From Clostridia bacterium (GTDB lineage Bacteria > Bacillota > Clostridia > Caldicoprobacterales > Caldicoprobacteraceae): DNA of 64,000 bases. Made by a program: the position numbers and the translations under genes. Shown one piece after another: positions 1 to 64,000 of this stretch; within the stretch, counting starts at the first letter, position 1, and every line of letters starts with the position of its first letter. The DNA lies in the NCBI GenBank assembly GCA_017577715.2, contig PKRC02000001.1, positions 279 through 64,278 of the forward strand, in the 5' to 3' direction. The notes under the pieces are model-generated. The model searched no databases and had not been told where the DNA came from. It saw only the letters and a list, made by a program, of their open reading frames with translations.

Positions 1-125
1 ACTATTTCAATGTACCACAACTTCAATTAATCAAACATCCGCCTATTAAAGTCACATATCATATATTTCCAGTATAATAATAATTTTTGGTAAAATCATG
101 AATAAATTTTGAACTATTTGTGAAC

Positions 126-153
126 AAAAAAAACGGGTTTTGTTAAAACCCGT
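126..153 (-). terminator. Intrinsic terminator after GH1 gene
   Basis: Hairpin aacgggtttt/aaaacccgtt preceded by an A-run on + (U-tract on -); overlaps the GH1 stop. Confidence 0.7.
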
Positions 154-1492
154 TATCTGCAATTACATCGCGATACCACAATGCGCTCTTTTTAGGAGTC
201 CTCTTCAAGGTCTCATAATCTACGTACATGATGCCAAACCGCTTGCTATAGCCATAAGCCCATTCAAAGTTGTCCATGAAAGACCAGACATAGTAGCCTT
301 TGAGGTTTACCCCGTCCTGTATGGCTCTGTGGGCCGCTTCAAAATGGCTTTTCAGATACTCCAACCTGTCCTGATCATCCACCATGCCATCCACTATCTT
401 ATCATCCTTAAACGCAGCGCCGTTTTCGGTTATATAGATATTGGGGGCATTGTAGTCCTTGTGCACCCTCATGAGGAGATCATACAACCCTTGGGGATAG
501 ATTTCCCATCCCATCTCAGTATATTTGCCCTCGGGATGTACATGCTTTACCGAATCATACCCATCTTTTTCTCCCTTTTTAACCACAGCTCTAGTATAGT
601 AATTTATCCCGAGAAAATCGATGGGGTTATCCTTAATGAGCTCCATATCTCCAGGGCGTATCGCGGGCGCACCGTATCTTTCCTGATAAAATGCCAGCAT
701 ATCCTCCGGATATGTACCTTTGAAAACCGGATCCAAAAACCATCTATTTTGAAATCCATCCTGGAACTGCGCTGCTTCCCTATCCTCAGGAGCGTCAGAA
801 GCAGGATAAACGGGCGTTAAATTCAAGGTAATCCCTATCTGGCCACCACGGTCATTGCCCGACTGGCGATAGGCCTGCACCGCCTTGGCATGGGACACCA
901 GCAGATGATGGCTTATCCTCACCGCAAGGGCAAAATCCCTGTAACCGGGTGCATGCTCACCAAAGGCATTGCCCAGAAAAGCCACCACCCAGGGTTCGTT
1001 GTGGGTAATCCACTTCTTTACCCGGTCTCCCAAAACGTTATACATCTTGAAGGCATACTCGGCAAAATAATCAGTTACATCCCTGTTATCCCATCCCCCT
1101 ATATCCTGAAGGGCCTGTGGCAGATCCCAGTGATAGAGAGTAGCAATTGGCTCTATACCAGCCTTCAAAAGCTCATCGACAAGCGAATTGTAAAAGTCCA
1201 AACCTTTCTGGTTTACCTGCCCCTTCCCCTGCGGATAAATTCTGGGCCAAGCTATGGAAAACCTATATCCCTTTAACCCTAACTCCTTCATTAGCTGTAC
1301 GTCTTGCCTATAGCGGTTGTAATGGTCACAGGCCACATCTCCGGTGTCGCCATTTAATACCTTGCCGGGCGTATGGCTAAACCTATCCCATATCGATTCT
1401 CCGCGCCCATCCTGGTTTACCGCCCCTTCCACTTGATAAGAGGCGGTGGCAGCACCCCATATAAAGCCTTCTGGAAAAGTTATCTTTGCCAT
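143..1492 (-). CDS. bglA: GH1 beta-glucosidase
   Basis: FPEGFIWGAATASYQVEG start, THNEP acid/base and ITENG nucleophile motifs, WSFMDNFEWAYG; GGGGGA RBS before ATG 1492. Confidence 0.95.
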   Translation of the reverse strand: MAKITFPEGFIWGAATASYQVEGAVNQDGRGESIWDRFSHTPGKVLNGDTGDVACDHYNRYRQDVQLMKELGLKGYRFSIAWPRIYPQGKGQVNQKGLDFYNSLVDELLKAGIEPIATLYHWDLPQALQDIGGWDNRDVTDYFAEYAFKMYNVLGDRVKKWITHNEPWVVAFLGNAFGEHAPGYRDFALAVRISHHLLVSHAKAVQAYRQSGNDRGGQIGITLNLTPVYPASDAPEDREAAQFQDGFQNRWFLDPVFKGTYPEDMLAFYQERYGAPAIRPGDMELIKDNPIDFLGINYYTRAVVKKGEKDGYDSVKHVHPEGKYTEMGWEIYPQGLYDLLMRVHKDYNAPNIYITENGAAFKDDKIVDGMVDDQDRLEYLKSHFEAAHRAIQDGVNLKGYYVWSFMDNFEWAYGYSKRFGIMYVDYETLKRTPKKSALWYRDVIADNGF

Positions 1493-1575
1493 CACCAATG
1501 TCCCCCCTAGGCTTGCTTGTTTTTATACACGTACCTATATTCTAACACAAATTGTCACTTTCTTAAATGACCATT

Positions 1576-3378
1576 CTACATGCTCTTTTTATGATTTCTT
1601 TCAGCAACCAAAAGCTGAAGGGCTGCTGGACGAACAAATATCCTTAACAACCTGGACGACATAAGGTTAAACCTTTTAGCCAGATCCAACCAATGGTCAA
1701 TGGCACCAAAATTGCCTTTTCCAAGAATGGCCAAATCGCCTTTTAACGTTCCTCCTTCAGAATAAGCCTTCTTTAACCCATCGATGACCTGTCGGCCTAT
1801 CCCCATACTGAAAGCATATGCAAAAAATCTCTCCCAATCAGCGGGTGGCAGGCTATGAGCCTTATGACTCAGCTGCTTCAATGTTTTTTTAAATCCCATC
1901 CAGCTCCTATAGTGCTGCTTCCCAAAAGGCGTTCTTATATAAATCTTAAAAGGAGTAACCCTTTTATTAAATCCCCAGCGTATAGCCTGCCTTAAAACTA
2001 ACTCCTTCCATATTGCAAACCGGTTACAGAATTCCCTTTCAAACCCTCTAGTGCAAGCCGTCTGTAATATTGCCTTGGTTGAGACTTTTTTCCCATCACC
2101 TATATCCTTAAAAAACCAGTTGACCAGATACTCTTCATGAGGCTTCAAATTGGTATGATCAAAATCCCTTAAGGTGAGGACATAAGCCTTGCCTCCTGAT
2201 ACTTTCACGTCCAAATACCTTCTCACGGCCAGATCCAACAGCGTCGCCACCATATCTCCTGGCCTGATTCTTTTGCCGTGTAGCAACGCGCTGAGCTCAG
2301 CCGGTGTATAATAATCAGCCGGCAAATCGACAGCAGGCATCTCCCTCTGAGTCTCATCCTTTGGTTCTTCAGATGCCCCAATGCCTTGTGCCGTTATAGC
2401 TTGGCCTGCCGGTGTATCGGGCACGCGCCGTTTGATCTCAGAGAAAATGCTGCTCAGCTTTAATCTGCCACTGCTCACCCATATGCCAACGCACACCCCT
2501 ATGCCGATAATCCCTACCGTCATCCCTACTATAGCGGCCAAGCGCAACTTTTGTTCACGCTCTTCCTGGCGCCTTAAAAGCTCCATCTCTTCGGCCTTCA
2601 GGCGTTGCTCTTCCAGAACTCTCTCCAACCCATCGTTATCGATGACCTTCCTACCCCGGGATACGCCTTCTTTTGGGAACGCCACAGTGACTTCAATAAA
2701 CTCCTTTGAGTCCAACTTTTTTGCCATAATGACAGCTGTGCCATCTTCTAAAACCTCACAGCTACCTTCTAAAGCTCCGTACACGAAAGCTTTAACGTTA
2801 TCGGGCTTTGTCCCTTGAGGCAATGCAATGCGCATGTCCACATTTCGCACATCTAGGCCATACCCATTTAAAATGGGGTTCCAGTAAAGCACCGCCACAT
2901 CGCGATACAAATATACTAGGTCGTTGAGCCGGTATCTTAAAACAACCGTGTGCTGGCCATCGCCAGTTGGAAGATATATGCAGACATCTTGGATTTCCTC
3001 CGGCCTGGCCCCCGGCCTGGTGGTATAAACTTCGCTCATATTCTGGTCAGGATCATCTACAAATTCATAGGGTTTAAGATCATATTGGCTTTCGGATTGA
3101 TCGCTATCTTCTGTAGCGGCAGGTATCACCGCAAAAACCTCTAACTTCTCCATCCTAGAAGAATGAGCAATGTCGACATATCGTACCACAGGGCCTTCAT
3201 GGGTGCGCGACAGGTCGTAAGTTATATGTTCCTCTACATCTATCGAACCATCCGGGTTTATCACTGCTGAAATGCGCCATTCTCGAACAGAATATTTAGG
3301 CGATGTATCAGCATATACTGTAAATGTTACGAGAACATAAAATAACAGCAGCGTTAGCACAAATGAAAACCTTTTCAC
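1576..3378 (-). CDS. DUF2207-family membrane protein with N-terminal signal peptide
   Basis: INPDGSIDVEEHITY N-terminal motif, central TM helix, TPAELSAL..ATLLDLA..RYL and WERFFAYAFSMG motifs; GTG 3378 follows a G-rich RBS. Confidence 0.75.
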   Translation of the reverse strand: MKRFSFVLTLLLFYVLVTFTVYADTSPKYSVREWRISAVINPDGSIDVEEHITYDLSRTHEGPVVRYVDIAHSSRMEKLEVFAVIPAATEDSDQSESQYDLKPYEFVDDPDQNMSEVYTTRPGARPEEIQDVCIYLPTGDGQHTVVLRYRLNDLVYLYRDVAVLYWNPILNGYGLDVRNVDMRIALPQGTKPDNVKAFVYGALEGSCEVLEDGTAVIMAKKLDSKEFIEVTVAFPKEGVSRGRKVIDNDGLERVLEEQRLKAEEMELLRRQEEREQKLRLAAIVGMTVGIIGIGVCVGIWVSSGRLKLSSIFSEIKRRVPDTPAGQAITAQGIGASEEPKDETQREMPAVDLPADYYTPAELSALLHGKRIRPGDMVATLLDLAVRRYLDVKVSGGKAYVLTLRDFDHTNLKPHEEYLVNWFFKDIGDGKKVSTKAILQTACTRGFEREFCNRFAIWKELVLRQAIRWGFNKRVTPFKIYIRTPFGKQHYRSWMGFKKTLKQLSHKAHSLPPADWERFFAYAFSMGIGRQVIDGLKKAYSEGGTLKGDLAILGKGNFGAIDHWLDLAKRFNLMSSRLLRIFVRPAALQLLVAERNHKKSM

Positions 3379-3522
3379 TATATACAACCCCCCGTCCGTC
3401 TTTATTGTAACACGAATACCAAGAGGATTTCCACCTATAAAGAGCTTAAAAATTTTTCCTATGAACATGGGGCATATGGTAAAATAAAGCCAGAGTTTAG
3501 GGAGAAACAGGGGGTTACCCAG

Positions 3523-5709
3523 GTGAAAAAGATACGATTTCACCATATATGGATGTCAATCATTCTCGTCATCGCCGCCTTACTAGCAATGTATGCGCTG
3601 TATCCATCCCCTCCCGAAAGGGCAGTCAAGCAATTCCTCGATTATCTATTGACAGGCGATAAGAGGTTTTATGGTTTTCTGGAGAAGCACATAGACAAAA
3701 CCCATCCCTTTTTAAAGCTAGCCTTGGAGCAAGCTCCCTTTAAAGATTTTAAAATAGTAGAGTCAAAATCCACGGCAAAAGGCGTTAATCGAGTAATGGC
3801 TTTGCTGAATCTAGAACAAGGGTACATAATGGTTCCATTTGCAGTGGCCCAAACCAACGGCAAATGGTATATACAGGACCTGCCCAGCGTAATCCATTTT
3901 TCAGACGCAATACCGGTAATCGAAAACGGATCAAACAGGCGTTCAACGGAGGTACTGCTACATATAGCCGAAGACCGCCTCCTGTGCACCAATCCTTTGC
4001 CTTCCAATAGGGTTCAAAATTTAACGCCTTCCGAGATAATATTGGTGGAAAACCAGATCGTGTATATAAATCCCCTCAAACCCGTAAAGCTTTCAAAGAT
4101 CATGGCAGCGTCCCGCCTGGGTCGTTATATCGAAGACTCCTCCCTGGGCAGGATACCAACTGTAGGCGATATCCCTGTGTATTCCATTGAGGGCAATTCC
4201 ATCTCCTATCAGGGCATATTGTCGGGCCTCATAGGCTATACCGATTCAACGCTGTTTTGCGATGACGATGGCGTGGGACGGACGGTTATCGTCCAGGATC
4301 AGGTTATACCCAGGGACGGAATACGGGTACTCATAAGAAACAAAGAGGACAATGGCGTATTCCATAAGCAGGTAAGCATCACCTGCAATACAGGTTTTAC
4401 CGCTGAAACGCTGATACAGCCCATCTCCCATACCTTCAAAGCGGGCGAGGTTATAACCTTGAAGCCCGATGCCGAGGGAATGGCCCTGTATTTAAACGGC
4501 CAAAAACTTGCTTCCACGCCAAATAGGTGGTATATACGCCCTTTGGAGGGCGGAAGGCTCAGCATCCTGAATAACGGTGGAAGTTCCCCTAAAAAATTAA
4601 GTTTACCCTATCGAGGAACCTTAGAGATCGCTTTAGGCGATGACCATAACGATGGCCTTATCGTAGTAAACGAGTTGAGCCTGGAGGAATACCTGTACAC
4701 CGTGGTTCCCAGTGAAATGCCCATAAAATTTGGCCTGGAAGCGTTGAAGGTGCAGGCCATAGCCTCCAGGTCTTATGCCATACGATGCTTCAAATCCGAG
4801 GGCTATGCAGCCTTTGGTGCCCACGTGGATGACAGCACGGCCAGCCAGGTGTATAACTCCATAGCGGAACAGCCCATAGCCATACAGGCAGTAGATGAAA
4901 CCCGCGGACTGGTAGGTTTTTTCGGCGACCAAGTGGTTGATGCCCGCTTCTTCTCAACGTCCTGTGGATACACCGCCAACTTTCATGAAGTGTGGGATGA
5001 TAAGAACGACCGATTCCCCTCACAGGAAGTGCCCTATTTGACAGCTAAGCCACAGTTTCCCAGCAACGTCCCCAACCTTCACAATGAAGAAAATTTCAGG
5101 GCATTTATAGACCAGAAGAATTTGGATGGCTATGACCGCTTCTCGCCTTTTTTCCGTTGGAGCGTCACCATGAAGCGTCAAGAGCTAGAAGCCAGCATTC
5201 AGCACAACCTGCCGCTGGTACAGCGCTCTGAGCCCGCCTTTGTCCTCACGAGGCAGGGTGAAAGCGAATTCACGCAGCAGGAAATACCTCAGGATATTGG
5301 GGAACTGCAGAACCTCGTGGTAACCCGGCGTGGCCAAGGTGGAAACATGATGGAGCTTGAGATAACCACCACCCGTGGAGTATTTAAAGTCATAAAGGAG
5401 TACAATATACGAAGGGTGCTTCAGCCGGTCAACTACCTCGATTCAACTCGGCCGATAAAGCTATATTGCCATGATGGATTGATAAGGGATAACTTCCCCA
5501 TATTGCCCAGCGCCTTCGCCTACATAGACATAAAAAGAAATTCCGAAGGAATAATTGAGGAGGTAACCATAACGGGTGGGGGGTATGGCCACGGCGTCGG
5601 CATGAGCCAATATGGCGCCTACGGTATGTCCCTTATGGGTTATTCCTTCGAACAGATTTTCCAGCACTTCTATCCCGGTTGCCAGCTAAAGAACATATAC
5701 GAGGATTGA
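3523..5709 (+). CDS. SpoIID/LytB-domain protein (lytic transglycosylase-like) with N-terminal TM and long extra region
   Basis: VNELSLEEYLYTVVPSEMP, EALKVQAIASRSYA, DSTASQVY, GYGHGVGMSQYGA, HFYPG motifs. Confidence 0.88.
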   Translation: MKKIRFHHIWMSIILVIAALLAMYALYPSPPERAVKQFLDYLLTGDKRFYGFLEKHIDKTHPFLKLALEQAPFKDFKIVESKSTAKGVNRVMALLNLEQGYIMVPFAVAQTNGKWYIQDLPSVIHFSDAIPVIENGSNRRSTEVLLHIAEDRLLCTNPLPSNRVQNLTPSEIILVENQIVYINPLKPVKLSKIMAASRLGRYIEDSSLGRIPTVGDIPVYSIEGNSISYQGILSGLIGYTDSTLFCDDDGVGRTVIVQDQVIPRDGIRVLIRNKEDNGVFHKQVSITCNTGFTAETLIQPISHTFKAGEVITLKPDAEGMALYLNGQKLASTPNRWYIRPLEGGRLSILNNGGSSPKKLSLPYRGTLEIALGDDHNDGLIVVNELSLEEYLYTVVPSEMPIKFGLEALKVQAIASRSYAIRCFKSEGYAAFGAHVDDSTASQVYNSIAEQPIAIQAVDETRGLVGFFGDQVVDARFFSTSCGYTANFHEVWDDKNDRFPSQEVPYLTAKPQFPSNVPNLHNEENFRAFIDQKNLDGYDRFSPFFRWSVTMKRQELEASIQHNLPLVQRSEPAFVLTRQGESEFTQQEIPQDIGELQNLVVTRRGQGGNMMELEITTTRGVFKVIKEYNIRRVLQPVNYLDSTRPIKLYCHDGLIRDNFPILPSAFAYIDIKRNSEGIIEEVTITGGGYGHGVGMSQYGAYGMSLMGYSFEQIFQHFYPGCQLKNIYED

Positions 5710-5865
5710 TTTTATCATCGACAATCCAAATGTGTACGGTACTTACGGCATTGACTAATGGCATCGGGTATATCATAATTTTTAAGTAGAGCTGATATGG
5801 TGTCAGCTCTGCAAGTCATGTTGTTAAAAATAAAAATGCGATACGCAGAAGGTATTGGTCTAGAT

Positions 5866-7230
5866 ATGAAAGCCAATATCAACATATCCATCCCAAAGGA
5901 TGTAGAGATAATATTGAATCGAATAATGGAAGAGGGTGGACAGGCATACGTCGTGGGCGGCGCTGTTCGCGACGCAATCTTGGGTAGGCCGGTAAACGAC
6001 TGGGACGTGGCCACATCCCTTCATCCCGATGACATCGAGAGGATATTCTCGTTTGCCCGCACCATCCCCACCGGCAAAAGATATGGCACCATAACGGTGA
6101 TTATAAAGGATATGCCCGTTGAGGTTACCACATTCAGGGGTGAGGGACAGTACAGCGACTTTCGCCATCCGACCCAAATAGCCTTTTTGTCAGATATAAT
6201 CGAAGACCTGTCAAGGCGCGACTTCACCATAAACGCCATGGCATACAATCCCTATCTGTCCGAGCCCCTGATAGACCCTTTCGACGGGCTTGGGGATCTG
6301 TCCCAAAAACTTATAAGGACGGTGGGCCAAGCAGAACGCCGTTTTGCGGAAGACCCCTTACGCATAATGCGGGGCATCAGGTTTTGCGCCCAGCTAGGCT
6401 TTAAGATGGAGGAGAACACCTTCAAAGCAGCCCAGGCCCATCATCATTTGCTCTCCAGGATATCCCCCGAGAGGATTCGCGATGAACTTAACAGGATAAT
6501 GATTGTTCCCGACCCATTTGAGCCTCTCATGCTGCTTTACGAGGCCGGCATCTTTGAAGTGATACTTCCGGAGGAGCTCAGCCAACAATTGACTCATGCC
6601 AGTCAGCTAGCATTCAAAGCAATAATGCTGTGCAATGCCCATGGCGTACTTCGCCTTGCAGCGCTATACTGTTGCGCCTTGGCCCACCAGGGTACCAGGG
6701 CAGGTGGCGATGCTACTAATAGCCAAACCCTCGAGCTGTCAGATAAAATCAAGCTGGTGGAGCAGTCCCTAAGGCAGTTGCGGTACGACAACAAGACGAT
6801 ACGCCGGGTGACACAGTTGGTATCCCATTTCCCAATGCAATTTAGCAGCGACAAGGATCAAGCCGCCTATCAGATAAGAAAGTTATTGGGCCATCTTGGC
6901 GTAGAAGATACCTTCCACCTTCTGGAACTCAAGCGCGCATACCTTTTAGCTGCAGGACAAAAAGAACAATCAGAAAGGATAGCGGCGCTCACATCAATGG
7001 CCCATGAGATTTTGGCAAGGGGCGACGCCTTGACTCTTTCTCAGCTGGCCATCAACGGACACGACGTAATGGCAGCGGGCATCGGAATCGATGATCCACG
7101 GGACATCGGCAAGGCTTTGAAGCAGGCCTACGAATGGGTGCTAAGGAAGCCAGAGTGGAACGACAAAATGCTCCTCTTATCCAAACTCAAAGAGCTGTAC
7201 AAAGGAAATGACGATGAACAAAAAAAATGA
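5866..7230 (+). CDS. cca: CCA tRNA nucleotidyltransferase (class II)
   Basis: VGGAVRD, DWDVAT, EVTTFR, DLSRRDFTINAMA, EDPLRIMRGIRF; HD motif degenerate (LRLAALYCC). Exact start uncertain (5836 or 5866). Confidence 0.88.
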   Translation: MKANINISIPKDVEIILNRIMEEGGQAYVVGGAVRDAILGRPVNDWDVATSLHPDDIERIFSFARTIPTGKRYGTITVIIKDMPVEVTTFRGEGQYSDFRHPTQIAFLSDIIEDLSRRDFTINAMAYNPYLSEPLIDPFDGLGDLSQKLIRTVGQAERRFAEDPLRIMRGIRFCAQLGFKMEENTFKAAQAHHHLLSRISPERIRDELNRIMIVPDPFEPLMLLYEAGIFEVILPEELSQQLTHASQLAFKAIMLCNAHGVLRLAALYCCALAHQGTRAGGDATNSQTLELSDKIKLVEQSLRQLRYDNKTIRRVTQLVSHFPMQFSSDKDQAAYQIRKLLGHLGVEDTFHLLELKRAYLLAAGQKEQSERIAALTSMAHEILARGDALTLSQLAINGHDVMAAGIGIDDPRDIGKALKQAYEWVLRKPEWNDKMLLLSKLKELYKGNDDEQKK

Positions 7231-7257
7231 GCAGCTCATCAAGCTGCTTTATTTTTT
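7222..7257. terminator. Bidirectional terminator between cca and the YkvI-like gene
   Basis: gcagct-catca-agctgc hairpin flanked by A and T runs between convergent genes. Confidence 0.7.
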
Positions 7258-8316
7258 GACCAAAAAGAACATCATGCAGATCACAAAAACTCCTATTATT
7301 CCCAATATCGGATAGACAAAGGCTACCATGCGCGAAAAACCTATAAAGGACAGTGCCATGCAAGCTACAGTTGTGATAAGCAGCGCAGCATGTACAGGCA
7401 ATTTAAAAATGTCATTTATGGCGCATACAACAGAAAATACGTTGGCCACAAAGGTGGTAATGATAGCCCCCCACATTACCACCACAAAGGCCCCATCAAA
7501 AAAAGGGCCTATTCGACGTGCTATATACAGCACAGGAACTTCAAACTCGTAAATCTCAGGCACGTATCGCATCAAAGAATAGTTGCTCATGAGCAGCATT
7601 GCGCCCAATATGAAGCCTCCCAAAGCCCCTCCAACCTTCAAAGCCCACGGATCATCCACCTCAGAGCCGGCAGATACCAAAACTCCCAAAGCCAGCACAA
7701 TATTGAAAGAAGCATACGATACGGCGGCTTTGACCACATCAAAGGCCGTTACATCAAATGTCAGTATGAGCTCATACGCATGATCATCCATACACAGGCT
7801 ATATACAAACACAAAAAGGTTAAAGATCAGTATAAGTGGGATAATCCAAGCATTGATGGCGAATACGCCTTTTAGTCCAAAGGCTACGAATGTCCATGCC
7901 ACAACGGCCGTTACAGCTATTCCTATATAAAATGGAAGGCGTATGTATTCTTCAAACAATGCGCCGGCCCCGGCTAGCATGGCAGCAGCTACCATCATTA
8001 TGGCCAGCAACATATATGCGTTGACCAAAGGAGATAACCTGCCGAAAACCACCTTTACGGCGTCCCGAAAAGACCTGGACCTCGTTTCAAAACCTATCTT
8101 TAAAACGCCTATCCCTACCCATACAAACAAAAAAGCAGCCAGCAAGATGGAAAATGTGGAATACTTTCCATATATAGTAAAAAACTGCAATATTTCCTGG
8201 CCAGATGCAAAACCGGCTCCTATCACAGTACCCACGTATGTGAGGGCAATCTTTACGCCCAAAGTGACACGGCTGTATCTGCTCAATGCCCAACTCCACC
8301 TTCCAAACATTCGCAC
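7249..8316 (-). CDS. YkvI-family multi-pass membrane protein
   Basis: YVGTVIGAGFASGQEILQFF signature; about 10 hydrophobic segments; YPILGIIG C-terminus. Confidence 0.85.
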   Translation of the reverse strand: MRMFGRWSWALSRYSRVTLGVKIALTYVGTVIGAGFASGQEILQFFTIYGKYSTFSILLAAFLFVWVGIGVLKIGFETRSRSFRDAVKVVFGRLSPLVNAYMLLAIMMVAAAMLAGAGALFEEYIRLPFYIGIAVTAVVAWTFVAFGLKGVFAINAWIIPLILIFNLFVFVYSLCMDDHAYELILTFDVTAFDVVKAAVSYASFNIVLALGVLVSAGSEVDDPWALKVGGALGGFILGAMLLMSNYSLMRYVPEIYEFEVPVLYIARRIGPFFDGAFVVVMWGAIITTFVANVFSVVCAINDIFKLPVHAALLITTVACMALSFIGFSRMVAFVYPILGIIGVFVICMMFFLVKK

Positions 8317-8379
8317 AACAAATTACCTCTATAAGTTATGAATATTCGGAAGGTGAAGCTGTCATGCCTTATTTTGGGA

Positions 8380-8574
8380 TTATACGCCTTCAGACTCTTT
8401 AAGTAAATGCTCCAGCGTCTCAAAGGGATTAAAGTACACCTCAAGCTTGAGCACATCGCCAACACGACATTGAGGTGGCAAGTATTTCAACGGTATGACA
8501 ACCTCTTCCCCGTCCTGAAATGCCACCACCGCTTGCTGGCCCTCAATGCGTTTTATCGCTACATCCCACTGCAC
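8380..8574 (-). CDS. DUF3006-family small protein
   Basis: AIKRIEGQQAVV...IPLKYLP...VGDVL pattern; GGGAGG RBS before GTG 8574. Confidence 0.7.
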   Translation of the reverse strand: MQWDVAIKRIEGQQAVVAFQDGEEVVIPLKYLPPQCRVGDVLKLEVYFNPFETLEHLLKESEGV

Positions 8575-8746
8575 ATCAATTCCTCCCCACCAATTCATGA
8601 TACCATTTTGCACCCCATTTTTAAAGGGTAAAACTCCTCAAAATTCACAGGATATTTACATTTTGTTCATACTTAGTTCACACTTTCTTTCTATAATACC
8701 CTATGCGTTGGCCAACGATACATAAATATCTCGAAGGGAGGGACAC

Positions 8747-9082
8747 ATGTTGAAAAGGTGGGCAGCAATCTTACTAACGGTCCTATTCTTGGTCACAGCA
8801 GTAGCATTTACAGGCTGCCAGAGCACATCCACAGAGTCGCAGGAGGGTACCGGCGAAGAGACTACAACCACTGAAGAAAACATTGATGAAACAAGCGACG
8901 AAGCAACTGAAGAAACAGAAAACGTTGATGAAACAAGCAACGAAGCAACTGAAGAAACAGACACCGAAGAAGACGAATCTTCTAACAGCGAAGAAACTGA
9001 CGAAGAGACAGAAAAAACCGACCTCGAATCCTCCAGCGACAGCGAAACAACCGAAACCACTGATGAAAATGCACAAGATTAA
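8747..9082 (+). CDS. Small, very acidic low-complexity lipoprotein
   Basis: GGGAGG RBS, MLKRW plus hydrophobic core plus AFTG-C lipobox; mature part rich in E/T/S/D. Confidence 0.8.
   Translation: MLKRWAAILLTVLFLVTAVAFTGCQSTSTESQEGTGEETTTTEENIDETSDEATEETENVDETSNEATEETDTEEDESSNSEETDEETEKTDLESSSDSETTETTDENAQD
8876..8959 (+). repeat. Two tandem 42-bp (14-aa) repeats in the lipoprotein
   Basis: ENIDETSDEATEET / ENVDETSNEATEET, nearly identical at DNA level. Confidence 0.9.
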
Positions 9083-9139
9083 CGCTCTATAGCCACACCA
9101 ACTGACGTACCCCTTCACAGTGTTTTGTTTATATATACG

Positions 9140-9175
9140 AAAAGGCTGCTGAAATGATTCTCAGCAGCCTTTTTT
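9140..9175. terminator. Bidirectional terminator
   Basis: aaaaggctgctga-aatgattc-tcagcagcctttt between convergent genes. Confidence 0.85.
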
Positions 9176-10928
9176 ATTGCAGATAGGGCGTTACTTGGTT
9201 GCGCTCACTGCCCGGTAATACAAGGCTGATACGCCTGCAGGCATTGGATATGGTAGAATAGGAAGCCCTATAGAGACGAGCTAGCTCCGTTTTATCTACG
9301 ACCAACCCAGACATCAGACAATAATACAGCTCCAACGCTGCGGCCCATGCTTCGGGCTTTCTTATTCTGGGCAAACCATAGGGCAACATGGCCGAAATAA
9401 AATTATTCCATATTTCACGCACCTGAGCTTCAAAGCCATCTTTATAGCGCCCTTTCATCGTCTCAATAGCTATGTTTATTACATCATGAAAGACCTGAGG
9501 AAGATCGGTAGGAGTATTATGAACAACGACGTCTATCCTAATCTGCACTATATTATCATCCAGATAGGCTATATATGGTTCGGGAGCACCCATCTGCTTA
9601 AGCAGCATAACGGCTTCCCTCTTTAGCTCATCGTCTACACTTTTCCTCAGTATAAACTCCCTCAGGAAACTTTCGGCCTTTCCATCCTTAAACGAGGCTA
9701 TAACGCCCAAAATAGCCCTTTTTATTGAAAGGTCATTGAGCTCCAAACCCCATTTTAGCAGAGCCAACAGCTCATCACTGCTGCTCCAGCGCTTTTTCAA
9801 ATCCTTGTGCGGAAGCCTGAGGAGGTCGTTAATCTTCTTTATACGGTATATAACCTCCTCATAGGGAACCTGAAAATGATAAGATATCTCGCTGAATTCC
9901 CTTTCACCGCTCATTATGGCATGCGTCAGCCTTTTATAAAAGCTGCTTATGGTATTGTTGGGAGCTATTTTCTCGATCTTGCTCCAGTACTTCAACGCTT
10001 CCTTAAACTTCTGGAGATTGAAATAGGAAACCGCTATATAGTGGAGTATCTTTATATCATAGGGCTTGTATTGGAGCAACCGCTTGAGCAATCTATTGGC
10101 CTCTTTATGCCTTTTGAGTTCACACAGGGTCACAGCAATCTTATGGATCTCCTCGGGGTCGTTGGTCTCTATGCCCAGTACCGCTTGCAGATGCTTTTCG
10201 CTTTCCTCCTCCAGCCCCTTCTCACGGTAAAAGATAGCTATATTGCAATTAGCGTGAACGTTTTGCGGCTGTTCTTTAAGCACGCCCTGACTCACATCGA
10301 TGGCATCGTCAAGGCGCCCCTCGCAAAAATATGCCAGCGCAAGGTTATTTCGAGCAAATATCAGAGAAGGGTCTTTCTTTATCACGTTTTCCAGACAGCG
10401 AATGGCTCTCTTGTAATCTCCCATATCAAGAAAATTCTTACCCTTATTGGCCAGCTTGTATAGCCGTTCCCTATCAGAATTTAACATTACCTCTAAGTCG
10501 TTGTCAAAATACATCTCGTGGCTTTGAAGTATATCCAGCAAATCCTGGGCATCCTCTGCATAGATCCCATCTGGATCCTGCTGAAGGTATTTCTCGAAGC
10601 ATTCCTTTGCCCTTTCATACTCCTGCAGGCCCAAAAAATTACATCCTAAGCAGAAATAACAATCGGCATTGTTCTCATCCTTCTGCAATATATAGAGCAA
10701 TATCTGGTTGGACTCCTCATAATACCCCATTTCAGTAAACACTTGAGCCAGATCCAGCCTGTATTCCAGATTTTCGGGTTCTTTTTCAACAGCCTTTCGA
10801 TAAAAGCTGAGGGCATCTATATAATTGTTGCTCTCAATATATTTCTTTGCTTTCCTGTAATAAAACTGTCCGTTTTGTTCAAAGGGAATAACCTTTCTCT
10901 TGGTTCTCGCAGACAATCCCACTGCCAT
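9174..10928 (-). CDS. Tetratricopeptide-repeat protein
   Basis: Multiple TPR-like helices (ALSFYRKAVEKEPEN, AKECFEKYLQQDP, ARNNLALAY); AGGAG RBS. Confidence 0.85.
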   Translation of the reverse strand: MAVGLSARTKRKVIPFEQNGQFYYRKAKKYIESNNYIDALSFYRKAVEKEPENLEYRLDLAQVFTEMGYYEESNQILLYILQKDENNADCYFCLGCNFLGLQEYERAKECFEKYLQQDPDGIYAEDAQDLLDILQSHEMYFDNDLEVMLNSDRERLYKLANKGKNFLDMGDYKRAIRCLENVIKKDPSLIFARNNLALAYFCEGRLDDAIDVSQGVLKEQPQNVHANCNIAIFYREKGLEEESEKHLQAVLGIETNDPEEIHKIAVTLCELKRHKEANRLLKRLLQYKPYDIKILHYIAVSYFNLQKFKEALKYWSKIEKIAPNNTISSFYKRLTHAIMSGEREFSEISYHFQVPYEEVIYRIKKINDLLRLPHKDLKKRWSSSDELLALLKWGLELNDLSIKRAILGVIASFKDGKAESFLREFILRKSVDDELKREAVMLLKQMGAPEPYIAYLDDNIVQIRIDVVVHNTPTDLPQVFHDVINIAIETMKGRYKDGFEAQVREIWNNFISAMLPYGLPRIRKPEAWAAALELYYCLMSGLVVDKTELARLYRASYSTISNACRRISLVLPGSERNQVTPYLQ

Positions 10929-11050
10929 ATTCCGCTCCTTACCTAAAGATACTTCTTGGAAATATTATAGCATATAATGCCCAAAAGCTCTATATAATCA
11001 AGCGGTTATTTGCAGCAAGATTTCAGGTTACCGCCAACCAATATAGGTCT

Positions 11051-11950
11051 TCAAAGGTTTTCTTCGTTCCTTCTTCTCTGTTCTAGCATCTCCTTAAGCT
11101 CATCCTGCTCAAATATGTATTTTTTACTGCAGTAATGGCATACTACTTCCGCTCGCTTATCATTTTCTATAATATCTATGAACTCTTTTTCATCCATACT
11201 CATCAATATGTATTTAAGCCTCTCCCTGTTGCAATCGCATTTGAACTGTACATCCATTACGGCTTTTACCTGCATCCCGTGCTGCCCTAGAATGCCTTCC
11301 AGCACCTCTTCGGGAGATTTGCCTTCATCAAACTGGCGGGAGATGGAAGGGCTGCTGCTGATCTTTTCTTCAATGGCTGCGATGACATCCTCAGGTGCCC
11401 CAGGCAAGGCCTGTATGATAAAGCCGCCTGCAGCTTTTACGGTACAATCGGGATTGACAAGCACTCCCAAAGCCACAGCTGAGGGCTGTTGTTCCGACAC
11501 CGTCAGGTAATAGGCCACATCTTCGGCTATCTCCCCTGACATCAGATCGGCCTGTCCTATATAGGGCTCTTTCAACCCTAAATCCTTTATTACCGTTATT
11601 TTGCCCTTTTTGCCTACAGCAGTTGACACGTCCAGCTTATTGTGAGCATTAAGCGGCAAATCAACCTTGGGATTGGCAACGTATCCCTTTACCTTGCCGC
11701 CCGAAGTCGCCACCACTACAATGCTGCCCAAGGGGCCATCACCTTTTATGATGAGCGAAAGGGTATCCTTCTCGCCTTTCATATCAACTCCCAGCATAGC
11801 GGCAGCCGTCATGGCACGCCCCAGCGCAGCGCTGGCTACAGGAGAAAGTCCATGGAGCCTTTGAGCCTCTTGTACCAGATCAGTAGTCCTAGCAGCAAAG
11901 CCGCGAATAAATCCATTGGCAGCCGTAACTCTTATTACATAATCGTTCAT
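11051..11950 (-). CDS. hslO: Hsp33 redox-regulated chaperone
   Basis: ALGRAMTAA, GDGPLG, SGEIAEDVAYY..SEQ, CDC...CHYC zinc motif; AGGAGG RBS. Confidence 0.95.
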   Translation of the reverse strand: MNDYVIRVTAANGFIRGFAARTTDLVQEAQRLHGLSPVASAALGRAMTAAAMLGVDMKGEKDTLSLIIKGDGPLGSIVVVATSGGKVKGYVANPKVDLPLNAHNKLDVSTAVGKKGKITVIKDLGLKEPYIGQADLMSGEIAEDVAYYLTVSEQQPSAVALGVLVNPDCTVKAAGGFIIQALPGAPEDVIAAIEEKISSSPSISRQFDEGKSPEEVLEGILGQHGMQVKAVMDVQFKCDCNRERLKYILMSMDEKEFIDIIENDKRAEVVCHYCSKKYIFEQDELKEMLEQRRRNEENL

Positions 11951-11985
11951 GTACATCCTCCTTTTTCCCATTACGTCTTGGAATA

Positions 11986-12750
11986 TCAGCAGCCTTTGGT
12001 ACAGCTTCCTTTCTTTCTGGCTGCGAAAAATATCCGCTCTGCCTTCTTCTTGGGAGGCTTCAGAGTAAAAGGCTGATACACCCCTATATCCTCAAAGCCA
12101 TTATTTTCAAGGTGCCCCACAATCTCTTCCGCATGATAGGCACGCTGATAGTGAACCTCATCGAAGCGCTTGTAATGTTCACCTTCTTTAACAAAAAATG
12201 ACAACTCCATCTCGCAAATCCGCGACTGCTTATCGAAATAGTTCTGCCATATATAGCTTATATCCTCATCGGTTTTTACAAAGACATTGTTGCCCACTAT
12301 TGAAGAGAGCTTATAGTAAGAGCTGATGTCGAATACGAAGATTCCCCCTGGATTCAAATATCTGTATACCCCTTCAAATACCAGATCCAGCTCCTCTTCG
12401 GCGGAGATATAATTTATGCCATCACAGATGCAGGTCATAGCATCTACTGGGTGATGTAGGCTGATATGGCGTATATCCTGAAATATAAAGGTGATGTTCA
12501 TCCCCCTATTGCGCGCCTTTTCCCTCGCAACAAACAGCATATCCTCAGACTGATCGATGCCTATGACATCATATCCCCTCTCTCTCAAAAGTATGGTAAT
12601 GTTGCCCGTTCCACAGGCCAGATCAACTATCTGCCGCGGTTTTACGCCATAGTGCCTAAATAACAGCTCTATATAGTCAACCCATTTAGGGTAATTGACA
12701 TCCTGCATCAATGTATCGTAAATATAAGCAAATCCGTTATAAATACCCAT
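11986..12750 (-). CDS. Class I SAM-dependent methyltransferase
   Basis: VDLACGTGN, GIDQSEDML, DGINY, PGGIFVFD motifs. Confidence 0.9.
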   Translation of the reverse strand: MGIYNGFAYIYDTLMQDVNYPKWVDYIELLFRHYGVKPRQIVDLACGTGNITILLRERGYDVIGIDQSEDMLFVAREKARNRGMNITFIFQDIRHISLHHPVDAMTCICDGINYISAEEELDLVFEGVYRYLNPGGIFVFDISSYYKLSSIVGNNVFVKTDEDISYIWQNYFDKQSRICEMELSFFVKEGEHYKRFDEVHYQRAYHAEEIVGHLENNGFEDIGVYQPFTLKPPKKKAERIFFAARKKGSCTKGC

Positions 12751-12828
12751 CTACCCCTTCTCACTTCGATCTACATACTGCTGCCCCTCATTACAACGCC
12801 GGGTATTTGAAGCACCCCACAGACGTTT

Positions 12829-13671
12829 TCATTGCTCATCCTCTTGAGCATCGCTTTCATGCATATCGCCTTCCTGGGTATCGCTCTCGGCTGCATTGTT
12901 GGTCGGCCTATCCAGGTACTTATAAAACGCCCAGTTGGCCAATGAGACACCAATAAACATGGGGAAGGTCAACCCGACGAAAAATACAGGTATGGTATAC
13001 CATATACTGGCTATAAATAAAGCCACCATCAGCACAAAGACCACAAAGGTATGGGGAAGCTTTGCCAAAGTGAAAATCAGCGCATTTTTTAATATCTGCC
13101 TTACACTCAACTTGTAAGTGACCAGCATGGGGAAAATGTATATGTTCATCATGGCATAAACAAGGCCTATCATCCACATGAAATAATACAACATGAGGAA
13201 GAAGATATTCTGTGAGGCCATGGAGCTGTAAAAACTCAAGTTTACATAGAATATCATAAGCGCAAGACCGTTGAGCAGCATTATGATCAAGCTTTCCTTC
13301 CAGTTCATCTTCCACGCATCCTTAAAATCGCTGAAAAGCCATGCATGTTCATCCCTCGCCCAGTTCCTGAGCACATAAGTGACACCCGCCGTAGCAGGGC
13401 CGGCAAAAAGGAGGCAGGGAATGAGCACCAAGAAGTAAAATATATTTATGGGCTCCCCCGTCTGGGCAGTAACCTGCAACTGAAGATAGGTCCATATAAA
13501 AGCCGGGAGCCAGAAAAGGGAATACAACAAATTCAGCTTAATTAGGTCCCAAAACCGTATCCGTAAAACGGTAAAAAACAGCTTGATGGGCTTTTCCCTC
13601 AAGTTTTCATATTTTAAATCGGGCTTATTGGGATTGCCGTAATACATCCTCTCAAAGAGACCGCCAAACAT
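12829..13671 (-). CDS. DUF624/YesL-family membrane protein
   Basis: DLIKLNLLY, GPATAGVTYV, FSDFKDAWKMNWK, IYIFPMLVTY pattern; several TM segments. Confidence 0.75.
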   Translation of the reverse strand: MFGGLFERMYYGNPNKPDLKYENLREKPIKLFFTVLRIRFWDLIKLNLLYSLFWLPAFIWTYLQLQVTAQTGEPINIFYFLVLIPCLLFAGPATAGVTYVLRNWARDEHAWLFSDFKDAWKMNWKESLIIMLLNGLALMIFYVNLSFYSSMASQNIFFLMLYYFMWMIGLVYAMMNIYIFPMLVTYKLSVRQILKNALIFTLAKLPHTFVVFVLMVALFIASIWYTIPVFFVGLTFPMFIGVSLANWAFYKYLDRPTNNAAESDTQEGDMHESDAQEDEQ

Positions 13672-13820
13672 ATCAACAATCCTTTCTTTATTTTATTTTT
13701 GTTCGATAAAATTCCTTCTTATTTTTAATTCTAACAACAAATGCTTGCTTGTTCAACAAAATATTTTTTTGCCAAAGTTTACACCTCATCATTGAATTTT
13801 CGAGATGCATGGATCTCAGT

Positions 13821-14984
13821 TTAACGCACAACTCCAAACCCTTTTATGATGTCATGATAGGCCTGCAGCCCATAAAGTAGCACTTCTTCATCGAAGTTAA
13901 ATTTACTGCTGTGAAGCGGAGCGGTAAAACCTTTGCTTTCATTCCCGCAGCCAAGAAACATGTAAACGCCGGGTACCCTCTGCTGATAGTAGGAAAAGTC
14001 CTCCGCTATCATCATGGGCTGTATATCCTGAAGCGCACGATGAGGCAAGAATTCTTTAAGCTGACTTACCAGTTTGGGATCGTTATTCACTGCCGGATAG
14101 TACACATCTTCCCTATACTGCGCCTTTACCCCGTGTGAAAGTTCAAGGCCTCTTAGCAAACCCTGTATGTTTTCCTTTATTTGCTCATAAACCCTTTCGT
14201 CAAAGGTGCGCACAATTCCCTCAATGACAGCCTTCCCTGCAATTATGTTCCTTTCCTCTCCCGCCTGAAGTTTTCCAATAGTGAACACTGCTTCTTCATC
14301 CGAAGCAACCCATCTGTGGAAAAGGCCATAAACCAAATTTACAAAATGACACGATGCCAGCAGTGCATCAACGCCTTGGTGGGACATGGCCCCATGAGCG
14401 CTTTTGCCGGTAATTTCCACCGTAAATTCGCAGTTTTGAGCCATCACAGGCCCCTCTTTAAGCCCTATCTTCCCTTGAGGGATATCTGGCAAGAGGTGGA
14501 AGCCAAATACGGCATCCACCTTGGGATCTTCCAGTACCCCTTCTTTGATCATGGGCAGTGCCCCTCCCACCGTCTCCTCAGCGGGTTGAAAGATGAGAAC
14601 GACGTTGCCATTCAGTTCCCCTTTGTGCAAGCCCAGCCACTCAGCAAGCGCCAGCAAAATGGCCATGTGGCCATCATGACCGCAGGCATGCATCTTTCCG
14701 CAGTTTATCGAAGCAAACTCAACGCCAGTCTCTTCCTGAAGCGGAAGAGCATCCATATCGGCCCTGAAAGCCAGGGTCATGCCGCTGCCCTTGCCCTTCA
14801 TGACGGCTTTTATGCCGGTACCAGCTAATATCCTTATTTCATTAAACCCATAATCTTTAAGGCAAGATAAAATGTAATCCCGGGTGGCATATACATCAAA
14901 CCCCAATTCAGGATACATATGTAAATGGCGCCTGTGCTGGATCAGCCTTTCTTTAAACCAATAAACTTCCGCATCTATCTGCAT
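13821..14984 (-). CDS. M20-family amidohydrolase
   Basis: RRHLHMYPELG, FRADMDALP, MHACGHDGH, QPAEE, AEDFSYY, LHSSKF; GGAGG RBS. Confidence 0.9.
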   Translation of the reverse strand: MQIDAEVYWFKERLIQHRRHLHMYPELGFDVYATRDYILSCLKDYGFNEIRILAGTGIKAVMKGKGSGMTLAFRADMDALPLQEETGVEFASINCGKMHACGHDGHMAILLALAEWLGLHKGELNGNVVLIFQPAEETVGGALPMIKEGVLEDPKVDAVFGFHLLPDIPQGKIGLKEGPVMAQNCEFTVEITGKSAHGAMSHQGVDALLASCHFVNLVYGLFHRWVASDEEAVFTIGKLQAGEERNIIAGKAVIEGIVRTFDERVYEQIKENIQGLLRGLELSHGVKAQYREDVYYPAVNNDPKLVSQLKEFLPHRALQDIQPMMIAEDFSYYQQRVPGVYMFLGCGNESKGFTAPLHSSKFNFDEEVLLYGLQAYHDIIKGFGVVR

Positions 14985-15104
14985 TTTGAGTACTCCTCCG
15001 ACGGCCTTCAAATTTAAGACAATCCCTCTCCATCCTTGCGATGAAGAGGGATTGCAAAAAAGTCAGCCTTTGCCTTTTAATAGGGATTGTTTCAATATGG
15101 CCTT

Positions 15105-16283
15105 TTAACCCTGTTTACGGGCCATCTTGAGTATGTTGAGCACATCCTCCCTGCCCAGCTTCTTAAAATTCCCTATCTGCTTGGTGCCCTTGTTGGTGCA
15201 CTTGTCAGCCATCTCCTCCAGCCTATCATCGGGTATGCCCAGCTCTTCCAGCGTCACCGGAAGGCCAATCCTCTTGAAAAATTGGGTGAGGCAGCGTATC
15301 CCCTCAAGAGCCGTCCTCTCAGGGTTTGCAAAATCCATCTCTACATCCCAAACCCTAGTAGCAAACTGTACAAACCGGTCCACATTTTCCTTATAGACGT
15401 ATCTCATCCAGGCAGGAAATACCACGGCCAATCCGGCTCCATGGGGCACATCGTATATCCCGCTCAGCTCATGCTCTATGGCATGGGAGGCCCAATCGCC
15501 AATCCTGCCGGTGCCCAAAAGATCGTTATGCGCGATAGTGCTGGCCCACATTATTTCAGCCCTGGCCTGGTAATTCTCGGGTTCCTCAAGCACAATGGGC
15601 ACGTTCTTGATTATGGTCCTAAGGGTAGCCTCGCACAACCTATCGGTGAAATCGACATCCTTTTGATGGGTAAAATACCGCTCCATCACATGGGCCATGA
15701 TGTCAGCAGCACCGCAGGCCGTCTGATAAGGCGGAAGCGTAAAGGTAATTTCGGGATTCATTATGGCAAACTTGGGACGTATTATCTCAACGTTTAAGCC
15801 GCGCTTGTACCATCCGTCCTCATTGGTAATCACCGAACTCTTGCTGGCCTCGCTGCCGGCTGCAGGTATGGTAAGCACCACGCCCACAGGGAGCGCCTTT
15901 TGCGGCACGGCCTTGCCGCTATAAAAGTCCCACACATCGCCCTCATAGGGTACGCCAACAGCAATGGCTTTGGCCGAATCGATTACGCTGCCGCCTCCCA
16001 CAGCCAGGATGAAGTCGATGTTATGTTTTCTACAAAGCTCAATCCCCTGTTTCACAAGGCTGAGTCGAGGATTTGGCTGTACTCCACCCAGCTCAATGAA
16101 TTCCACGCCTGCATCCTTAAGGGACTTCACCACCCTGTCATAAAGCCCTATGCGTTTGATGGTCCCCCCGCCGTAGTGCAAAAGAACCTTTTTGCTGTAA
16201 ACCTTAGTCTCTTCTCCTACCTGGTTTTCTACACCCCTACCAAATATGATCTTAGTGGGGCTTAAAAATGTAAAGTTTTCCAT
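15105..16283 (-). CDS. Iron-containing alcohol (butanol-type) dehydrogenase
   Basis: YGGGTIK, AVGGGSVIDSAK, TIPAAGSE, HAIEHELS...HGAGLA motifs. Confidence 0.92.
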   Translation of the reverse strand: MENFTFLSPTKIIFGRGVENQVGEETKVYSKKVLLHYGGGTIKRIGLYDRVVKSLKDAGVEFIELGGVQPNPRLSLVKQGIELCRKHNIDFILAVGGGSVIDSAKAIAVGVPYEGDVWDFYSGKAVPQKALPVGVVLTIPAAGSEASKSSVITNEDGWYKRGLNVEIIRPKFAIMNPEITFTLPPYQTACGAADIMAHVMERYFTHQKDVDFTDRLCEATLRTIIKNVPIVLEEPENYQARAEIMWASTIAHNDLLGTGRIGDWASHAIEHELSGIYDVPHGAGLAVVFPAWMRYVYKENVDRFVQFATRVWDVEMDFANPERTALEGIRCLTQFFKRIGLPVTLEELGIPDDRLEEMADKCTNKGTKQIGNFKKLGREDVLNILKMARKQG

Positions 16284-16662
16284 AATAATCTTCCTCCTAT
16301 TCCCAATTTTAGTTAATTAAATATGTGAAACATTATACGCCTATTGATGTGAACATTTAATGAGAAATTTGGCACTCAAGTTATGCCCATTTTCGCGGAT
16401 AACTAAACGCCCTCACATTTTTAAATTTATCCTAGCATATATGTATGGAAAAATCAAGAAGTATGGGAAAGCATTTTGTAAATTCTAGCAACCAAAATTG
16501 CAAAAACTTAAGCCACAACAAAATAGCAGTAGCTTTGCTACTGCTATCATTCCTTTTTATATTTTGTAGTGGAGCCTTGCCGAGCATTTTTGTTTGGGAG
16601 TGTTAACTTAATTTAACAATGAACCATCTTAACTCATCAGGTCTGAAAAACTCAAAAAACGT

Positions 16663-16692
16663 TTGACATCCATGGTCTTAAAATGATATGAT
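16663..16692 (+). promoter_or_regulatory. Sigma-A promoter of the lysine-riboswitch operon
   Basis: TTGACA-N18-TATGAT with extended TG, just upstream of the riboswitch. Confidence 0.7.
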
Positions 16693-16712
16693 TTAAAAAA
16701 ACGAATATATGC

Positions 16713-16896
16713 AAAGCAGTTTAGAGGCGCACCTTTCAAGAGTAAGCAGCTGGAGAATACGGGGTTCGATTAAGGCTGCCCAAAGGGGAAGGTGCCGAAG
16801 GATGTGGTATGTCCCCGTCATCCACCTCCTGGGCCCTGGGTTAAGAGCCCTGGGACTGTCATCATTGGGAACCAATGATGGAGCGCTAACTGCTTT
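16713..16896 (+). ncRNA. Lysine riboswitch (L-box) aptamer
   Basis: P1 aaagcagtt/aactgcttt enclosing AGAGGCGC, AAGAGTA, GCCGAA, GGGACTGTC and GGAGCGCTA conserved blocks; upstream of asd-dapA-dapB. Confidence 0.93.
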
Positions 16897-16956
16897 CGAA
16901 TCGCAAGGGTTTTGCAGGGTTTAACTCATCTGCAAAAAGATTGTAATTGTGATACG

Positions 16957-16988
16957 AAAGCGGCTGGTCATCCATCAGCCGCTTTATT
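16957..16988 (+). terminator. Riboswitch expression-platform terminator
   Basis: aaagcggctg/cagccgcttt hairpin followed by ttatt, between aptamer and asd. Confidence 0.7.
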
Positions 16989-17122
16989 CGTGATTATCTA
17001 TATAAGGCGGAATTTAATGAGGCACCATAACCTGTAACGACATATGATGGATAATGAGGTAAACTCTGCAAGATAAAAGGACAAAAATTATGCATCTCAT
17101 AAAATGTGAGGAGGAGAAAGCC

Positions 17123-18142
17123 ATGCAAAAGTACAACATAGCCATTGTCGGAGCAACCGGCATGGTAGGGCGCAAGTTTTTGGAAGTTTTAGAGGAGAGA
17201 AAGTTTCCCATAGCCAATTGTTATCTATTTGCTTCTGAGCGTTCGGCAGGAACAAAAATAAGGTTTATGGGAGAGGACCACGTAGTACAGCAGCTGACCG
17301 AGACCAGTTTTGACAGCAAAGGCATCGATATAGCGCTGTTTTCAGCCGGTGCAACCGTCAGCAAAAAGTTCGCACCAATAGCCGCGTCTAATGGTGCCGT
17401 GGTCATCGACAACAGCAGCGCCTGGAGAATGGAAGAGGGTGTACCGTTGGTGGTGCCCGAAGTCAACCCACAGGAAATACTCAAGCACAAAGGGATAATC
17501 GCCAACCCCAATTGTTCCACCATCCAGGCTGTGGTGGTGCTCAAGCCGCTGCACGACCGGTACAAAATAAAGAGGATCGTATATTCCACATATCAGGCAG
17601 TGTCGGGTGCGGGCATGGGAGGCTATATGGACCTGCAAAACGGGATACGCGGAGAAAAGACTCTGCAGAAGTTCCCACACCCCATATTTGCCAACTGCAT
17701 CCCCCACATAGACGTATTCCTGGATAATGGCTATACTAAAGAAGAGATGAAGATGATCAATGAGACCAAAAAGATCTTGGGGGATTATAGCTTAAGGATC
17801 ACCGCAACGACTGTACGCGTGCCGGTGTTCTATGGCCATAGCGAGTCCATAAATGTGGAGTTTGAAAAGGACTTTGATTTAAACGAGCTTAAGGAAGTCC
17901 TCGCAAATGCACCTGGCGTTGTAGTGCTCGATGACCCCCAGAATAACATCTATCCAATGCCCATTCACGCAGAAAACAAGGATGAAGTATTCGTGGGGCG
18001 CATAAGAAGGGATGAAAGCGTAAAAAGCGGCGTAAACTTATGGGTGGTAGCGGATAACATAAGAAAGGGTGCGGCTACCAACGCCGTACAAATAGCGCAA
18101 AAGCTTATCGAATACTGGGAAAGCGGTCAACTTGCCCGATAG
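17123..18142 (+). CDS. asd: Aspartate-semialdehyde dehydrogenase
   Basis: IVGATGMVG, VIDNSSAWR, ANPNCST, YQAVSGAG, RVPVFYGHS, DNIRKGAATN. Confidence 0.97.
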   Translation: MQKYNIAIVGATGMVGRKFLEVLEERKFPIANCYLFASERSAGTKIRFMGEDHVVQQLTETSFDSKGIDIALFSAGATVSKKFAPIAASNGAVVIDNSSAWRMEEGVPLVVPEVNPQEILKHKGIIANPNCSTIQAVVVLKPLHDRYKIKRIVYSTYQAVSGAGMGGYMDLQNGIRGEKTLQKFPHPIFANCIPHIDVFLDNGYTKEEMKMINETKKILGDYSLRITATTVRVPVFYGHSESINVEFEKDFDLNELKEVLANAPGVVVLDDPQNNIYPMPIHAENKDEVFVGRIRRDESVKSGVNLWVVADNIRKGAATNAVQIAQKLIEYWESGQLAR

Positions 18143-18187
18143 AACTGCTGGCCAAATTAAATCAAAGATATCAGGGAGTGATCAATA

Positions 18188-19075
18188 ATGAGCGTATTCA
18201 CCGGGTCGTGCGTTGCCCTGGTTACCCCCTTTACAGATAACGGCATCAACTTTGAATCCTTGGCCAACCTCATAGAGTTTCAAATTAATGGAGGCACCGA
18301 TGCCATACTGGTATGCGGTACTACCGGAGAGCCTCCTACCATGACCAGGGAGGAGAGGTATTCAGTCATAGGCTTTACCGTTGAAAAAGTGGCAAAGAGA
18401 GTTCCGGTCATAGCCGGAACGGGTGGCTACAACACCGCCGCTGTAATCGAGGACTCAAAGGAAGCCGAGCGATTGGGTGCCGATGCGCTGCTCATCGTAA
18501 CCCCCTACTACAACAAGACCACGCAAAAGGGCCTCATACAGCACTATGCAGCCATAGCCGATACCGTCCACATCCCCATCATAATCTACAACGTGCCCAG
18601 CAGAACGGGCCTCAACGTAGCTCCATCTACGTTAAAAGAGCTTTCCAGGATAGACAACATAGTGGGCATAAAGGAAGCCAGCGGCAATATAGCCCAGGTA
18701 ACCGAAATGGCCAGGCTTTGCGGCGACAGGATAGATATATACTCTGGTGATGACAACATAGTGGTCCCCATACTGGCCTTGGGAGGAAAAGGTGTCATAT
18801 CGGTAGTGGCCAACATCGCTCCACGAGATACCCATGAAATGGTGGCAAAATTCCTAAACGGAGATATTGAAGGAAGCAGAAAGCTTCAATTTAAGCTGAA
18901 TCCTTTAATCGAAGCCCTGTTTTTGGAGGTCAACCCCATACCGGTAAAGACGGCTTTGAACCTCATGGGGATGAATGTCGGTAAGCTCAGATTGCCTCTT
19001 ACCGATATGTCGGAGCAAAACTTAGAAATACTCAAAAAGAGAATGCTGGAATACGGCCTTAAGATACAACAATAG
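18188..19075 (+). CDS. dapA: 4-hydroxy-tetrahydrodipicolinate synthase
   Basis: [36 protein letters not shown]. Confidence 0.97.
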
Positions 19076-19263
19076 CTTTAAACTGGCAATTATGCAGCCA
19101 GAACCAAATCATTTACATGAAGTTCCAACGAACGTGCCAACGGTTTACTGTTTTATCGACTGCTGATTGGACTGTGTGTTTAACAATACGAAACGTCGAA
19201 TATTTAAATATTAAAAAATCCCACCTAAAAAAATAACCTTGACTGAAGAAACGGAGTGAAAAC

Positions 19264-20490
19264 ATGCCGACGATAAGAATCATTATTCATGGTTGCAATG
19301 GGAAAATGGGCCAGACGGTTGCATCGGTTGCAGCCGCCCTTCCTGACATACAGGTAGTAGCCGGCGTAGATAAATTCCCCGAAATCAAACAAAATCCCTT
19401 CCCCACTTACGGCTCTTTAAGCCAATGCAATGAACAGGCCGATGTGATTGTAGATTTTTCCAATCCCGCCGCCCTTCCTGACCTGCTGGCCTTTGCAAAA
19501 GAGCGTAAAATAGCCCTAGTCATTGCAACCACCGGCTTTTCACAGGATGATATAAAGCTCATCGAGCAGGCTTCCCGTACAATTCCAATTTTCAGGTCGG
19601 CCAATATGTCTCTAGGAGTAAACGTCATGCTGGAACTGGTACAAAAGGCGGCAGCCGCCCTGGGCAACGAATTCGACATAGAGATCATCGAAAAGCACCA
19701 CAACCAAAAAGTCGATGCGCCTAGCGGTACGGCGTATGTCCTGGCCGACGCTATAAACGAGGTACTGCTCAATTCAAAAGACTATATCTTTGGGAGGCAC
19801 TCCAAAAATCAAAGGCGCTCAAAGTCGGAAATAGGCATACACGCTGTCAGGGGCGGCACCATACCGGGCCAGCATACGGTAGTGTTTGCAGGCAACGACG
19901 AAGTACTGGAGATTACTCACACCGCCTATTCCCGGCAGATATTCGCGCTGGGTGCACTACACGCTTGTAAATACATAACCAAGAAAGCTCCTGGCCTGTA
20001 TGGGATGAAGGATATGCTAAACGAGCAGGCTGCAGTTACAAACATCTATTCCGACAATCAACAAGCTCTAATAACGATAAACAGCATACCCGATAGCACG
20101 ACAGCCATTGCTCAAATACTGGAAAGCATAGCACAGCACAACATAAACATAGATCTAATCAGCCAAACTACACCGGTGAATGGGAAAGTCAACATATCCT
20201 TTACCCTTCCGCGCAAGGACCTTAAAAAGGCCATGGAGGCGATCAATGGCTTAAAGACCTTATTCCCCTCTATAAACCTAAACGCCTACGAGGATATAGT
20301 AAAGCTCTCGGTAGAAGGGTCAGGAATGGCACAACAGCCAGGCATAGCCTCTAAGGTGTTCAGCTTAATGGCTCAGCAAAATATAAGGATCATGGCCATA
20401 ACCACTTCCGAAACCAAAATATCCTATATCATCCACCCATTGGATGAAAGGAAGGCTCTTGAAGCGCTTATGGAAGCGTTTGAGCTGTAA
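19264..20490 (+). CDS. dapB: 4-hydroxy-tetrahydrodipicolinate reductase fused to C-terminal aspartokinase-type tandem ACT domains
   Basis: Residues 1-250: GCNGKMG, ATTG, SANMSLGV, EKHHNQKVDAPSGTA, RGGTIPGQH. Residues about 251-408: NINIDLISQ, KLSVEGSGM..QPGIASKVF, ITTSETKIS. Confidence 0.9.
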   Translation: MPTIRIIIHGCNGKMGQTVASVAAALPDIQVVAGVDKFPEIKQNPFPTYGSLSQCNEQADVIVDFSNPAALPDLLAFAKERKIALVIATTGFSQDDIKLIEQASRTIPIFRSANMSLGVNVMLELVQKAAAALGNEFDIEIIEKHHNQKVDAPSGTAYVLADAINEVLLNSKDYIFGRHSKNQRRSKSEIGIHAVRGGTIPGQHTVVFAGNDEVLEITHTAYSRQIFALGALHACKYITKKAPGLYGMKDMLNEQAAVTNIYSDNQQALITINSIPDSTTAIAQILESIAQHNINIDLISQTTPVNGKVNISFTLPRKDLKKAMEAINGLKTLFPSINLNAYEDIVKLSVEGSGMAQQPGIASKVFSLMAQQNIRIMAITTSETKISYIIHPLDERKALEALMEAFEL

Positions 20491-20500
20491 GGAAATTTTT

Positions 20501-20544
20501 AAAGGCCAATACTCCCTGCCTTGTGGTGGGAAGTATTGGCCTTT
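20501..20544. terminator. Bidirectional terminator between dapB and GH3
   Basis: aaaggccaatact/agtattggccttt long stem between convergent genes. Confidence 0.85.
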
Positions 20545-20548
20545 AACT

Positions 20549-22825
20549 TCATTGCTGGTTAAGCTTTTCATTTAGCTTCTGAATTAACCCATCCAGCATC
20601 TCCTCGGTAAATTTTCCTCCTCCAAAATTCACCAAAGCACGAAGCGGCGTGTATTTCATCATTGCCATTAACATCGCATCCTGATCTTGAGTCGCTGAAA
20701 ACATGGGGCTACCTTGACCTGCTTTGGTTAAAAATTCTTTAAATACAGGAGCCAGCACTGGATCCAAAAGCAACTCCCCTACCAGCGTATTCCTATGCAC
20801 CGGCTTCTTGACAGCAACTGTTGACCTTACGAATATCCTGTCTTTCAACACTATGTCCCTCGATGACTTGCCTATCATGATTTCAAATTCACCGCTCTCC
20901 ACATGCCAGTCCTTTATATCAACGTTATAATACGCAAACGCTCTCTTATCAAGCTCAAACGTGACCACCTTCTCCTCACCGGGCTGAAGTTCCACCTTTT
21001 CGAATCCTTTAAGCTCCTTCTCCGGCCTTATAACAGAGCTCTCAACATCCCTCACATACAGTTGCACAACCTCTTTACCCGCTCTGTCGCCCGTATTCTT
21101 AACCTTCACGCTGACCGTCACCGTCTCGGTATCCAGTATCTCCTTCTTGCTTATATTAAGATCGCTGTACTCAAAGGTGGTGTAACTCAATCCATACCCA
21201 AAGGGGAACAGCGGCTCTATGCCCTTCTTGTCATAATACCTATACCCCACAAATATGCCTTCCCTGTATTCCACCCTGTCCCCTTCTCCAGGGAAGTTCA
21301 AATAAGAGGGATTGTCGCTCAGCTTCTTCGGGAATGTCTCGGCCAGCCTGCCGCTCGGATTGGCATCGCCAAACAATAGGTCTGCAATGGCTCCTCCCAG
21401 CGCCTGCCCTCCTAAGTAAGCCTCAAGCAAGCCCTTTACCTTATCAATCCAGGGCATCTCCACGGGAGAACCGTTGCTCAATACCACCACCACATTGGGC
21501 TGAACCTCCGCCACCCCTTCGATAAGGGCACAGTGGCTCTCAGGCATTCTCATATGCTGCCTGTCATAGCCTTCTGATTCGTAATGTTCAGGAAGCCCCG
21601 CAAATATAACGGCAACGTCGGCATTCATTGCCACCTGCTTTGCTTCTTCCAAAAGGCCTTCATCCACCTCATCCTTATCAAGGCTGTAACCTTTAGCGTA
21701 TAATACGTTGACGCTATTCCCAGCTGATTTTTTAATCTCCTCGTATATATCGTCCAGCTTGGTGGGATTTACATGGGAACTTCCTCCTCCCTGATACCTG
21801 GGCTTCCTCGCAAACTCGCCTATTACCGCAATGGTACCCTGCCTCTTTAACGGGAGTATCTTGTCCTCGTTCTTGAGAAGCACCATGCATTCTCTTGCCA
21901 CTTCCCTGGCCAATTGATGGTGTGCTTCTTTGTCATATGTAGCATTCTCTTTCCTGCCATCCACCGCTTTGAAGATCAGATTCAGTATCCTCTCAACCGC
22001 CCTGTCAAGAACTTCTTCCGAAAGTTTGCCTTCCTTTACCGCCTGCACTATCTGTTGATCTCTGATTCCAAAGCTTGAAGGCATCTCAAGGTCCAATCCT
22101 GCCTCCAAAGCCTTAACCCTCTCGTTGACAGCACCCCAGTCGGATACCACAACACCATCAAAACCCCATTCGTCCCTCAAGATATCGGTAAGCAAATACT
22201 TGTTTTCTGAGGCATATTCCCCATTTACCCTGTTATACGAACACATGACCGTCCAGGGCTTGCCCTTCTTTACGGCGCCTTCAAAGCTGGCCAGGTATAT
22301 CTCCCTCAACGTCCTTTCATCTATTACGGCATCCACGCTCATCCTGCGGTGCTCCTGGTTGTTAGCAGCAAAGTGCTTAAGGGATGTTCCGACCCCCTGG
22401 CTCTGCACCCCCTTTATATGGCTTGCCGCCATCTCGGAAGACAGATATGGGTCCTCCGAAAAATATTCGAAGTTTCTGCCACACAGCGGCGAACGCTTAA
22501 TATTAGCTCCCGGCCCAAGCAAAACCGACACGCCTTCGGCTTGGCATTCCTCACCTATGGCTGCACCCACTTTCTCAACAAGTTCTCGATTCCATGAGCT
22601 TGCCAAACCCACTGCTGTGGGGAAGCAGGTCGCCGGAACGCTGGTCTTAAGCTCAATATGCTCTGCGTTTTGTTTTCTGAGCCCATGGGGCCCATCGCTT
22701 ACCATGATAGATGGAATCCCTAGGCGCTCAACGCCCTTTAGATGCCAAAGGTCTAACCCCGAGCACAAGCTCGCCTTTTCCTCTAAAGTCATCTGCGAAA
22801 TGAGCTTTTTGATATCCCTTTCCAT
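20549..22825 (-). CDS. GH3 beta-glucosidase with C-terminal Fn3-like domain
   Basis: [38 protein letters not shown] nucleophile, [23 protein letters not shown]. Confidence 0.95.
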
Positions 22826-23002
22826 AAGATTCCCCCCTCAATTTTTCGTCTGATAAATTTTATATTTTTAAATATTCTTTTGAATACCAATTGAATTTAG
22901 AAACAAAAATATTTTCCTGACAACTCAAAACCCTATTAGCAATTTTAACTCATCTTGGCCGGGAAATATATTCTCACAACAATGATGTGACTTTGACAAT
23001 CC

Positions 23003-23533
23003 CTAATACTCTATCCCCTTTCTTGCCGGTACGCCTTTATCCATGTAATGTTTGACATTGCGCATTTCGGTTATAAGGTCGGCTCTGTCAGCAATTTCAG
23101 GAGGGACATTACGCCCCGTCAATATAAGCTCCATTCCCTTAGGCTTATTATCTATAAGCCGGCAAACCTCATCAACGCTCACCAGCCTTCCGTGTATGGC
23201 AGCCATGATCTCGTCGAGTATCAGCACATCGCATGAGCCTTCTTTCAACAGCTGCTCAAGCTGCTTCATCTCCTGCCGTGTCTTCTCCTTAAGCTGTCTC
23301 TTTTCCTCATCGGTAAGCTGCCAGAAAAACTTCTTGGTCTCAGCAAAGCGCATGATTGTAAATTGAGGTTCAAGCCTCTTTACCGCTTCCAGTTCTCCCG
23401 ACTCGATACCTTTGAGGAACTGCACCATCACCACTTTAAGGCCTCTACCCATTGCTCTCAAGCCTTGTCCCAGCGCAGCAGTGGTCTTGCCCTTGCCATC
23501 GCCGGTATAAACCTGAACATAGCCGATTTCCAT
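23003..23533 (-). CDS. cobO: Cob(I)yrinic acid a,c-diamide adenosyltransferase (CobO/BtuR family)
   Basis: VYTGDGKGKTTAALG, VQFLKG, LDEI, ELILTGR, ADLITEM, RKGIEY. Confidence 0.88.
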   Translation of the reverse strand: MEIGYVQVYTGDGKGKTTAALGQGLRAMGRGLKVVMVQFLKGIESGELEAVKRLEPQFTIMRFAETKKFFWQLTDEEKRQLKEKTRQEMKQLEQLLKEGSCDVLILDEIMAAIHGRLVSVDEVCRLIDNKPKGMELILTGRNVPPEIADRADLITEMRNVKHYMDKGVPARKGIEY

Positions 23534-23628
23534 AGATAACCCTCCACCAAACTATGCCATGACTGAGTAAAACCTAATTTCATTAAATCATTTTCTCAAT
23601 CACAATTCAAGGCCAATGAATATAATCA

Positions 23629-23668
23629 ATAAAAATGAAGGAGGCGGCACTTTACGCCGCCTCACTTC
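23629..23668 (-). terminator. Terminator of the pur operon
   Basis: gaggcggc/gccgcctc stem with an A-run upstream on +. Confidence 0.75.
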
Positions 23669-24921
23669 CTTCCTATATCCCTGCGATAATGCATATTTTC
23701 AAAATGTATCTTCCCCACGCTTTGATAGGCTTTCCGTACGGCCGTATCCAGGTCCTTTGCTATGGCCGTTATGCCCAAAACTCTGCCCCCACTCGTATAG
23801 TATTTGCCATCGACCTTTTTCGTACCCGCATGGAATACCATCATATCGGGATCTTTTAAGACTTCGTCTATACCCGAAATCTCGTAGCCCGTCCTATATG
23901 ACTTTGGATAACCTCCTGATGCCAGCACCACACAGACGGCGGCATTGTCCTCCCACTCTACATTTATCTCATCAAGCCGTTCATCAATTACCGCTTCAAA
24001 TATATCCACTATATCGGTCTTAAGGCGTGGCAGCACCACCTGGGTCTCGGGATCCCCAAACCTGGCGTTATACTCGAGAACCTTGGGCCCCTGCGGGGTA
24101 AGCATCAATCCGAAATACAGCACTCCCTTAAAGGGCCTTCCCTCCTGTGCCATGGCCCTGATGGTGGGCCTTATTATGCCGTCTTCTACCTCGCTGGCTA
24201 TATCGGGTGTATATACGCGACTGGGCGAGAAAGCCCCCATACCTCCTGTATTGGGTCCCTGATCGCCGTCGTATGCCCTCTTGTGGTCCTGGGCGCTGAC
24301 CATGGGTATGATGGTTTTACCATCGGTAAAGATAAGCACCGAAACCTCTGGGCCTGCCAAGTGCTCTTCAATGACTACCCGCAGGCCAGCCTCCCCAAAA
24401 ACCTTATCCACCATCATTGACTTTAAAGCATCTCTCGCCTCATCAAAGTCTCTGGCAATTATAACGCCTTTGCCCAGGGCCAGTCCCTCGGCTTTAATGA
24501 CAACGGGATATTGAACTTGCTCCACGTATTTAACAGCCTTATCGTAGCTCTCAAAAACCCTGTACTCAGCAGTAGGGATACCATATCTGCGCATCAGATG
24601 CTTGGCGAACACCTTGCTGCTCTCTATTATGGCAGCATCCCTGGTAGGGCCAAAGGCCTTGAGGCCTTCTGCCTGCAGAGCATCTACCATACCCATTGCC
24701 AGTGGGTCATCGGGCGCTACAACCGTCAAATCTATGCCGTTTTGTTTTGCAAAGCGCACCATGCCCACAACATCGGTGGCCGAGATGTTTACGCATTCGG
24801 CCAAATCGGATATGCCGCCATTGCCCGGAGCGCAGTAAATCTTGGACACCCTGGGGCTTTTGCTTATCTTCCACACCAGCGCATGCTCACGTCCCCCGCT
24901 GCCTACAACCAGCACCTTCAT
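23662..24921 (-). CDS. purD: Phosphoribosylamine-glycine ligase
   Basis: KVLVVGSGGREHAL, IKAEGLALGKGV, QDHKR..DGDQGPNTGGMG, YNARFGDPETQ. Confidence 0.98.
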   Translation of the reverse strand: MKVLVVGSGGREHALVWKISKSPRVSKIYCAPGNGGISDLAECVNISATDVVGMVRFAKQNGIDLTVVAPDDPLAMGMVDALQAEGLKAFGPTRDAAIIESSKVFAKHLMRRYGIPTAEYRVFESYDKAVKYVEQVQYPVVIKAEGLALGKGVIIARDFDEARDALKSMMVDKVFGEAGLRVVIEEHLAGPEVSVLIFTDGKTIIPMVSAQDHKRAYDGDQGPNTGGMGAFSPSRVYTPDIASEVEDGIIRPTIRAMAQEGRPFKGVLYFGLMLTPQGPKVLEYNARFGDPETQVVLPRLKTDIVDIFEAVIDERLDEINVEWEDNAAVCVVLASGGYPKSYRTGYEISGIDEVLKDPDMMVFHAGTKKVDGKYYTSGGRVLGITAIAKDLDTAVRKAYQSVGKIHFENMHYRRDIGRK

Positions 24922-25083
24922 TCTGTTCACCTCATTTTATTATCATTCTTTCCAATTCCAAATTACCGCTTTACGCTACTTCCCTGGGCCAGTGCAGCTA
25001 GCATAACCGTACAGCATCGGTAATTTACTTAATGGATATAGAGTTTTTCTGATGAACAACGGTTCCCCATATAGGCATCACAA

Positions 25084-26631
25084 TTAGTGTTTAAAATGCC
25101 TCATTCCGGTAAATATCATAGCAATCCCATATTTATTGCAGGCATCGATGGATTCTTGATCCCTGATAGATCCCCCTGGCTGTATTATGGCTGAAATGCC
25201 GGCCTTTGCTGCAGCCTCTACGCAATCGGGGAACGGGAAAAAGGCATCGGAAGCCAGAACGGCGCCCTTCACCTTTTCACCGCTTCTCTCTATGGACTGC
25301 TGCACCGCCCAGATGCGATTGACCTGGCCAGGTCCTATCCCCAGCGACTGCTTATTCTTGGCTATGGCAATGCCGTTGGACTTGGTGTGCTTTACCACCT
25401 TCCAGGCAAATATGAGGTCCTCCATCTCGGCAGCGGTGGGCTTTTTGTCTGTGACCACCTTAAGCTGCGACATGTCTGGCAGAAGCTCGGTATCCAATTC
25501 CTGCACCAGCAAACCGCCCAGCACCTTCCTAGTATCCCAGATTCCTTTATGGGGCCTCGCCGAAATGTCCTTAAGCTGCAGTATGCGAATGTTCTTCTTC
25601 CTCTTCAATATTTCCAAAGCCTCATCGGTATAGGAAGGGGCTATCACGATCTCAATGAATATCTTGTTTATCTCGGCGGCGGTTTGGGCATCTATCTCCC
25701 TGTTGGCAGCCACAATCCCGCCGAATATGGATACGGGATCGGCTTCGTACGCCTTCATGTAAGCCTCATATATGGTCGAAGCGCTAGCCACACCGCAGGG
25801 GTTAGCGTGCTTCACTGCAACCACGGTGGGTTCATCGAACTCCCGTAAAAGGTCCAAAGCCGCGTTGGCATCATTGATATTGTTATAGGAAAGCTCCTTG
25901 CCATGGAGCTGCTTAGCACCCGTTAGGCTGCCCGGTACCGGCAATACCTCCCTGTAAAAGGCCGCCTTCTGATGCGGGTTTTCACCGTAACGCAAATCCT
26001 GCAATTTTTCGTAAGTAAAGGTGAGCAGCTCGGGAAAACCGGCATCCTTAACCTGCCCTCTCAAATACTGTGCAATGAGCGCATCGTAATGGGCAGTATG
26101 CTCAAAGGCCTTTACCGCCAACTTAAATCTGGTCTCAAAAGACACCTCACCGCATCCGTGCAGCTCATCCAGCACTACTAGATAATCGTCCGGGTCCACG
26201 ACTACCGTCACGTCTTGATGGTTCTTGGCAGCCGCCCTGAGCAAACTGGGGCCTCCGATATCTATGTTCTCTATAGCTTCCTCAAGCTCCACATGGCCTT
26301 TGAGTATGGTTTGCTTAAAAGGATACAGGTTAATTACCACGAAGTCTATGGGCTGAATCCCCAGATCATCAAGCTGCTTCATGTGCTGCTGGTTGCTTCT
26401 TACGGCAAGCACTCCGGCATGAATGGCAGGATGCAGCGTTTTGACCCTGCCGTCCAGGCACTCCGGAAAACCCGTGACATCGCTTACGCTTATCACGGGA
26501 ACACCCGATTCAGCCAATATTTTAGCCGTTCCGCCGGTGGATACTATCTCCACTCCCATATTATTCAATGCCCTGGCAAATTCCACAATTCCGGTTTTAT
26601 CTGACACGCTGATTATGGCACGTCTCTTCAT
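25084..26631 (-). CDS. purH: Bifunctional AICAR transformylase/IMP cyclohydrolase
   Basis: [52 protein letters not shown]. Confidence 0.98.
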
Positions 26632-26781
26632 ATACTTCTCACCCCTTGCCTGTATTATCTTTCTCTAACCTGCCAAGCTACTTTCTGCTGCCAAGCAGTT
26701 TTCGTTTTATACTTTGACTCGCTTTATTAAACAAAACTGGCCTTTCCCAATGGCCTTCTCGTCAATTCTCAAAGCATGCCG

Positions 26782-27402
26782 CTATCCCAAAATCCTTACC
26801 TTGCGTCCTTCCACAGCAAGTTTTCCTTCTACAAACAACCTGACGGCTTCGGGCAGGAGCTGGTGCTCCACCTCCAGCACCCTTGCAGCCAGGGAACGGA
26901 CATCATCGTCTTCCTTTACCTCAACAGGGCATTGAAGTATTATGGGGCCAGTATCGGTACCCTCATCCACAAAATGCACCGTCGCCCCCGTTATCTTTAC
27001 GCCGTAATCTAAAACAGCACGGTGAACCTTCTCCCCATAAAACCCTTTGCCGCAAAACGCTGGGATAAGGGATGGATGTATGTTGATTATGCGATTGGGA
27101 TAACTGCGCACAACTTCAGGGGATAGAATGCTCAAATACCCGGCCAGCACCACCAGATCTACGCCGTAAAACCTAAGCCGCTCCAAAATTGCCCTGTTAA
27201 AGGCCTCTTCATCCTCAAAGTCCTTCTTTAGTATGCATTCAGCCGGAATACCATGAGCCTTTGCTCTTTCAAGACCATAAGCCGATTTGCGGTTGGATAT
27301 GACTACTGCTATTTTAGCATCGGGGATGTAGCCAGCATCAATGGCGTCCATCAGCGCCTGAAGGTTTGTGCCGCTTCCCGAAATCAGCACCCCTATGCGC
27401 AT
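26782..27402 (-). CDS. purN: Phosphoribosylglycinamide formyltransferase
   Basis: LISGSGTNLQAL, INIHPSLIPAF, GATVHFVDEGTDTGPII; ATG overlaps the purM TGA. Confidence 0.97.
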   Translation of the reverse strand: MRIGVLISGSGTNLQALMDAIDAGYIPDAKIAVVISNRKSAYGLERAKAHGIPAECILKKDFEDEEAFNRAILERLRFYGVDLVVLAGYLSILSPEVVRSYPNRIINIHPSLIPAFCGKGFYGEKVHRAVLDYGVKITGATVHFVDEGTDTGPIILQCPVEVKEDDDVRSLAARVLEVEHQLLPEAVRLFVEGKLAVEGRKVRILG

Positions 27403-28430
27403 CACTGGATAAACACCACCCCGCCGTAGCCCTTTATAACCCTTCCGATGATATATGAAGGGTAACCGTCGCTTTTCAATTGGGCGATGATGCCATCCAC
27501 ATCTTGTGGGCTACACACCAATACCATGCCTATTCCCATGTTGAAGGTGTTGAACATATCCCTGTCTTCTATGTCGCCCCACCGCTTGATGAGCTCAAAT
27601 ATGGGCAGTACAGGCCAGCTGCCCAGCTGGATCTGGGCTACAAGGCCTTCCGGCAAAATTCGCGGTACATTCTCAATAAAGCCGCCACCGGTTATATGGG
27701 CAATTCCCTTTACCTTAAACCTTTTGAGCACGCCCAAAACGCCTTTTACGTATATACGAGTGGGCTTTAAAAGCTCCTCCCCCACCGTACAGCCAAGCGC
27801 ATCATATTTCTCCTCAAGGCGGTATTTGTCGTGTAGTACCAATCTTCTGACCAGTGAATAGCCGTTGCTGTGTACACCTGACGAAGCCAAGCCAATGAGC
27901 ACATCGCCCTCTTGTATGTTTGACCCGTCTATTATCTTTGATCGATCCACCATCCCTACCGCAAAGCCGGCGATATCGTATTCCTCATCCTTATAAAACC
28001 CCGGCATCTCGGCGGTCTCACCGCCTATGAGGGCACAGCCGGCCTGCATGCACCCGTCTGCAACTCCTTTTACTATCTGCGCTACCTTCTCTGGCTTCAA
28101 CCTGCCGGTGGCTATATAGTCAAGAAAGAATAAGGGTTTGGCTCCCTGGCATACCACGTCATTAACGCACATGGCCACGCAGTCCTGCCCCACGGTATCG
28201 TGTTTATCCATTATGAAGGCAAGCTGTAGTTTTGTACCTACGCCATCGGCCCCTGCCACCAGTACGGGCTGTTTCATGTCCTTCAAATCCAGGGAATACA
28301 GGCCGCCAAATCCGCCTATGTCGCCTATGACGTTCCGGTCATAGGTCTTTTTTATGAACTCCTTCATGAGCCTGACGGCTGTATACCCGGCCTCAACATC
28401 AACCCCAGCATCCTTATAGGTATAGCCCAT
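27402..28430 (-). CDS. purM: AIR synthase
   Basis: [44 protein letters not shown]. Confidence 0.98.
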
Positions 28431-28594
28431 ATGCTGTTACTCCTTTCACTAGTGCAGCCGTTTATATCAATTTTGTCTGCCCAAAAACAGATCATCCAAC
28501 CTCCAACAGCTCAAATCCTTGCAACTCGAATCGCGGCTTTTGCGGCTTATTTAGCCAGACGCGGTATAGCCACATTTTAAACATCACGTTTAAA

Positions 28595-28626
28595 GCAATA
28601 TTAGGTACCAGCAATATTAGGTACCA
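28595..28626. repeat. Perfect 16-bp tandem duplication in the purF-purM spacer
   Basis: gcaatattaggtacca twice. Confidence 0.9.
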
Positions 28627-28682
28627 CCCACAAAGTACGGTTTTCGCTTCCATCAGCTGAAAACCTCAAAAAGCCTTGGTTA

Positions 28683-30077
28683 TCAGCATTCTGCTTCTAT
28701 GGGATATTCTCCCGTAAAGCATCCCAGGCAGAGATCGCAGCTGCTGCCCTCCACCGTCTTGAGCAGCCCGTCAATGCTCAAGTACCCTAGCGAATCCGCA
28801 CCTATTATACGGCATATCTCCTCAACGCCGTATTTAGCGCCAATCAAATGTTCCTTGGTGGGCGTATCGATGCCAAAATAGCAGGGAAAGCGCACCGGTG
28901 GTGAGCTTATGCGTATATGTACCTCTCTGGCACCGGCAAGCCTGAGCATCTCCACTATCTTCTTGCTGGTCGTCCCCCTCACTATGGAGTCATCTATCAT
29001 GACTATACGCTTGCCCTTTATGATTTTTCTTAAGGCGTTGAGCTTGATCCTTACCCCTTGCTCGCGCATGACCTGGCTGGGCCTTATAAAAGTTCTGCCC
29101 ACGTACCTGTTTTTGATAAGGCCTTCACCGAAGGGAATGCCCGAGCCTTCAGCATAGCCCAGGGCAGCGGTAGTCCCCGAATCGGGCACCCCTATTACTA
29201 GGTCGGCATCGACAGGATGCTCGACAGCCAGTATCTTGCCCGCTTCCTTCCTTGCTCCATACACGCTGATGCCATCGATGGTGCTGTCGGCCCTGGCAAA
29301 ATATATGAATTCGAATACGCACAGCCCGGATTTTAAGGGTACGGGCATCTGTATGCTCTTCAAGCCATCCTGAGAAATTATAATTACCTCGCCAGGCTTT
29401 ATATCCCTTATGAACTCAGCATCCACGGCATCAAAAGCGCACGATTCGGATGCCACCACATAGGAATGGCCGAGTCTCCCCAGAGCCAAAGGCCTCATCC
29501 CGTAAGGATCTCTGACTGCGATTAGCTTATCCTCGGTCATCAAGAGCAGGGCATATGATCCCTTTAGCTTGGACATGGTTTTCTGTATGGCCTTTTCCAG
29601 CCCTTCATCGATCTGCCTGGCAATGAGGTTGGCTATGACCTCGCTATCCACCGAGGTTTGAAAGACGGCTCCTGCCTCTTCCAGCTCGTTCCGCAACACC
29701 TCGGCATTTACCAGGTTCCCATTATGGGCCAAGGCCAAAAATCCCTTTTTGTATTTGATGACCAAGGGCTGGGCGTTATACAGGCCGGTATCCCCATAAG
29801 TGGGGTAACGCACGTGCCCTATGGCAATCTTACCGCCCTGCAGCGCATCCAACGTCTCCTCGTCAAACACCTCGGGCACTAGGCCTCTTGCCTTGTGATG
29901 GCGTATGGTTTGGCCGTCAGCCACCGCAATGCCGGCACTCTCTTGTCCCCGATGCTGAAGGGCATAAAGCCCGTAATAGGTTATTTCCTGGACAGCCAAC
30001 CCATCTCTATCGAATATGCCAAAAATTCCGCATTCCTCGCCCAATTTGTCCTGCAACAAGACGTCTCTAGGATGCAT
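28683..30077 (-). CDS. purF: Amidophosphoribosyltransferase (propeptide, 4Fe-4S type)
   Basis: EE-CGIFG Ntn start, LQHRGQE, AHNGNL, DDSIVRGTT, C-terminal CDLCLGC; start inferred from an AGAAGGA RBS. Confidence 0.96.
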   Translation of the reverse strand: MHPRDVLLQDKLGEECGIFGIFDRDGLAVQEITYYGLYALQHRGQESAGIAVADGQTIRHHKARGLVPEVFDEETLDALQGGKIAIGHVRYPTYGDTGLYNAQPLVIKYKKGFLALAHNGNLVNAEVLRNELEEAGAVFQTSVDSEVIANLIARQIDEGLEKAIQKTMSKLKGSYALLLMTEDKLIAVRDPYGMRPLALGRLGHSYVVASESCAFDAVDAEFIRDIKPGEVIIISQDGLKSIQMPVPLKSGLCVFEFIYFARADSTIDGISVYGARKEAGKILAVEHPVDADLVIGVPDSGTTAALGYAEGSGIPFGEGLIKNRYVGRTFIRPSQVMREQGVRIKLNALRKIIKGKRIVMIDDSIVRGTTSKKIVEMLRLAGAREVHIRISSPPVRFPCYFGIDTPTKEHLIGAKYGVEEICRIIGADSLGYLSIDGLLKTVEGSSCDLCLGCFTGEYPIEAEC

Positions 30078-30182
30078 TACCACCAATCCTTCTACCCAAT
30101 CCGATTGACGTATACCATCACAATTAATCCGTTTAGCCACAACGTGGTTACATTTAACAGAAAATATTATGCCAACACCATA

Positions 30183-30899
30183 TCATTCTGCAGACCTGTC
30201 CATGAGCCTATGGAGTATCTCCTGATATGCCTCTTCAACATCGCCCAGATCCCTTCTGAATCTATCCTTATCGAGCTTCTCGCCTGTACGGGTATCCCAG
30301 AAACGGCAAGTATCGGGCGATATCTCATCGGCTAGTATGACTTGGCCATTAAACCGCCCAAACTCAAGCTTAAAATCGATGAGCTCTATATTGAGATCCC
30401 TAAGATAATTCAACAGGATTTGATTCACCTTAAACGACATGTCAGCGATCCTGCTCATCTCTTCCTCGGTAGCTAGCTCCATGGCATATATGTGATGCTC
30501 GTTGACCATTGGATCGCCCAGCTCGTCGTTTTTATAGCAGTATTCAAGGACAACACTTTTAAGCCTCGTACCCTCAGGAAGGCCCAACCGCTTTGACAGG
30601 CTACCTGCAGCCCTATTCCGCACGATGACCTCAACGGGAATTATCTCGACCCTTTTGACAAGGGTTTCCCTATCGCTCAGCTCCTGTACGTAATGAGTGG
30701 GAATGCCGTGTCGCTCGAGAAGTTGAAACAGGTGGTTGGAAATCTTATTGTTGACCACACCTTTGCCCACGATAGTTCCCCTTTTCAATCCGTTAAAGGC
30801 CGTGGCATCATCCTTGTATTCTAAAATGACATAGCCGGGATCATCGGTAGCATACACTTTTTTAGCCTTGCCTTCATAAAGCAGCTCAAGCTTTTTCAC
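30183..30899 (-). CDS. purC: SAICAR synthetase
   Basis: [45 protein letters not shown]; GTG start overlaps the purE end. Confidence 0.97.
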
Positions 30900-31392
30900 T
30901 GCACACCAACTCCTCTTGAAGCTTTTGATCCTGATCAAGCACTTGCTGAGCCATGCGCTGTCTATATTCTTCAAGCTTATCTGCCAGGTAACCATAACGC
31001 AAAGCCAGCATCTGTACTGCCAGAAGTGCCGCATTCTCGCTTCCGTTGATAGACACCGTTGCCACCGGCACACCCGAAGGCATCTGCACTATGGACAATA
31101 GCGAATCCAATCCATCCAAAGTGGAAGATTTAACGGGCAGACCTATAACCGGCAAGGTAGTATAGGCCGCCAGGACCCCCGGCAAATGGGCTGCCTTGCC
31201 TGCGGCGGCTATCAACACTTCTATGCCGTTTCTTGCCGCATCCTGAGCATACCGGACAACTTCTACAGGCGTACGGTGAGCCGAAAGTACCCGCATCTCC
31301 ACCTCCACTCCAAAGCCTTCCAGCACTTTTTTAGCACCCTTTACCACTTCCAAATCGGATATGCTTCCCATAACTATACCAACCTTAGGCAT
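30886..31392 (-). CDS. purE: N5-CAIR mutase / AIR carboxylase
   Basis: [36 protein letters not shown]. Confidence 0.97.
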
Positions 31393-31624
31393 CCCTATTC
31401 CTCCCCTTGCCTAATCGAGGCAGCTTAAAGCCATTTCCACCTTGGCCAACTGCCCTTTCTTTCATCCATACATCCGAACATTCAATGTCAACAAAAAATT
31501 ACTATTATTCAATATAAATCAGCATACGAGTTTTATTTTAAGCATCAGGCAATACAGTGCGCGAAATTTAAAATATGTACATTTTCGCGATATCCAACAA
31601 TATCATTCGGATCCTTTAGGTAAT

Positions 31625-31653
31625 ATATTACCAGCAATCGGCTCTAATGTCAA
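31625..31653 (-). promoter_or_regulatory. Sigma-A promoter of the pur operon
   Basis: TTGACA-N17-TAATAT with extended TG on the - strand. Confidence 0.7.
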
Positions 31654-31657
31654 TAAA

Positions 31658-31701
31658 GAAATCGAACGTTTTTAAAAGATAAATATTAAACGTTCGATTT
31701 T
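31658..31701. promoter_or_regulatory. Paired PurBox (PurR operator)
   Basis: CGAACGTTT-N16-AAACGTTCG matches the Bacillus PurR inverted-box core and spacing; lies just upstream of the -35. Confidence 0.7.
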
Positions 31702-31707
31702 TAGCCT

Positions 31708-32166
31708 TCAGCGCTTTATATCCAGTTTTGAAAATTCCCGCATGGCCTCATCGTATACCTCTCTTAAAGGAACGCCATAGATGGAAGACGCAACCCTGCA
31801 ATCTTCATACTCGGGAGATGCCTTAAATATCCCTTCCCCGTAGGCAACCTTGATGCGGATATCGCCATAACGGGTACTCACCTTTATCCACTGCCTTTGC
31901 AGCGCCTTTCGAAGGGCGCTGTAGCTTCGCACTCCCAGTGTGGTAGTCTCCTTAAGCAGTATATCTTCTAACTTGTCCTGATCCTGCGGATGGCATAGCA
32001 CGCTCACCTTAACGCCAGGGCGATTCTTCTTCATATAAATGGGTGTGTACCACACATCAAGGGCATTTTGCTTAAACAGTCGCTCCATCAAAAAGCCTAA
32101 AACCTCTCCATTCATATCGTCGATATTCGTTTCGATAACCCTCACCTCCTCTCCGGGAGATTCTAT
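31708..32166 (-). CDS. larC: LarC C-terminal half (larC2), probably reached by -1 frameshift
   Basis: VIETNIDDMNGE, DVWYTPIYMKKNRPG, ETTTLGVR, PEYEDC motifs of the LarC C-terminus. Confidence 0.88.
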   Translation of the reverse strand: MESPGEEVRVIETNIDDMNGEVLGFLMERLFKQNALDVWYTPIYMKKNRPGVKVSVLCHPQDQDKLEDILLKETTTLGVRSYSALRKALQRQWIKVSTRYGDIRIKVAYGEGIFKASPEYEDCRVASSIYGVPLREVYDEAMREFSKLDIKR

Positions 32167-33074
32167 TTTTTTAACGCTTCCCCCCAGCACACTCTCAGAC
32201 AGTTGGGCACCTCATGATCTCTCTTTCCCAAGCCGTATCCGATTTTCTCTACAACCATGGATGGAAATTCCACAAATTCCTGACATAGAGTTGAAAGTAT
32301 GGCAGCGCCAGTGGGGGTAACCAGTTCTCCTCTAGCATTTTGGGAATAGATAGGAATGCCCTTCAGCAGTTCCAGCGTAGCAGGCGCAGGTACAGGAAAT
32401 ATGCCGTGCTGACACTTTACAAATCCCCCGCCCACATTCACTGGAGAAGCCATTATGACATCCGGCTTTAGCATGTCTATGCAAATGGCAGTCCCAACTA
32501 TGTCAACGATGGAATCTACTGCTCCCACTTCGTGAAAGTGGACCTGCTCATACGGGATTCCGTGGATCTTGCCTTCAGCCATGGCCAGCTTCTCGAATAT
32601 TTTCAAAGCCATATCCTTAACGCTTTGAGACAGCTCGCTGTTTTCAATCAGCTCTTTTATCTGGCGAAAGTCCCTTTCAACCCCTACCACATCATGGGAA
32701 TGGACATGGGCATGACTATCGGCATGGGTATGCTCTCCATAGTGGTGGTGATCATCATGATGGTGCCCATCATCGCTTTTTTCTTGTAAAAACTTTCCTG
32801 CAGCTCCTTTTTTGCAATGCGCGTCGTCATTAACATGCAGATAGGAATGTACACCATGGCTTTCCTCATGGGAATGAAGGATTCTAACTGTCACATCCAA
32901 TCCGGTAATTCCCTTTTTGATGCCCTTCTTTATTTCAATCTCATACTCCTTATTAAGCCCCAATTTGTCAAGCTCTCTCAAAAAAGACTGTTGATCTAAC
33001 CCTAAATCAAGCAGCGCTCCCAATGTCATATCGCCGCTTATCCCGGAAAAACAATCAAAGTAAAGTATCTTCAC
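32163..33074 (-). CDS. larC: LarC N-terminal half (larC1), NPN nickel-insertion protein with His-rich insert
   Basis: LYFDCFSGISGDMTLGALLD, His-rich region, HFHEVGAVDSIVDI, CQHG..PVPAPAT, ELVTPTGAA; AGGAGG RBS before GTG. Confidence 0.92.
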   Translation of the reverse strand: MKILYFDCFSGISGDMTLGALLDLGLDQQSFLRELDKLGLNKEYEIEIKKGIKKGITGLDVTVRILHSHEESHGVHSYLHVNDDAHCKKGAAGKFLQEKSDDGHHHDDHHHYGEHTHADSHAHVHSHDVVGVERDFRQIKELIENSELSQSVKDMALKIFEKLAMAEGKIHGIPYEQVHFHEVGAVDSIVDIVGTAICIDMLKPDVIMASPVNVGGGFVKCQHGIFPVPAPATLELLKGIPIYSQNARGELVTPTGAAILSTLCQEFVEFPSMVVEKIGYGLGKRDHEVPNCLRVCWGEALKK

Positions 33075-33109
33075 GAATCTTCCTCCTTTCATGTGCAATC
33101 CTGCAATAC

Positions 33110-33134
33110 AAAAACACCGAGGAATCCCCTCGGT
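33110..33134 (-). terminator. Terminator-like hairpin between larB and larC1
   Basis: accgagg/cctcggt stem followed by GTTTTT on the - strand. Confidence 0.55.
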
Positions 33135-33147
33135 ATGACGAAATTTG

Positions 33148-33909
33148 CTATGATTGCTGCGCCAGGCGGTTTATCAAGCTTGCTATATACCCCGCTCCAA
33201 AGCCGTTGTCTATATTGACCACCGCCACGCCGCTGGCACAGCTATTGAGCATTGTAAGCAGCGCCGACAAGCCGCCAAAGTTTGCTCCGTATCCCACGCT
33301 GGTAGGAACGGCTATGACGGGTTTGTCCACCAACCCTCCCACCACGCTGGCCAGGGCCCCCTCCATGCCGGCTACCGTTATCACCACATTGGCCTGACTA
33401 AGGACCTTAACATGGGCCAGCAGCCTGTGAAGCCCTGCCACACCAACGTCATACACCCTTTCCACCCTATTGCCCAAAACCTCTGCGGTGATGGCCGCCT
33501 CTTCGGCAACCGGTAGATCAGAGGTACCTGCGCTCACAACAGCTATCTTGCCCTTTACAAGTGGCACCTCACACCTTTTTACCACAACGATTCTAGCTAT
33601 TTCATGATACTCGGCATCAGGGGTCACTTCTTTAATGGCCTCATATATTTCATGGCTCACCCGGGTAGCAAGTATATTTCTGTCACCCCTGGACATCATT
33701 CGTTCCACAATGGCTTTAACGTGTTCAGGCCTTTTACCCTGACAGTATATCACCTCAGGATATCCGTTTCGCAGCTGGCGGTGGTGGTCCACCTTGGCAA
33801 AGCCCAGGTCTTCAAACGGAAGATACCTTAGGGAATCAAGAGCCTCTTCCACCGTGCAACGCCCTTCTTTTACGTCTTCCAGTATGGCCTTAAGGCGCTC
33901 AACGTCCAT
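33148..33909 (-). CDS. larB: NPN biosynthesis protein LarB (PurE-like carboxylase/hydrolase)
   Basis: AKVDHHR..R.G.PEVIY, AGTSDLPVAEEA, DVGVAGLHRL, AGMEGAL, TSVGYG, VVNIDNGFGA. Confidence 0.95.
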   Translation of the reverse strand: MDVERLKAILEDVKEGRCTVEEALDSLRYLPFEDLGFAKVDHHRQLRNGYPEVIYCQGKRPEHVKAIVERMMSRGDRNILATRVSHEIYEAIKEVTPDAEYHEIARIVVVKRCEVPLVKGKIAVVSAGTSDLPVAEEAAITAEVLGNRVERVYDVGVAGLHRLLAHVKVLSQANVVITVAGMEGALASVVGGLVDKPVIAVPTSVGYGANFGGLSALLTMLNSCASGVAVVNIDNGFGAGYIASLINRLAQQS

Positions 33910-33982
33910 AATTTCCTTCCCCTTTCAAGGCAGTAGCATCAAAAAACTGCTCTGTCAACTGCACAGCAAAGCCCTACGATCC

Positions 33983-35467
<1,485 letters not shown>

Positions 35468-35654
35468 TTAAATATATTATAGCCCATAATGTAATTAAAA
35501 GATAGTCTATCAAAATTATAATTACCCTGTCAACCCTATTTCCCTCAAACTCATGGCTAAATCAAATATAGTCCCATAGATCATCCCCTTTAACCCGGCT
35601 TATAAGCCTATGCCCGTAAAAGCAGCGAATATAATACAGCAAATATCGCTCGGG

Positions 35655-36515
35655 TCACCTTATGCATTCACGGGCATAATAGAATAGATATTGCTGCGCA
35701 AAGCCAGCCAAATGACCAAACTTTTGCCAGGCAAATTCCTTCACTTGTCTGTTGGTATCACCGCTTTCTGGATAAAAATACTGCATCACCCTTTTGATCC
35801 ATACATCTACCGGGAAAGCCTCGGTCTTGCCCATAGAAAACAGCAGGACGCAGTCAGCTACCTTAGGGCCAACCCCAGGACAGGCCATAAGCGCTTTATA
35901 AGCTTCTTGATAAGGCAATTTGGCCACTTGATCCAGCCGTATTTCACCGCTATCTACCATCTCGGCCGTTTTCTTTATGTAATCGGCCCTGTAACCGCAC
36001 CCGCAGGCCATAAGCTGTTCGATTGAAGCGCCAGCAAGGTCAGCAGGACTGGGAAAGGTATAAAAATCCCTGTCTCCCCACTCTATCTTCTTACCAAACT
36101 CAAAGGCCAGGTTCTCGATAATCTTCTTAATCCTGGGTATGTTGTTATTAGCCGATATTATGAAGGAAATTAGCGCTTCCCATGGATCCTGATTTAAAAT
36201 GCGTATTCCCCAACCATATTCCATTGCCCTTTCAAGCAATGGATCGCACGACAAAGCATCCTTCACTTGGCCGTAATCTCTTTCCATGTCAAAATAGTGT
36301 TTCCAAAATGAGCCATAATCTTCAATAGAAGCATTTTCCAGCAGCACATTTCCCCCATCGTATGACACCCTAATGACCCTATTACCTGCAATTCCCACAT
36401 AGCCAATCCCATCCCAGTTCCACCTGAAAGCCTGCCCACATTCAAAAATATGAACCGGCGAAAAGTGTTTCACATTTTTTAAGACTATCCCGTAGCTGGT
36501 CTCTTTAATCTCCAA
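35655..36515 (-). CDS. 8-oxoguanine DNA glycosylase (OGG/AlkA HhH-GPD family)
   Basis: ECGQAFRW, GIRILNQDPWE, CGCGYRA, PGVGPKVADC, AFPVDVW, GFAQQYLF. Confidence 0.9.
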   Translation of the reverse strand: MEIKETSYGIVLKNVKHFSPVHIFECGQAFRWNWDGIGYVGIAGNRVIRVSYDGGNVLLENASIEDYGSFWKHYFDMERDYGQVKDALSCDPLLERAMEYGWGIRILNQDPWEALISFIISANNNIPRIKKIIENLAFEFGKKIEWGDRDFYTFPSPADLAGASIEQLMACGCGYRADYIKKTAEMVDSGEIRLDQVAKLPYQEAYKALMACPGVGPKVADCVLLFSMGKTEAFPVDVWIKRVMQYFYPESGDTNRQVKEFAWQKFGHLAGFAQQYLFYYARECIR

Positions 36516-36551
36516 AGCCCATCCACCTTCAACGATATATTTTTGAACCCA

Positions 36552-36605
36552 AAAATAATTTACACTTTATCGCCCCTTTTTTTCAAGATGGCGATAAAGT
36601 GTAAA
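36552..36605 (-). terminator. Long terminator hairpin after nfnB
   Basis: tttacactttatcgcc/ggcgataaagtgtaaa 16-bp stem followed by TTATTTTT on -. Confidence 0.75.
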
Positions 36606-36615
36606 CCCCTATTTA

Positions 36616-38004
<1,389 letters not shown>

Positions 38005-38835
38005 TTACAGCCCCTCCTTCTCCATCAATTTGCAGATGTGTTGCTCTTCTTCCCGGTACATCCGCTGCCTCCTCATAGCCTCGTCGAAATCCACCAGGTG
38101 TCCATCAAAATCCGGACCATCCACACAGGCATAGCGAACCTCACCGCCTACGGTAACGCGGCATCCTCCGCACATGCCGGTACCATCCACCATTATGGGA
38201 TTCATGCTGACAACGGTATGCACGCCGTACTGTTTGGTGATCTCGGATACCACCTTCATCATGATGAGGGGACCGATTGCAATCACTTTGTCATATTCAT
38301 TCTTCTGATCCAGCAGTTCCTTTAAAACATCCGAAACAAACCCCTTGCGCCCGTATGAGCCGTCATCGGTGGTTATATACAGGTTATCGCATATACCCCT
38401 TATTTCCTCCTCAAGAATGAGGTACTCCTTGCTCCTGGCGCCTATTATCACGTCAACGGAAGTACCCTTCTCCCACAGATACTTTATCTGCGGATATAAA
38501 GGCGCCACACCAACGCCGCCGCCTATGCACAGCACGCGCTTTAAGCCATCCAGCTCCGATGCTCTTCCCAGCGGCCCCACAAAATCCAGGATGCTATCGC
38601 CTTCATTGAGCTGAGCTAAAAGGCGTGTGGTCAAACCGACTTCCTGAAAGATAATGGTAACCCAACCTTGCTGCCTATCGTAATCGGCTATGGTCAAGGG
38701 AATCCTCTCCCCTTCCTCTTTCACGCGCAGGATTATAAACTGTCCTGGCATAGCCCTCCGTGCCACAAAGGGCGCCTCCACCTTCATCAGCCATATGGCC
38801 GGAGCTAGCTTCTCTTTCCTCAAAATCTTGTACAT
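38005..38835 (-). CDS. nfnA: NfnA/NfnS (PyrK-like FAD/2Fe-2S) subunit
   Basis: PGQFIILR...ERIPLTIAD, GGGVGVAP, DGTGMCGGCRV, CVDGP. Confidence 0.87.
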   Translation of the reverse strand: MYKILRKEKLAPAIWLMKVEAPFVARRAMPGQFIILRVKEEGERIPLTIADYDRQQGWVTIIFQEVGLTTRLLAQLNEGDSILDFVGPLGRASELDGLKRVLCIGGGVGVAPLYPQIKYLWEKGTSVDVIIGARSKEYLILEEEIRGICDNLYITTDDGSYGRKGFVSDVLKELLDQKNEYDKVIAIGPLIMMKVVSEITKQYGVHTVVSMNPIMVDGTGMCGGCRVTVGGEVRYACVDGPDFDGHLVDFDEAMRRQRMYREEEQHICKLMEKEGL

Positions 38836-38868
38836 CTTTCCTTCCCCCTTTATTTGTTTAACTTCGCC

Positions 38869-39681
38869 TCAAACTACCAGACTCCGCGCCGTGACGTTTA
38901 CGGCAATTACGTTTATGCCCGTCAATATGTCCACATCCTTTGCCACTGCCGATTGCACTTCTTCCAGCACCATGTGTATCTTATAGCCATATTTCACCGC
39001 CACATCGATGTATATTATCAACCCATCATCTCTGCTGGTAAGGCTGGTATTCAAAACCCTCACTACCCCTTCCACCCTCTGAGCGTTGTAGGCCGCAATA
39101 GCCTCGATGGCGGTATCGGCAATATAGAACCTGCCCATATAGCTGTAAGTGGGACGCACTACCGTCTTTTCCACAGCTTCCAACCTCTTGTCCTTGCCAG
39201 CAATCCTGAATATCTTAAGGGGATCTATGAAATACCCGGAGAAGTCCTTGCGTATCTCAAAGGTGGGCACCGGAATGACGTGCTTGCCTTGTTCATGGCG
39301 ATATTTTCGTGCCAACCTGATCTCCTGACTGGTTGAAACGTCCTCAATCCTTATGACCTCGTGAACAGGCGGCAATTCCAAGTGTTTGATTATCTTGTCT
39401 ATCATCTTCATGGAAGTACCGAGGATCAAAATGGAATCAGGCATAACGAGGTTGATGGCCTCTTTTACCTGCTTTGCATGCTCTTCATCCATAAAAAGGG
39501 CTCTCCTGACGGCTGCTATCCTTGTGGGCTCCTTTTTGGCCGAAACGCCGGCAACAATCTTGTTGCGCTTTATAAACAGGCCATCGTCAATTATATACTC
39601 GATCCCCTTTTCACTGGCCAATGTTAGGGCCTTATAGCTCTTGCCCGTGCCACTTGGGCCTATCAAGGCATAAACCTTCAC
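38869..39681 (-). CDS. P-loop protein with C-terminal Asp23/Gls24-like domain
   Basis: GPSGTGKS Walker A and IIDDGL at the N-terminus; C-terminal IADTAIEAIA...V.VKYG...VQSAV...TGINV..VNV pattern. Confidence 0.75.
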   Translation of the reverse strand: MKVYALIGPSGTGKSYKALTLASEKGIEYIIDDGLFIKRNKIVAGVSAKKEPTRIAAVRRALFMDEEHAKQVKEAINLVMPDSILILGTSMKMIDKIIKHLELPPVHEVIRIEDVSTSQEIRLARKYRHEQGKHVIPVPTFEIRKDFSGYFIDPLKIFRIAGKDKRLEAVEKTVVRPTYSYMGRFYIADTAIEAIAAYNAQRVEGVVRVLNTSLTSRDDGLIIYIDVAVKYGYKIHMVLEEVQSAVAKDVDILTGINVIAVNVTARSLVV

Positions 39682-39738
39682 AGTCTGCCTCCCCTTTTTT
39701 TAATCTCCGTCAACGAAGACCAATTGCTGCGCAAAAAA

Positions 39739-40377
39739 TCATTTATCTCCAACGTTGTAATACTCGCAGTACTGGGCCAGAAAGCACTCATGGCATTTGG
39801 GCTTCCTGGCGGTGCACACCCTTCTCCCATGCCGTATAAGCCAGTGATGGGCACTGGACCACTTATCCTTGGGGATGTTTTCCATAAGCTGCATCTCGGT
39901 ATCCCTCACGTTTGTAGCGTGGGCCAGCCCTAATCTATTGGCTACGCGAAATACATGGGTATCAACAGCAATGGCATCAATCCCAAAGGCATTGCTGGCT
40001 ACAACGTTTGCAGTTTTCCTACCCACCCCCGGAAGGGTCTGGAGCTCTTTCACATCCCGGGGAACTTGTCCACCGTATTTATCCAGAATAATCTGGCTGG
40101 CCTTGATTATATTTCTGCTCTTTGTCTTATAAAAACCGCAGCTGAAAATTTCCTTCTCCAGCTCTTCGGGGGACAGGCGTGCAAAATCCTCGGGACCCGG
40201 GTACTTTTCAAAAAGCGTAGACGTAACCTTATTTACCTGCCTATCCGTGGTCTGAGCCGAAAGCATAGTAGCCACCAGAAGCTGAAACGGAGTTTTATAT
40301 TTGAGCTCTGTAGTGGCTCCTCTATAATGCTTTTCCAATTCATCCAATATTCTTTGATATCTTTCCCTGTCAGTCAA
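39739..40377 (-). CDS. nth: Endonuclease III
   Basis: LLVATMLSAQTTD, LPGVGRKTANVV, AVDTHVFRV, C.ARKPKC.EC....C cluster. Confidence 0.97.
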   Translation of the reverse strand: MTDRERYQRILDELEKHYRGATTELKYKTPFQLLVATMLSAQTTDRQVNKVTSTLFEKYPGPEDFARLSPEELEKEIFSCGFYKTKSRNIIKASQIILDKYGGQVPRDVKELQTLPGVGRKTANVVASNAFGIDAIAVDTHVFRVANRLGLAHATNVRDTEMQLMENIPKDKWSSAHHWLIRHGRRVCTARKPKCHECFLAQYCEYYNVGDK

Positions 40378-40543
40378 CAGAGCCCTTTTCCCCTTTCTCC
40401 AACAGAATATCTTTGCATATTATACAATAAATATTGCAATTTACTCAACAGGATATATATGAAAACAACCCATCGTCGTATCAAGCCTTTACAAGCCATA
40501 CGGACAGCATACCATTAACTGATCGGCCTCCGCCAAATCCCTG

Positions 40544-40573
40544 CAATAAAATTTTCATGTGGTGCATATAAAT
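40544..40573 (+). promoter_or_regulatory. Putative mother-cell (sigma-E-like) promoter
   Basis: caATAAA-N14-CATATAAAT upstream of the gene at 40653. Confidence 0.45.
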
Positions 40574-40652
40574 TTACTGAATTTACATGTCCTATGAACT
40601 TCAATGATATCAAAGATTAAAGATTATGGCACGCATCGAGGGAGGTGGCAAG

Positions 40653-42512
40653 GTGAAACTATATCACCGCAATGACCATATAGTGCGGTTTAAAAACGGA
40701 GATTTGTGGCACTTTTTCCCCCTAAAAGAAAAGGGTATATACCTGCGCTGCATGAAAAAAGGCGGAGGATGGAGGGATGCCATTGAGCTTGTAGCAAATA
40801 CTCATGACCACTTTTCGGTATCCATCGACTGCCATGACCACCTGCACCTGATATATCAAGATTACAATGGCGAACTTATATATATGGAATACAACGGAAA
40901 TAGATGGAACAAGCAGACGCTTCATCGATACGACGCCTCAGCGTACGTAGTGCAATTCCCTACCGTCATCGCTTTTGATCAGCAGGTCCACGCCATTTTC
41001 GCTATGCGTACAATCCCATTTACCGGTGTCTGGAGCCTATATCACTGCTACAACAAAGGTAACGGATGGATTATAGGAGAGATAACCAGGTACACAGACG
41101 GAAAACAGACCAGCCCCTTTTATCTTGACCATGATCGAGGGAATATTCACATGGTTTACCGCAACCTGTACCATAACCAATATCGGTTATTTTACTGCCG
41201 TTTTGACGGTGCCCGCAATCGATGGAGCATACCTGAAAACTTAAGCCGCAACCTGGCCGATTGCAACATGCCCAGCATCCTGGTCAAAAACGATAAGCTT
41301 CACCTTGCATGGACATCAATAAAAAATTCCAACCTGCAGGTTATGTACCGCAGTTGGTCCCTTAATTCATACTTCAAAGCCGGGTTGGAAAAAGTGAAGC
41401 TTCTGTCCAGTCAGGAATCAAACTGTTCGGACCCACAGCTACTTTGGGTGGATGATCTGCTGTGGTGCATTTGGTACCAAAACGGCGATATATACTGCTG
41501 CTCATCGCCCGATGAGGGGATAACCTGGACCCAGGCAAAACCACTGGGGTGGTCTCATGTAGACTGCTGCCACTGCATAAAATATTCCAGCAATTATCCC
41601 CAAGACCGGTTACACCTTAAAATGCATCGCATATTGGCAAACCTGGAAAACGGCCTAAAAATCCCCATACCAGGAAAACCCAGTGGCCTTTTCCACGACA
41701 TACACGCTGTAAACATGGAAAATCTGCCTGGGAAATCAACCGTGGATCAACCCTGCAGCGAACACTCCTACCCGTCACAGCAGGTAGATGCGCATTCTTC
41801 ATCTACAAAGCAAAACAGCACCGCTTCCCTCTCAGCGGCATCCCAAAACTCCTCCCATACCCCACCAGAAGAAACCTTGTGGAAAAATCCCGCTTCTGCG
41901 CCGCCAACCACCCATCGGGAGATGGACCATTTAAAACCGGACAACAGCCAGGCTGCTCCCCAAAGCAGCTTTGATGAGGCAAATCCCTCTATTCATGATG
42001 CAGCTCTGAATGTGGCACATTACGTAGCAGACAAAAAGTACAGTACACCTCTACCACATGCACAGCGGCCAGAAACCCAATTGAAAGGCACCTCCATGGA
42101 ACCGGGCAATACAAGGCCAGAGCACCACCGCACTTATGAAAATGCTGAACAGACGACTACGGACCAGGCCTTATCAGACAGCACGGCAAATCACGTGCTG
42201 GCCTTAATACAGAAGATGAACAGGGCAAATGAGCTAAGAACGGTGGTTCAGGGGCTCCTCGGCAAAAACCAATCGGAGCAGGACAGCGTCCATTACCTTT
42301 GCCAGCTTGATATCATGTTGAATTCCTGTATTAAGAAAGCCGAAGAAATCCAGGCTGAAAACCAGGCCATCATGAGGGAGATCGACGCGCTGCGAAGGCG
42401 CTCCATAGAAAATCAGCGGCAATGGGAAATTTTTCTGGAACAATTTGAAGCAATAAAAGAGCTGCTTGAAAAAAAACTAAAAACGGGATTTTTAAGAAAA
42501 ATCATAGGCTAA
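40653..42512 (+). CDS. Hypothetical protein: propeller-like N-terminus, disordered linker, C-terminal coiled coil
   Basis: GGGAGGTG RBS before GTG; repeated HLHLIY/IHMVY/LHLAW strands and an SSPDEGITW Asp-box; no signal peptide. Confidence 0.75.
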   Translation: MKLYHRNDHIVRFKNGDLWHFFPLKEKGIYLRCMKKGGGWRDAIELVANTHDHFSVSIDCHDHLHLIYQDYNGELIYMEYNGNRWNKQTLHRYDASAYVVQFPTVIAFDQQVHAIFAMRTIPFTGVWSLYHCYNKGNGWIIGEITRYTDGKQTSPFYLDHDRGNIHMVYRNLYHNQYRLFYCRFDGARNRWSIPENLSRNLADCNMPSILVKNDKLHLAWTSIKNSNLQVMYRSWSLNSYFKAGLEKVKLLSSQESNCSDPQLLWVDDLLWCIWYQNGDIYCCSSPDEGITWTQAKPLGWSHVDCCHCIKYSSNYPQDRLHLKMHRILANLENGLKIPIPGKPSGLFHDIHAVNMENLPGKSTVDQPCSEHSYPSQQVDAHSSSTKQNSTASLSAASQNSSHTPPEETLWKNPASAPPTTHREMDHLKPDNSQAAPQSSFDEANPSIHDAALNVAHYVADKKYSTPLPHAQRPETQLKGTSMEPGNTRPEHHRTYENAEQTTTDQALSDSTANHVLALIQKMNRANELRTVVQGLLGKNQSEQDSVHYLCQLDIMLNSCIKKAEEIQAENQAIMREIDALRRRSIENQRQWEIFLEQFEAIKELLEKKLKTGFLRKIIG

Positions 42513-42543
42513 GGTCGTAATTATTTTGAAGGGGGACTTAATA

Positions 42544-43686
42544 GTGATATACATGGACAATGCAGCCACTTCTTGGCCAAAACCCGAATCGGTCTATAGG
42601 GCGGTTGTGGATTGCATGAAAAATTACGGGGCTAATCCTGGCCGTTCAGGGCATAAGATGGCCATACAAGCGGGAAAAATACTGCTCCGTACCCGTGAAC
42701 TTCTGTGCCAACTCTTTTCCATAGATGACCCCTTCCAAATGATATTTACCCTCAATGCCACCGAAAGCCTGAACCTGGCCATCAAAGGTTGCACAAAGCC
42801 GGGCGACCACATCATCACCACCACGATGGAACACAATTCGGTGGTTCGCCCGCTCAAGGAGCTGGAAAAGTATGATATAAAAACCACCTATGTCAGGGCC
42901 GACAGTCAGGGGCGCATCGACCCTGATGACATAAAAAAGGCCATTCGACGCAATACACGCCTCATCGTTACCACCCACGCTTCTAATGTGACGGGCACCC
43001 TGATGCCCATAGATGAAATAGGTAAAATCGCAAGGGAACACGGCATACTGTATTTGGTAGATGCTGCACAAACCGCCGGCATAATACCTATCAACCTCTC
43101 AAAGCTGCCCGTAGATATGATGGCCATGCCGGGGCACAAAGGATTGCTTGGCCCTCAAGGAACCGGCGTGCTCTATATCGCTCCCCATGTAACCTTAAAG
43201 CCGTTAAAGGAAGGGGGTACTGGAAGTCAGTCTGAAAACCTGTATCAGCCCGAATTTGCCCCTGACAGGTACGAATCGGGAACGCAAAATACTCCCGGAA
43301 TTGCCGGCCTTGGGGCAGGAATCAGCTACATACTACAGCGGGGCCAAAATGAACTGCTGGCCCACACCAACAGGCTGGAAAAATTCTTTTTGGAAGCTGT
43401 ATCCCTAATCCCCGGCGTAAAGCTCTACGGCCCTACAAACATGGATGAACGAATTAGTGCCATCTCCATAAATATAAAGGATTTCGACTCGACCTACATC
43501 GCGAGCTTATTGGATGAAAGGTATGACATCGCCACCCGAGGCTCTCTTCACTGCGCTCCCCTGGCCCATCAAACCATAGGCACATTAAAGCAGGGAACTG
43601 TGCGCTTCAGCCCAGGCATTTTCAACACCATGTACGAAGTCGTGGAGTGCATAAGAGCCCTTGAAGAGCTCAGCCGTCTAAAATAA
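42544..43686 (+). CDS. Cysteine desulfurase-family (class V PLP) enzyme
   Basis: IYMDNAATSWPKP, NATESLN, EHNSV, DAAQTAG, PGHKGLLGP, RGSLHCAP, GTVRFS. Confidence 0.9.
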   Translation: MIYMDNAATSWPKPESVYRAVVDCMKNYGANPGRSGHKMAIQAGKILLRTRELLCQLFSIDDPFQMIFTLNATESLNLAIKGCTKPGDHIITTTMEHNSVVRPLKELEKYDIKTTYVRADSQGRIDPDDIKKAIRRNTRLIVTTHASNVTGTLMPIDEIGKIAREHGILYLVDAAQTAGIIPINLSKLPVDMMAMPGHKGLLGPQGTGVLYIAPHVTLKPLKEGGTGSQSENLYQPEFAPDRYESGTQNTPGIAGLGAGISYILQRGQNELLAHTNRLEKFFLEAVSLIPGVKLYGPTNMDERISAISINIKDFDSTYIASLLDERYDIATRGSLHCAPLAHQTIGTLKQGTVRFSPGIFNTMYEVVECIRALEELSRLK

Positions 43687-43736
43687 TAAAAAGAGAAACC
43701 CCCGCAAGTCGATATCCTGCAAGGGGTCTCCATTCG

Positions 43737-44984
43737 TCAACCGATTATGCTTTTGACATCCACCAACCCTCTGCCCTGAGCGTATATATTCCTATCTATG
43801 GTCCTAGCGTATTTCATGATCAGGGTCTTTACCTTATCGGGCGTATACTCGGGATGGGCTTCAAAGATAAGGGCCGCAATGCCAGCTACTATGGGCGCCG
43901 CCACCGACGTTCCTGACATGGTGGTGTACGCCTTCCCCAATGAATAAAGCCTTGGCCCTCCGGTATAGCTACGGTCAGCGTTTAAAGACACGACATTGAC
44001 CCCGGGCGCCACCACATCGGGCTTGGGTATATTGCCATGGGCCGGACCGCGGCTTGAAAATTCTGCCACCACATCATCGCTTATATCAACCGTTCGCTTA
44101 TCGTCTACCGCTCCTACCGTCATGATGCTGGGACTTATTCCCGGAGTGGTGATGGTTCCCCTCTTTGGCCCCGAATTGCCGGCCGCAGCAGTCACAAAAA
44201 TGCCCTGTTTCCAGAGCTGATTGACCGCCACTACAAGGGGGTCATTATTCATAGCCCCTGAAGCTTTGGAACCAAGGGATAGGCACACCACCTTTATATT
44301 ATATTTATCCTTGTTATCTGCTACCCATTGCAGGCCGGCAACTATCTTTGAAGCGCTGCCTTCCCCATCCTTGTTCATGGCTTTAATAGCAATTACGTTG
44401 GCCTCGGGCGCTACCCCTGCATATTTCCCGCCCGAAGAATAGCCGTTTCCGGCCGCCACCCCTGCAACAAACGTGCCATGCCCGTTATCGTCGTAAGGAT
44501 CCTTTCTGTTGTTGACAAAATCCTTAAAAGCTATGATCCTATTTTTGGGTCTTATCAAATCAGGATGCGGATAAACGCCGGTATCGATGATGGCAATGCC
44601 TATATTTTTTCCGGTATATCCCTTTAAATTTACATCCCGGGCTCCCACCTCTTGCGTGGCTATATTTAAAAGCGAATTTATATCCACATCATCAGTAACA
44701 TATCTTATGGATTCAACTTGTGCGACCTTCTCCAGCATGGCCCGCGGGATTTCAACTGCATAGGCATTGATGAAAGGAAACTCATATACTATGGTTATGC
44801 CCATCTTTCGCAAGCATTCCCTGCAAATAGGACCTTGCTCTTCTTTAGAAAATACAATGGCCGATACCTTACCGTCAGTAGTCAAGGTCTGAACCTTTTT
44901 AATGAGCCTGCGGTCGATCTTTTCTTCCATTTTACTTGCCCTATCCAGAAAAGGAAACAGTAGCATTCCCATCAGGAGATTCAA
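43737..44984 (-). CDS. S8 (subtilisin/AprX-like) serine peptidase
   Basis: Triad motifs IAIIDTG, DNGHGT, MSGTS; AAAGNSGP, SSRGP; no clear signal peptide. Confidence 0.92.
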   Translation of the reverse strand: MNLLMGMLLFPFLDRASKMEEKIDRRLIKKVQTLTTDGKVSAIVFSKEEQGPICRECLRKMGITIVYEFPFINAYAVEIPRAMLEKVAQVESIRYVTDDVDINSLLNIATQEVGARDVNLKGYTGKNIGIAIIDTGVYPHPDLIRPKNRIIAFKDFVNNRKDPYDDNGHGTFVAGVAAGNGYSSGGKYAGVAPEANVIAIKAMNKDGEGSASKIVAGLQWVADNKDKYNIKVVCLSLGSKASGAMNNDPLVVAVNQLWKQGIFVTAAAGNSGPKRGTITTPGISPSIMTVGAVDDKRTVDISDDVVAEFSSRGPAHGNIPKPDVVAPGVNVVSLNADRSYTGGPRLYSLGKAYTTMSGTSVAAPIVAGIAALIFEAHPEYTPDKVKTLIMKYARTIDRNIYAQGRGLVDVKSIIG

Positions 44985-45079
44985 AACCTATTCCCCCCTT
45001 CACTTGCATTTGGTATATCTTATGTATACCCTCTGCAAGTTGTTAAGGGGGACCTGTGAAGTTTTCTCTGTTTAATGGC

Positions 45080-45301
45080 TTACAGTTCCCTGAGCAATCT
45101 CTCCAGCTTTTTTCTCTGCTGTGGATCCAGCATTGGCGTAATGGCCCTTATCATGCCTATGGCCTTTTCACGGGAAATGCCGCCTTTGCCCGATTTGATC
45201 ATATCAGCTATCTCGCGTATCAGCTCATCTTCCGATTTGCCCTGCATGCTTTGAACCATCTGAAGCAATCTTTTCATATCTTGGTTTCCTATATTCATCA
45301 A
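45080..45301 (-). CDS. Small helical hypothetical protein
   Basis: GAGGTGG RBS, 73-aa ORF, ITPMLDPQQRKKLERL motif shared with a neighbour. Confidence 0.7.
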   Translation of the reverse strand: MMNIGNQDMKRLLQMVQSMQGKSEDELIREIADMIKSGKGGISREKAIGMIRAITPMLDPQQRKKLERLLREL

Positions 45302-45441
45302 AACACCACCTCTTAAAACTTAATGTCGTTCTAATACATAAATTATTCAAAAACTCCCATATTGCTACTTAAGTCCAATGCACAATTTATACAAATCAGC
45401 ATATTATGGTAGAGAAAAATATAAGGGATGGTGAGCCATTT

Positions 45442-45588
45442 ATGTCTCACGAGGCGCTCAAAGGAAGCTTCAAGGGTGCCAATGTGTTATTTTTCTTTAT
45501 GGCACTAACGCTCCTATGGGATGTACATTTTGAAATAAACCATCTGCTTTTCTTCTTTATATTCCTGGTATTGAGATCCGAGGTATAA
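45442..45588 (+). CDS. Small hydrophobic hypothetical protein (48 aa)
   Basis: GGTGAG RBS, two hydrophobic stretches, sporulation-type promoter upstream; directly precedes the 45617 gene. Confidence 0.5.
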   Translation: MSHEALKGSFKGANVLFFFMALTLLWDVHFEINHLLFFFIFLVLRSEV

Positions 45589-45616
45589 CATGGTATAGAG
45601 AGCAAGGAGGAATTCT

Positions 45617-46657
45617 ATGGAAAGGAAATACCTTTCTACCCCGGTACCTTCAACGACAGCAACCCGTAAAACGAGGCAACCAAATAACCAATTTCCGCAG
45701 GAACGGCCACCCGATAAGGCTAAACCATCGCCACCTGCAACCATGGATTCATCTATAGGAGGTTGGTCAGCCGCTCCTAAAAAAATTTACGGCTTCCTGA
45801 CGCACCCTGTAAATCCGCTGCCGCTGTTTTTCATCTTCATCATGATCAGGATACTGGCCTCAGACATACATAACAAAAACAGAGCGTTCTCCATCCACGA
45901 CCTGAGGAATTCCATCAGCCAGGCGATATTTAATCCTGAAACCATAAACATGCTTATGGCCGCAAGCCCGTATCTGGACGTGCCAGAGCAGGAAGGGTTA
46001 TACACCATTATAGGCATACTGGAGGCCATTCAAATACTCAACGGCATTCGGGAAGGAAGCTACCAAGCTCAACGCATGCAACAAATCCCCGTTCTAGGAT
46101 TGGAAAACGAAAACAGGAATTTAGGAATAATCAAGGCACTAAAAGACTACATGCCTGAAAGCAGCCGATCCTTTATCGATAGTGCTATACAGCTCCACGA
46201 GTCGATCGAAAAGCTTATAAACAACATTAAGATATACAGAAACAACCTGAAAATAGCAGGCAATCGCAAGCCCAACCCCATAGAAGACCTGGGCGAAATC
46301 ATAAAAGTCATAAAACCCATCTTACCCGATGAGCAACAAAGCAAATTGGAGAGGCTTCAAAAGGTCATTCAGATTGCTCAGGTAATGGATCTGGACGAAA
46401 GGATAATAAAAAATAGAGAAATAAACGCCAATAAAAAGGACGATAAAGATAGTTCGGTGCAAGGCCAGCCAGAAAAAAACGACATCACAACGGATGCAAC
46501 CGATCATGACGACGGTAAAGACCAATACCCGTCACAAAAAGGAACGGATTACAGCAATGCCCAACAAACTGCATCAAATGACGAGCAAAGCCAATCTCTC
46601 GAAATGCTCATTAAGCTTATACAGCTATTGACGCAACCTTCAGCTAAAACGCAATAG
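45617..46657 (+). CDS. Hypothetical protein with repeated helical motif and disordered ends
   Basis: AAGGAGG RBS; three LxxxxP(Y/I)LxxxxQ/R-type motifs. Confidence 0.8.
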   Translation: MERKYLSTPVPSTTATRKTRQPNNQFPQERPPDKAKPSPPATMDSSIGGWSAAPKKIYGFLTHPVNPLPLFFIFIMIRILASDIHNKNRAFSIHDLRNSISQAIFNPETINMLMAASPYLDVPEQEGLYTIIGILEAIQILNGIREGSYQAQRMQQIPVLGLENENRNLGIIKALKDYMPESSRSFIDSAIQLHESIEKLINNIKIYRNNLKIAGNRKPNPIEDLGEIIKVIKPILPDEQQSKLERLQKVIQIAQVMDLDERIIKNREINANKKDDKDSSVQGQPEKNDITTDATDHDDGKDQYPSQKGTDYSNAQQTASNDEQSQSLEMLIKLIQLLTQPSAKTQ

Positions 46658-46689
46658 AAAAAGGGCCTGTCCCCAGGCCCCTCTTTTTT
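46658..46689. terminator. Bidirectional terminator
   Basis: gggcctg/caggccc stem flanked by A and T runs between convergent genes. Confidence 0.75.
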
Positions 46690-46695
46690 GGCATT

Positions 46696-47226
46696 TCAGC
46701 GGCGCTTCAAAGCTTTTTCCAGCACAGGCAGTACCATTAACGCCAACATACCCCCTACCGATGCGGTAACCAGCTGTGGCCAGCTAAACTTCAAAGTCAG
46801 CAATTCTTTTGCCGGCAGCGGCATATCGGGCATAAATAGCGGTATGGCCACATGCACTACCATTATATACAAAACCAAGAATTTGCACATTGCCCCCGCA
46901 GCCAGAGCCAGGTATTTATTCTTTCTGTAAAGAAGCGCTACTAAAACGACAAGGGCAGCATTGCCCAACGCCACAAACGGCACCATGACAGGATTTGGAA
47001 GCACGCTTTGTAGGAAGGCTACCACTGGCGTCAAAATGGCAACCATGAGCCCTCCCTCAACCCCTACCGTTATCGCTGCAACAATCAAACAAAAATTCAC
47101 CAGCGACCCAATTACATACTGATCTACCAGGCTGGGTATGGGCAAAAACAGCCTCAGCGATTGAAGCAGCACTGCCAAAGCCAGCAGTATAGCAGTCCTA
47201 ACGACGAAATCAACTTTTTTATTCAT
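46696..47226 (-). CDS. ECF transporter S component
   Basis: RTAILLALAV, QYVIGSLVN, VPFVALGNA, PQLVTA..GG pattern; 5-6 TM helices. Confidence 0.78.
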   Translation of the reverse strand: MNKKVDFVVRTAILLALAVLLQSLRLFLPIPSLVDQYVIGSLVNFCLIVAAITVGVEGGLMVAILTPVVAFLQSVLPNPVMVPFVALGNAALVVLVALLYRKNKYLALAAGAMCKFLVLYIMVVHVAIPLFMPDMPLPAKELLTLKFSWPQLVTASVGGMLALMVLPVLEKALKRR

Positions 47227-47243
47227 GACAACCACTTCCCACC

Positions 47244-47504
47244 TCAATCACAAAATTTTTTTGGGGTTAAGGCGCTTTTAACGGTAACCCCTTTTAGGTT
47301 CCCAAGCTTTCCGGTAAACGCTCCTATGTCATCGGTGGTACCTTCCACTATGAGGGCAATCACAGAAATGCCCCTTTCCCTATAAGGGATTCCCATTCTG
47401 CCTACGATGATATGCGAATACTCCCTTATATAGTCGTTTACCCGCTGACCAACCTCCTTAGGGTTATCTACCACGATTCCAATTACCCCAATCCTACTTT
47501 CCAT
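47244..47504 (-). CDS. TM1266-family 'iron-only hydrogenase system regulator'-like protein
   Basis: RIGVIGIVV, IVGRMGIPYRERGISVIALIVEG, GKLGNLKGVTVKSA; GGAGGTG RBS. Confidence 0.88.
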   Translation of the reverse strand: MESRIGVIGIVVDNPKEVGQRVNDYIREYSHIIVGRMGIPYRERGISVIALIVEGTTDDIGAFTGKLGNLKGVTVKSALTPKKFCD

Positions 47505-47548
47505 GGCTTTCACCTCCACCGGCTCCATTGTTGAAAAACGCGCAAAAA

Positions 47549-49255
47549 TTATATATCATCCTTACATACCTTTACAACCAGAACGGTAACGTCATCCAGC
47601 ATCCTCTTATCCCCTAAAAGGGTGTGATAAGCATCGATTATCTCATCGCATATCTCCTGTGCCGAGACCCCCTTCAATCCTTTTAAGAATTCTACTAATT
47701 TATCCTGTGAAAAGAGTTCGGGCTGTGCCGGGTCTATCTCTATAAGCCCATCTGTATAGAATACAAGGCTGTCCCCGGGTTCCAGATGCACCGTAGTGTT
47801 TTTGTAAAACGGCTTAAAATAAGGAGCAAATTTGCAAATGGGGAATCCATCAGCCTGCAGCACCTCAACCTGGCCATCGGCCCTGATAATAAGGGGATTG
47901 GTGTTCATGCCAGCCGACGCATAGGTAAACTTTCTAGTGACCACATTGTAAATGCCATATAGCATCACCACATATATCTCATCGGGGAAGGGCATCTCGT
48001 TATAGGTATGGTAGCAATTCATCAACACGCCTCTGGGGGTAAACACCTTCTGGCGTCCATCATCATACACCTTTTTAAAATTTATATTTTGATTGATAAA
48101 CACATTGATCATGGCAGCAGACACGCCGTGTCCCGCCACATCCCCTATGAGAATGCCCACCCTCTCATCATCCAGCTTGAAAATGTTGTAGAAATCGCCG
48201 CCCACGTTTTCACAAGGCATATACCTGGCCGCAAATTTCAAACCCTTTACGCTGGGGAAGGTGGTGGGCAAAAGCGCCAGCAAGATATTCCGGGCATACT
48301 CGAGGTTTTTCATCAGGTTTTGATTGGCCGCGGTGATTTCGGCGGTCCTTTGAGCTACCAGCTGCTCCAGATTGTTTATATAAACGCTCAGCTGGCTTTC
48401 AGCGTTCCTCAATTCCTGATATGGCTTTTGTACGTTTTGCACAAATAGGGCCCTGAACAAAAGATAATATGCTATGATCTTGTATATGTGCCCTAAAAAA
48501 TTATAGGTATCGTAGACATCGGTATATTGCGTAAAGGCCATAGCGCTAAAAACGCTAAATACCAACCCCTTTATTATGAGCACATATCCCTTATCCTTAC
48601 AACCTCCATTTATATAAGCCACCAGAAATATGACAGCAGTTACTAGCTGGGTGAAAACGGTCAAATATTCCAGATATACCTTAAGGGGCGTCAGACCCTT
48701 ACCTTCGACATACAGCGGCGGCAAATCATCAATATGATAGTTGACCACTAAGAGCAAAAAAATCGAATACGCCACCGTGGCTAAAACCCATAATCCCTCA
48801 CGGCTTCTCACTTTCCTATCGACAGGCACCAAGCTGGATGCCAGCATACCAAATGACATGGTTAGACGTGCTAATACCCAAAAAGAGGTGGCCTTTTCGG
48901 CCGAGGATTCAGTTAAAAATACCGGCATTCCCTTATAGGAAAGGGTATGAAACAGGTCAAGTAGCGATACCGCCAGAAAGGTGCAGGCAATTACCACAGA
49001 CCTTAAACGGTTGGTTTCCTCAAATGTATAAAAAGTAACTGCAAATACAGTAAAGGACATTACAATGCTAGACAGCTCTAAAAAAATATGCCATGTTAAA
49101 AAAAAATTGGACGGAAAGATGGTGTAAAAAAAATCATCGCACCAAGCGAGTACAACAAACAAAATCACCGACACCGATATTATGTAAACTATACCGGTGA
49201 ACTCCTTTTTTAACTTCAAAGCCAATTGAACCATAATATTTACATTTGCCCCCAA
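47549..49255 (-). CDS. MASE3 membrane sensor fused to PP2C (SpoIIE/RsbU-type) phosphatase
   Basis: WHIFLE, LDLFHTLSYKGMP, FWVLARL, LGHIYK (MASE3); coiled coil; VGGDFY, GDVAGHG, YTDGL, DDVTVL (PP2C). Confidence 0.88.
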   Translation of the reverse strand: MGANVNIMVQLALKLKKEFTGIVYIISVSVILFVVLAWCDDFFYTIFPSNFFLTWHIFLELSSIVMSFTVFAVTFYTFEETNRLRSVVIACTFLAVSLLDLFHTLSYKGMPVFLTESSAEKATSFWVLARLTMSFGMLASSLVPVDRKVRSREGLWVLATVAYSIFLLLVVNYHIDDLPPLYVEGKGLTPLKVYLEYLTVFTQLVTAVIFLVAYINGGCKDKGYVLIIKGLVFSVFSAMAFTQYTDVYDTYNFLGHIYKIIAYYLLFRALFVQNVQKPYQELRNAESQLSVYINNLEQLVAQRTAEITAANQNLMKNLEYARNILLALLPTTFPSVKGLKFAARYMPCENVGGDFYNIFKLDDERVGILIGDVAGHGVSAAMINVFINQNINFKKVYDDGRQKVFTPRGVLMNCYHTYNEMPFPDEIYVVMLYGIYNVVTRKFTYASAGMNTNPLIIRADGQVEVLQADGFPICKFAPYFKPFYKNTTVHLEPGDSLVFYTDGLIEIDPAQPELFSQDKLVEFLKGLKGVSAQEICDEIIDAYHTLLGDKRMLDDVTVLVVKVCKDDI

Positions 49256-49410
49256 CCCTACTTAATTTCCCTTCAACCAATTCATTAGAGGTTTTACTTC
49301 TGATCCTTTATCCTGTCAGCCTACCAAAATATTACCATTTAAAATCATATTTCTATTATACTCGTCATTTGTCATAAAGTCCATACCGCCTTCCCTCGTT
49401 TTTATGGGCT

Positions 49411-49683
49411 TTACAGATAAATCTGCTTATCGGTCTTCCCTTCCAGTTTACCTATCCCATATCCCAATGAAAAGCTCTGCATCATGCTTCCTGCAATGAT
49501 GGCAACCAATAATTCCATGCTTTCCTTATCCAGGCCTACATCGGCCTTCCTCATAAATTCCCTCATCTTGTCCCTTGCCAGATCCATAATGGCCTGGCGC
49601 GTACCGCTGTACTGCTTATCCAATTTTTTGTTTCCTTCCCTAGTATATTGCCTCAACATCTCATCCGCCCTCATGCCAATCAA
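49411..49683 (-). CDS. Hypothetical 90-aa protein
   Basis: Clean helical ORF with G-rich RBS; same strand as neighbours. Confidence 0.7.
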   Translation of the reverse strand: MIGMRADEMLRQYTREGNKKLDKQYSGTRQAIMDLARDKMREFMRKADVGLDKESMELLVAIIAGSMMQSFSLGYGIGKLEGKTDKQIYL

Positions 49684-49784
49684 AACCCCTTTTGCTTTAT
49701 TATGGTATTTCCCCCTTTCAATAGTTCCCTAATTTTTCAGTTTTATACTCTAGGCAGCTTTAATTTATTTTTCAAAAACCGACA

Positions 49785-49818
49785 AAAAAGGCCTGTGAAA
49801 AACCATTTTCACAAGCCC
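49785..49818 (-). terminator. Intrinsic terminator
   Basis: ggcttgtgaaaa/ttttcacaggcc stem followed by TTTTTT on -. Confidence 0.7.
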
Positions 49819-50093
49819 AAAGGGGTTTCTAAAGAATGCTATTTTAATGCAAACGCATCGTTTTGTCCGGTATTAATTGCTTTGTCGGGTATTATTAAAA
49901 GTATATCTTAATATCGCCATGCGTCTTTCAAACTTAATGAATGTACATTGTAATTTGCTTATAGAAAGATTGTTCAAATTGCTGAAAAGCACGATGAGAA
50001 CTAAAAGAAGTGCCAAAAACTCTTCCTGTCCTCTGCAACAGGCTCTATTTGAACAAGATCTTTAAAGCAAAAACGCAATGTTTGTAGTGATAG

Positions 50094-50357
50094 TTACTCT
50101 TCGAAATTGTTGGTTATGAGCTTAGTAATACCGCATAAAGCTTCTGCCTCATCCGGCCCTACAACCTGGACTTTGAATTTACAGCCCTTATAAATGCCCA
50201 ACGACAGAATTGAAAGTAAGCTCTTGCCGTTGCCTACCTTTCCATCTTTTATGACAAAAACATCTGATTTATAGCTATTGGCAACCTTTATAAACTTGGC
50301 AGCAGGTCGAGCATGAAGGCCCATTTCGTTTTCAACAACAAAGTCTTTTTCCAGCAT
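50094..50357 (-). CDS. HPr-family phosphocarrier protein
   Basis: GLHARPAA (His15) and GKSLLSILSLG (Ser46 region). Confidence 0.93.
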   Translation of the reverse strand: MLEKDFVVENEMGLHARPAAKFIKVANSYKSDVFVIKDGKVGNGKSLLSILSLGIYKGCKFKVQVVGPDEAEALCGITKLITNNFEE

Positions 50358-50366
50358 GTTGCCCCC

Positions 50367-50395
50367 TCTTCCCGATCCCATTCTTCCCGATCCCT
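50367..50395. repeat. 15-bp tandem repeat in the HPr leader
   Basis: tcttcccgatcccat followed by tcttcccgatccct. Confidence 0.85.
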
Positions 50396-50516
50396 ATCTA
50401 ACATTTTAATACAAAAAATTAATAAAGTTCCTAAACATATGGATATCCAAAAAATATTCTTGTCCTATATTGTACTGCAATTTGACATAAAATACAATGC
50501 CAATGTTACCATAAAA

Positions 50517-51038
50517 TTAAAATTTGCATTTCAGCAGATATTCTACAATGGCTCTTAACCTGCTGAGCTCCCCAAAAGCTTGACGGTCAATTCTGCCTTC
50601 TTCTAGGAAATCCTTGAGCCCACTGCATATATTGCTATACGCAAAACTGATGGTCTTTTCAAATCCATCTACGGTAACCTTCAGCACAAGGTTCATATCT
50701 GGATACATCTCAATACCAGGGATAAAGTCCTTCGGATAGCTGGACTGCAACTCCCCTACCTTAAGCTTGTTTATGACATGATCTAACACCTGCTTGACCT
50801 GCCTCTGAGTAAGATAGCCGCTTTCCACTTTATCTTCAAAAGGCTCTCTTCTGACGCGCACTCTCCCATTGCCGTAAAGTTCAAACATTGGTTGAGAGCT
50901 TCCAGTTTCCTGTATATAGATGAGCATATTTTCAGAGGATGAGTTATATGAGATCTCAATACCAGATGCACACCCTTCCAGAAGAGCTGTCAAAGCCAGC
51001 ATTGCCATTAATGCGATAAAAGGTACTGCCCCTTTCAA
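50517..51038 (-). CDS. Hypothetical lipoprotein
   Basis: GAGGTGAGG RBS, TTG start, hydrophobic core and LEG-C lipobox. Confidence 0.75.
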   Translation of the reverse strand: MKGAVPFIALMAMLALTALLEGCASGIEISYNSSSENMLIYIQETGSSQPMFELYGNGRVRVRREPFEDKVESGYLTQRQVKQVLDHVINKLKVGELQSSYPKDFIPGIEMYPDMNLVLKVTVDGFEKTISFAYSNICSGLKDFLEEGRIDRQAFGELSRLRAIVEYLLKCKF

Positions 51039-51144
51039 TACCCCTCACCTCGACCCTTTTAATCTCTAAATTCTAGACGGTATCGAAGTTAAAAAGTTTC
51101 GCCTACAGCCTCATTGCCTCGTACAGCATAAAAAATGACAGCTG

Positions 51145-51173
51145 TTGCAACTGTATCCATAGTATGATATTAT
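51145..51173 (+). promoter_or_regulatory. Sigma-A promoter of glyQS
   Basis: TTGCAA-N17-TATTAT with extended TG. Confidence 0.65.
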
Positions 51174-51253
51174 TTTGATAACTGCGAAAAATGACAGATT
51201 GATTACATTATAACCGTTATAAGCCAAATCCAATGACGAGGAGGTATACATAA

Positions 51254-52645
51254 GTGGCAACACAGGATAAGATGGACAAGATTGTGGCCCTATGCAAAAA
51301 TAGAGGCTTCATCTATCCCGGCTCGGAGATATACGGCGGGCTGGCCAACACATGGGATTACGGCCCTTTAGGAGTAGAGCTTAAAAACAACATAAAAAGA
51401 GCCTGGTGGAAGAAATTCATTCAGGAAAACCCTTACAACGTCGGCGTCGATACAGCCATCCTCATGAATCCCCGTACATGGCTGGCCTCTGGCCATCTGG
51501 AGAGGTTCAATGACCCCTTGATGGACTGCAAAGAATGCAAGGCCCGCTTCCGCGCTGACAAGCTGATTGAAGATTACATGGTAGCGCAGGGCGTATCCAA
51601 CCCTTCGGTGGCCGGATGGAGCGACCAGCAGATGGAAAATTACATAAGGGAGCATCAAATCCCCTGCCCCGAATGCGGCAAACACAACTTCACCTCGATA
51701 CGGTACTTTAACCTTATGTTCAAGACCTTTCAGGGCGTCACCGAAGATTCCAAATCGGAACTGTATCTAAGGCCCGAAACGGCACAGGGCATATTCGTAA
51801 ACTTCAAGAACGTGCTCAGGACATCAAGAAAGAAAATTCCCTTTGGGATTGGGCAAATAGGTAAAGCCTTCCGCAATGAGATCACCCCTGGCAACTTCAT
51901 CTTCCGGACCAGGGAATTTGAACAGATGGAGCTGGAATTCTTCTGCAAACCGGGAGAAGACATGGAGTGGTTCCAATACTGGAAGGACTTCTGCAGAAAA
52001 TGGCTCATCGACCTGGGTATGAAGGAAGAGGACATTCGCTTCAGAGATCACTCACCGGAGGAACTATCCCATTACAGCACAGCCACCACCGATATAGAAT
52101 ACCGTTTCCCCTTCGGCTGGGGGGAAGTCTGGGGCATAGCCAATAGAACCGATTTCGACCTGAAGCAACACGCCCTCTATTCAGGCGAAAACTTCAATTA
52201 CCTTGATCCAACCACCAACGAGCAATACATCCCCTATTGTATAGAACCTTCGGTAGGCGTTGACCGCATAATGCTGGCTTTCTTATGCAACGCCTATGAC
52301 GAGGAACAGCTGGAAGACGGAGAGGTAAGGACGGTGCTGAGGCTGCATCCCGCTTTGGCGCCATTCAAAGCGGCGGTGCTCCCACTTGTGAAAAAGCTGC
52401 GCGAACCAGCACAGCAGCTGTACCTTGACCTGCTCAAGAAGTTCATGGTGGACTACGACGAAACCGGTAGCATTGGCAGGCGGTACAGGCGCCAGGATGA
52501 AATCGGAACTCCGTTCTGCATCACCGTGGACTTCGATACCCTGGAGGATAACACAGTTACAATTAGAGACAGAGATACCATGGAGCAGATAAGGATCAAG
52601 ATAGATGAGATAGAAGATTATCTGGATGAGAAAATCCAGTTTTAA
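51254..52645 (+). CDS. glyQS: Glycine-tRNA ligase (homodimeric type)
   Basis: [58 protein letters not shown]. Confidence 0.97.
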
Positions 52646-52646
52646 G

Positions 52647-52680
52647 AAATCAGCCGGGCTTCACGCCCGGCTGATTTTTA
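52647..52680 (+). terminator. Terminator after glyQS
   Basis: aaatcagccgggc-ttcac-gcccggctgattt then TT. Confidence 0.88.
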
Positions 52681-52720
52681 TTTTAGACATTTAGACAGCA
52701 GAAAGCCTTTTGGTACCGAC

Positions 52721-53417
52721 CTACTCTACTACAGATAGGACGCTATAAAAGGCGGGCTTGGGCTGCAGCTTGCCATCAAACAGACGCGAATAGTTCTTGT
52801 CGTTTTTGTAAAAGAGGTATTCGTCCATCAAGCCAAACACGGTTACGCTGGTAATGTTTGCATTTCCACCGCTGGCAGTATCCATCTCCTTTAATACGGT
52901 AAACACTTCCCTGTAGCGCTCGGCCTGCTTTTTCATGGATTGCTCGCTCTTATCGTTGCTGCTTATAGTGAGCTCGGTAATATGTATCTCCAACCCCAGC
53001 TTGGCAAACTCAGAGAGGGCTGTCTTGAAGCAATCCGGACCTCTCGTTATGCCAGGATATGTCAGGTTCATGTAGCCCTGCATGCCAATCCCGTCAATCA
53101 GTCCCTTTTCCTTGAGATACGATACCAGCTTGATGATGCATTCTGTCTTCTTAGGTTGAAACGTATTGTAATCGTTGTAGAAAAGCTTCACATCGGGCGC
53201 TGCGTATTTCCTGGCATATTCAAATGCCTTTTCAACATACTCCACGCCTATCACTTTATACCACAGGTTATCCTTGTTTCCATCATATCCCTCTTGCATC
53301 CGAAACGCCATTTTCCTTTATATCCCCCGGTTGAGCTACATTTCCTCTTTGAGCACACGATAAAAGAAAGGCCGTTATCATGAGCGCCATCAAAAGCAAT
53401 GGCCATCTCTTATTCAT
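52721..53417 (-). pseudogene. Internally deleted GH10 endo-xylanase lipoprotein
   Basis: Signal/lipobox ORF 53417-53283 (MNKRWPLLLMALMITAFLLS-C) stops; a GH10 C-terminal half (LFYNDYN, IDGIGMQ, IHITEL) follows in another frame; WDVVNE and the N-terminal barrel half are missing. Confidence 0.82.
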
Positions 53418-53559
53418 GATCTTTAATACCCTCATACACCACAAATTTGGGTAAGCCTAGAAACGACCAGCTAAATAAGGGTATATAACGCTTTTTATGG
53501 AATGGTTTGTTTGCCAAAGAAACTATTGTTCAAAAAATAAGAATGATGCCCCTAAATTG

Positions 53560-53597
53560 GTTGCATTTTTATTCATATTATTGTATAATTATAAATA
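53560..53597 (+). promoter_or_regulatory. Tandem ARG boxes overlapping the argD sigma-A promoter
   Basis: TGCAT-TTTT-ATTCA and TGTAT-AATT-ATAAA boxes 2 bp apart; TTGCAT-N17-TATAAT at 53561-53589. Confidence 0.85.
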
Positions 53598-53621
53598 CAA
53601 TTTATTTAGGGAGGGTAAAAG

Positions 53622-54878
53622 GTGAATACGCAGGAAATAATAGCCCTTGACAAGAAGTACTACATGAATGTTTTCGGGGAACGGCTGCCAGTAATATTCG
53701 AATATGGCAGGCAATCCACCCTATACGATAAAGAGGGAAAGGCATACACCGATTTTGTGGCCGGAATAGCAGTCAACGTGCTGGGATATGGCCATCCTGC
53801 CCTGGTGGAAGCCATCACCTCCCAGGCCCAAAAACTGCTCCATTGCTCGAACCTGTTTTATATAGAAGCTCAGGCCCAAGCGGCAAAACTTCTGGTGGAA
53901 AACAGCTGCGGCGATAGAGTATTCTTTGCAAACAGCGGAGCCGAAGCCAACGAAGGGGCTATCAAGCTGGCCCGAAAATATTTTTATGATAAGGGCATGA
54001 ATAAATATGAGATAATAACCGCTACCAATTCATTCCATGGCCGAACCCTGGCTACCCTTGCAGCCACAGGCCAAAAGAAATACCAGAAACCCTTCATCCC
54101 CATGCCTAAGGGTTTTAAAAGCGTACCCTATAACGATCTGGAAGCTTTAAAAAAGGCCATTACCCCCAAAACATGTGCTATCATGCTGGAGCTAATACAG
54201 GGCGAAAGCGGAGTTATCGAAGCTACTTATGAATATGTAAAGGGCGTGAAACAGCTGTGCAACGAAATGGGTATCTTGCTCATACTGGACGAGGTTCAAA
54301 CCGGCATGGGAAGGACCGGTAAGCTGTTTGCATATCAACACTTTGGCATACAACCCGACATCATCACCCTTGCAAAGGGATTAGGCGGAGGCGTGCCTAT
54401 AGGAGCCATAATAGCTAAGGAAAGCGTGGCATCAGCCTTTGACCCCGGCAGCCACGGGTCCACCTTTGGAGGAAATCCCTTGGCCTGTGCGGCAGCCATA
54501 GCCGTGATCACCACCCTTCTAAATGAAGGGTTGATCGATAGGTGTGCCCAGCTGGGAGAGCATTTCAAGCAAAGGCTTATGTACCTAAAGGATAAATACC
54601 CCTTCATAAAGGATGTGAGGGGAAAGGGCCTCATGCTGGGCATGGAGCTTGAATCCTCCGTCCCGGGTAAAGAAATAGTAAATGCAGCTCTTAAGCAAGG
54701 GTACATCATAAATTGCGCCGGGCACAATACTTTGAGGTTCCTACCCCCGCTGGTGATTACTAAAGCGGAAATTGACGGCCTGATAGACGCTTTGGATGGG
54801 ATATTCCAACAGGTATTGGAAAGCCAGGGATTCAGCCTAACCGTGAAAAATGGCGCGCAATGCCGCACTACTGCTTAA
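53622..54878 (+). CDS. argD: Acetylornithine aminotransferase
   Basis: DFVAGIAVN.LG, NSGAEANE, SFHGRT, IQGESG, DEVQTG, AKGLGGG, GSTFGGNP. Confidence 0.95.
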   Translation: MNTQEIIALDKKYYMNVFGERLPVIFEYGRQSTLYDKEGKAYTDFVAGIAVNVLGYGHPALVEAITSQAQKLLHCSNLFYIEAQAQAAKLLVENSCGDRVFFANSGAEANEGAIKLARKYFYDKGMNKYEIITATNSFHGRTLATLAATGQKKYQKPFIPMPKGFKSVPYNDLEALKKAITPKTCAIMLELIQGESGVIEATYEYVKGVKQLCNEMGILLILDEVQTGMGRTGKLFAYQHFGIQPDIITLAKGLGGGVPIGAIIAKESVASAFDPGSHGSTFGGNPLACAAAIAVITTLLNEGLIDRCAQLGEHFKQRLMYLKDKYPFIKDVRGKGLMLGMELESSVPGKEIVNAALKQGYIINCAGHNTLRFLPPLVITKAEIDGLIDALDGIFQQVLESQGFSLTVKNGAQCRTTA

Positions 54879-54905
54879 GAATACTATAAAAGGGGTGAAT
54901 TGTAG

Positions 54906-55874
54906 GTGGACCTTTACAATTACAAGCCCCAAAAGCCTTTCTCACAAAAACACCTTATAACCCTACAAGATTACAGCCAGGATGAAATATATCAGGTGTT
55001 GAGCACCGCCTTTGATCTTAAAAAAAAGCTCAAAGCCAACATCCCCCATCCCTATCTTAAGGGCAAAACCCTGGGCATGATATTCACCAAGTCCTCCACT
55101 CGAACCAGGGTTTCCTTTGAGGTGGGCATATATCAGCTGGGAGGATATGGCCTTTTCCTAAACGCCAACGACATCCAGCTAGGCCGCGGAGAGGCTATAA
55201 GCGATACCGCCAGGGTATTGTCTCGATATCTAGATGGGATAATGATAAGGACCTTCAAGCAGGAAGACGTAGAACAATTGGCCAAATACAGCTCCGTCCC
55301 CATCATAAATGGGCTTACCGACCTTTTGCATCCATGCCAGATACTGGCCGACCTCATGACCATATACGAGAAGAAAGGTACTTTAAGCGGCCTTAAACTG
55401 GCCTTCATAGGAGATGGGAATAACGTGGCCCACTCCTTGCTTATAGGATGCACCAAAGTAGGCATGCATATATCCATAGCCTCTCCCAAGGGCTATGAGC
55501 CGAAAGAAGAGATAGTCAAAATGGCAAAGGAAAACGGAATAGCTACTGGGAGCAATGTATTGATATCCAATGACCCCATAGAAGCCATACGCGATGCAGA
55601 CGTGGTATATACCGACGTATGGGCCAGCATGGGGCAGGAGCACGAGTCAGAAAGCCGTGCAAAGGTTTTTGCCCCATACCAGGTCAACAAGGAGCTGTTT
55701 TGGCATGCCAAAGGCGATGCTATCTTCTTGCATTGCCTTCCGGCCCATCGCGGCCAGGAAGTGACTAATGACATTATAGACAGCCCGCAATCGGCAGTCT
55801 TTGACGAGGCTGAAAATCGGCTGCACGTGCATAAAGCCATCATGGTGCTATTGATGGGAAATAAAGCAAATTAA
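54906..55874 (+). CDS. argF: Ornithine carbamoyltransferase
   Basis: STRTR, HPCQ, GDGNNV, WASMG, HCLP, AENRLH. Confidence 0.97.
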   Translation: MDLYNYKPQKPFSQKHLITLQDYSQDEIYQVLSTAFDLKKKLKANIPHPYLKGKTLGMIFTKSSTRTRVSFEVGIYQLGGYGLFLNANDIQLGRGEAISDTARVLSRYLDGIMIRTFKQEDVEQLAKYSSVPIINGLTDLLHPCQILADLMTIYEKKGTLSGLKLAFIGDGNNVAHSLLIGCTKVGMHISIASPKGYEPKEEIVKMAKENGIATGSNVLISNDPIEAIRDADVVYTDVWASMGQEHESESRAKVFAPYQVNKELFWHAKGDAIFLHCLPAHRGQEVTNDIIDSPQSAVFDEAENRLHVHKAIMVLLMGNKAN

Positions 55875-55946
55875 TCTTGTTATCTATCGAACATCAAAGA
55901 TTTTGGCTTTTCATTTTAATTGTCTCGTAAAAGGAGAGGGATAAAG

Positions 55947-56459
55947 ATGGATTTGGTGATAAAAAAGGCTTCCGAGCAAGATGTCTTTGCCATACACGAC
56001 ATCGTTCAACAAGCTTTCCAAGCATATGCCAGGGAACTTGGATTTCCGAACAAGATATCAGCACTTAAAGAAACGCCCCAAACCATCCTAGAAGAGCTGC
56101 GAAAAAAGACCATATTCATAGCCTTTCTCAATGGCCAGCCAGCGGGCACCATCCGCCTGGAGGTTTTGCCACCCGGAAAAGTGGGCTATATAAGCCGTTT
56201 TGGCGTGCGCCCTGACGTACAAAACTGCGGCGTGGGGAAAGCCCTCATCAGAGCAGTGGAACAAGAAGCCAGGGAATTGGGGCTGTCAGCCCTTGCGCTG
56301 CATACCGCTTCAAAAATGACATCCCTGGTACGCTTTTATTATGGAATGGGTTTTTACATCCATTCCACATCCACCGACCGCGGCTACATTCGCGCCCTCA
56401 TGTGCAAAGAGCTGGAGCAATGCCATGCCCTTGACTTGGATTGCGTAAGCATCAAATAA
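55947..56459 (+). CDS. GNAT-family N-acetyltransferase
   Basis: FGVRPDVQNCGVGKALI motif A, FYYGMGF; AGGAGAGGG RBS. Confidence 0.88.
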   Translation: MDLVIKKASEQDVFAIHDIVQQAFQAYARELGFPNKISALKETPQTILEELRKKTIFIAFLNGQPAGTIRLEVLPPGKVGYISRFGVRPDVQNCGVGKALIRAVEQEARELGLSALALHTASKMTSLVRFYYGMGFYIHSTSTDRGYIRALMCKELEQCHALDLDCVSIK

Positions 56460-56474
56460 ACCCATTCATATCCT

Positions 56475-57449
56475 CTACCAGTGTATCACCGAACCCCAAC
56501 TCAACTTGCGCGCTTCTTTAAATTTCTCCTTATCCCTTCGGGTTACTACAATCTCTTCAATGCCCTCACGAGTACAAACTCTCAGATATATATGGCCCTT
56601 CCTAATTTGCGGATGCCGTATCACCACTCCTTTTACGCTCGCTCCGGGAGTGCGGGACAGACACACAAAAGAAAACTTTTCATCTTCATATGACAGGGTG
56701 CCCCCTTTTATCTGCCTATGCAACCGGCTACGGTTCAACCTTTGAGAAAAGTGGCACCAGTCGTCTTGGACAATGGGGCAGGAACCATTGTGGGGACAGG
56801 GAGCTACAACGTTAGCGCCTTGAGACAACAACCGCTCCCGCACACGTCTTATCAATGAAAACCCAGATGGCGTACCAGGCTCAATAAGGATTAATAACTT
56901 CTCCGTGCTCTCCCACAGCTTTAGGGTAAACGGCTCTATACTCCGTTCCGGCAACTCATTGAGCGCATAGGACGCTATTACAACATCATGAGGTGCAATA
57001 TCCCATTTCTCCATCACATTAGCTTTTATCCATTCCGCCTGCCTTATAGAAGGCAAGACGGAATGTTTTGCCAGCTTTTTGCCCATATCTATCATGGGCT
57101 GTTCTCGCTCAACTAAAGTTATGTGCTCCAGTTGAGGCCATACCATAGTAGCTGCCCACATGGCGGTGCCCGGCCCGGCACCTACATCCAAAAACGTCTT
57201 AGGCTTTAAATCCGTCAACCTTTCCTTAACCTGAACCATGGCAAAATATGCCGCAGCAAATGTGGCAGGCAGCCTGAAAGCCACATAAGCCAATGCATCT
57301 TCATAAGTACTGACATAGGATTTCCTCACCAAAGGCTTGCCGCTACGGTAATCTTCAGACAGCCTAGCTGCCAGCCCTGAAAGTTTTTTGGCTGGCATAA
57401 GTGCCAGCTGCTCCTCTATCGCACCTCTCAACTCATATGGCAGTTCCAT
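56475..57449 (-). CDS. Rsm22/METTL17-family small-subunit rRNA methyltransferase-like protein
   Basis: AYVAFRLPATFAA, DVGAGPGTA, IEPGTPSGF..I, APCPH...CP.....WCHF, EDEKFSF. Confidence 0.85.
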   Translation of the reverse strand: MELPYELRGAIEEQLALMPAKKLSGLAARLSEDYRSGKPLVRKSYVSTYEDALAYVAFRLPATFAAAYFAMVQVKERLTDLKPKTFLDVGAGPGTAMWAATMVWPQLEHITLVEREQPMIDMGKKLAKHSVLPSIRQAEWIKANVMEKWDIAPHDVVIASYALNELPERSIEPFTLKLWESTEKLLILIEPGTPSGFSLIRRVRERLLSQGANVVAPCPHNGSCPIVQDDWCHFSQRLNRSRLHRQIKGGTLSYEDEKFSFVCLSRTPGASVKGVVIRHPQIRKGHIYLRVCTREGIEEIVVTRRDKEKFKEARKLSWGSVIHW

Positions 57450-57466
57450 ACACCAATCCCCTTATA

Positions 57467-58951
57467 CTATACTTTTATGGTTTTCCATTTACCCGAATTA
57501 AATCTCAACAGCACCAATAATGAGCGCAGCAGTTGATCGGCCACTAAAGCTATCCACGCGCCCACAAGCCCCCACTCTAGTACATGGACAGCAAACATAG
57601 CCAGCCCGGGACGTACCAGCAAAACGGTTACTAGCATAATCATTGCGATGGCCCTTGTATCGCCCGCACCCCTTAATGCACCGGACAAAATAAGCTGGGA
57701 AGATTGGAACGGTTGAATCGCGGCCACCAGCATGAGTATGCGGGCACCCTGCTCTACAACCTCCCTGTCATCGGTATACAGCGCCACTATTTCCTTACCA
57801 AACAGGATGAACACCAGAGCCAGTACCAGGGAAACTATCATCCCCAAACGCCTCGTATACCGGCTGTAGGCCTGTGCCATGTCCGGGCGCCTTTTCCCCA
57901 GGCTTTGCCCCATAAGCGAAGTGGCGGATACCCCGAAGGCTTGGCCGTTCATAAATGACAAGGCTTGAATGTTCATACACACATTGTGGGTTGCGAAAGC
58001 CACCGTCCCCAGGGAGGCAACGGTTTTTGAATAAGCTATTATCCCCGCTCTCATGACCAGCTGTTCAAACATCGCGGGCATACCTATATTGAATATGCTC
58101 CTCATTATGTCCCATTTGGGCCTAAAATCGTCCCTGAAGCTGAGCTTAAGATACCGATTTCCCCTCACTACAGCAAACATGGCCAATATAAAGGCCACGC
58201 ACTGCCCTATGACGGTCGCTATGGACGCACCGACCACTTCCATCCTGGGGAAGCCAAAATGCCCGTATATCAGCATATAATTGAATATCACGTTGACCAC
58301 GTTGGCAATCAGGTTATACGCCATGGCCGTCTTGGAATCGCCTACGCCCCGCAGCGCCGCCGTAATGGTGCTGGTCATGGCTAATACCACGAAACCAACC
58401 ATTTGAATTTTCAGGTAAACGGTACCGCCGGCCAACGTCTGCTCATCAGCCGCCCCCATAAAGCGCACCATATGCTCCGAATATACAAAGCCTACAACCG
58501 AAGAGATGGCCGATAGTATAATGGTTAGCACCAACGCCTGGCGCAAAACCTCATTTGCCCTTTGTTGATTGTCCTCACCCTTATACCGCGCGATCAAGGC
58601 AGTGGCCCCTACGTTCATGGCCATAAACATGGTCATCAGCAAAAACTTGGGCTGATTTGTCAAGCCGACCGCAGCAATAGCCCAAGGCCCCAGCTGTCCC
58701 ACCATCATCATGTCAACCATGGATGCCAGCTGTGTAAGGATGAATTCCATAAAAGCAGGCCATGCTATCCTAATGATATCCTGATACAACATCTTCGAAG
58801 TTATACCGGGTGGAAGCTGTTTTGTAACGCGTTCGGCTTGTTGACAGGTTTCTAGGTCTCCAGGCTCTACTAAATCGAGAGCCAAACGGACCGGATGTTC
58901 AGATTCTTGACCCCCAAGTTTAAGCTTCAAATTTTCTAGCCTGACATTCAT
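57467..58951 (-). CDS. MATE-family efflux transporter
   Basis: IAWPA, VDMMMVGQLG, LRGVGD, NVVNVIFNY, GASIAT, ALRGAGD; two-fold repeat of about 12 TM helices. Confidence 0.93.
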   Translation of the reverse strand: MNVRLENLKLKLGGQESEHPVRLALDLVEPGDLETCQQAERVTKQLPPGITSKMLYQDIIRIAWPAFMEFILTQLASMVDMMMVGQLGPWAIAAVGLTNQPKFLLMTMFMAMNVGATALIARYKGEDNQQRANEVLRQALVLTIILSAISSVVGFVYSEHMVRFMGAADEQTLAGGTVYLKIQMVGFVVLAMTSTITAALRGVGDSKTAMAYNLIANVVNVIFNYMLIYGHFGFPRMEVVGASIATVIGQCVAFILAMFAVVRGNRYLKLSFRDDFRPKWDIMRSIFNIGMPAMFEQLVMRAGIIAYSKTVASLGTVAFATHNVCMNIQALSFMNGQAFGVSATSLMGQSLGKRRPDMAQAYSRYTRRLGMIVSLVLALVFILFGKEIVALYTDDREVVEQGARILMLVAAIQPFQSSQLILSGALRGAGDTRAIAMIMLVTVLLVRPGLAMFAVHVLEWGLVGAWIALVADQLLRSLLVLLRFNSGKWKTIKV

Positions 58952-59251
58952 TTAACCCACACTTCCTTTAAAGCATAAAATTACATACATGAAATATTAT
59001 ACAATAAATAAAGCAGGATACAACCTGCTATATACACAAGAAAGGCTCCTTTTAACTTTTTCTCGCTTTATCTTTTAATAATACTCTCCCATTCTCCTTA
59101 TCCCATCAAGCCTTAAATTTCTGGCCTCATTCTTAATTATACATTTTTACCATTATCCATTCAACCGCCAAAAATGCCTCCCTGTATGTAGGCTAAACTT
59201 GTAAATACACATTTTTCCGGCTGTTGACTAAAAGTTAAAAATAATAGTAGT

Positions 59252-59515
59252 TTACTTTTTTTTGGCAATGAACAAACTTTTAAGTCCTTCCGCAGTGCTC
59301 TTAGTGCCGGAATACAAACCCGATGCTGCAAGGCCCAGAGCAAGCCCCACAAGTATTCCCTTTTTAATATCATCAGGCGACAAATAGACTATCCCTATGA
59401 CTATGCCTAAGATTACCGACACGAGAGCTGCAAATTTAGAAGGAAGCCCAACTTGCTTTAAAAGCTCCACTATGCCCACGATTAAAGGAATAATTGCGAC
59501 ATCATAAATGGTCAT
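59252..59515 (-). CDS. Small membrane protein, holin-like
   Basis: 87 aa, 3 hydrophobic helices, IIPLIVGIVELLK / GLAASGLYS pattern, basic C-terminus; GGGGGA RBS. Confidence 0.6.
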   Translation of the reverse strand: MTIYDVAIIPLIVGIVELLKQVGLPSKFAALVSVILGIVIGIVYLSPDDIKKGILVGLALGLAASGLYSGTKSTAEGLKSLFIAKKK

Positions 59516-59603
59516 CAAATTCCCCCCTTTAAGTTTGATTCGGCTGCCTCTCTCTGTTAAATATCCGATATCATAAATATGCACCAGAGATAAAAATAAT
59601 AAT

Positions 59604-59630
59604 AAAGGCCAGGTATATTGCCTGGCCTTT
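59604..59630 (-). terminator. Terminator after polX
   Basis: aaaggccagg/cctggccttt stem with an A-rich flank. Confidence 0.75.
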
Positions 59631-59636
59631 GCTTCT

Positions 59637-61349
59637 CTACATCCTTCGCAAAAAATGTAGTAGCTGCTGTATGTCGTATGTATTTATGATATCCTTGGCC
59701 TCCAGCCAACCCTTTCGGGCAATTCCCACTCCGTACTTCACATCTTCAAGCCCATCTGTGCTGTGGGCATCGGGGCATATGGCAAATTTCACGCCCCTAT
59801 CCCTTGCATACTTTATGTACCTCCAGTCAAGGTCCAGCCGATAAGGGCTGGAATTTATCTCAAGTACCTTGCCATATTCCCTGGCAGCCTCAATAACCTG
59901 GTAGATGTCTATATCATAGCCATCCCTTGAAAGCAGAAGCCTACCGGTCAAGTGCCCTATAATATGGGTATGTTTGTTCTCTATTGCCCTTATCAATCTT
60001 CTGGTCATCTCCTGCCTGCTCATCTTAAAATGGAAATGAATGGAGGCAATTACCAAATCGAACTTTCCTAAAACGTCATCGCTATAATCAAGGGAACCGT
60101 CGGGCAATATGTCTACCTCTATGCCTTTCAATATCGTAAAGTCGCTATACTTCCTGTTTAGATCCTCTATCTCTTCCCACTGCTCCAAAAGCCTTTCCTC
60201 ATCAAGGCCGTTAGCATAAGATGCCGACTTGCTGTGATCTGTGATGGCTATGTAACTGTACCCCAACTCTCTAGCCCTATCCACTATATTAGCCAGAGAA
60301 CTTCTCCCATCGCTATATGTGGTGTGTACATGAAATATGCCCTTTAAATCCTTCTCTTCCACTAGTACCGGAATCTCTCCTCTTTCAGCGGCTTCAATCT
60401 CTCCGGCATTTTCCCTGAGCTCCGGCGGTATGTATTGTAGGTTAAGCTTCTCGAAAATCTCCTCTTCCGAAGCACATTCAATTAAAACATCGTCCTTGAA
60501 AAGCCCGTATTCGTTCATCTTTATACCCATGGCCTTTGCCCTGTGTCGCATGGCAGTGTTGTGCTCTTTGCTACCGGTAAAGTGATGGAGCGCATAAGGA
60601 AACTCCTCATCCCTTACCACCCTTAGGTCAGCGTTTATGCCCGACTTCAAAATTACGCTAGTCTTGGTATCCCCTTTAGCCACCACATCTTTAATATCCT
60701 GAAAATTTACAAAGCTATCCATGAGTTCTCGCGGGGTATGAGAGGTGGCTATAATATCTATATCCTTCACTATCTCCTTCTTGCGCCTTAAACTTCCCGC
60801 AATTTCGCATCTTATAACCAACCCTGTACGCTCTAAATGCTCTTTAAGCTTTACCGCTTCCTGGCAAGCCTCAGAATAAAGATGGTATCCGCTGAACTGC
60901 TTTACAAACTGAATTCCCTCAAGAATCTTCTTTTGCGTCTTTTCTCCAAATCCCGGGAGGCTCAACAGCCTGTTTTCAATACACGCATACTCCAGCTCGC
61001 CTACTGTAGTAATGCCCAGCTTGTCATACAATACCTTTACCTTTTTAGGCCCCAGGCCTGGAATTTTGAGCATATCCATAAGGCCGGGAGGTATAGACTG
61101 CTTTAGCTCTTCGTAATATTGGAGCTTTCCCGTGGTCACCAGCTCGGTAAGCTTCTTACTCAGGGCATCCCCTATGCCCTTCACATCCTTAAGGCGCCCT
61201 TCTTTAACTAACGTCTCCAAATCCTCATCAAGCACCTCGATAATGCGCGCTGCATTGTAATAAGCCCTGGATTTGAAGGGATTTTCCCCTTTAAGTTCGA
61301 GCAAAAGCCCTATCTCATTTAAAATATCCACTACCGTCTTTTTGTCCAT
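59637..61349 (-). CDS. polX: DNA polymerase X / PHP 3'-5' exonuclease
   Basis: AGSLRR, KDIDI, FTGSKEHN; PHP motifs HVHTTYSDG, TDHS, EINS..RLDL, PDAH. Confidence 0.95.
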   Translation of the reverse strand: MDKKTVVDILNEIGLLLELKGENPFKSRAYYNAARIIEVLDEDLETLVKEGRLKDVKGIGDALSKKLTELVTTGKLQYYEELKQSIPPGLMDMLKIPGLGPKKVKVLYDKLGITTVGELEYACIENRLLSLPGFGEKTQKKILEGIQFVKQFSGYHLYSEACQEAVKLKEHLERTGLVIRCEIAGSLRRKKEIVKDIDIIATSHTPRELMDSFVNFQDIKDVVAKGDTKTSVILKSGINADLRVVRDEEFPYALHHFTGSKEHNTAMRHRAKAMGIKMNEYGLFKDDVLIECASEEEIFEKLNLQYIPPELRENAGEIEAAERGEIPVLVEEKDLKGIFHVHTTYSDGRSSLANIVDRARELGYSYIAITDHSKSASYANGLDEERLLEQWEEIEDLNRKYSDFTILKGIEVDILPDGSLDYSDDVLGKFDLVIASIHFHFKMSRQEMTRRLIRAIENKHTHIIGHLTGRLLLSRDGYDIDIYQVIEAAREYGKVLEINSSPYRLDLDWRYIKYARDRGVKFAICPDAHSTDGLEDVKYGVGIARKGWLEAKDIINTYDIQQLLHFLRRM

Positions 61350-61542
61350 AAGCTTTTCCCCTTTGCCACATTTTATAAGCGACAGCTGGTAACGCCTTAT
61401 TCACCTGTATTTCCCTATCTTAAGTAAGTTATGTTCTTATGTAATTATATACAATCTGGTATGGTCTTATAGGTTATTTGCATGGACAATCGGGCTTATA
61501 ACCCCTTAAGGTCAAAAAAACATCGAACGAAACGCCGGCTTG

Positions 61543-61857
61543 TCAAAAAGGAATCCCCAGCCTCCTTACCCCTTCTACCAGCCTGTGCCACTCCGCAATC
61601 ATCGTGTTAAGATAATCAAGGCCGGCTGAGGTAATGCGGTAGTACTTCCTTGGGGGTCCACTAGGCGAATCCTTCACATACGTTTCGGTGTATCCTTCTG
61701 CATTTAACCGCCTGAGTATGGCATATACCGAACCGTCATACACATCGCTGAACTGGTCCTTTATGGCCCTCATTATTTGGTAACCATAAAGCTCCTTATC
61801 TCTTAATTGATAAAGGATACACATCTCCAGTACCCCTTTTTTAAGCTGCGTATTCAT
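61543..61857 (-). CDS. PadR-family transcriptional regulator
   Basis: QLKKGVLE, YGYQI, GSVYAILRRL, GPPRKYY.IT..G. Confidence 0.93.
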   Translation of the reverse strand: MNTQLKKGVLEMCILYQLRDKELYGYQIMRAIKDQFSDVYDGSVYAILRRLNAEGYTETYVKDSPSGPPRKYYRITSAGLDYLNTMIAEWHRLVEGVRRLGIPF

Positions 61858-61988
61858 GGCATCCTTGTTTTTCCTCCTTCGTGATGTTTGGCCTTATTTG
61901 TGTTGTCACCAGATTTGCCCTTCGTTACAGCAATTTTTTACAACCATTTGCTGAAAAACAGTCCAGATCCTATTGCGCTGCCGCCTCG

Positions 61989-62774
61989 TTACCTATCCTC
62001 AACGACCACGGTTCCCGCCAGCTTATCATGGATGGTGTTGTTGGTCTTGGAGAAAACAGCCCAGAAGAAGGAGGCGATGTAGGATATGTTTGAGATAATA
62101 CCCGCCAGCAGGACCTTGCCAACGAACTGGCGTATAATTATATCAAGGGGCTTTAAAGCAGATCTATCCTTCTTAACCACCTTTATACCCATCAGGCGCA
62201 TGCCTACCGTCCTGCCCTTCATCAATATCATGGCCAGCGTGCCATACAGCCAGAAGAAGATGAAACCCATCAATACAAGCACAATTTGGATATTTATCAC
62301 ATGAGGAGAATAAGTGTAAACCCTCTCTACTCCAGAACCGGTATAAGAGAAAATACCGCTCAATTGAGAAGCTAAAGAGAAGATTAGAAATAGAGGGATT
62401 AAAGGATTAATAATCATAATTGGAAAAACAGAGAGCATCAATCTGGGCGCTCCTATAATAATACAAAGCAAAACCAACGGTATCAAGGATAGCACGTAGT
62501 CGATTATAAAAGCCACAATGCGTTTGCCAAGGGGTGCAAGAGGGTAACCGTTTTCATCGTTTAACTCTGATGTGTTTGGGCTCTCGTCCACAATAGCCTT
62601 TGCCACCAATGCCGGCGAACCCAGCATATCGGATATCTCTTCCTCTGTCTTACCCTCGGCCTTGCCCGACTCAAATATTTCATCATAATCCATAATGATA
62701 TTCTCTAGTTCGTCATCGCTGACCTTGCCCATCAAGTTATACTTGAGTTCCCTTAAAAATTCGCTCTTTTTCAC
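61989..62774 (-). CDS. DUF1700/HAAS N-terminal domain fused to RDD-family membrane domain
   Basis: MKKSEFLRELK...DYDEIFESG..EGKTEEEI...LGSP..VA, then KRIVAFIIDY, GRTVGMRLMGIKVV, HDKLAGTVVV. Confidence 0.85.
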   Translation of the reverse strand: MKKSEFLRELKYNLMGKVSDDELENIIMDYDEIFESGKAEGKTEEEISDMLGSPALVAKAIVDESPNTSELNDENGYPLAPLGKRIVAFIIDYVLSLIPLVLLCIIIGAPRLMLSVFPIMIINPLIPLFLIFSLASQLSGIFSYTGSGVERVYTYSPHVINIQIVLVLMGFIFFWLYGTLAMILMKGRTVGMRLMGIKVVKKDRSALKPLDIIIRQFVGKVLLAGIISNISYIASFFWAVFSKTNNTIHDKLAGTVVVEDR

Positions 62775-62815
62775 CTATATCCCTCCACCATCATCGATTT
62801 CCTATCAGCCATATA

Positions 62816-62879
62816 ACTATTATTCATTGAATAATAGTCTGGCAACAGTATATCATACTATTGTTCAAAAAACAATAGT
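62816..62879 (-). promoter_or_regulatory. Promoter with two 23-bp palindromic operators (candidate PadR sites)
   Basis: TTGTTT-N17-TATACT (extended TG) on -; ACTATTATTCATTGAATAATAGT at 62816-62838 and ACTATTGTTCAAAAAACAATAGT at 62857-62879. Confidence 0.7.
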
Positions 62880-63012
62880 TATTTAAACAACAAACATCAT
62901 CAAAATGCCTCGCTGAATTGAAAATTTAGCTTCCAGTCCCGTAGGGACAGAATATTGAATTTAAATTCAAGCAATTGTAGGGTCATGACGCTGGCTTAAA
63001 CAGCAATCTTGG

Positions 63013-63042
63013 AAAAATAAAAAACTCCGGCACATACCGGAG
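63013..63042 (-). terminator. Terminator of the tRNA operon
   Basis: ctccgg/ccggag stem with a long U-tract on -. Confidence 0.7.
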
Positions 63043-63052
63043 ATCTTAACAT

Positions 63053-63128
63053 TGGTGGGCGCAATAGGACTCGAACCTATGACCCCTTGCTTGTAAGGCA
63101 AGTGCTCTCCCAGCTGAGCTATGCGCCC
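63053..63128 (-). tRNA. tRNA-Val(TAC)
   Basis: GGGCGCATAGCTCAGCTGGGAGAGC...CTTACAA...GGTTCGAGTCC...ACCA cloverleaf. Confidence 0.97.
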
Positions 63129-63160
63129 ATGGCAGTCAATTTTTAACTCCTCTATAATAA

Positions 63161-63237
63161 TGGTGGCGGCGAACGGATTCGAACCGCTGACCCTTCGGGT
63201 ATGAACCGAATGCTCTAGCCAACTGAGCTACGCCGCC
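63161..63237 (-). tRNA. Elongator tRNA-Met(CAT)
   Basis: GGCGGCGTAGCTCAGTTGGCTAGAGC...TTCATAC...GGTTCGAATCC...ACCA; resembles the Bacillus elongator Met tRNA. Confidence 0.92.
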
Positions 63238-63279
63238 ACACTATCAAACAGACCTTTTTCATCTTTATAAAGATAAAAC

Positions 63280-63356
<77 letters not shown>

Positions 63357-63399
63357 ACATTCACCCTTTAAAGCCCTTTTCTCGTTAGCGGCAAGTTAT

Positions 63400-63428
63400 A
63401 TTCTATAATAAAATCTTTTTTAAGTCAA
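63400..63428 (-). promoter_or_regulatory. Sigma-A promoter of the tRNA operon
   Basis: TTGACT-N17-TAGAAT about 45 bp upstream of tRNA-fMet. Confidence 0.8.
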
Positions 63429-63648
63429 TACCCTTTTTTATCTTTGTCCTATTATTCAAAATGGAAGTTAGATGGGTAGGATACTATTGCTTATAGACGT
63501 ATCACGCTACCGTTAAAAATAAATAATGGGTAAATTAACTGACTATAGTAAAAAATGGCTATTTAAGAGCCATAAACCATATTTTATGAAGCTATAAGTA
63601 ATTCAACAATCCTTGTGGTCGCACATATGATTGCAAGTAACTCCATTC

Positions 63649-64000
63649 TCATACCAGGCTTATCTTTACCGGCGTGCCATTGGACAAAGTATCGCTGACC
63701 GGGCACCTGTCTTCTACGGCATCAAGCCACTTCGACAGCGTTTCGGCATCGGCATCACTATCGACCTTTATGTTGACCCTGATCTCCTTGTACCCTGCCC
63801 TTTCAGCATTAGACTTGCCCGTAAACCTTGCAGGATTCAAATCGCCCTCCAGGTCGATCTGTAACCCCTTAAGCTCGATACCCATCTCCTTTGCCACCAC
63901 ATGGCCTACCACATTAATGCATCCGGCAAGAGCTGCCAGGAGGTACTCCACCGGGTTGGCTCCTGCATTGGTCCCGCCAAGGCTTTCGGGCTCATCGATG
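63649..64000 (-). CDS. OsmC-family protein (5' end outside the window)
   Basis: IDEPESLGGTNAGANPVEYLLAALAGC and RCPVSDTL two-Cys motifs. Confidence 0.9.
   Translation of the reverse strand, partial: IDEPESLGGTNAGANPVEYLLAALAGCINVVGHVVAKEMGIELKGLQIDLEGDLNPARFTGKSNAERAGYKEIRVNIKVDSDADAETLSKWLDAVEDRCPVSDTLSNGTPVKISLV

Follow-up and report, generated by a model that had tools for sequence, protein, structure and literature searches.

In the textbook picture, aspartokinase is the control point of the lysine/diaminopimelate (DAP) pathway, joined in Gram-negatives and in plants by the 4-hydroxy-tetrahydrodipicolinate synthase DapA. The DapA of Gram-positives is lysine-insensitive, and the 4-hydroxy-tetrahydrodipicolinate reductase DapB is treated as unregulated. 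Allosteric regulation of DapB is not known from any organism. In the class II aspartokinases (alpha2beta2, LysC-type), the ACT pair functions in association with another ACT pair, and the effector sites are found at the ACT1/ACT2' interfaces. The sequence of the canonical beta subunit is identical to the C-terminus of the alpha subunit. These beta subunits are free proteins that pair with the ACT domains of alpha (PMC8690038). The class I aspartokinases dimerise through ACT1:ACT1 and ACT2:ACT2 contacts and need no beta subunit (PMC4142519). The genetic setting of dapB has been surveyed in the lysine-riboswitch asd-dapA-dapB operons of the Clostridiales, where dapB is listed as an ordinary gene, with no mention of an ACT domain or of a following ACT gene (PMC5584792).

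The dapB gene described here comes from a compost Clostridium and lies in a 64-kb stretch of DNA (the window). It is a single uninterrupted ORF of 408 aa (dapB-ACT; 19264..20490, + strand). The DapB part (residues 1-252; 19264..20019, +) comprises a Rossmann domain (GxxGxMG) and a substrate domain. It is followed by a tandem ACT pair that resembles the aspartokinase class II beta subunit (residues 253-408; 20020..20487, +), with ACT1 at residues ~260-332 and ACT2 at ~338-406. In Pfam, the DapB part is covered by DapB_N (4-115, 102 bits) and DapB_C (118-252, 161.5 bits). The tail scores as ACT as well, with matches to ACT (274-330), ACT_9 (348-406, 92 bits) and also ACT_7. A preliminary description of the locus had already proposed one 408-aa ORF with a complete DapB and an aspartokinase-type ACT pair, and this is borne out by the Pfam, NCBIfam and PDB matches. 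The motifs on which it relied (GLYGMKDML, NINIDLISQ, GSGM..QPGIASKVF and TTSETKIS) are all present. The stop codon at about 20010-20030 that it had considered as an objection does not exist, as four independent runs are clean there.

Contigs from these four compost, soil or sludge metagenome runs span 19200-20550 with 0-4 substitutions and without indels or joints, and this agreement rules out an assembly artefact as the source of the fusion. RNA contigs traverse the DapB/ACT junction. The tether between both parts measures only ~4 residues and has a fixed length, as no junction indels occur in 33 homologues. In the monomeric AF2 model the junction is predicted with a pLDDT of 83-94. A fold search against the PDB returned no structure spanning both the DapB and the ACT halves. 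The architecture was likewise not described in the literature searched, which consisted of open-access papers only and whose silence is no proof of novelty.

Judged from its sequence, the N-terminal part (residues 1-252) is a complete DapB with intact catalytic motifs and is predicted to be a working reductase. The equivalog model TIGR00036 (dapB, NCBIfam) matches residues 3-252 with 219.6 bits, exceeding its cut-off of 122. The glycines of the GxxGxxG dinucleotide-binding loop (G10, G13 and G16) are invariant among 33 fused homologues, and the same holds for E143, H145, H146, K149, D151, P153, S154, G155, T156 and A157. The substrate-domain motif reads E-K-H-H-N-x-K-x-D-A-P-S-G-T-A. The AF2 model (pLDDT 89) displays the two-domain DapB fold, with Foldseek E-values of 1e-20 to 1e-26 against DapB structures and target-normalised TM-scores of 0.84-0.91 against solved DapBs. 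This two-domain build and all catalytic and nucleotide-binding motifs are shared with the canonical enzymes (E. coli 1ARZ, V. vulnificus 5US6, T. maritima 1VM6 and S. aureus 3QY9). However, the PDB matches are chains of 215-274 residues that consist of the DapB part only, whereas dapB-ACT contains 156 extra residues at the C-terminus.

The extra residues are, by sequence comparison, homologous to the regulatory beta-subunit part of the class II (LysC-type) aspartokinases. Some 20 aspartate-kinase models from NCBIfam match residues ~249-408 only, corresponding to the last ~155 model positions, and the PRK06635-type models match at positions 244-407. Among known structures, the tail aligns to the Synechocystis AK (3L76, E 1e-34), the Neisseria beta subunit (2RE1, E 2e-24) and C. 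glutamicum 3AAW/2DTJ (E 1e-20); the PDB beta subunits 2RE1, 2DTJ, 5YEI_D, 3S1T and 2DT9 match with E-values of 1e-15 to 1e-24. A two-ACT unit of ~155 residues is thus common to the tail and to the described class II proteins (2DTJ/3AAW, 2RE1, M. tuberculosis 3S1T, T. thermophilus 2DT9, P. aeruginosa 5YEI and 3L76; E 1e-16 to 1e-34). The difference lies in the genetic context: the beta subunits are encoded within the lysC gene from an internal start, while the tail is instead fused to dapB or encoded after it. The protein itself was considered as an aspartokinase and rejected, since the models score only 20-121 bits against cut-offs of 208-832 and the alignment is limited to positions ~245-407. 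In Pfam, no match to the amino-acid kinase catalytic domain (PF00696, with its KFGGTS and GGSD motifs) was found in the dapB-ACT protein.

For the effector site, the C. glutamicum aspartokinase (CgAK) served as reference, and the positions were taken from a review table of deregulating mutations, not from ligand-contact lists. Q301, S312, G352, G354, M355, T381, S382 and E383 of the tail correspond to CgAK Q298, T311, G351, G353, M354, T380, S381 and E382. The tail therefore has equivalents of the Q298, T311, GxGM loop and T380-S381-E382 elements of the class II beta subunits. Together with I375, equivalents of these nine CgAK positions are kept in 43-45 of the 45 fused tails (I375 as I, L, V or M in 44). 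At several of the conserved positions, mutation deregulates feedback in CgAK (PMC10464499, PMC3695502). Other positions differ from CgAK: D274 is variable, A279 has been substituted by I, S301 by P and N374 by R, A or K, and T308 is not conserved. The tails encoded by separate genes (see below) are less conserved, with the G353 equivalent present in 10 of 30. Effector binding is therefore not assured. The family also displays residues of its own, namely I282 and an I-S-Q-T-x-P motif with P304. The dN/dS of the tail is 0.045-0.10, equal to that of the DapB part, so that both halves are under strong purifying selection. From these low values and from the depth and diversity of the family, it can be concluded that the tail is functional.

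The dapB-ACT gene is the last one of a putative transcription unit that is composed of a promoter, a lysine riboswitch, asd, dapA, dapB-ACT and a terminator. The candidate promoter, a consensus match only, is of the sigma-70 type (TTGACA, 18 nt, TG-TATGAT; 16663..16692, +), with 11/12 consensus matches and an extended -10 TG, and is located 20 nt upstream of the aptamer. The lysine riboswitch aptamer (RF00168; 16714..16896, +) matches the full model (1-182) with 110.2 bits against a gathering threshold of 30. The expression platform (16957..16999, +) consists of a 12-bp GC-rich hairpin (16957-16985) and a subsequent U-rich tract. When the region 16880-17095 is folded, the AAAGCGGCUGGU/AUCAGCCGCUUU hairpin appears in both the MFE and the centroid structures (z = -3.4). 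The platform is read as an intrinsic terminator, which would make the riboswitch an OFF switch. The ORF of asd (aspartate-semialdehyde dehydrogenase; 17123..18142, +; Pfam Semialdhyde_dh and Semialdhyde_dhC) opens at 17090, and a Shine-Dalgarno (SD) sequence GAGGAGGAG precedes the ATG at 17123. It is followed by dapA (18188..19075, +; Pfam DHDPS, 318 bits) and a dapA-dapB spacer of 188 nt (19076..19263, +), where an SD (GGAG) lies 8 nt before the ATG of dapB. The scan of this spacer yielded neither a terminator nor a promoter on the + strand, nor any significant structure (fold z = 0.01). At the other end, a hairpin (20499..20546, no strand assigned; -32.6 kcal/mol, z = -5.5, with 0 of 200 shuffles folding as well) begins 9 nt past the dapB-ACT stop, between the convergent dapB-ACT and GH3 genes. 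It is likely a bidirectional terminator that ends the operon.

The riboswitch class, the gene order and the terminator-type platform are common to this unit and to the surveyed Clostridiales operons (PMC5584792). Relatives show the identical riboswitch-asd-dapA-dapB layout, and a lysine riboswitch ~2.3 kb upstream of dapB was also found in four fused loci (L002, L003, L005 and L014) and one split locus (L015). As to the lysine-riboswitch control that had been proposed for dapB-ACT, the element is real (110 bits), but it is located upstream of asd, 2.4 kb from dapB-ACT. Because of this distance, control of dapB-ACT depends on co-transcription. Co-transcription of dapA and dapB-ACT is supported, though not proven, by the terminator-free spacer, the conserved layout and one RNA contig. 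The latter (metatranscriptome contig X28, record 28) spans 18618-19466; it is a single, low-depth contig without strand information, and DNA carry-over is possible. Given the riboswitch, lysine would be the physiological signal for the asd-dapA-dapB-ACT unit.

The DapA encoded upstream has retained its catalytic residues (in the alignment to E. coli DapA, the reference sequence being identical to PDB 1DHP). The E. coli-type lysine allosteric site, on the other hand, is absent (H56R, E84A, N80Y, S48P and A49P). Position 56 is Lys or Arg in 10 of the 13 loci of the fused group, and it was shown for DapA that H56K abolishes lysine inhibition (PMC10464499).

The fusion is widespread in the Caldicoprobacterales and Christensenellales, with at least 120 clusters at 90% identity and at least 21 at 50% identity. 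The preliminary description had raised the possibility of a common and neutral fusion: common it is, but with a dN/dS of 0.05-0.10 it is not neutral. In many Oscillospirales, Acetivibrio and Monoglobus, a split form is found instead, which the preliminary description had not noticed. Here, the ACT pair is a separate gene of ~155 aa directly after dapB with its own ribosome-binding site (~30 Clostridia loci), a free protein as also known for the class II beta subunits. Acetivibrio mesophilus, with the protein WP_069193520.1, is one example of this form. For the comparison, 13 fused and 30-31 split loci were used. The split ACT gene starts 12-110 nt past the dapB stop (223 nt in one locus) and is preceded by its own strong SD. 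The pairwise distances of DapB and ACT co-vary (Pearson 0.76). Genes that are fused in one clade and neighbours in others classically point to physical or functional coupling. At ~30 related Clostridia loci, no ACT gene was found near dapB, and this patchy association indicates that the module is dispensable. Furthermore, a column-wise comparison of DapBs with and without an ACT link brought out no convincing residue pattern: the highest JSD values were 0.26 and 0.20, with the permutation bound at 0.20. The DapB sequences thus lend no support to a DapB-ACT interface in the split form.

An internal start in the fused gene, from which a beta-like protein could be made separately, was also considered, and was rejected because of weak anti-SD pairing at the junction (+0.6 to -5.5 kcal/mol, versus -8.4 to -13.3 at the true split ACT starts). 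Without an internal SD or start, the ACT module of the fused genes occurs only as a covalent domain of DapB.

How might this module act? We consider the chances about even that the ACT pair senses an effector and thereby regulates DapB itself, by analogy with other ACT-controlled enzymes. The amino-acid-sensing DAP-pathway reductase that the preliminary description had put forward fits the evidence best, as the module is always linked to dapB, is under purifying selection, has kept most of the CgAK feedback residues and has no internal start. SerA (3-phosphoglycerate dehydrogenase) and AHAS/IlvN are subject to end-product feedback through an ACT module. In SerA, as in dapB-ACT, the ACT domain is found at the C-terminus of a Rossmann-fold oxidoreductase. 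The split form in turn parallels ilvB-ilvN, where the gene for the ACT subunit (IlvN/IlvH) immediately follows that of the catalytic subunit. The likeness is architectural only, as the ACT_AHAS_ss model scores 21.5 bits against a cut-off of 27 and the tail is an aspartokinase-type double ACT.

The ACT pair derives from the beta-type regulatory part of the class II aspartokinases. In the proposed mechanism, it would act in cis in Caldicoprobacter and the Christensenellales, and in trans via the ~155-aa protein of the next gene in Oscillospirales, Acetivibrio and Monoglobus. The tails of two protomers in the DapB tetramer may pair upon binding of the end product, for which lysine or meso-DAP would be the most plausible candidates. 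Since the tail hangs on the nucleotide-binding domain, such pairing would restrain the domain closure that is needed for DapB catalysis. Combined with a riboswitch that would turn off asd-dapA-dapB-ACT, this would provide fast, branch-specific feedback where DapA has no lysine allosteric site. The wider claim is more tentative, and we hold it with somewhat less than even confidence: across much of the Clostridia, DapB may be under allosteric control, exerted by a sensor that was recruited from the aspartokinase beta subunit, is either fused to DapB or made from the next gene, and binds lysine or meso-DAP to shut DapB down.

An unlikely alternative, although the best of those considered, is that the ACT pair, free or carried on DapB, acts as the regulatory beta subunit of an aspartokinase whose gene lies elsewhere. 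It would pair with the ACT domains of a class II alpha subunit, complete the effector-binding unit and perhaps link DapB physically to the enzyme that opens the pathway. The tail is indeed homologous to class II beta subunits, which are free proteins that pair with the alpha ACT domains (PMC8690038), and it has kept equivalents of the feedback-critical CgAK residues. Both proteins would belong to a common pathway and lysine regulon, and UniRef names two of the stand-alone ACT-pair proteins 'aspartate kinase'. However, no aspartokinase gene was found within 10 kb of dapB-ACT in ~45 fused or split loci; this includes the 10-kb flanks of the 13 fused loci, while neither the window nor ~10 kb beyond its end contains one. 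The contig of a split dapA-dapB-ACT cluster (L085/L086/L087) also encodes an aspartokinase; it is 449 aa long, belongs to class I and possesses an ACT pair of its own. Enzymes of this class homodimerise through their ACT domains (PMC4142519). The covalent state of the fused tails, which lack an internal start, also argues against a free subunit. Moreover, among the best 150 matches of 1.84 billion representatives, the tail is at most ~36% identical (29-36%) to the ~400-aa LysC-type aspartokinases, whereas a canonical beta subunit equals the C-terminus of its alpha. The closest class II enzyme of ~400 aa (P0305) belongs to Terrisporobacter/Turicibacter lineages and not to those with dapB-ACT; a search with it led to Terrisporobacter, Turicibacter and Acetoanaerobium and revealed no link to dapB-ACT genomes. 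The scaffold or subunit role suggested at the outset is weakened by these findings. An aspartokinase without ACT domains that would depend on the module was not supported either, as ACT domains are present in each of the 120 class I enzymes that were retrieved.

It is improbable that the module responds to an effector by controlling a protein other than DapB, for which DapA would be the best candidate, with DapB as the anchor of a DapA-DapB complex. In a variant for spore formers, the module would set how much of the DapA product goes to DAP/lysine and how much to dipicolinate. That dapA immediately precedes dapB in 79 of 81 loci fits such a partnership, and the loss of the lysine-site residues in the DapA of the fused group would make another control of the branch useful. 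Sporulation genes (a SpoIID/LytB-domain protein) are present in the window and near L085. Yet the fusion and the gene order tie the module to the C-terminus of DapB rather than to DapA, and Christensenella carries the fusion although it is described as non-spore-forming. Just as doubtful is a role in structure or oligomerisation alone, in which the tail would have lost its sensing function and would stabilise or assemble DapB independently of any ligand. Changed CgAK effector-site positions, looser split tails, the missing co-variation signal in DapB and the dispensability of the module in many relatives would agree with it, but the glycine loop (G352 and G354) and Q301, T381, S382 and E383 are near-invariant in the fused tails, as would hardly be expected if nothing were bound there. 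The module is also under strong purifying selection, and it persists in the split form as a protein that is translated on its own.

If regulation of DapB itself is confirmed, feedback on the DAP/lysine branch would have shifted to DapB from DapA, which has lost its lysine site in the lineages with the fusion. It would be the first case of a regulated DapB, and the ACT domain would gain a new catalytic partner. An effector-sensing module on DapB would add a control point for lysine and for the peptidoglycan precursor meso-DAP in Clostridia from the gut (Christensenellales and Oscillospirales), in cellulolytic (Acetivibrio) and in compost species (Caldicoprobacter). It would bear on metabolic models, on strain engineering in these Clostridia and on DapB as an antibacterial target. 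Thousands of database entries now named 'DapB', 'ACT domain-containing protein' or 'aspartate kinase' could then be annotated specifically.

The system would also offer a clear natural example of how a regulatory module has moved between enzymes of one pathway, with fused and split states that can be compared. In 20 of the 30 split loci, the ACT ORF shares the frame of dapB, often past a single stop. Read-through of this stop codon was considered and rejected, as each ACT ORF has its own strong SD and ATG. The frame bias is more likely a record of fusion and fission by the gain or loss of one stop.

The dapB-ACT gene (19264-20490, + strand) is a single ORF encoding 408 aa. Its DapB portion is complete (residues 3-252; TIGR00036, 219.6 bits against a cut-off of 122), with DapB_N at residues 4-115 and DapB_C at residues 118-252. 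Two ACT domains fill the tail (~253-408), matched by the ACT profile at residues 274-330 and by ACT_9/ACT_7 at residues 342-406. About 20 NCBIfam aspartate-kinase models match the tail only. The part matched is the final ~155 positions of each model, and the scores fall far under the cut-offs because the protein lacks a kinase domain. A PDB search with the tail retrieved the regulatory modules of class II (alpha2beta2) aspartokinases (E 1e-15 to 1e-34), namely the free beta subunits 2RE1, 2DTJ, 5YEI_D, 3S1T and 2DT9, and also Synechocystis 3L76. Judged by these matches, the protein is a DapB member, and neither an aspartokinase nor a canonical beta subunit, with a tail derived from the latter. 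The ORF and the profile matches bear out throughout the preliminary description of a DapB and an aspartokinase-type ACT pair in one ORF.

The DapB/ACT junction shows no sign of an artefact. The sequence there is unaltered in contigs from four independent metagenome runs (compost, soil, sludge), which span 19200-20550 with 0-4 substitutions, no indels and no joints. The junction is also traversed intact by compost metatranscriptome contigs (X27 record 24, 19803-20573; X25 record 7; X26 record 16), its length is constant (0 indels across 33 sequences) and the predicted model has a pLDDT of 83-94 at this point (whole model: pLDDT 89, pTM 0.74). A comparison among the window gene and its three nearest relatives (C. 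algeriensis, C. oshimai and a MAG of 88% identity) put dN/dS at 0.07-0.09 in the DapB part and 0.045-0.10 in the tail; purifying selection on the two halves is equally strong. From the metagenome contigs, RNA contigs and dN/dS, it follows that the fusion is genuine, RNA-covered in situ and selected in both halves, with possible DNA in the RNA libraries as a caveat on all RNA evidence for the gene and its operon.

The chief new finding is the distribution of fused and split forms. By sequence the window comes from a Caldicoprobacter relative: the fused proteins of C. oshimai and C. algeriensis share 84-85% identity with its DapB-ACT, and C. faecalis is among the cluster partners. The ~406-aa architecture was found in all 120 of the 120 best clusters (90% identity level), reaching down to 50% identity. 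With the tail alone as query, 1.84 billion representatives at 50% identity were searched exhaustively; the best 150 matches held at least 21 distinct DapB-fusion clusters, next to ~54 proteins of at most 200 aa and assorted aspartokinases. Among 80 genome loci and the window, 13 true fusions were observed (window, L001-L011, L014), belonging to Caldicoprobacterales, Christensenellales and some unclassified MAGs. Split loci (30-31, including Oscillospirales, Monoglobus, Ruminococcus, Acetivibrio mesophilus, Soleaferrea and Zongyangia) carry a ~255-aa dapB followed at once by a separate tail homologue of 146-182 aa. This second ORF starts 12-110 nt (in one locus 223 nt) past the dapB stop, with its own strong SD and ATG (anti-SD pairing -8.4 to -13.3 kcal/mol). 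An ACT gene near dapB is truly absent in ~30 further surveyed loci. In the DapB tree the fused forms make up two neighbouring groups, while split and plain forms (those with neither arrangement) are interleaved. DapB distances correlate with ACT distances (r = 0.76), and the ACT part evolves at ~1.5 times the rate of DapB.

The split ACT ORF shares the dapB reading frame in 20 of 30 loci (L012, L013, L015-L030, L033, L043), often one stop apart (e.g. L015 10753/10757); the chance expectation is ~10, an excess that is indicative only, the loci being phylogenetically non-independent. The shared frame points to interconversion of the two states through one stop gained or lost. Fusions in MAGs labelled 'uncultured Spirochaetaceae' (L008, CAYMGP010000031.1) and 'Desulfofustis sp.' (protein P0076) reflect either mis-binning or horizontal transfer beyond Clostridia. 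Many proteins of 300-360 aa contain two tandem tail matches (four ACT) and no kinase or DapB motifs (P0245, P0251-P0253, P0262, P0264-P0266). They could be pieces of ~600-aa cyanobacterial-type aspartokinases or true stand-alone proteins.

In every fused or split locus the ACT module is either part of dapB or the next gene, and no aspartokinase gene lies beside it at the surveyed dapB-ACT loci. Anti-SD pairing revealed no internal ribosome-binding site in the fused genes able to free a beta-like protein. We give even chances to the module being an effector-sensing regulator of DapB, acting in cis when fused and in trans when split. The preliminary description had offered, as an interpretation now supported in part, either an amino-acid-sensing reductase or a scaffold supplying a regulatory subunit to an aspartokinase elsewhere; the dapB linkage, the missing internal site and the fixed junction favour the former. 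That the module is a beta-like subunit serving an aspartokinase is unlikely. In the dapA, dapB (253 aa) and ACT-pair (156 aa) cluster of L085/L086/L087, versions of one contig, a 449-aa aspartokinase 4.5 kb upstream of dapA combines AA_kinase with its own ACT pair. This enzyme is of class I (PRK09034/CaAK-like), and class I aspartokinases dimerise by their own ACT1:ACT1 and ACT2:ACT2 contacts (PMC4142519). The tail is of class II type. Acetivibrio, where the split form occurs (L042), also has species with such full aspartokinases. Of the ~400-aa LysC-type aspartokinases among the tail's best 150 matches, none exceeds ~36% identity to it.

Class II ACT pairs function through association with another such pair, and effectors bind where the two meet. 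For regulation of DapB, binding of an end product would cause the tails of two DapB protomers to pair, and the nucleotide-binding domain tethered to them would be restrained. The proposed restraint resembles that in SerA, and split dapB with its ACT gene parallels the AHAS catalytic subunit with IlvN. Against this mechanism, many relatives do without the module, and no DapB sequence signature of ACT association was found. The novelty lies in a putative ACT regulatory module attached to a new catalytic partner. Its conserved association with dapB, fused or split, offers a clear lead, open to test, towards a new point of regulation.

Feedback in C. glutamicum aspartokinase (CgAK) is deregulated by Q298G, I272E, I375P, E382A, S381F and A279T (PMC10464499) and likewise by T311I (PMC3695502). 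When such positions were mapped onto 45 fused tails, Q301 (43/45), S/T312 (43/45), G352 (45/45), G354 (44/45), M355 (43/45), I376, T381 (44/45), S382 (45/45) and E383 (43/45) were found to be kept. The equivalents of CgAK D274, A279, S301, T308 and N374 are lost and replaced by family-specific residues, e.g. I282 and P304. Split tails are less strictly conserved at the mapped positions. From these residues the effector-binding apparatus looks intact, and a ligand-independent structural domain is very unlikely; the tail sequence does not single out a ligand.

The window DapA has every catalytic residue, and the E. coli lysine-site residues are absent (S48P, A49P, H53R, H56R, N80Y, E84A). Across the dapA of 79 loci, the residue at position 56 of the E. 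coli enzyme is K/R at 10 of 13 fused loci, while His stands there at 31/31 split loci and 28/35 plain ones. Four fused loci have Y for N80, which the split and plain groups retain. H56K and E84T abolish inhibition of DapA by lysine (PMC10464499). The putative lysine site differs systematically between fused and non-fused lineages; these residues being gone in the former, the DAP branch there has no obvious DapA-level feedback. It is very unlikely that the ACT module regulates DapA or flux partition instead of DapB.

Upstream, a predicted near-consensus promoter (16663-16692) precedes a lysine riboswitch aptamer (16714-16896, 110 bits) and a terminator-type OFF platform (16957-16999; 12-bp GC-rich hairpin and U tract). 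The asd gene follows; its ORF opens at ATG 17090, and a strong SD (GAGGAGGAG) precedes ATG 17123 (MQKYNIAIVGATG...), where the annotated start is probably better placed. Between asd and dapB-ACT lies dapA (18188-19075), and terminator scanning and folding of the 188-nt dapA-dapB spacer gave neither a terminator nor significant structure. A hairpin 9 nt 3' of the dapB-ACT stop (-32.6 kcal/mol, z = -5.5) probably ends the operon, facing a convergent GH3 gene. The dapA end, spacer and dapB start are bridged by a single RNA contig (18618-19466; low depth, unstranded). The riboswitch-asd-dapA-dapB order recurs in L002, L003, L005, L014 and L015 and is already known in Clostridiales (PMC5584792). 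On the aptamer, layout and bridging contig, the suggested lysine-riboswitch control is likely; it depends on co-transcription, for which the RNA is shallow and unstranded. Two metatranscriptome contigs (X26 record 9 and X28 record 25; region 16600-16929) reach 5' of the predicted promoter, reflecting either upstream read-through or DNA in the RNA libraries.

Fused proteins are named simply '4-hydroxy-tetrahydrodipicolinate reductase'; the stand-alone split proteins are 'ACT domain-containing protein' in RefSeq, and UniRef calls two 'aspartate kinase'. No curated NCBIfam model for DapB-ACT or the stand-alone ACT pair was found, nor any mention of the architecture in the searched literature. The fusion is frequent in databases and silently annotated, and is apparently unstudied.

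Several neighbouring elements were observed. In the C. oshimai locus (L003), a HEARO RNA (RF02033, 1039-1261, - strand, 161.8 bits) ~9 kb upstream of dapB-ACT marks an IS605-family/HNH-associated element. Two Caldicoprobacterales-like loci have purine riboswitches ~2 kb downstream of the fused gene (L004 12943-13043 and 20770-20869, - strand; L005 12891-12992, - strand), and the Monoglobus locus has a downstream T-box leader (L023 13204-13453, + strand). Close to the window end is a three-tRNA gene cluster (63056-63356, - strand), past which a related JGI contig (L088) carries a pst phosphate-transport/PhoU/two-component cluster. Opposite in strand to the riboswitch, and ~1.7 kb upstream of it, is the gene of an M20 amidohydrolase (13821-15011, - strand; TIGR01891, 328 bits). 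The enzyme has weak ArgE/DapE-family similarity, under every specific equivalog cut-off, and could be an N-acyl-DAP deacylase.
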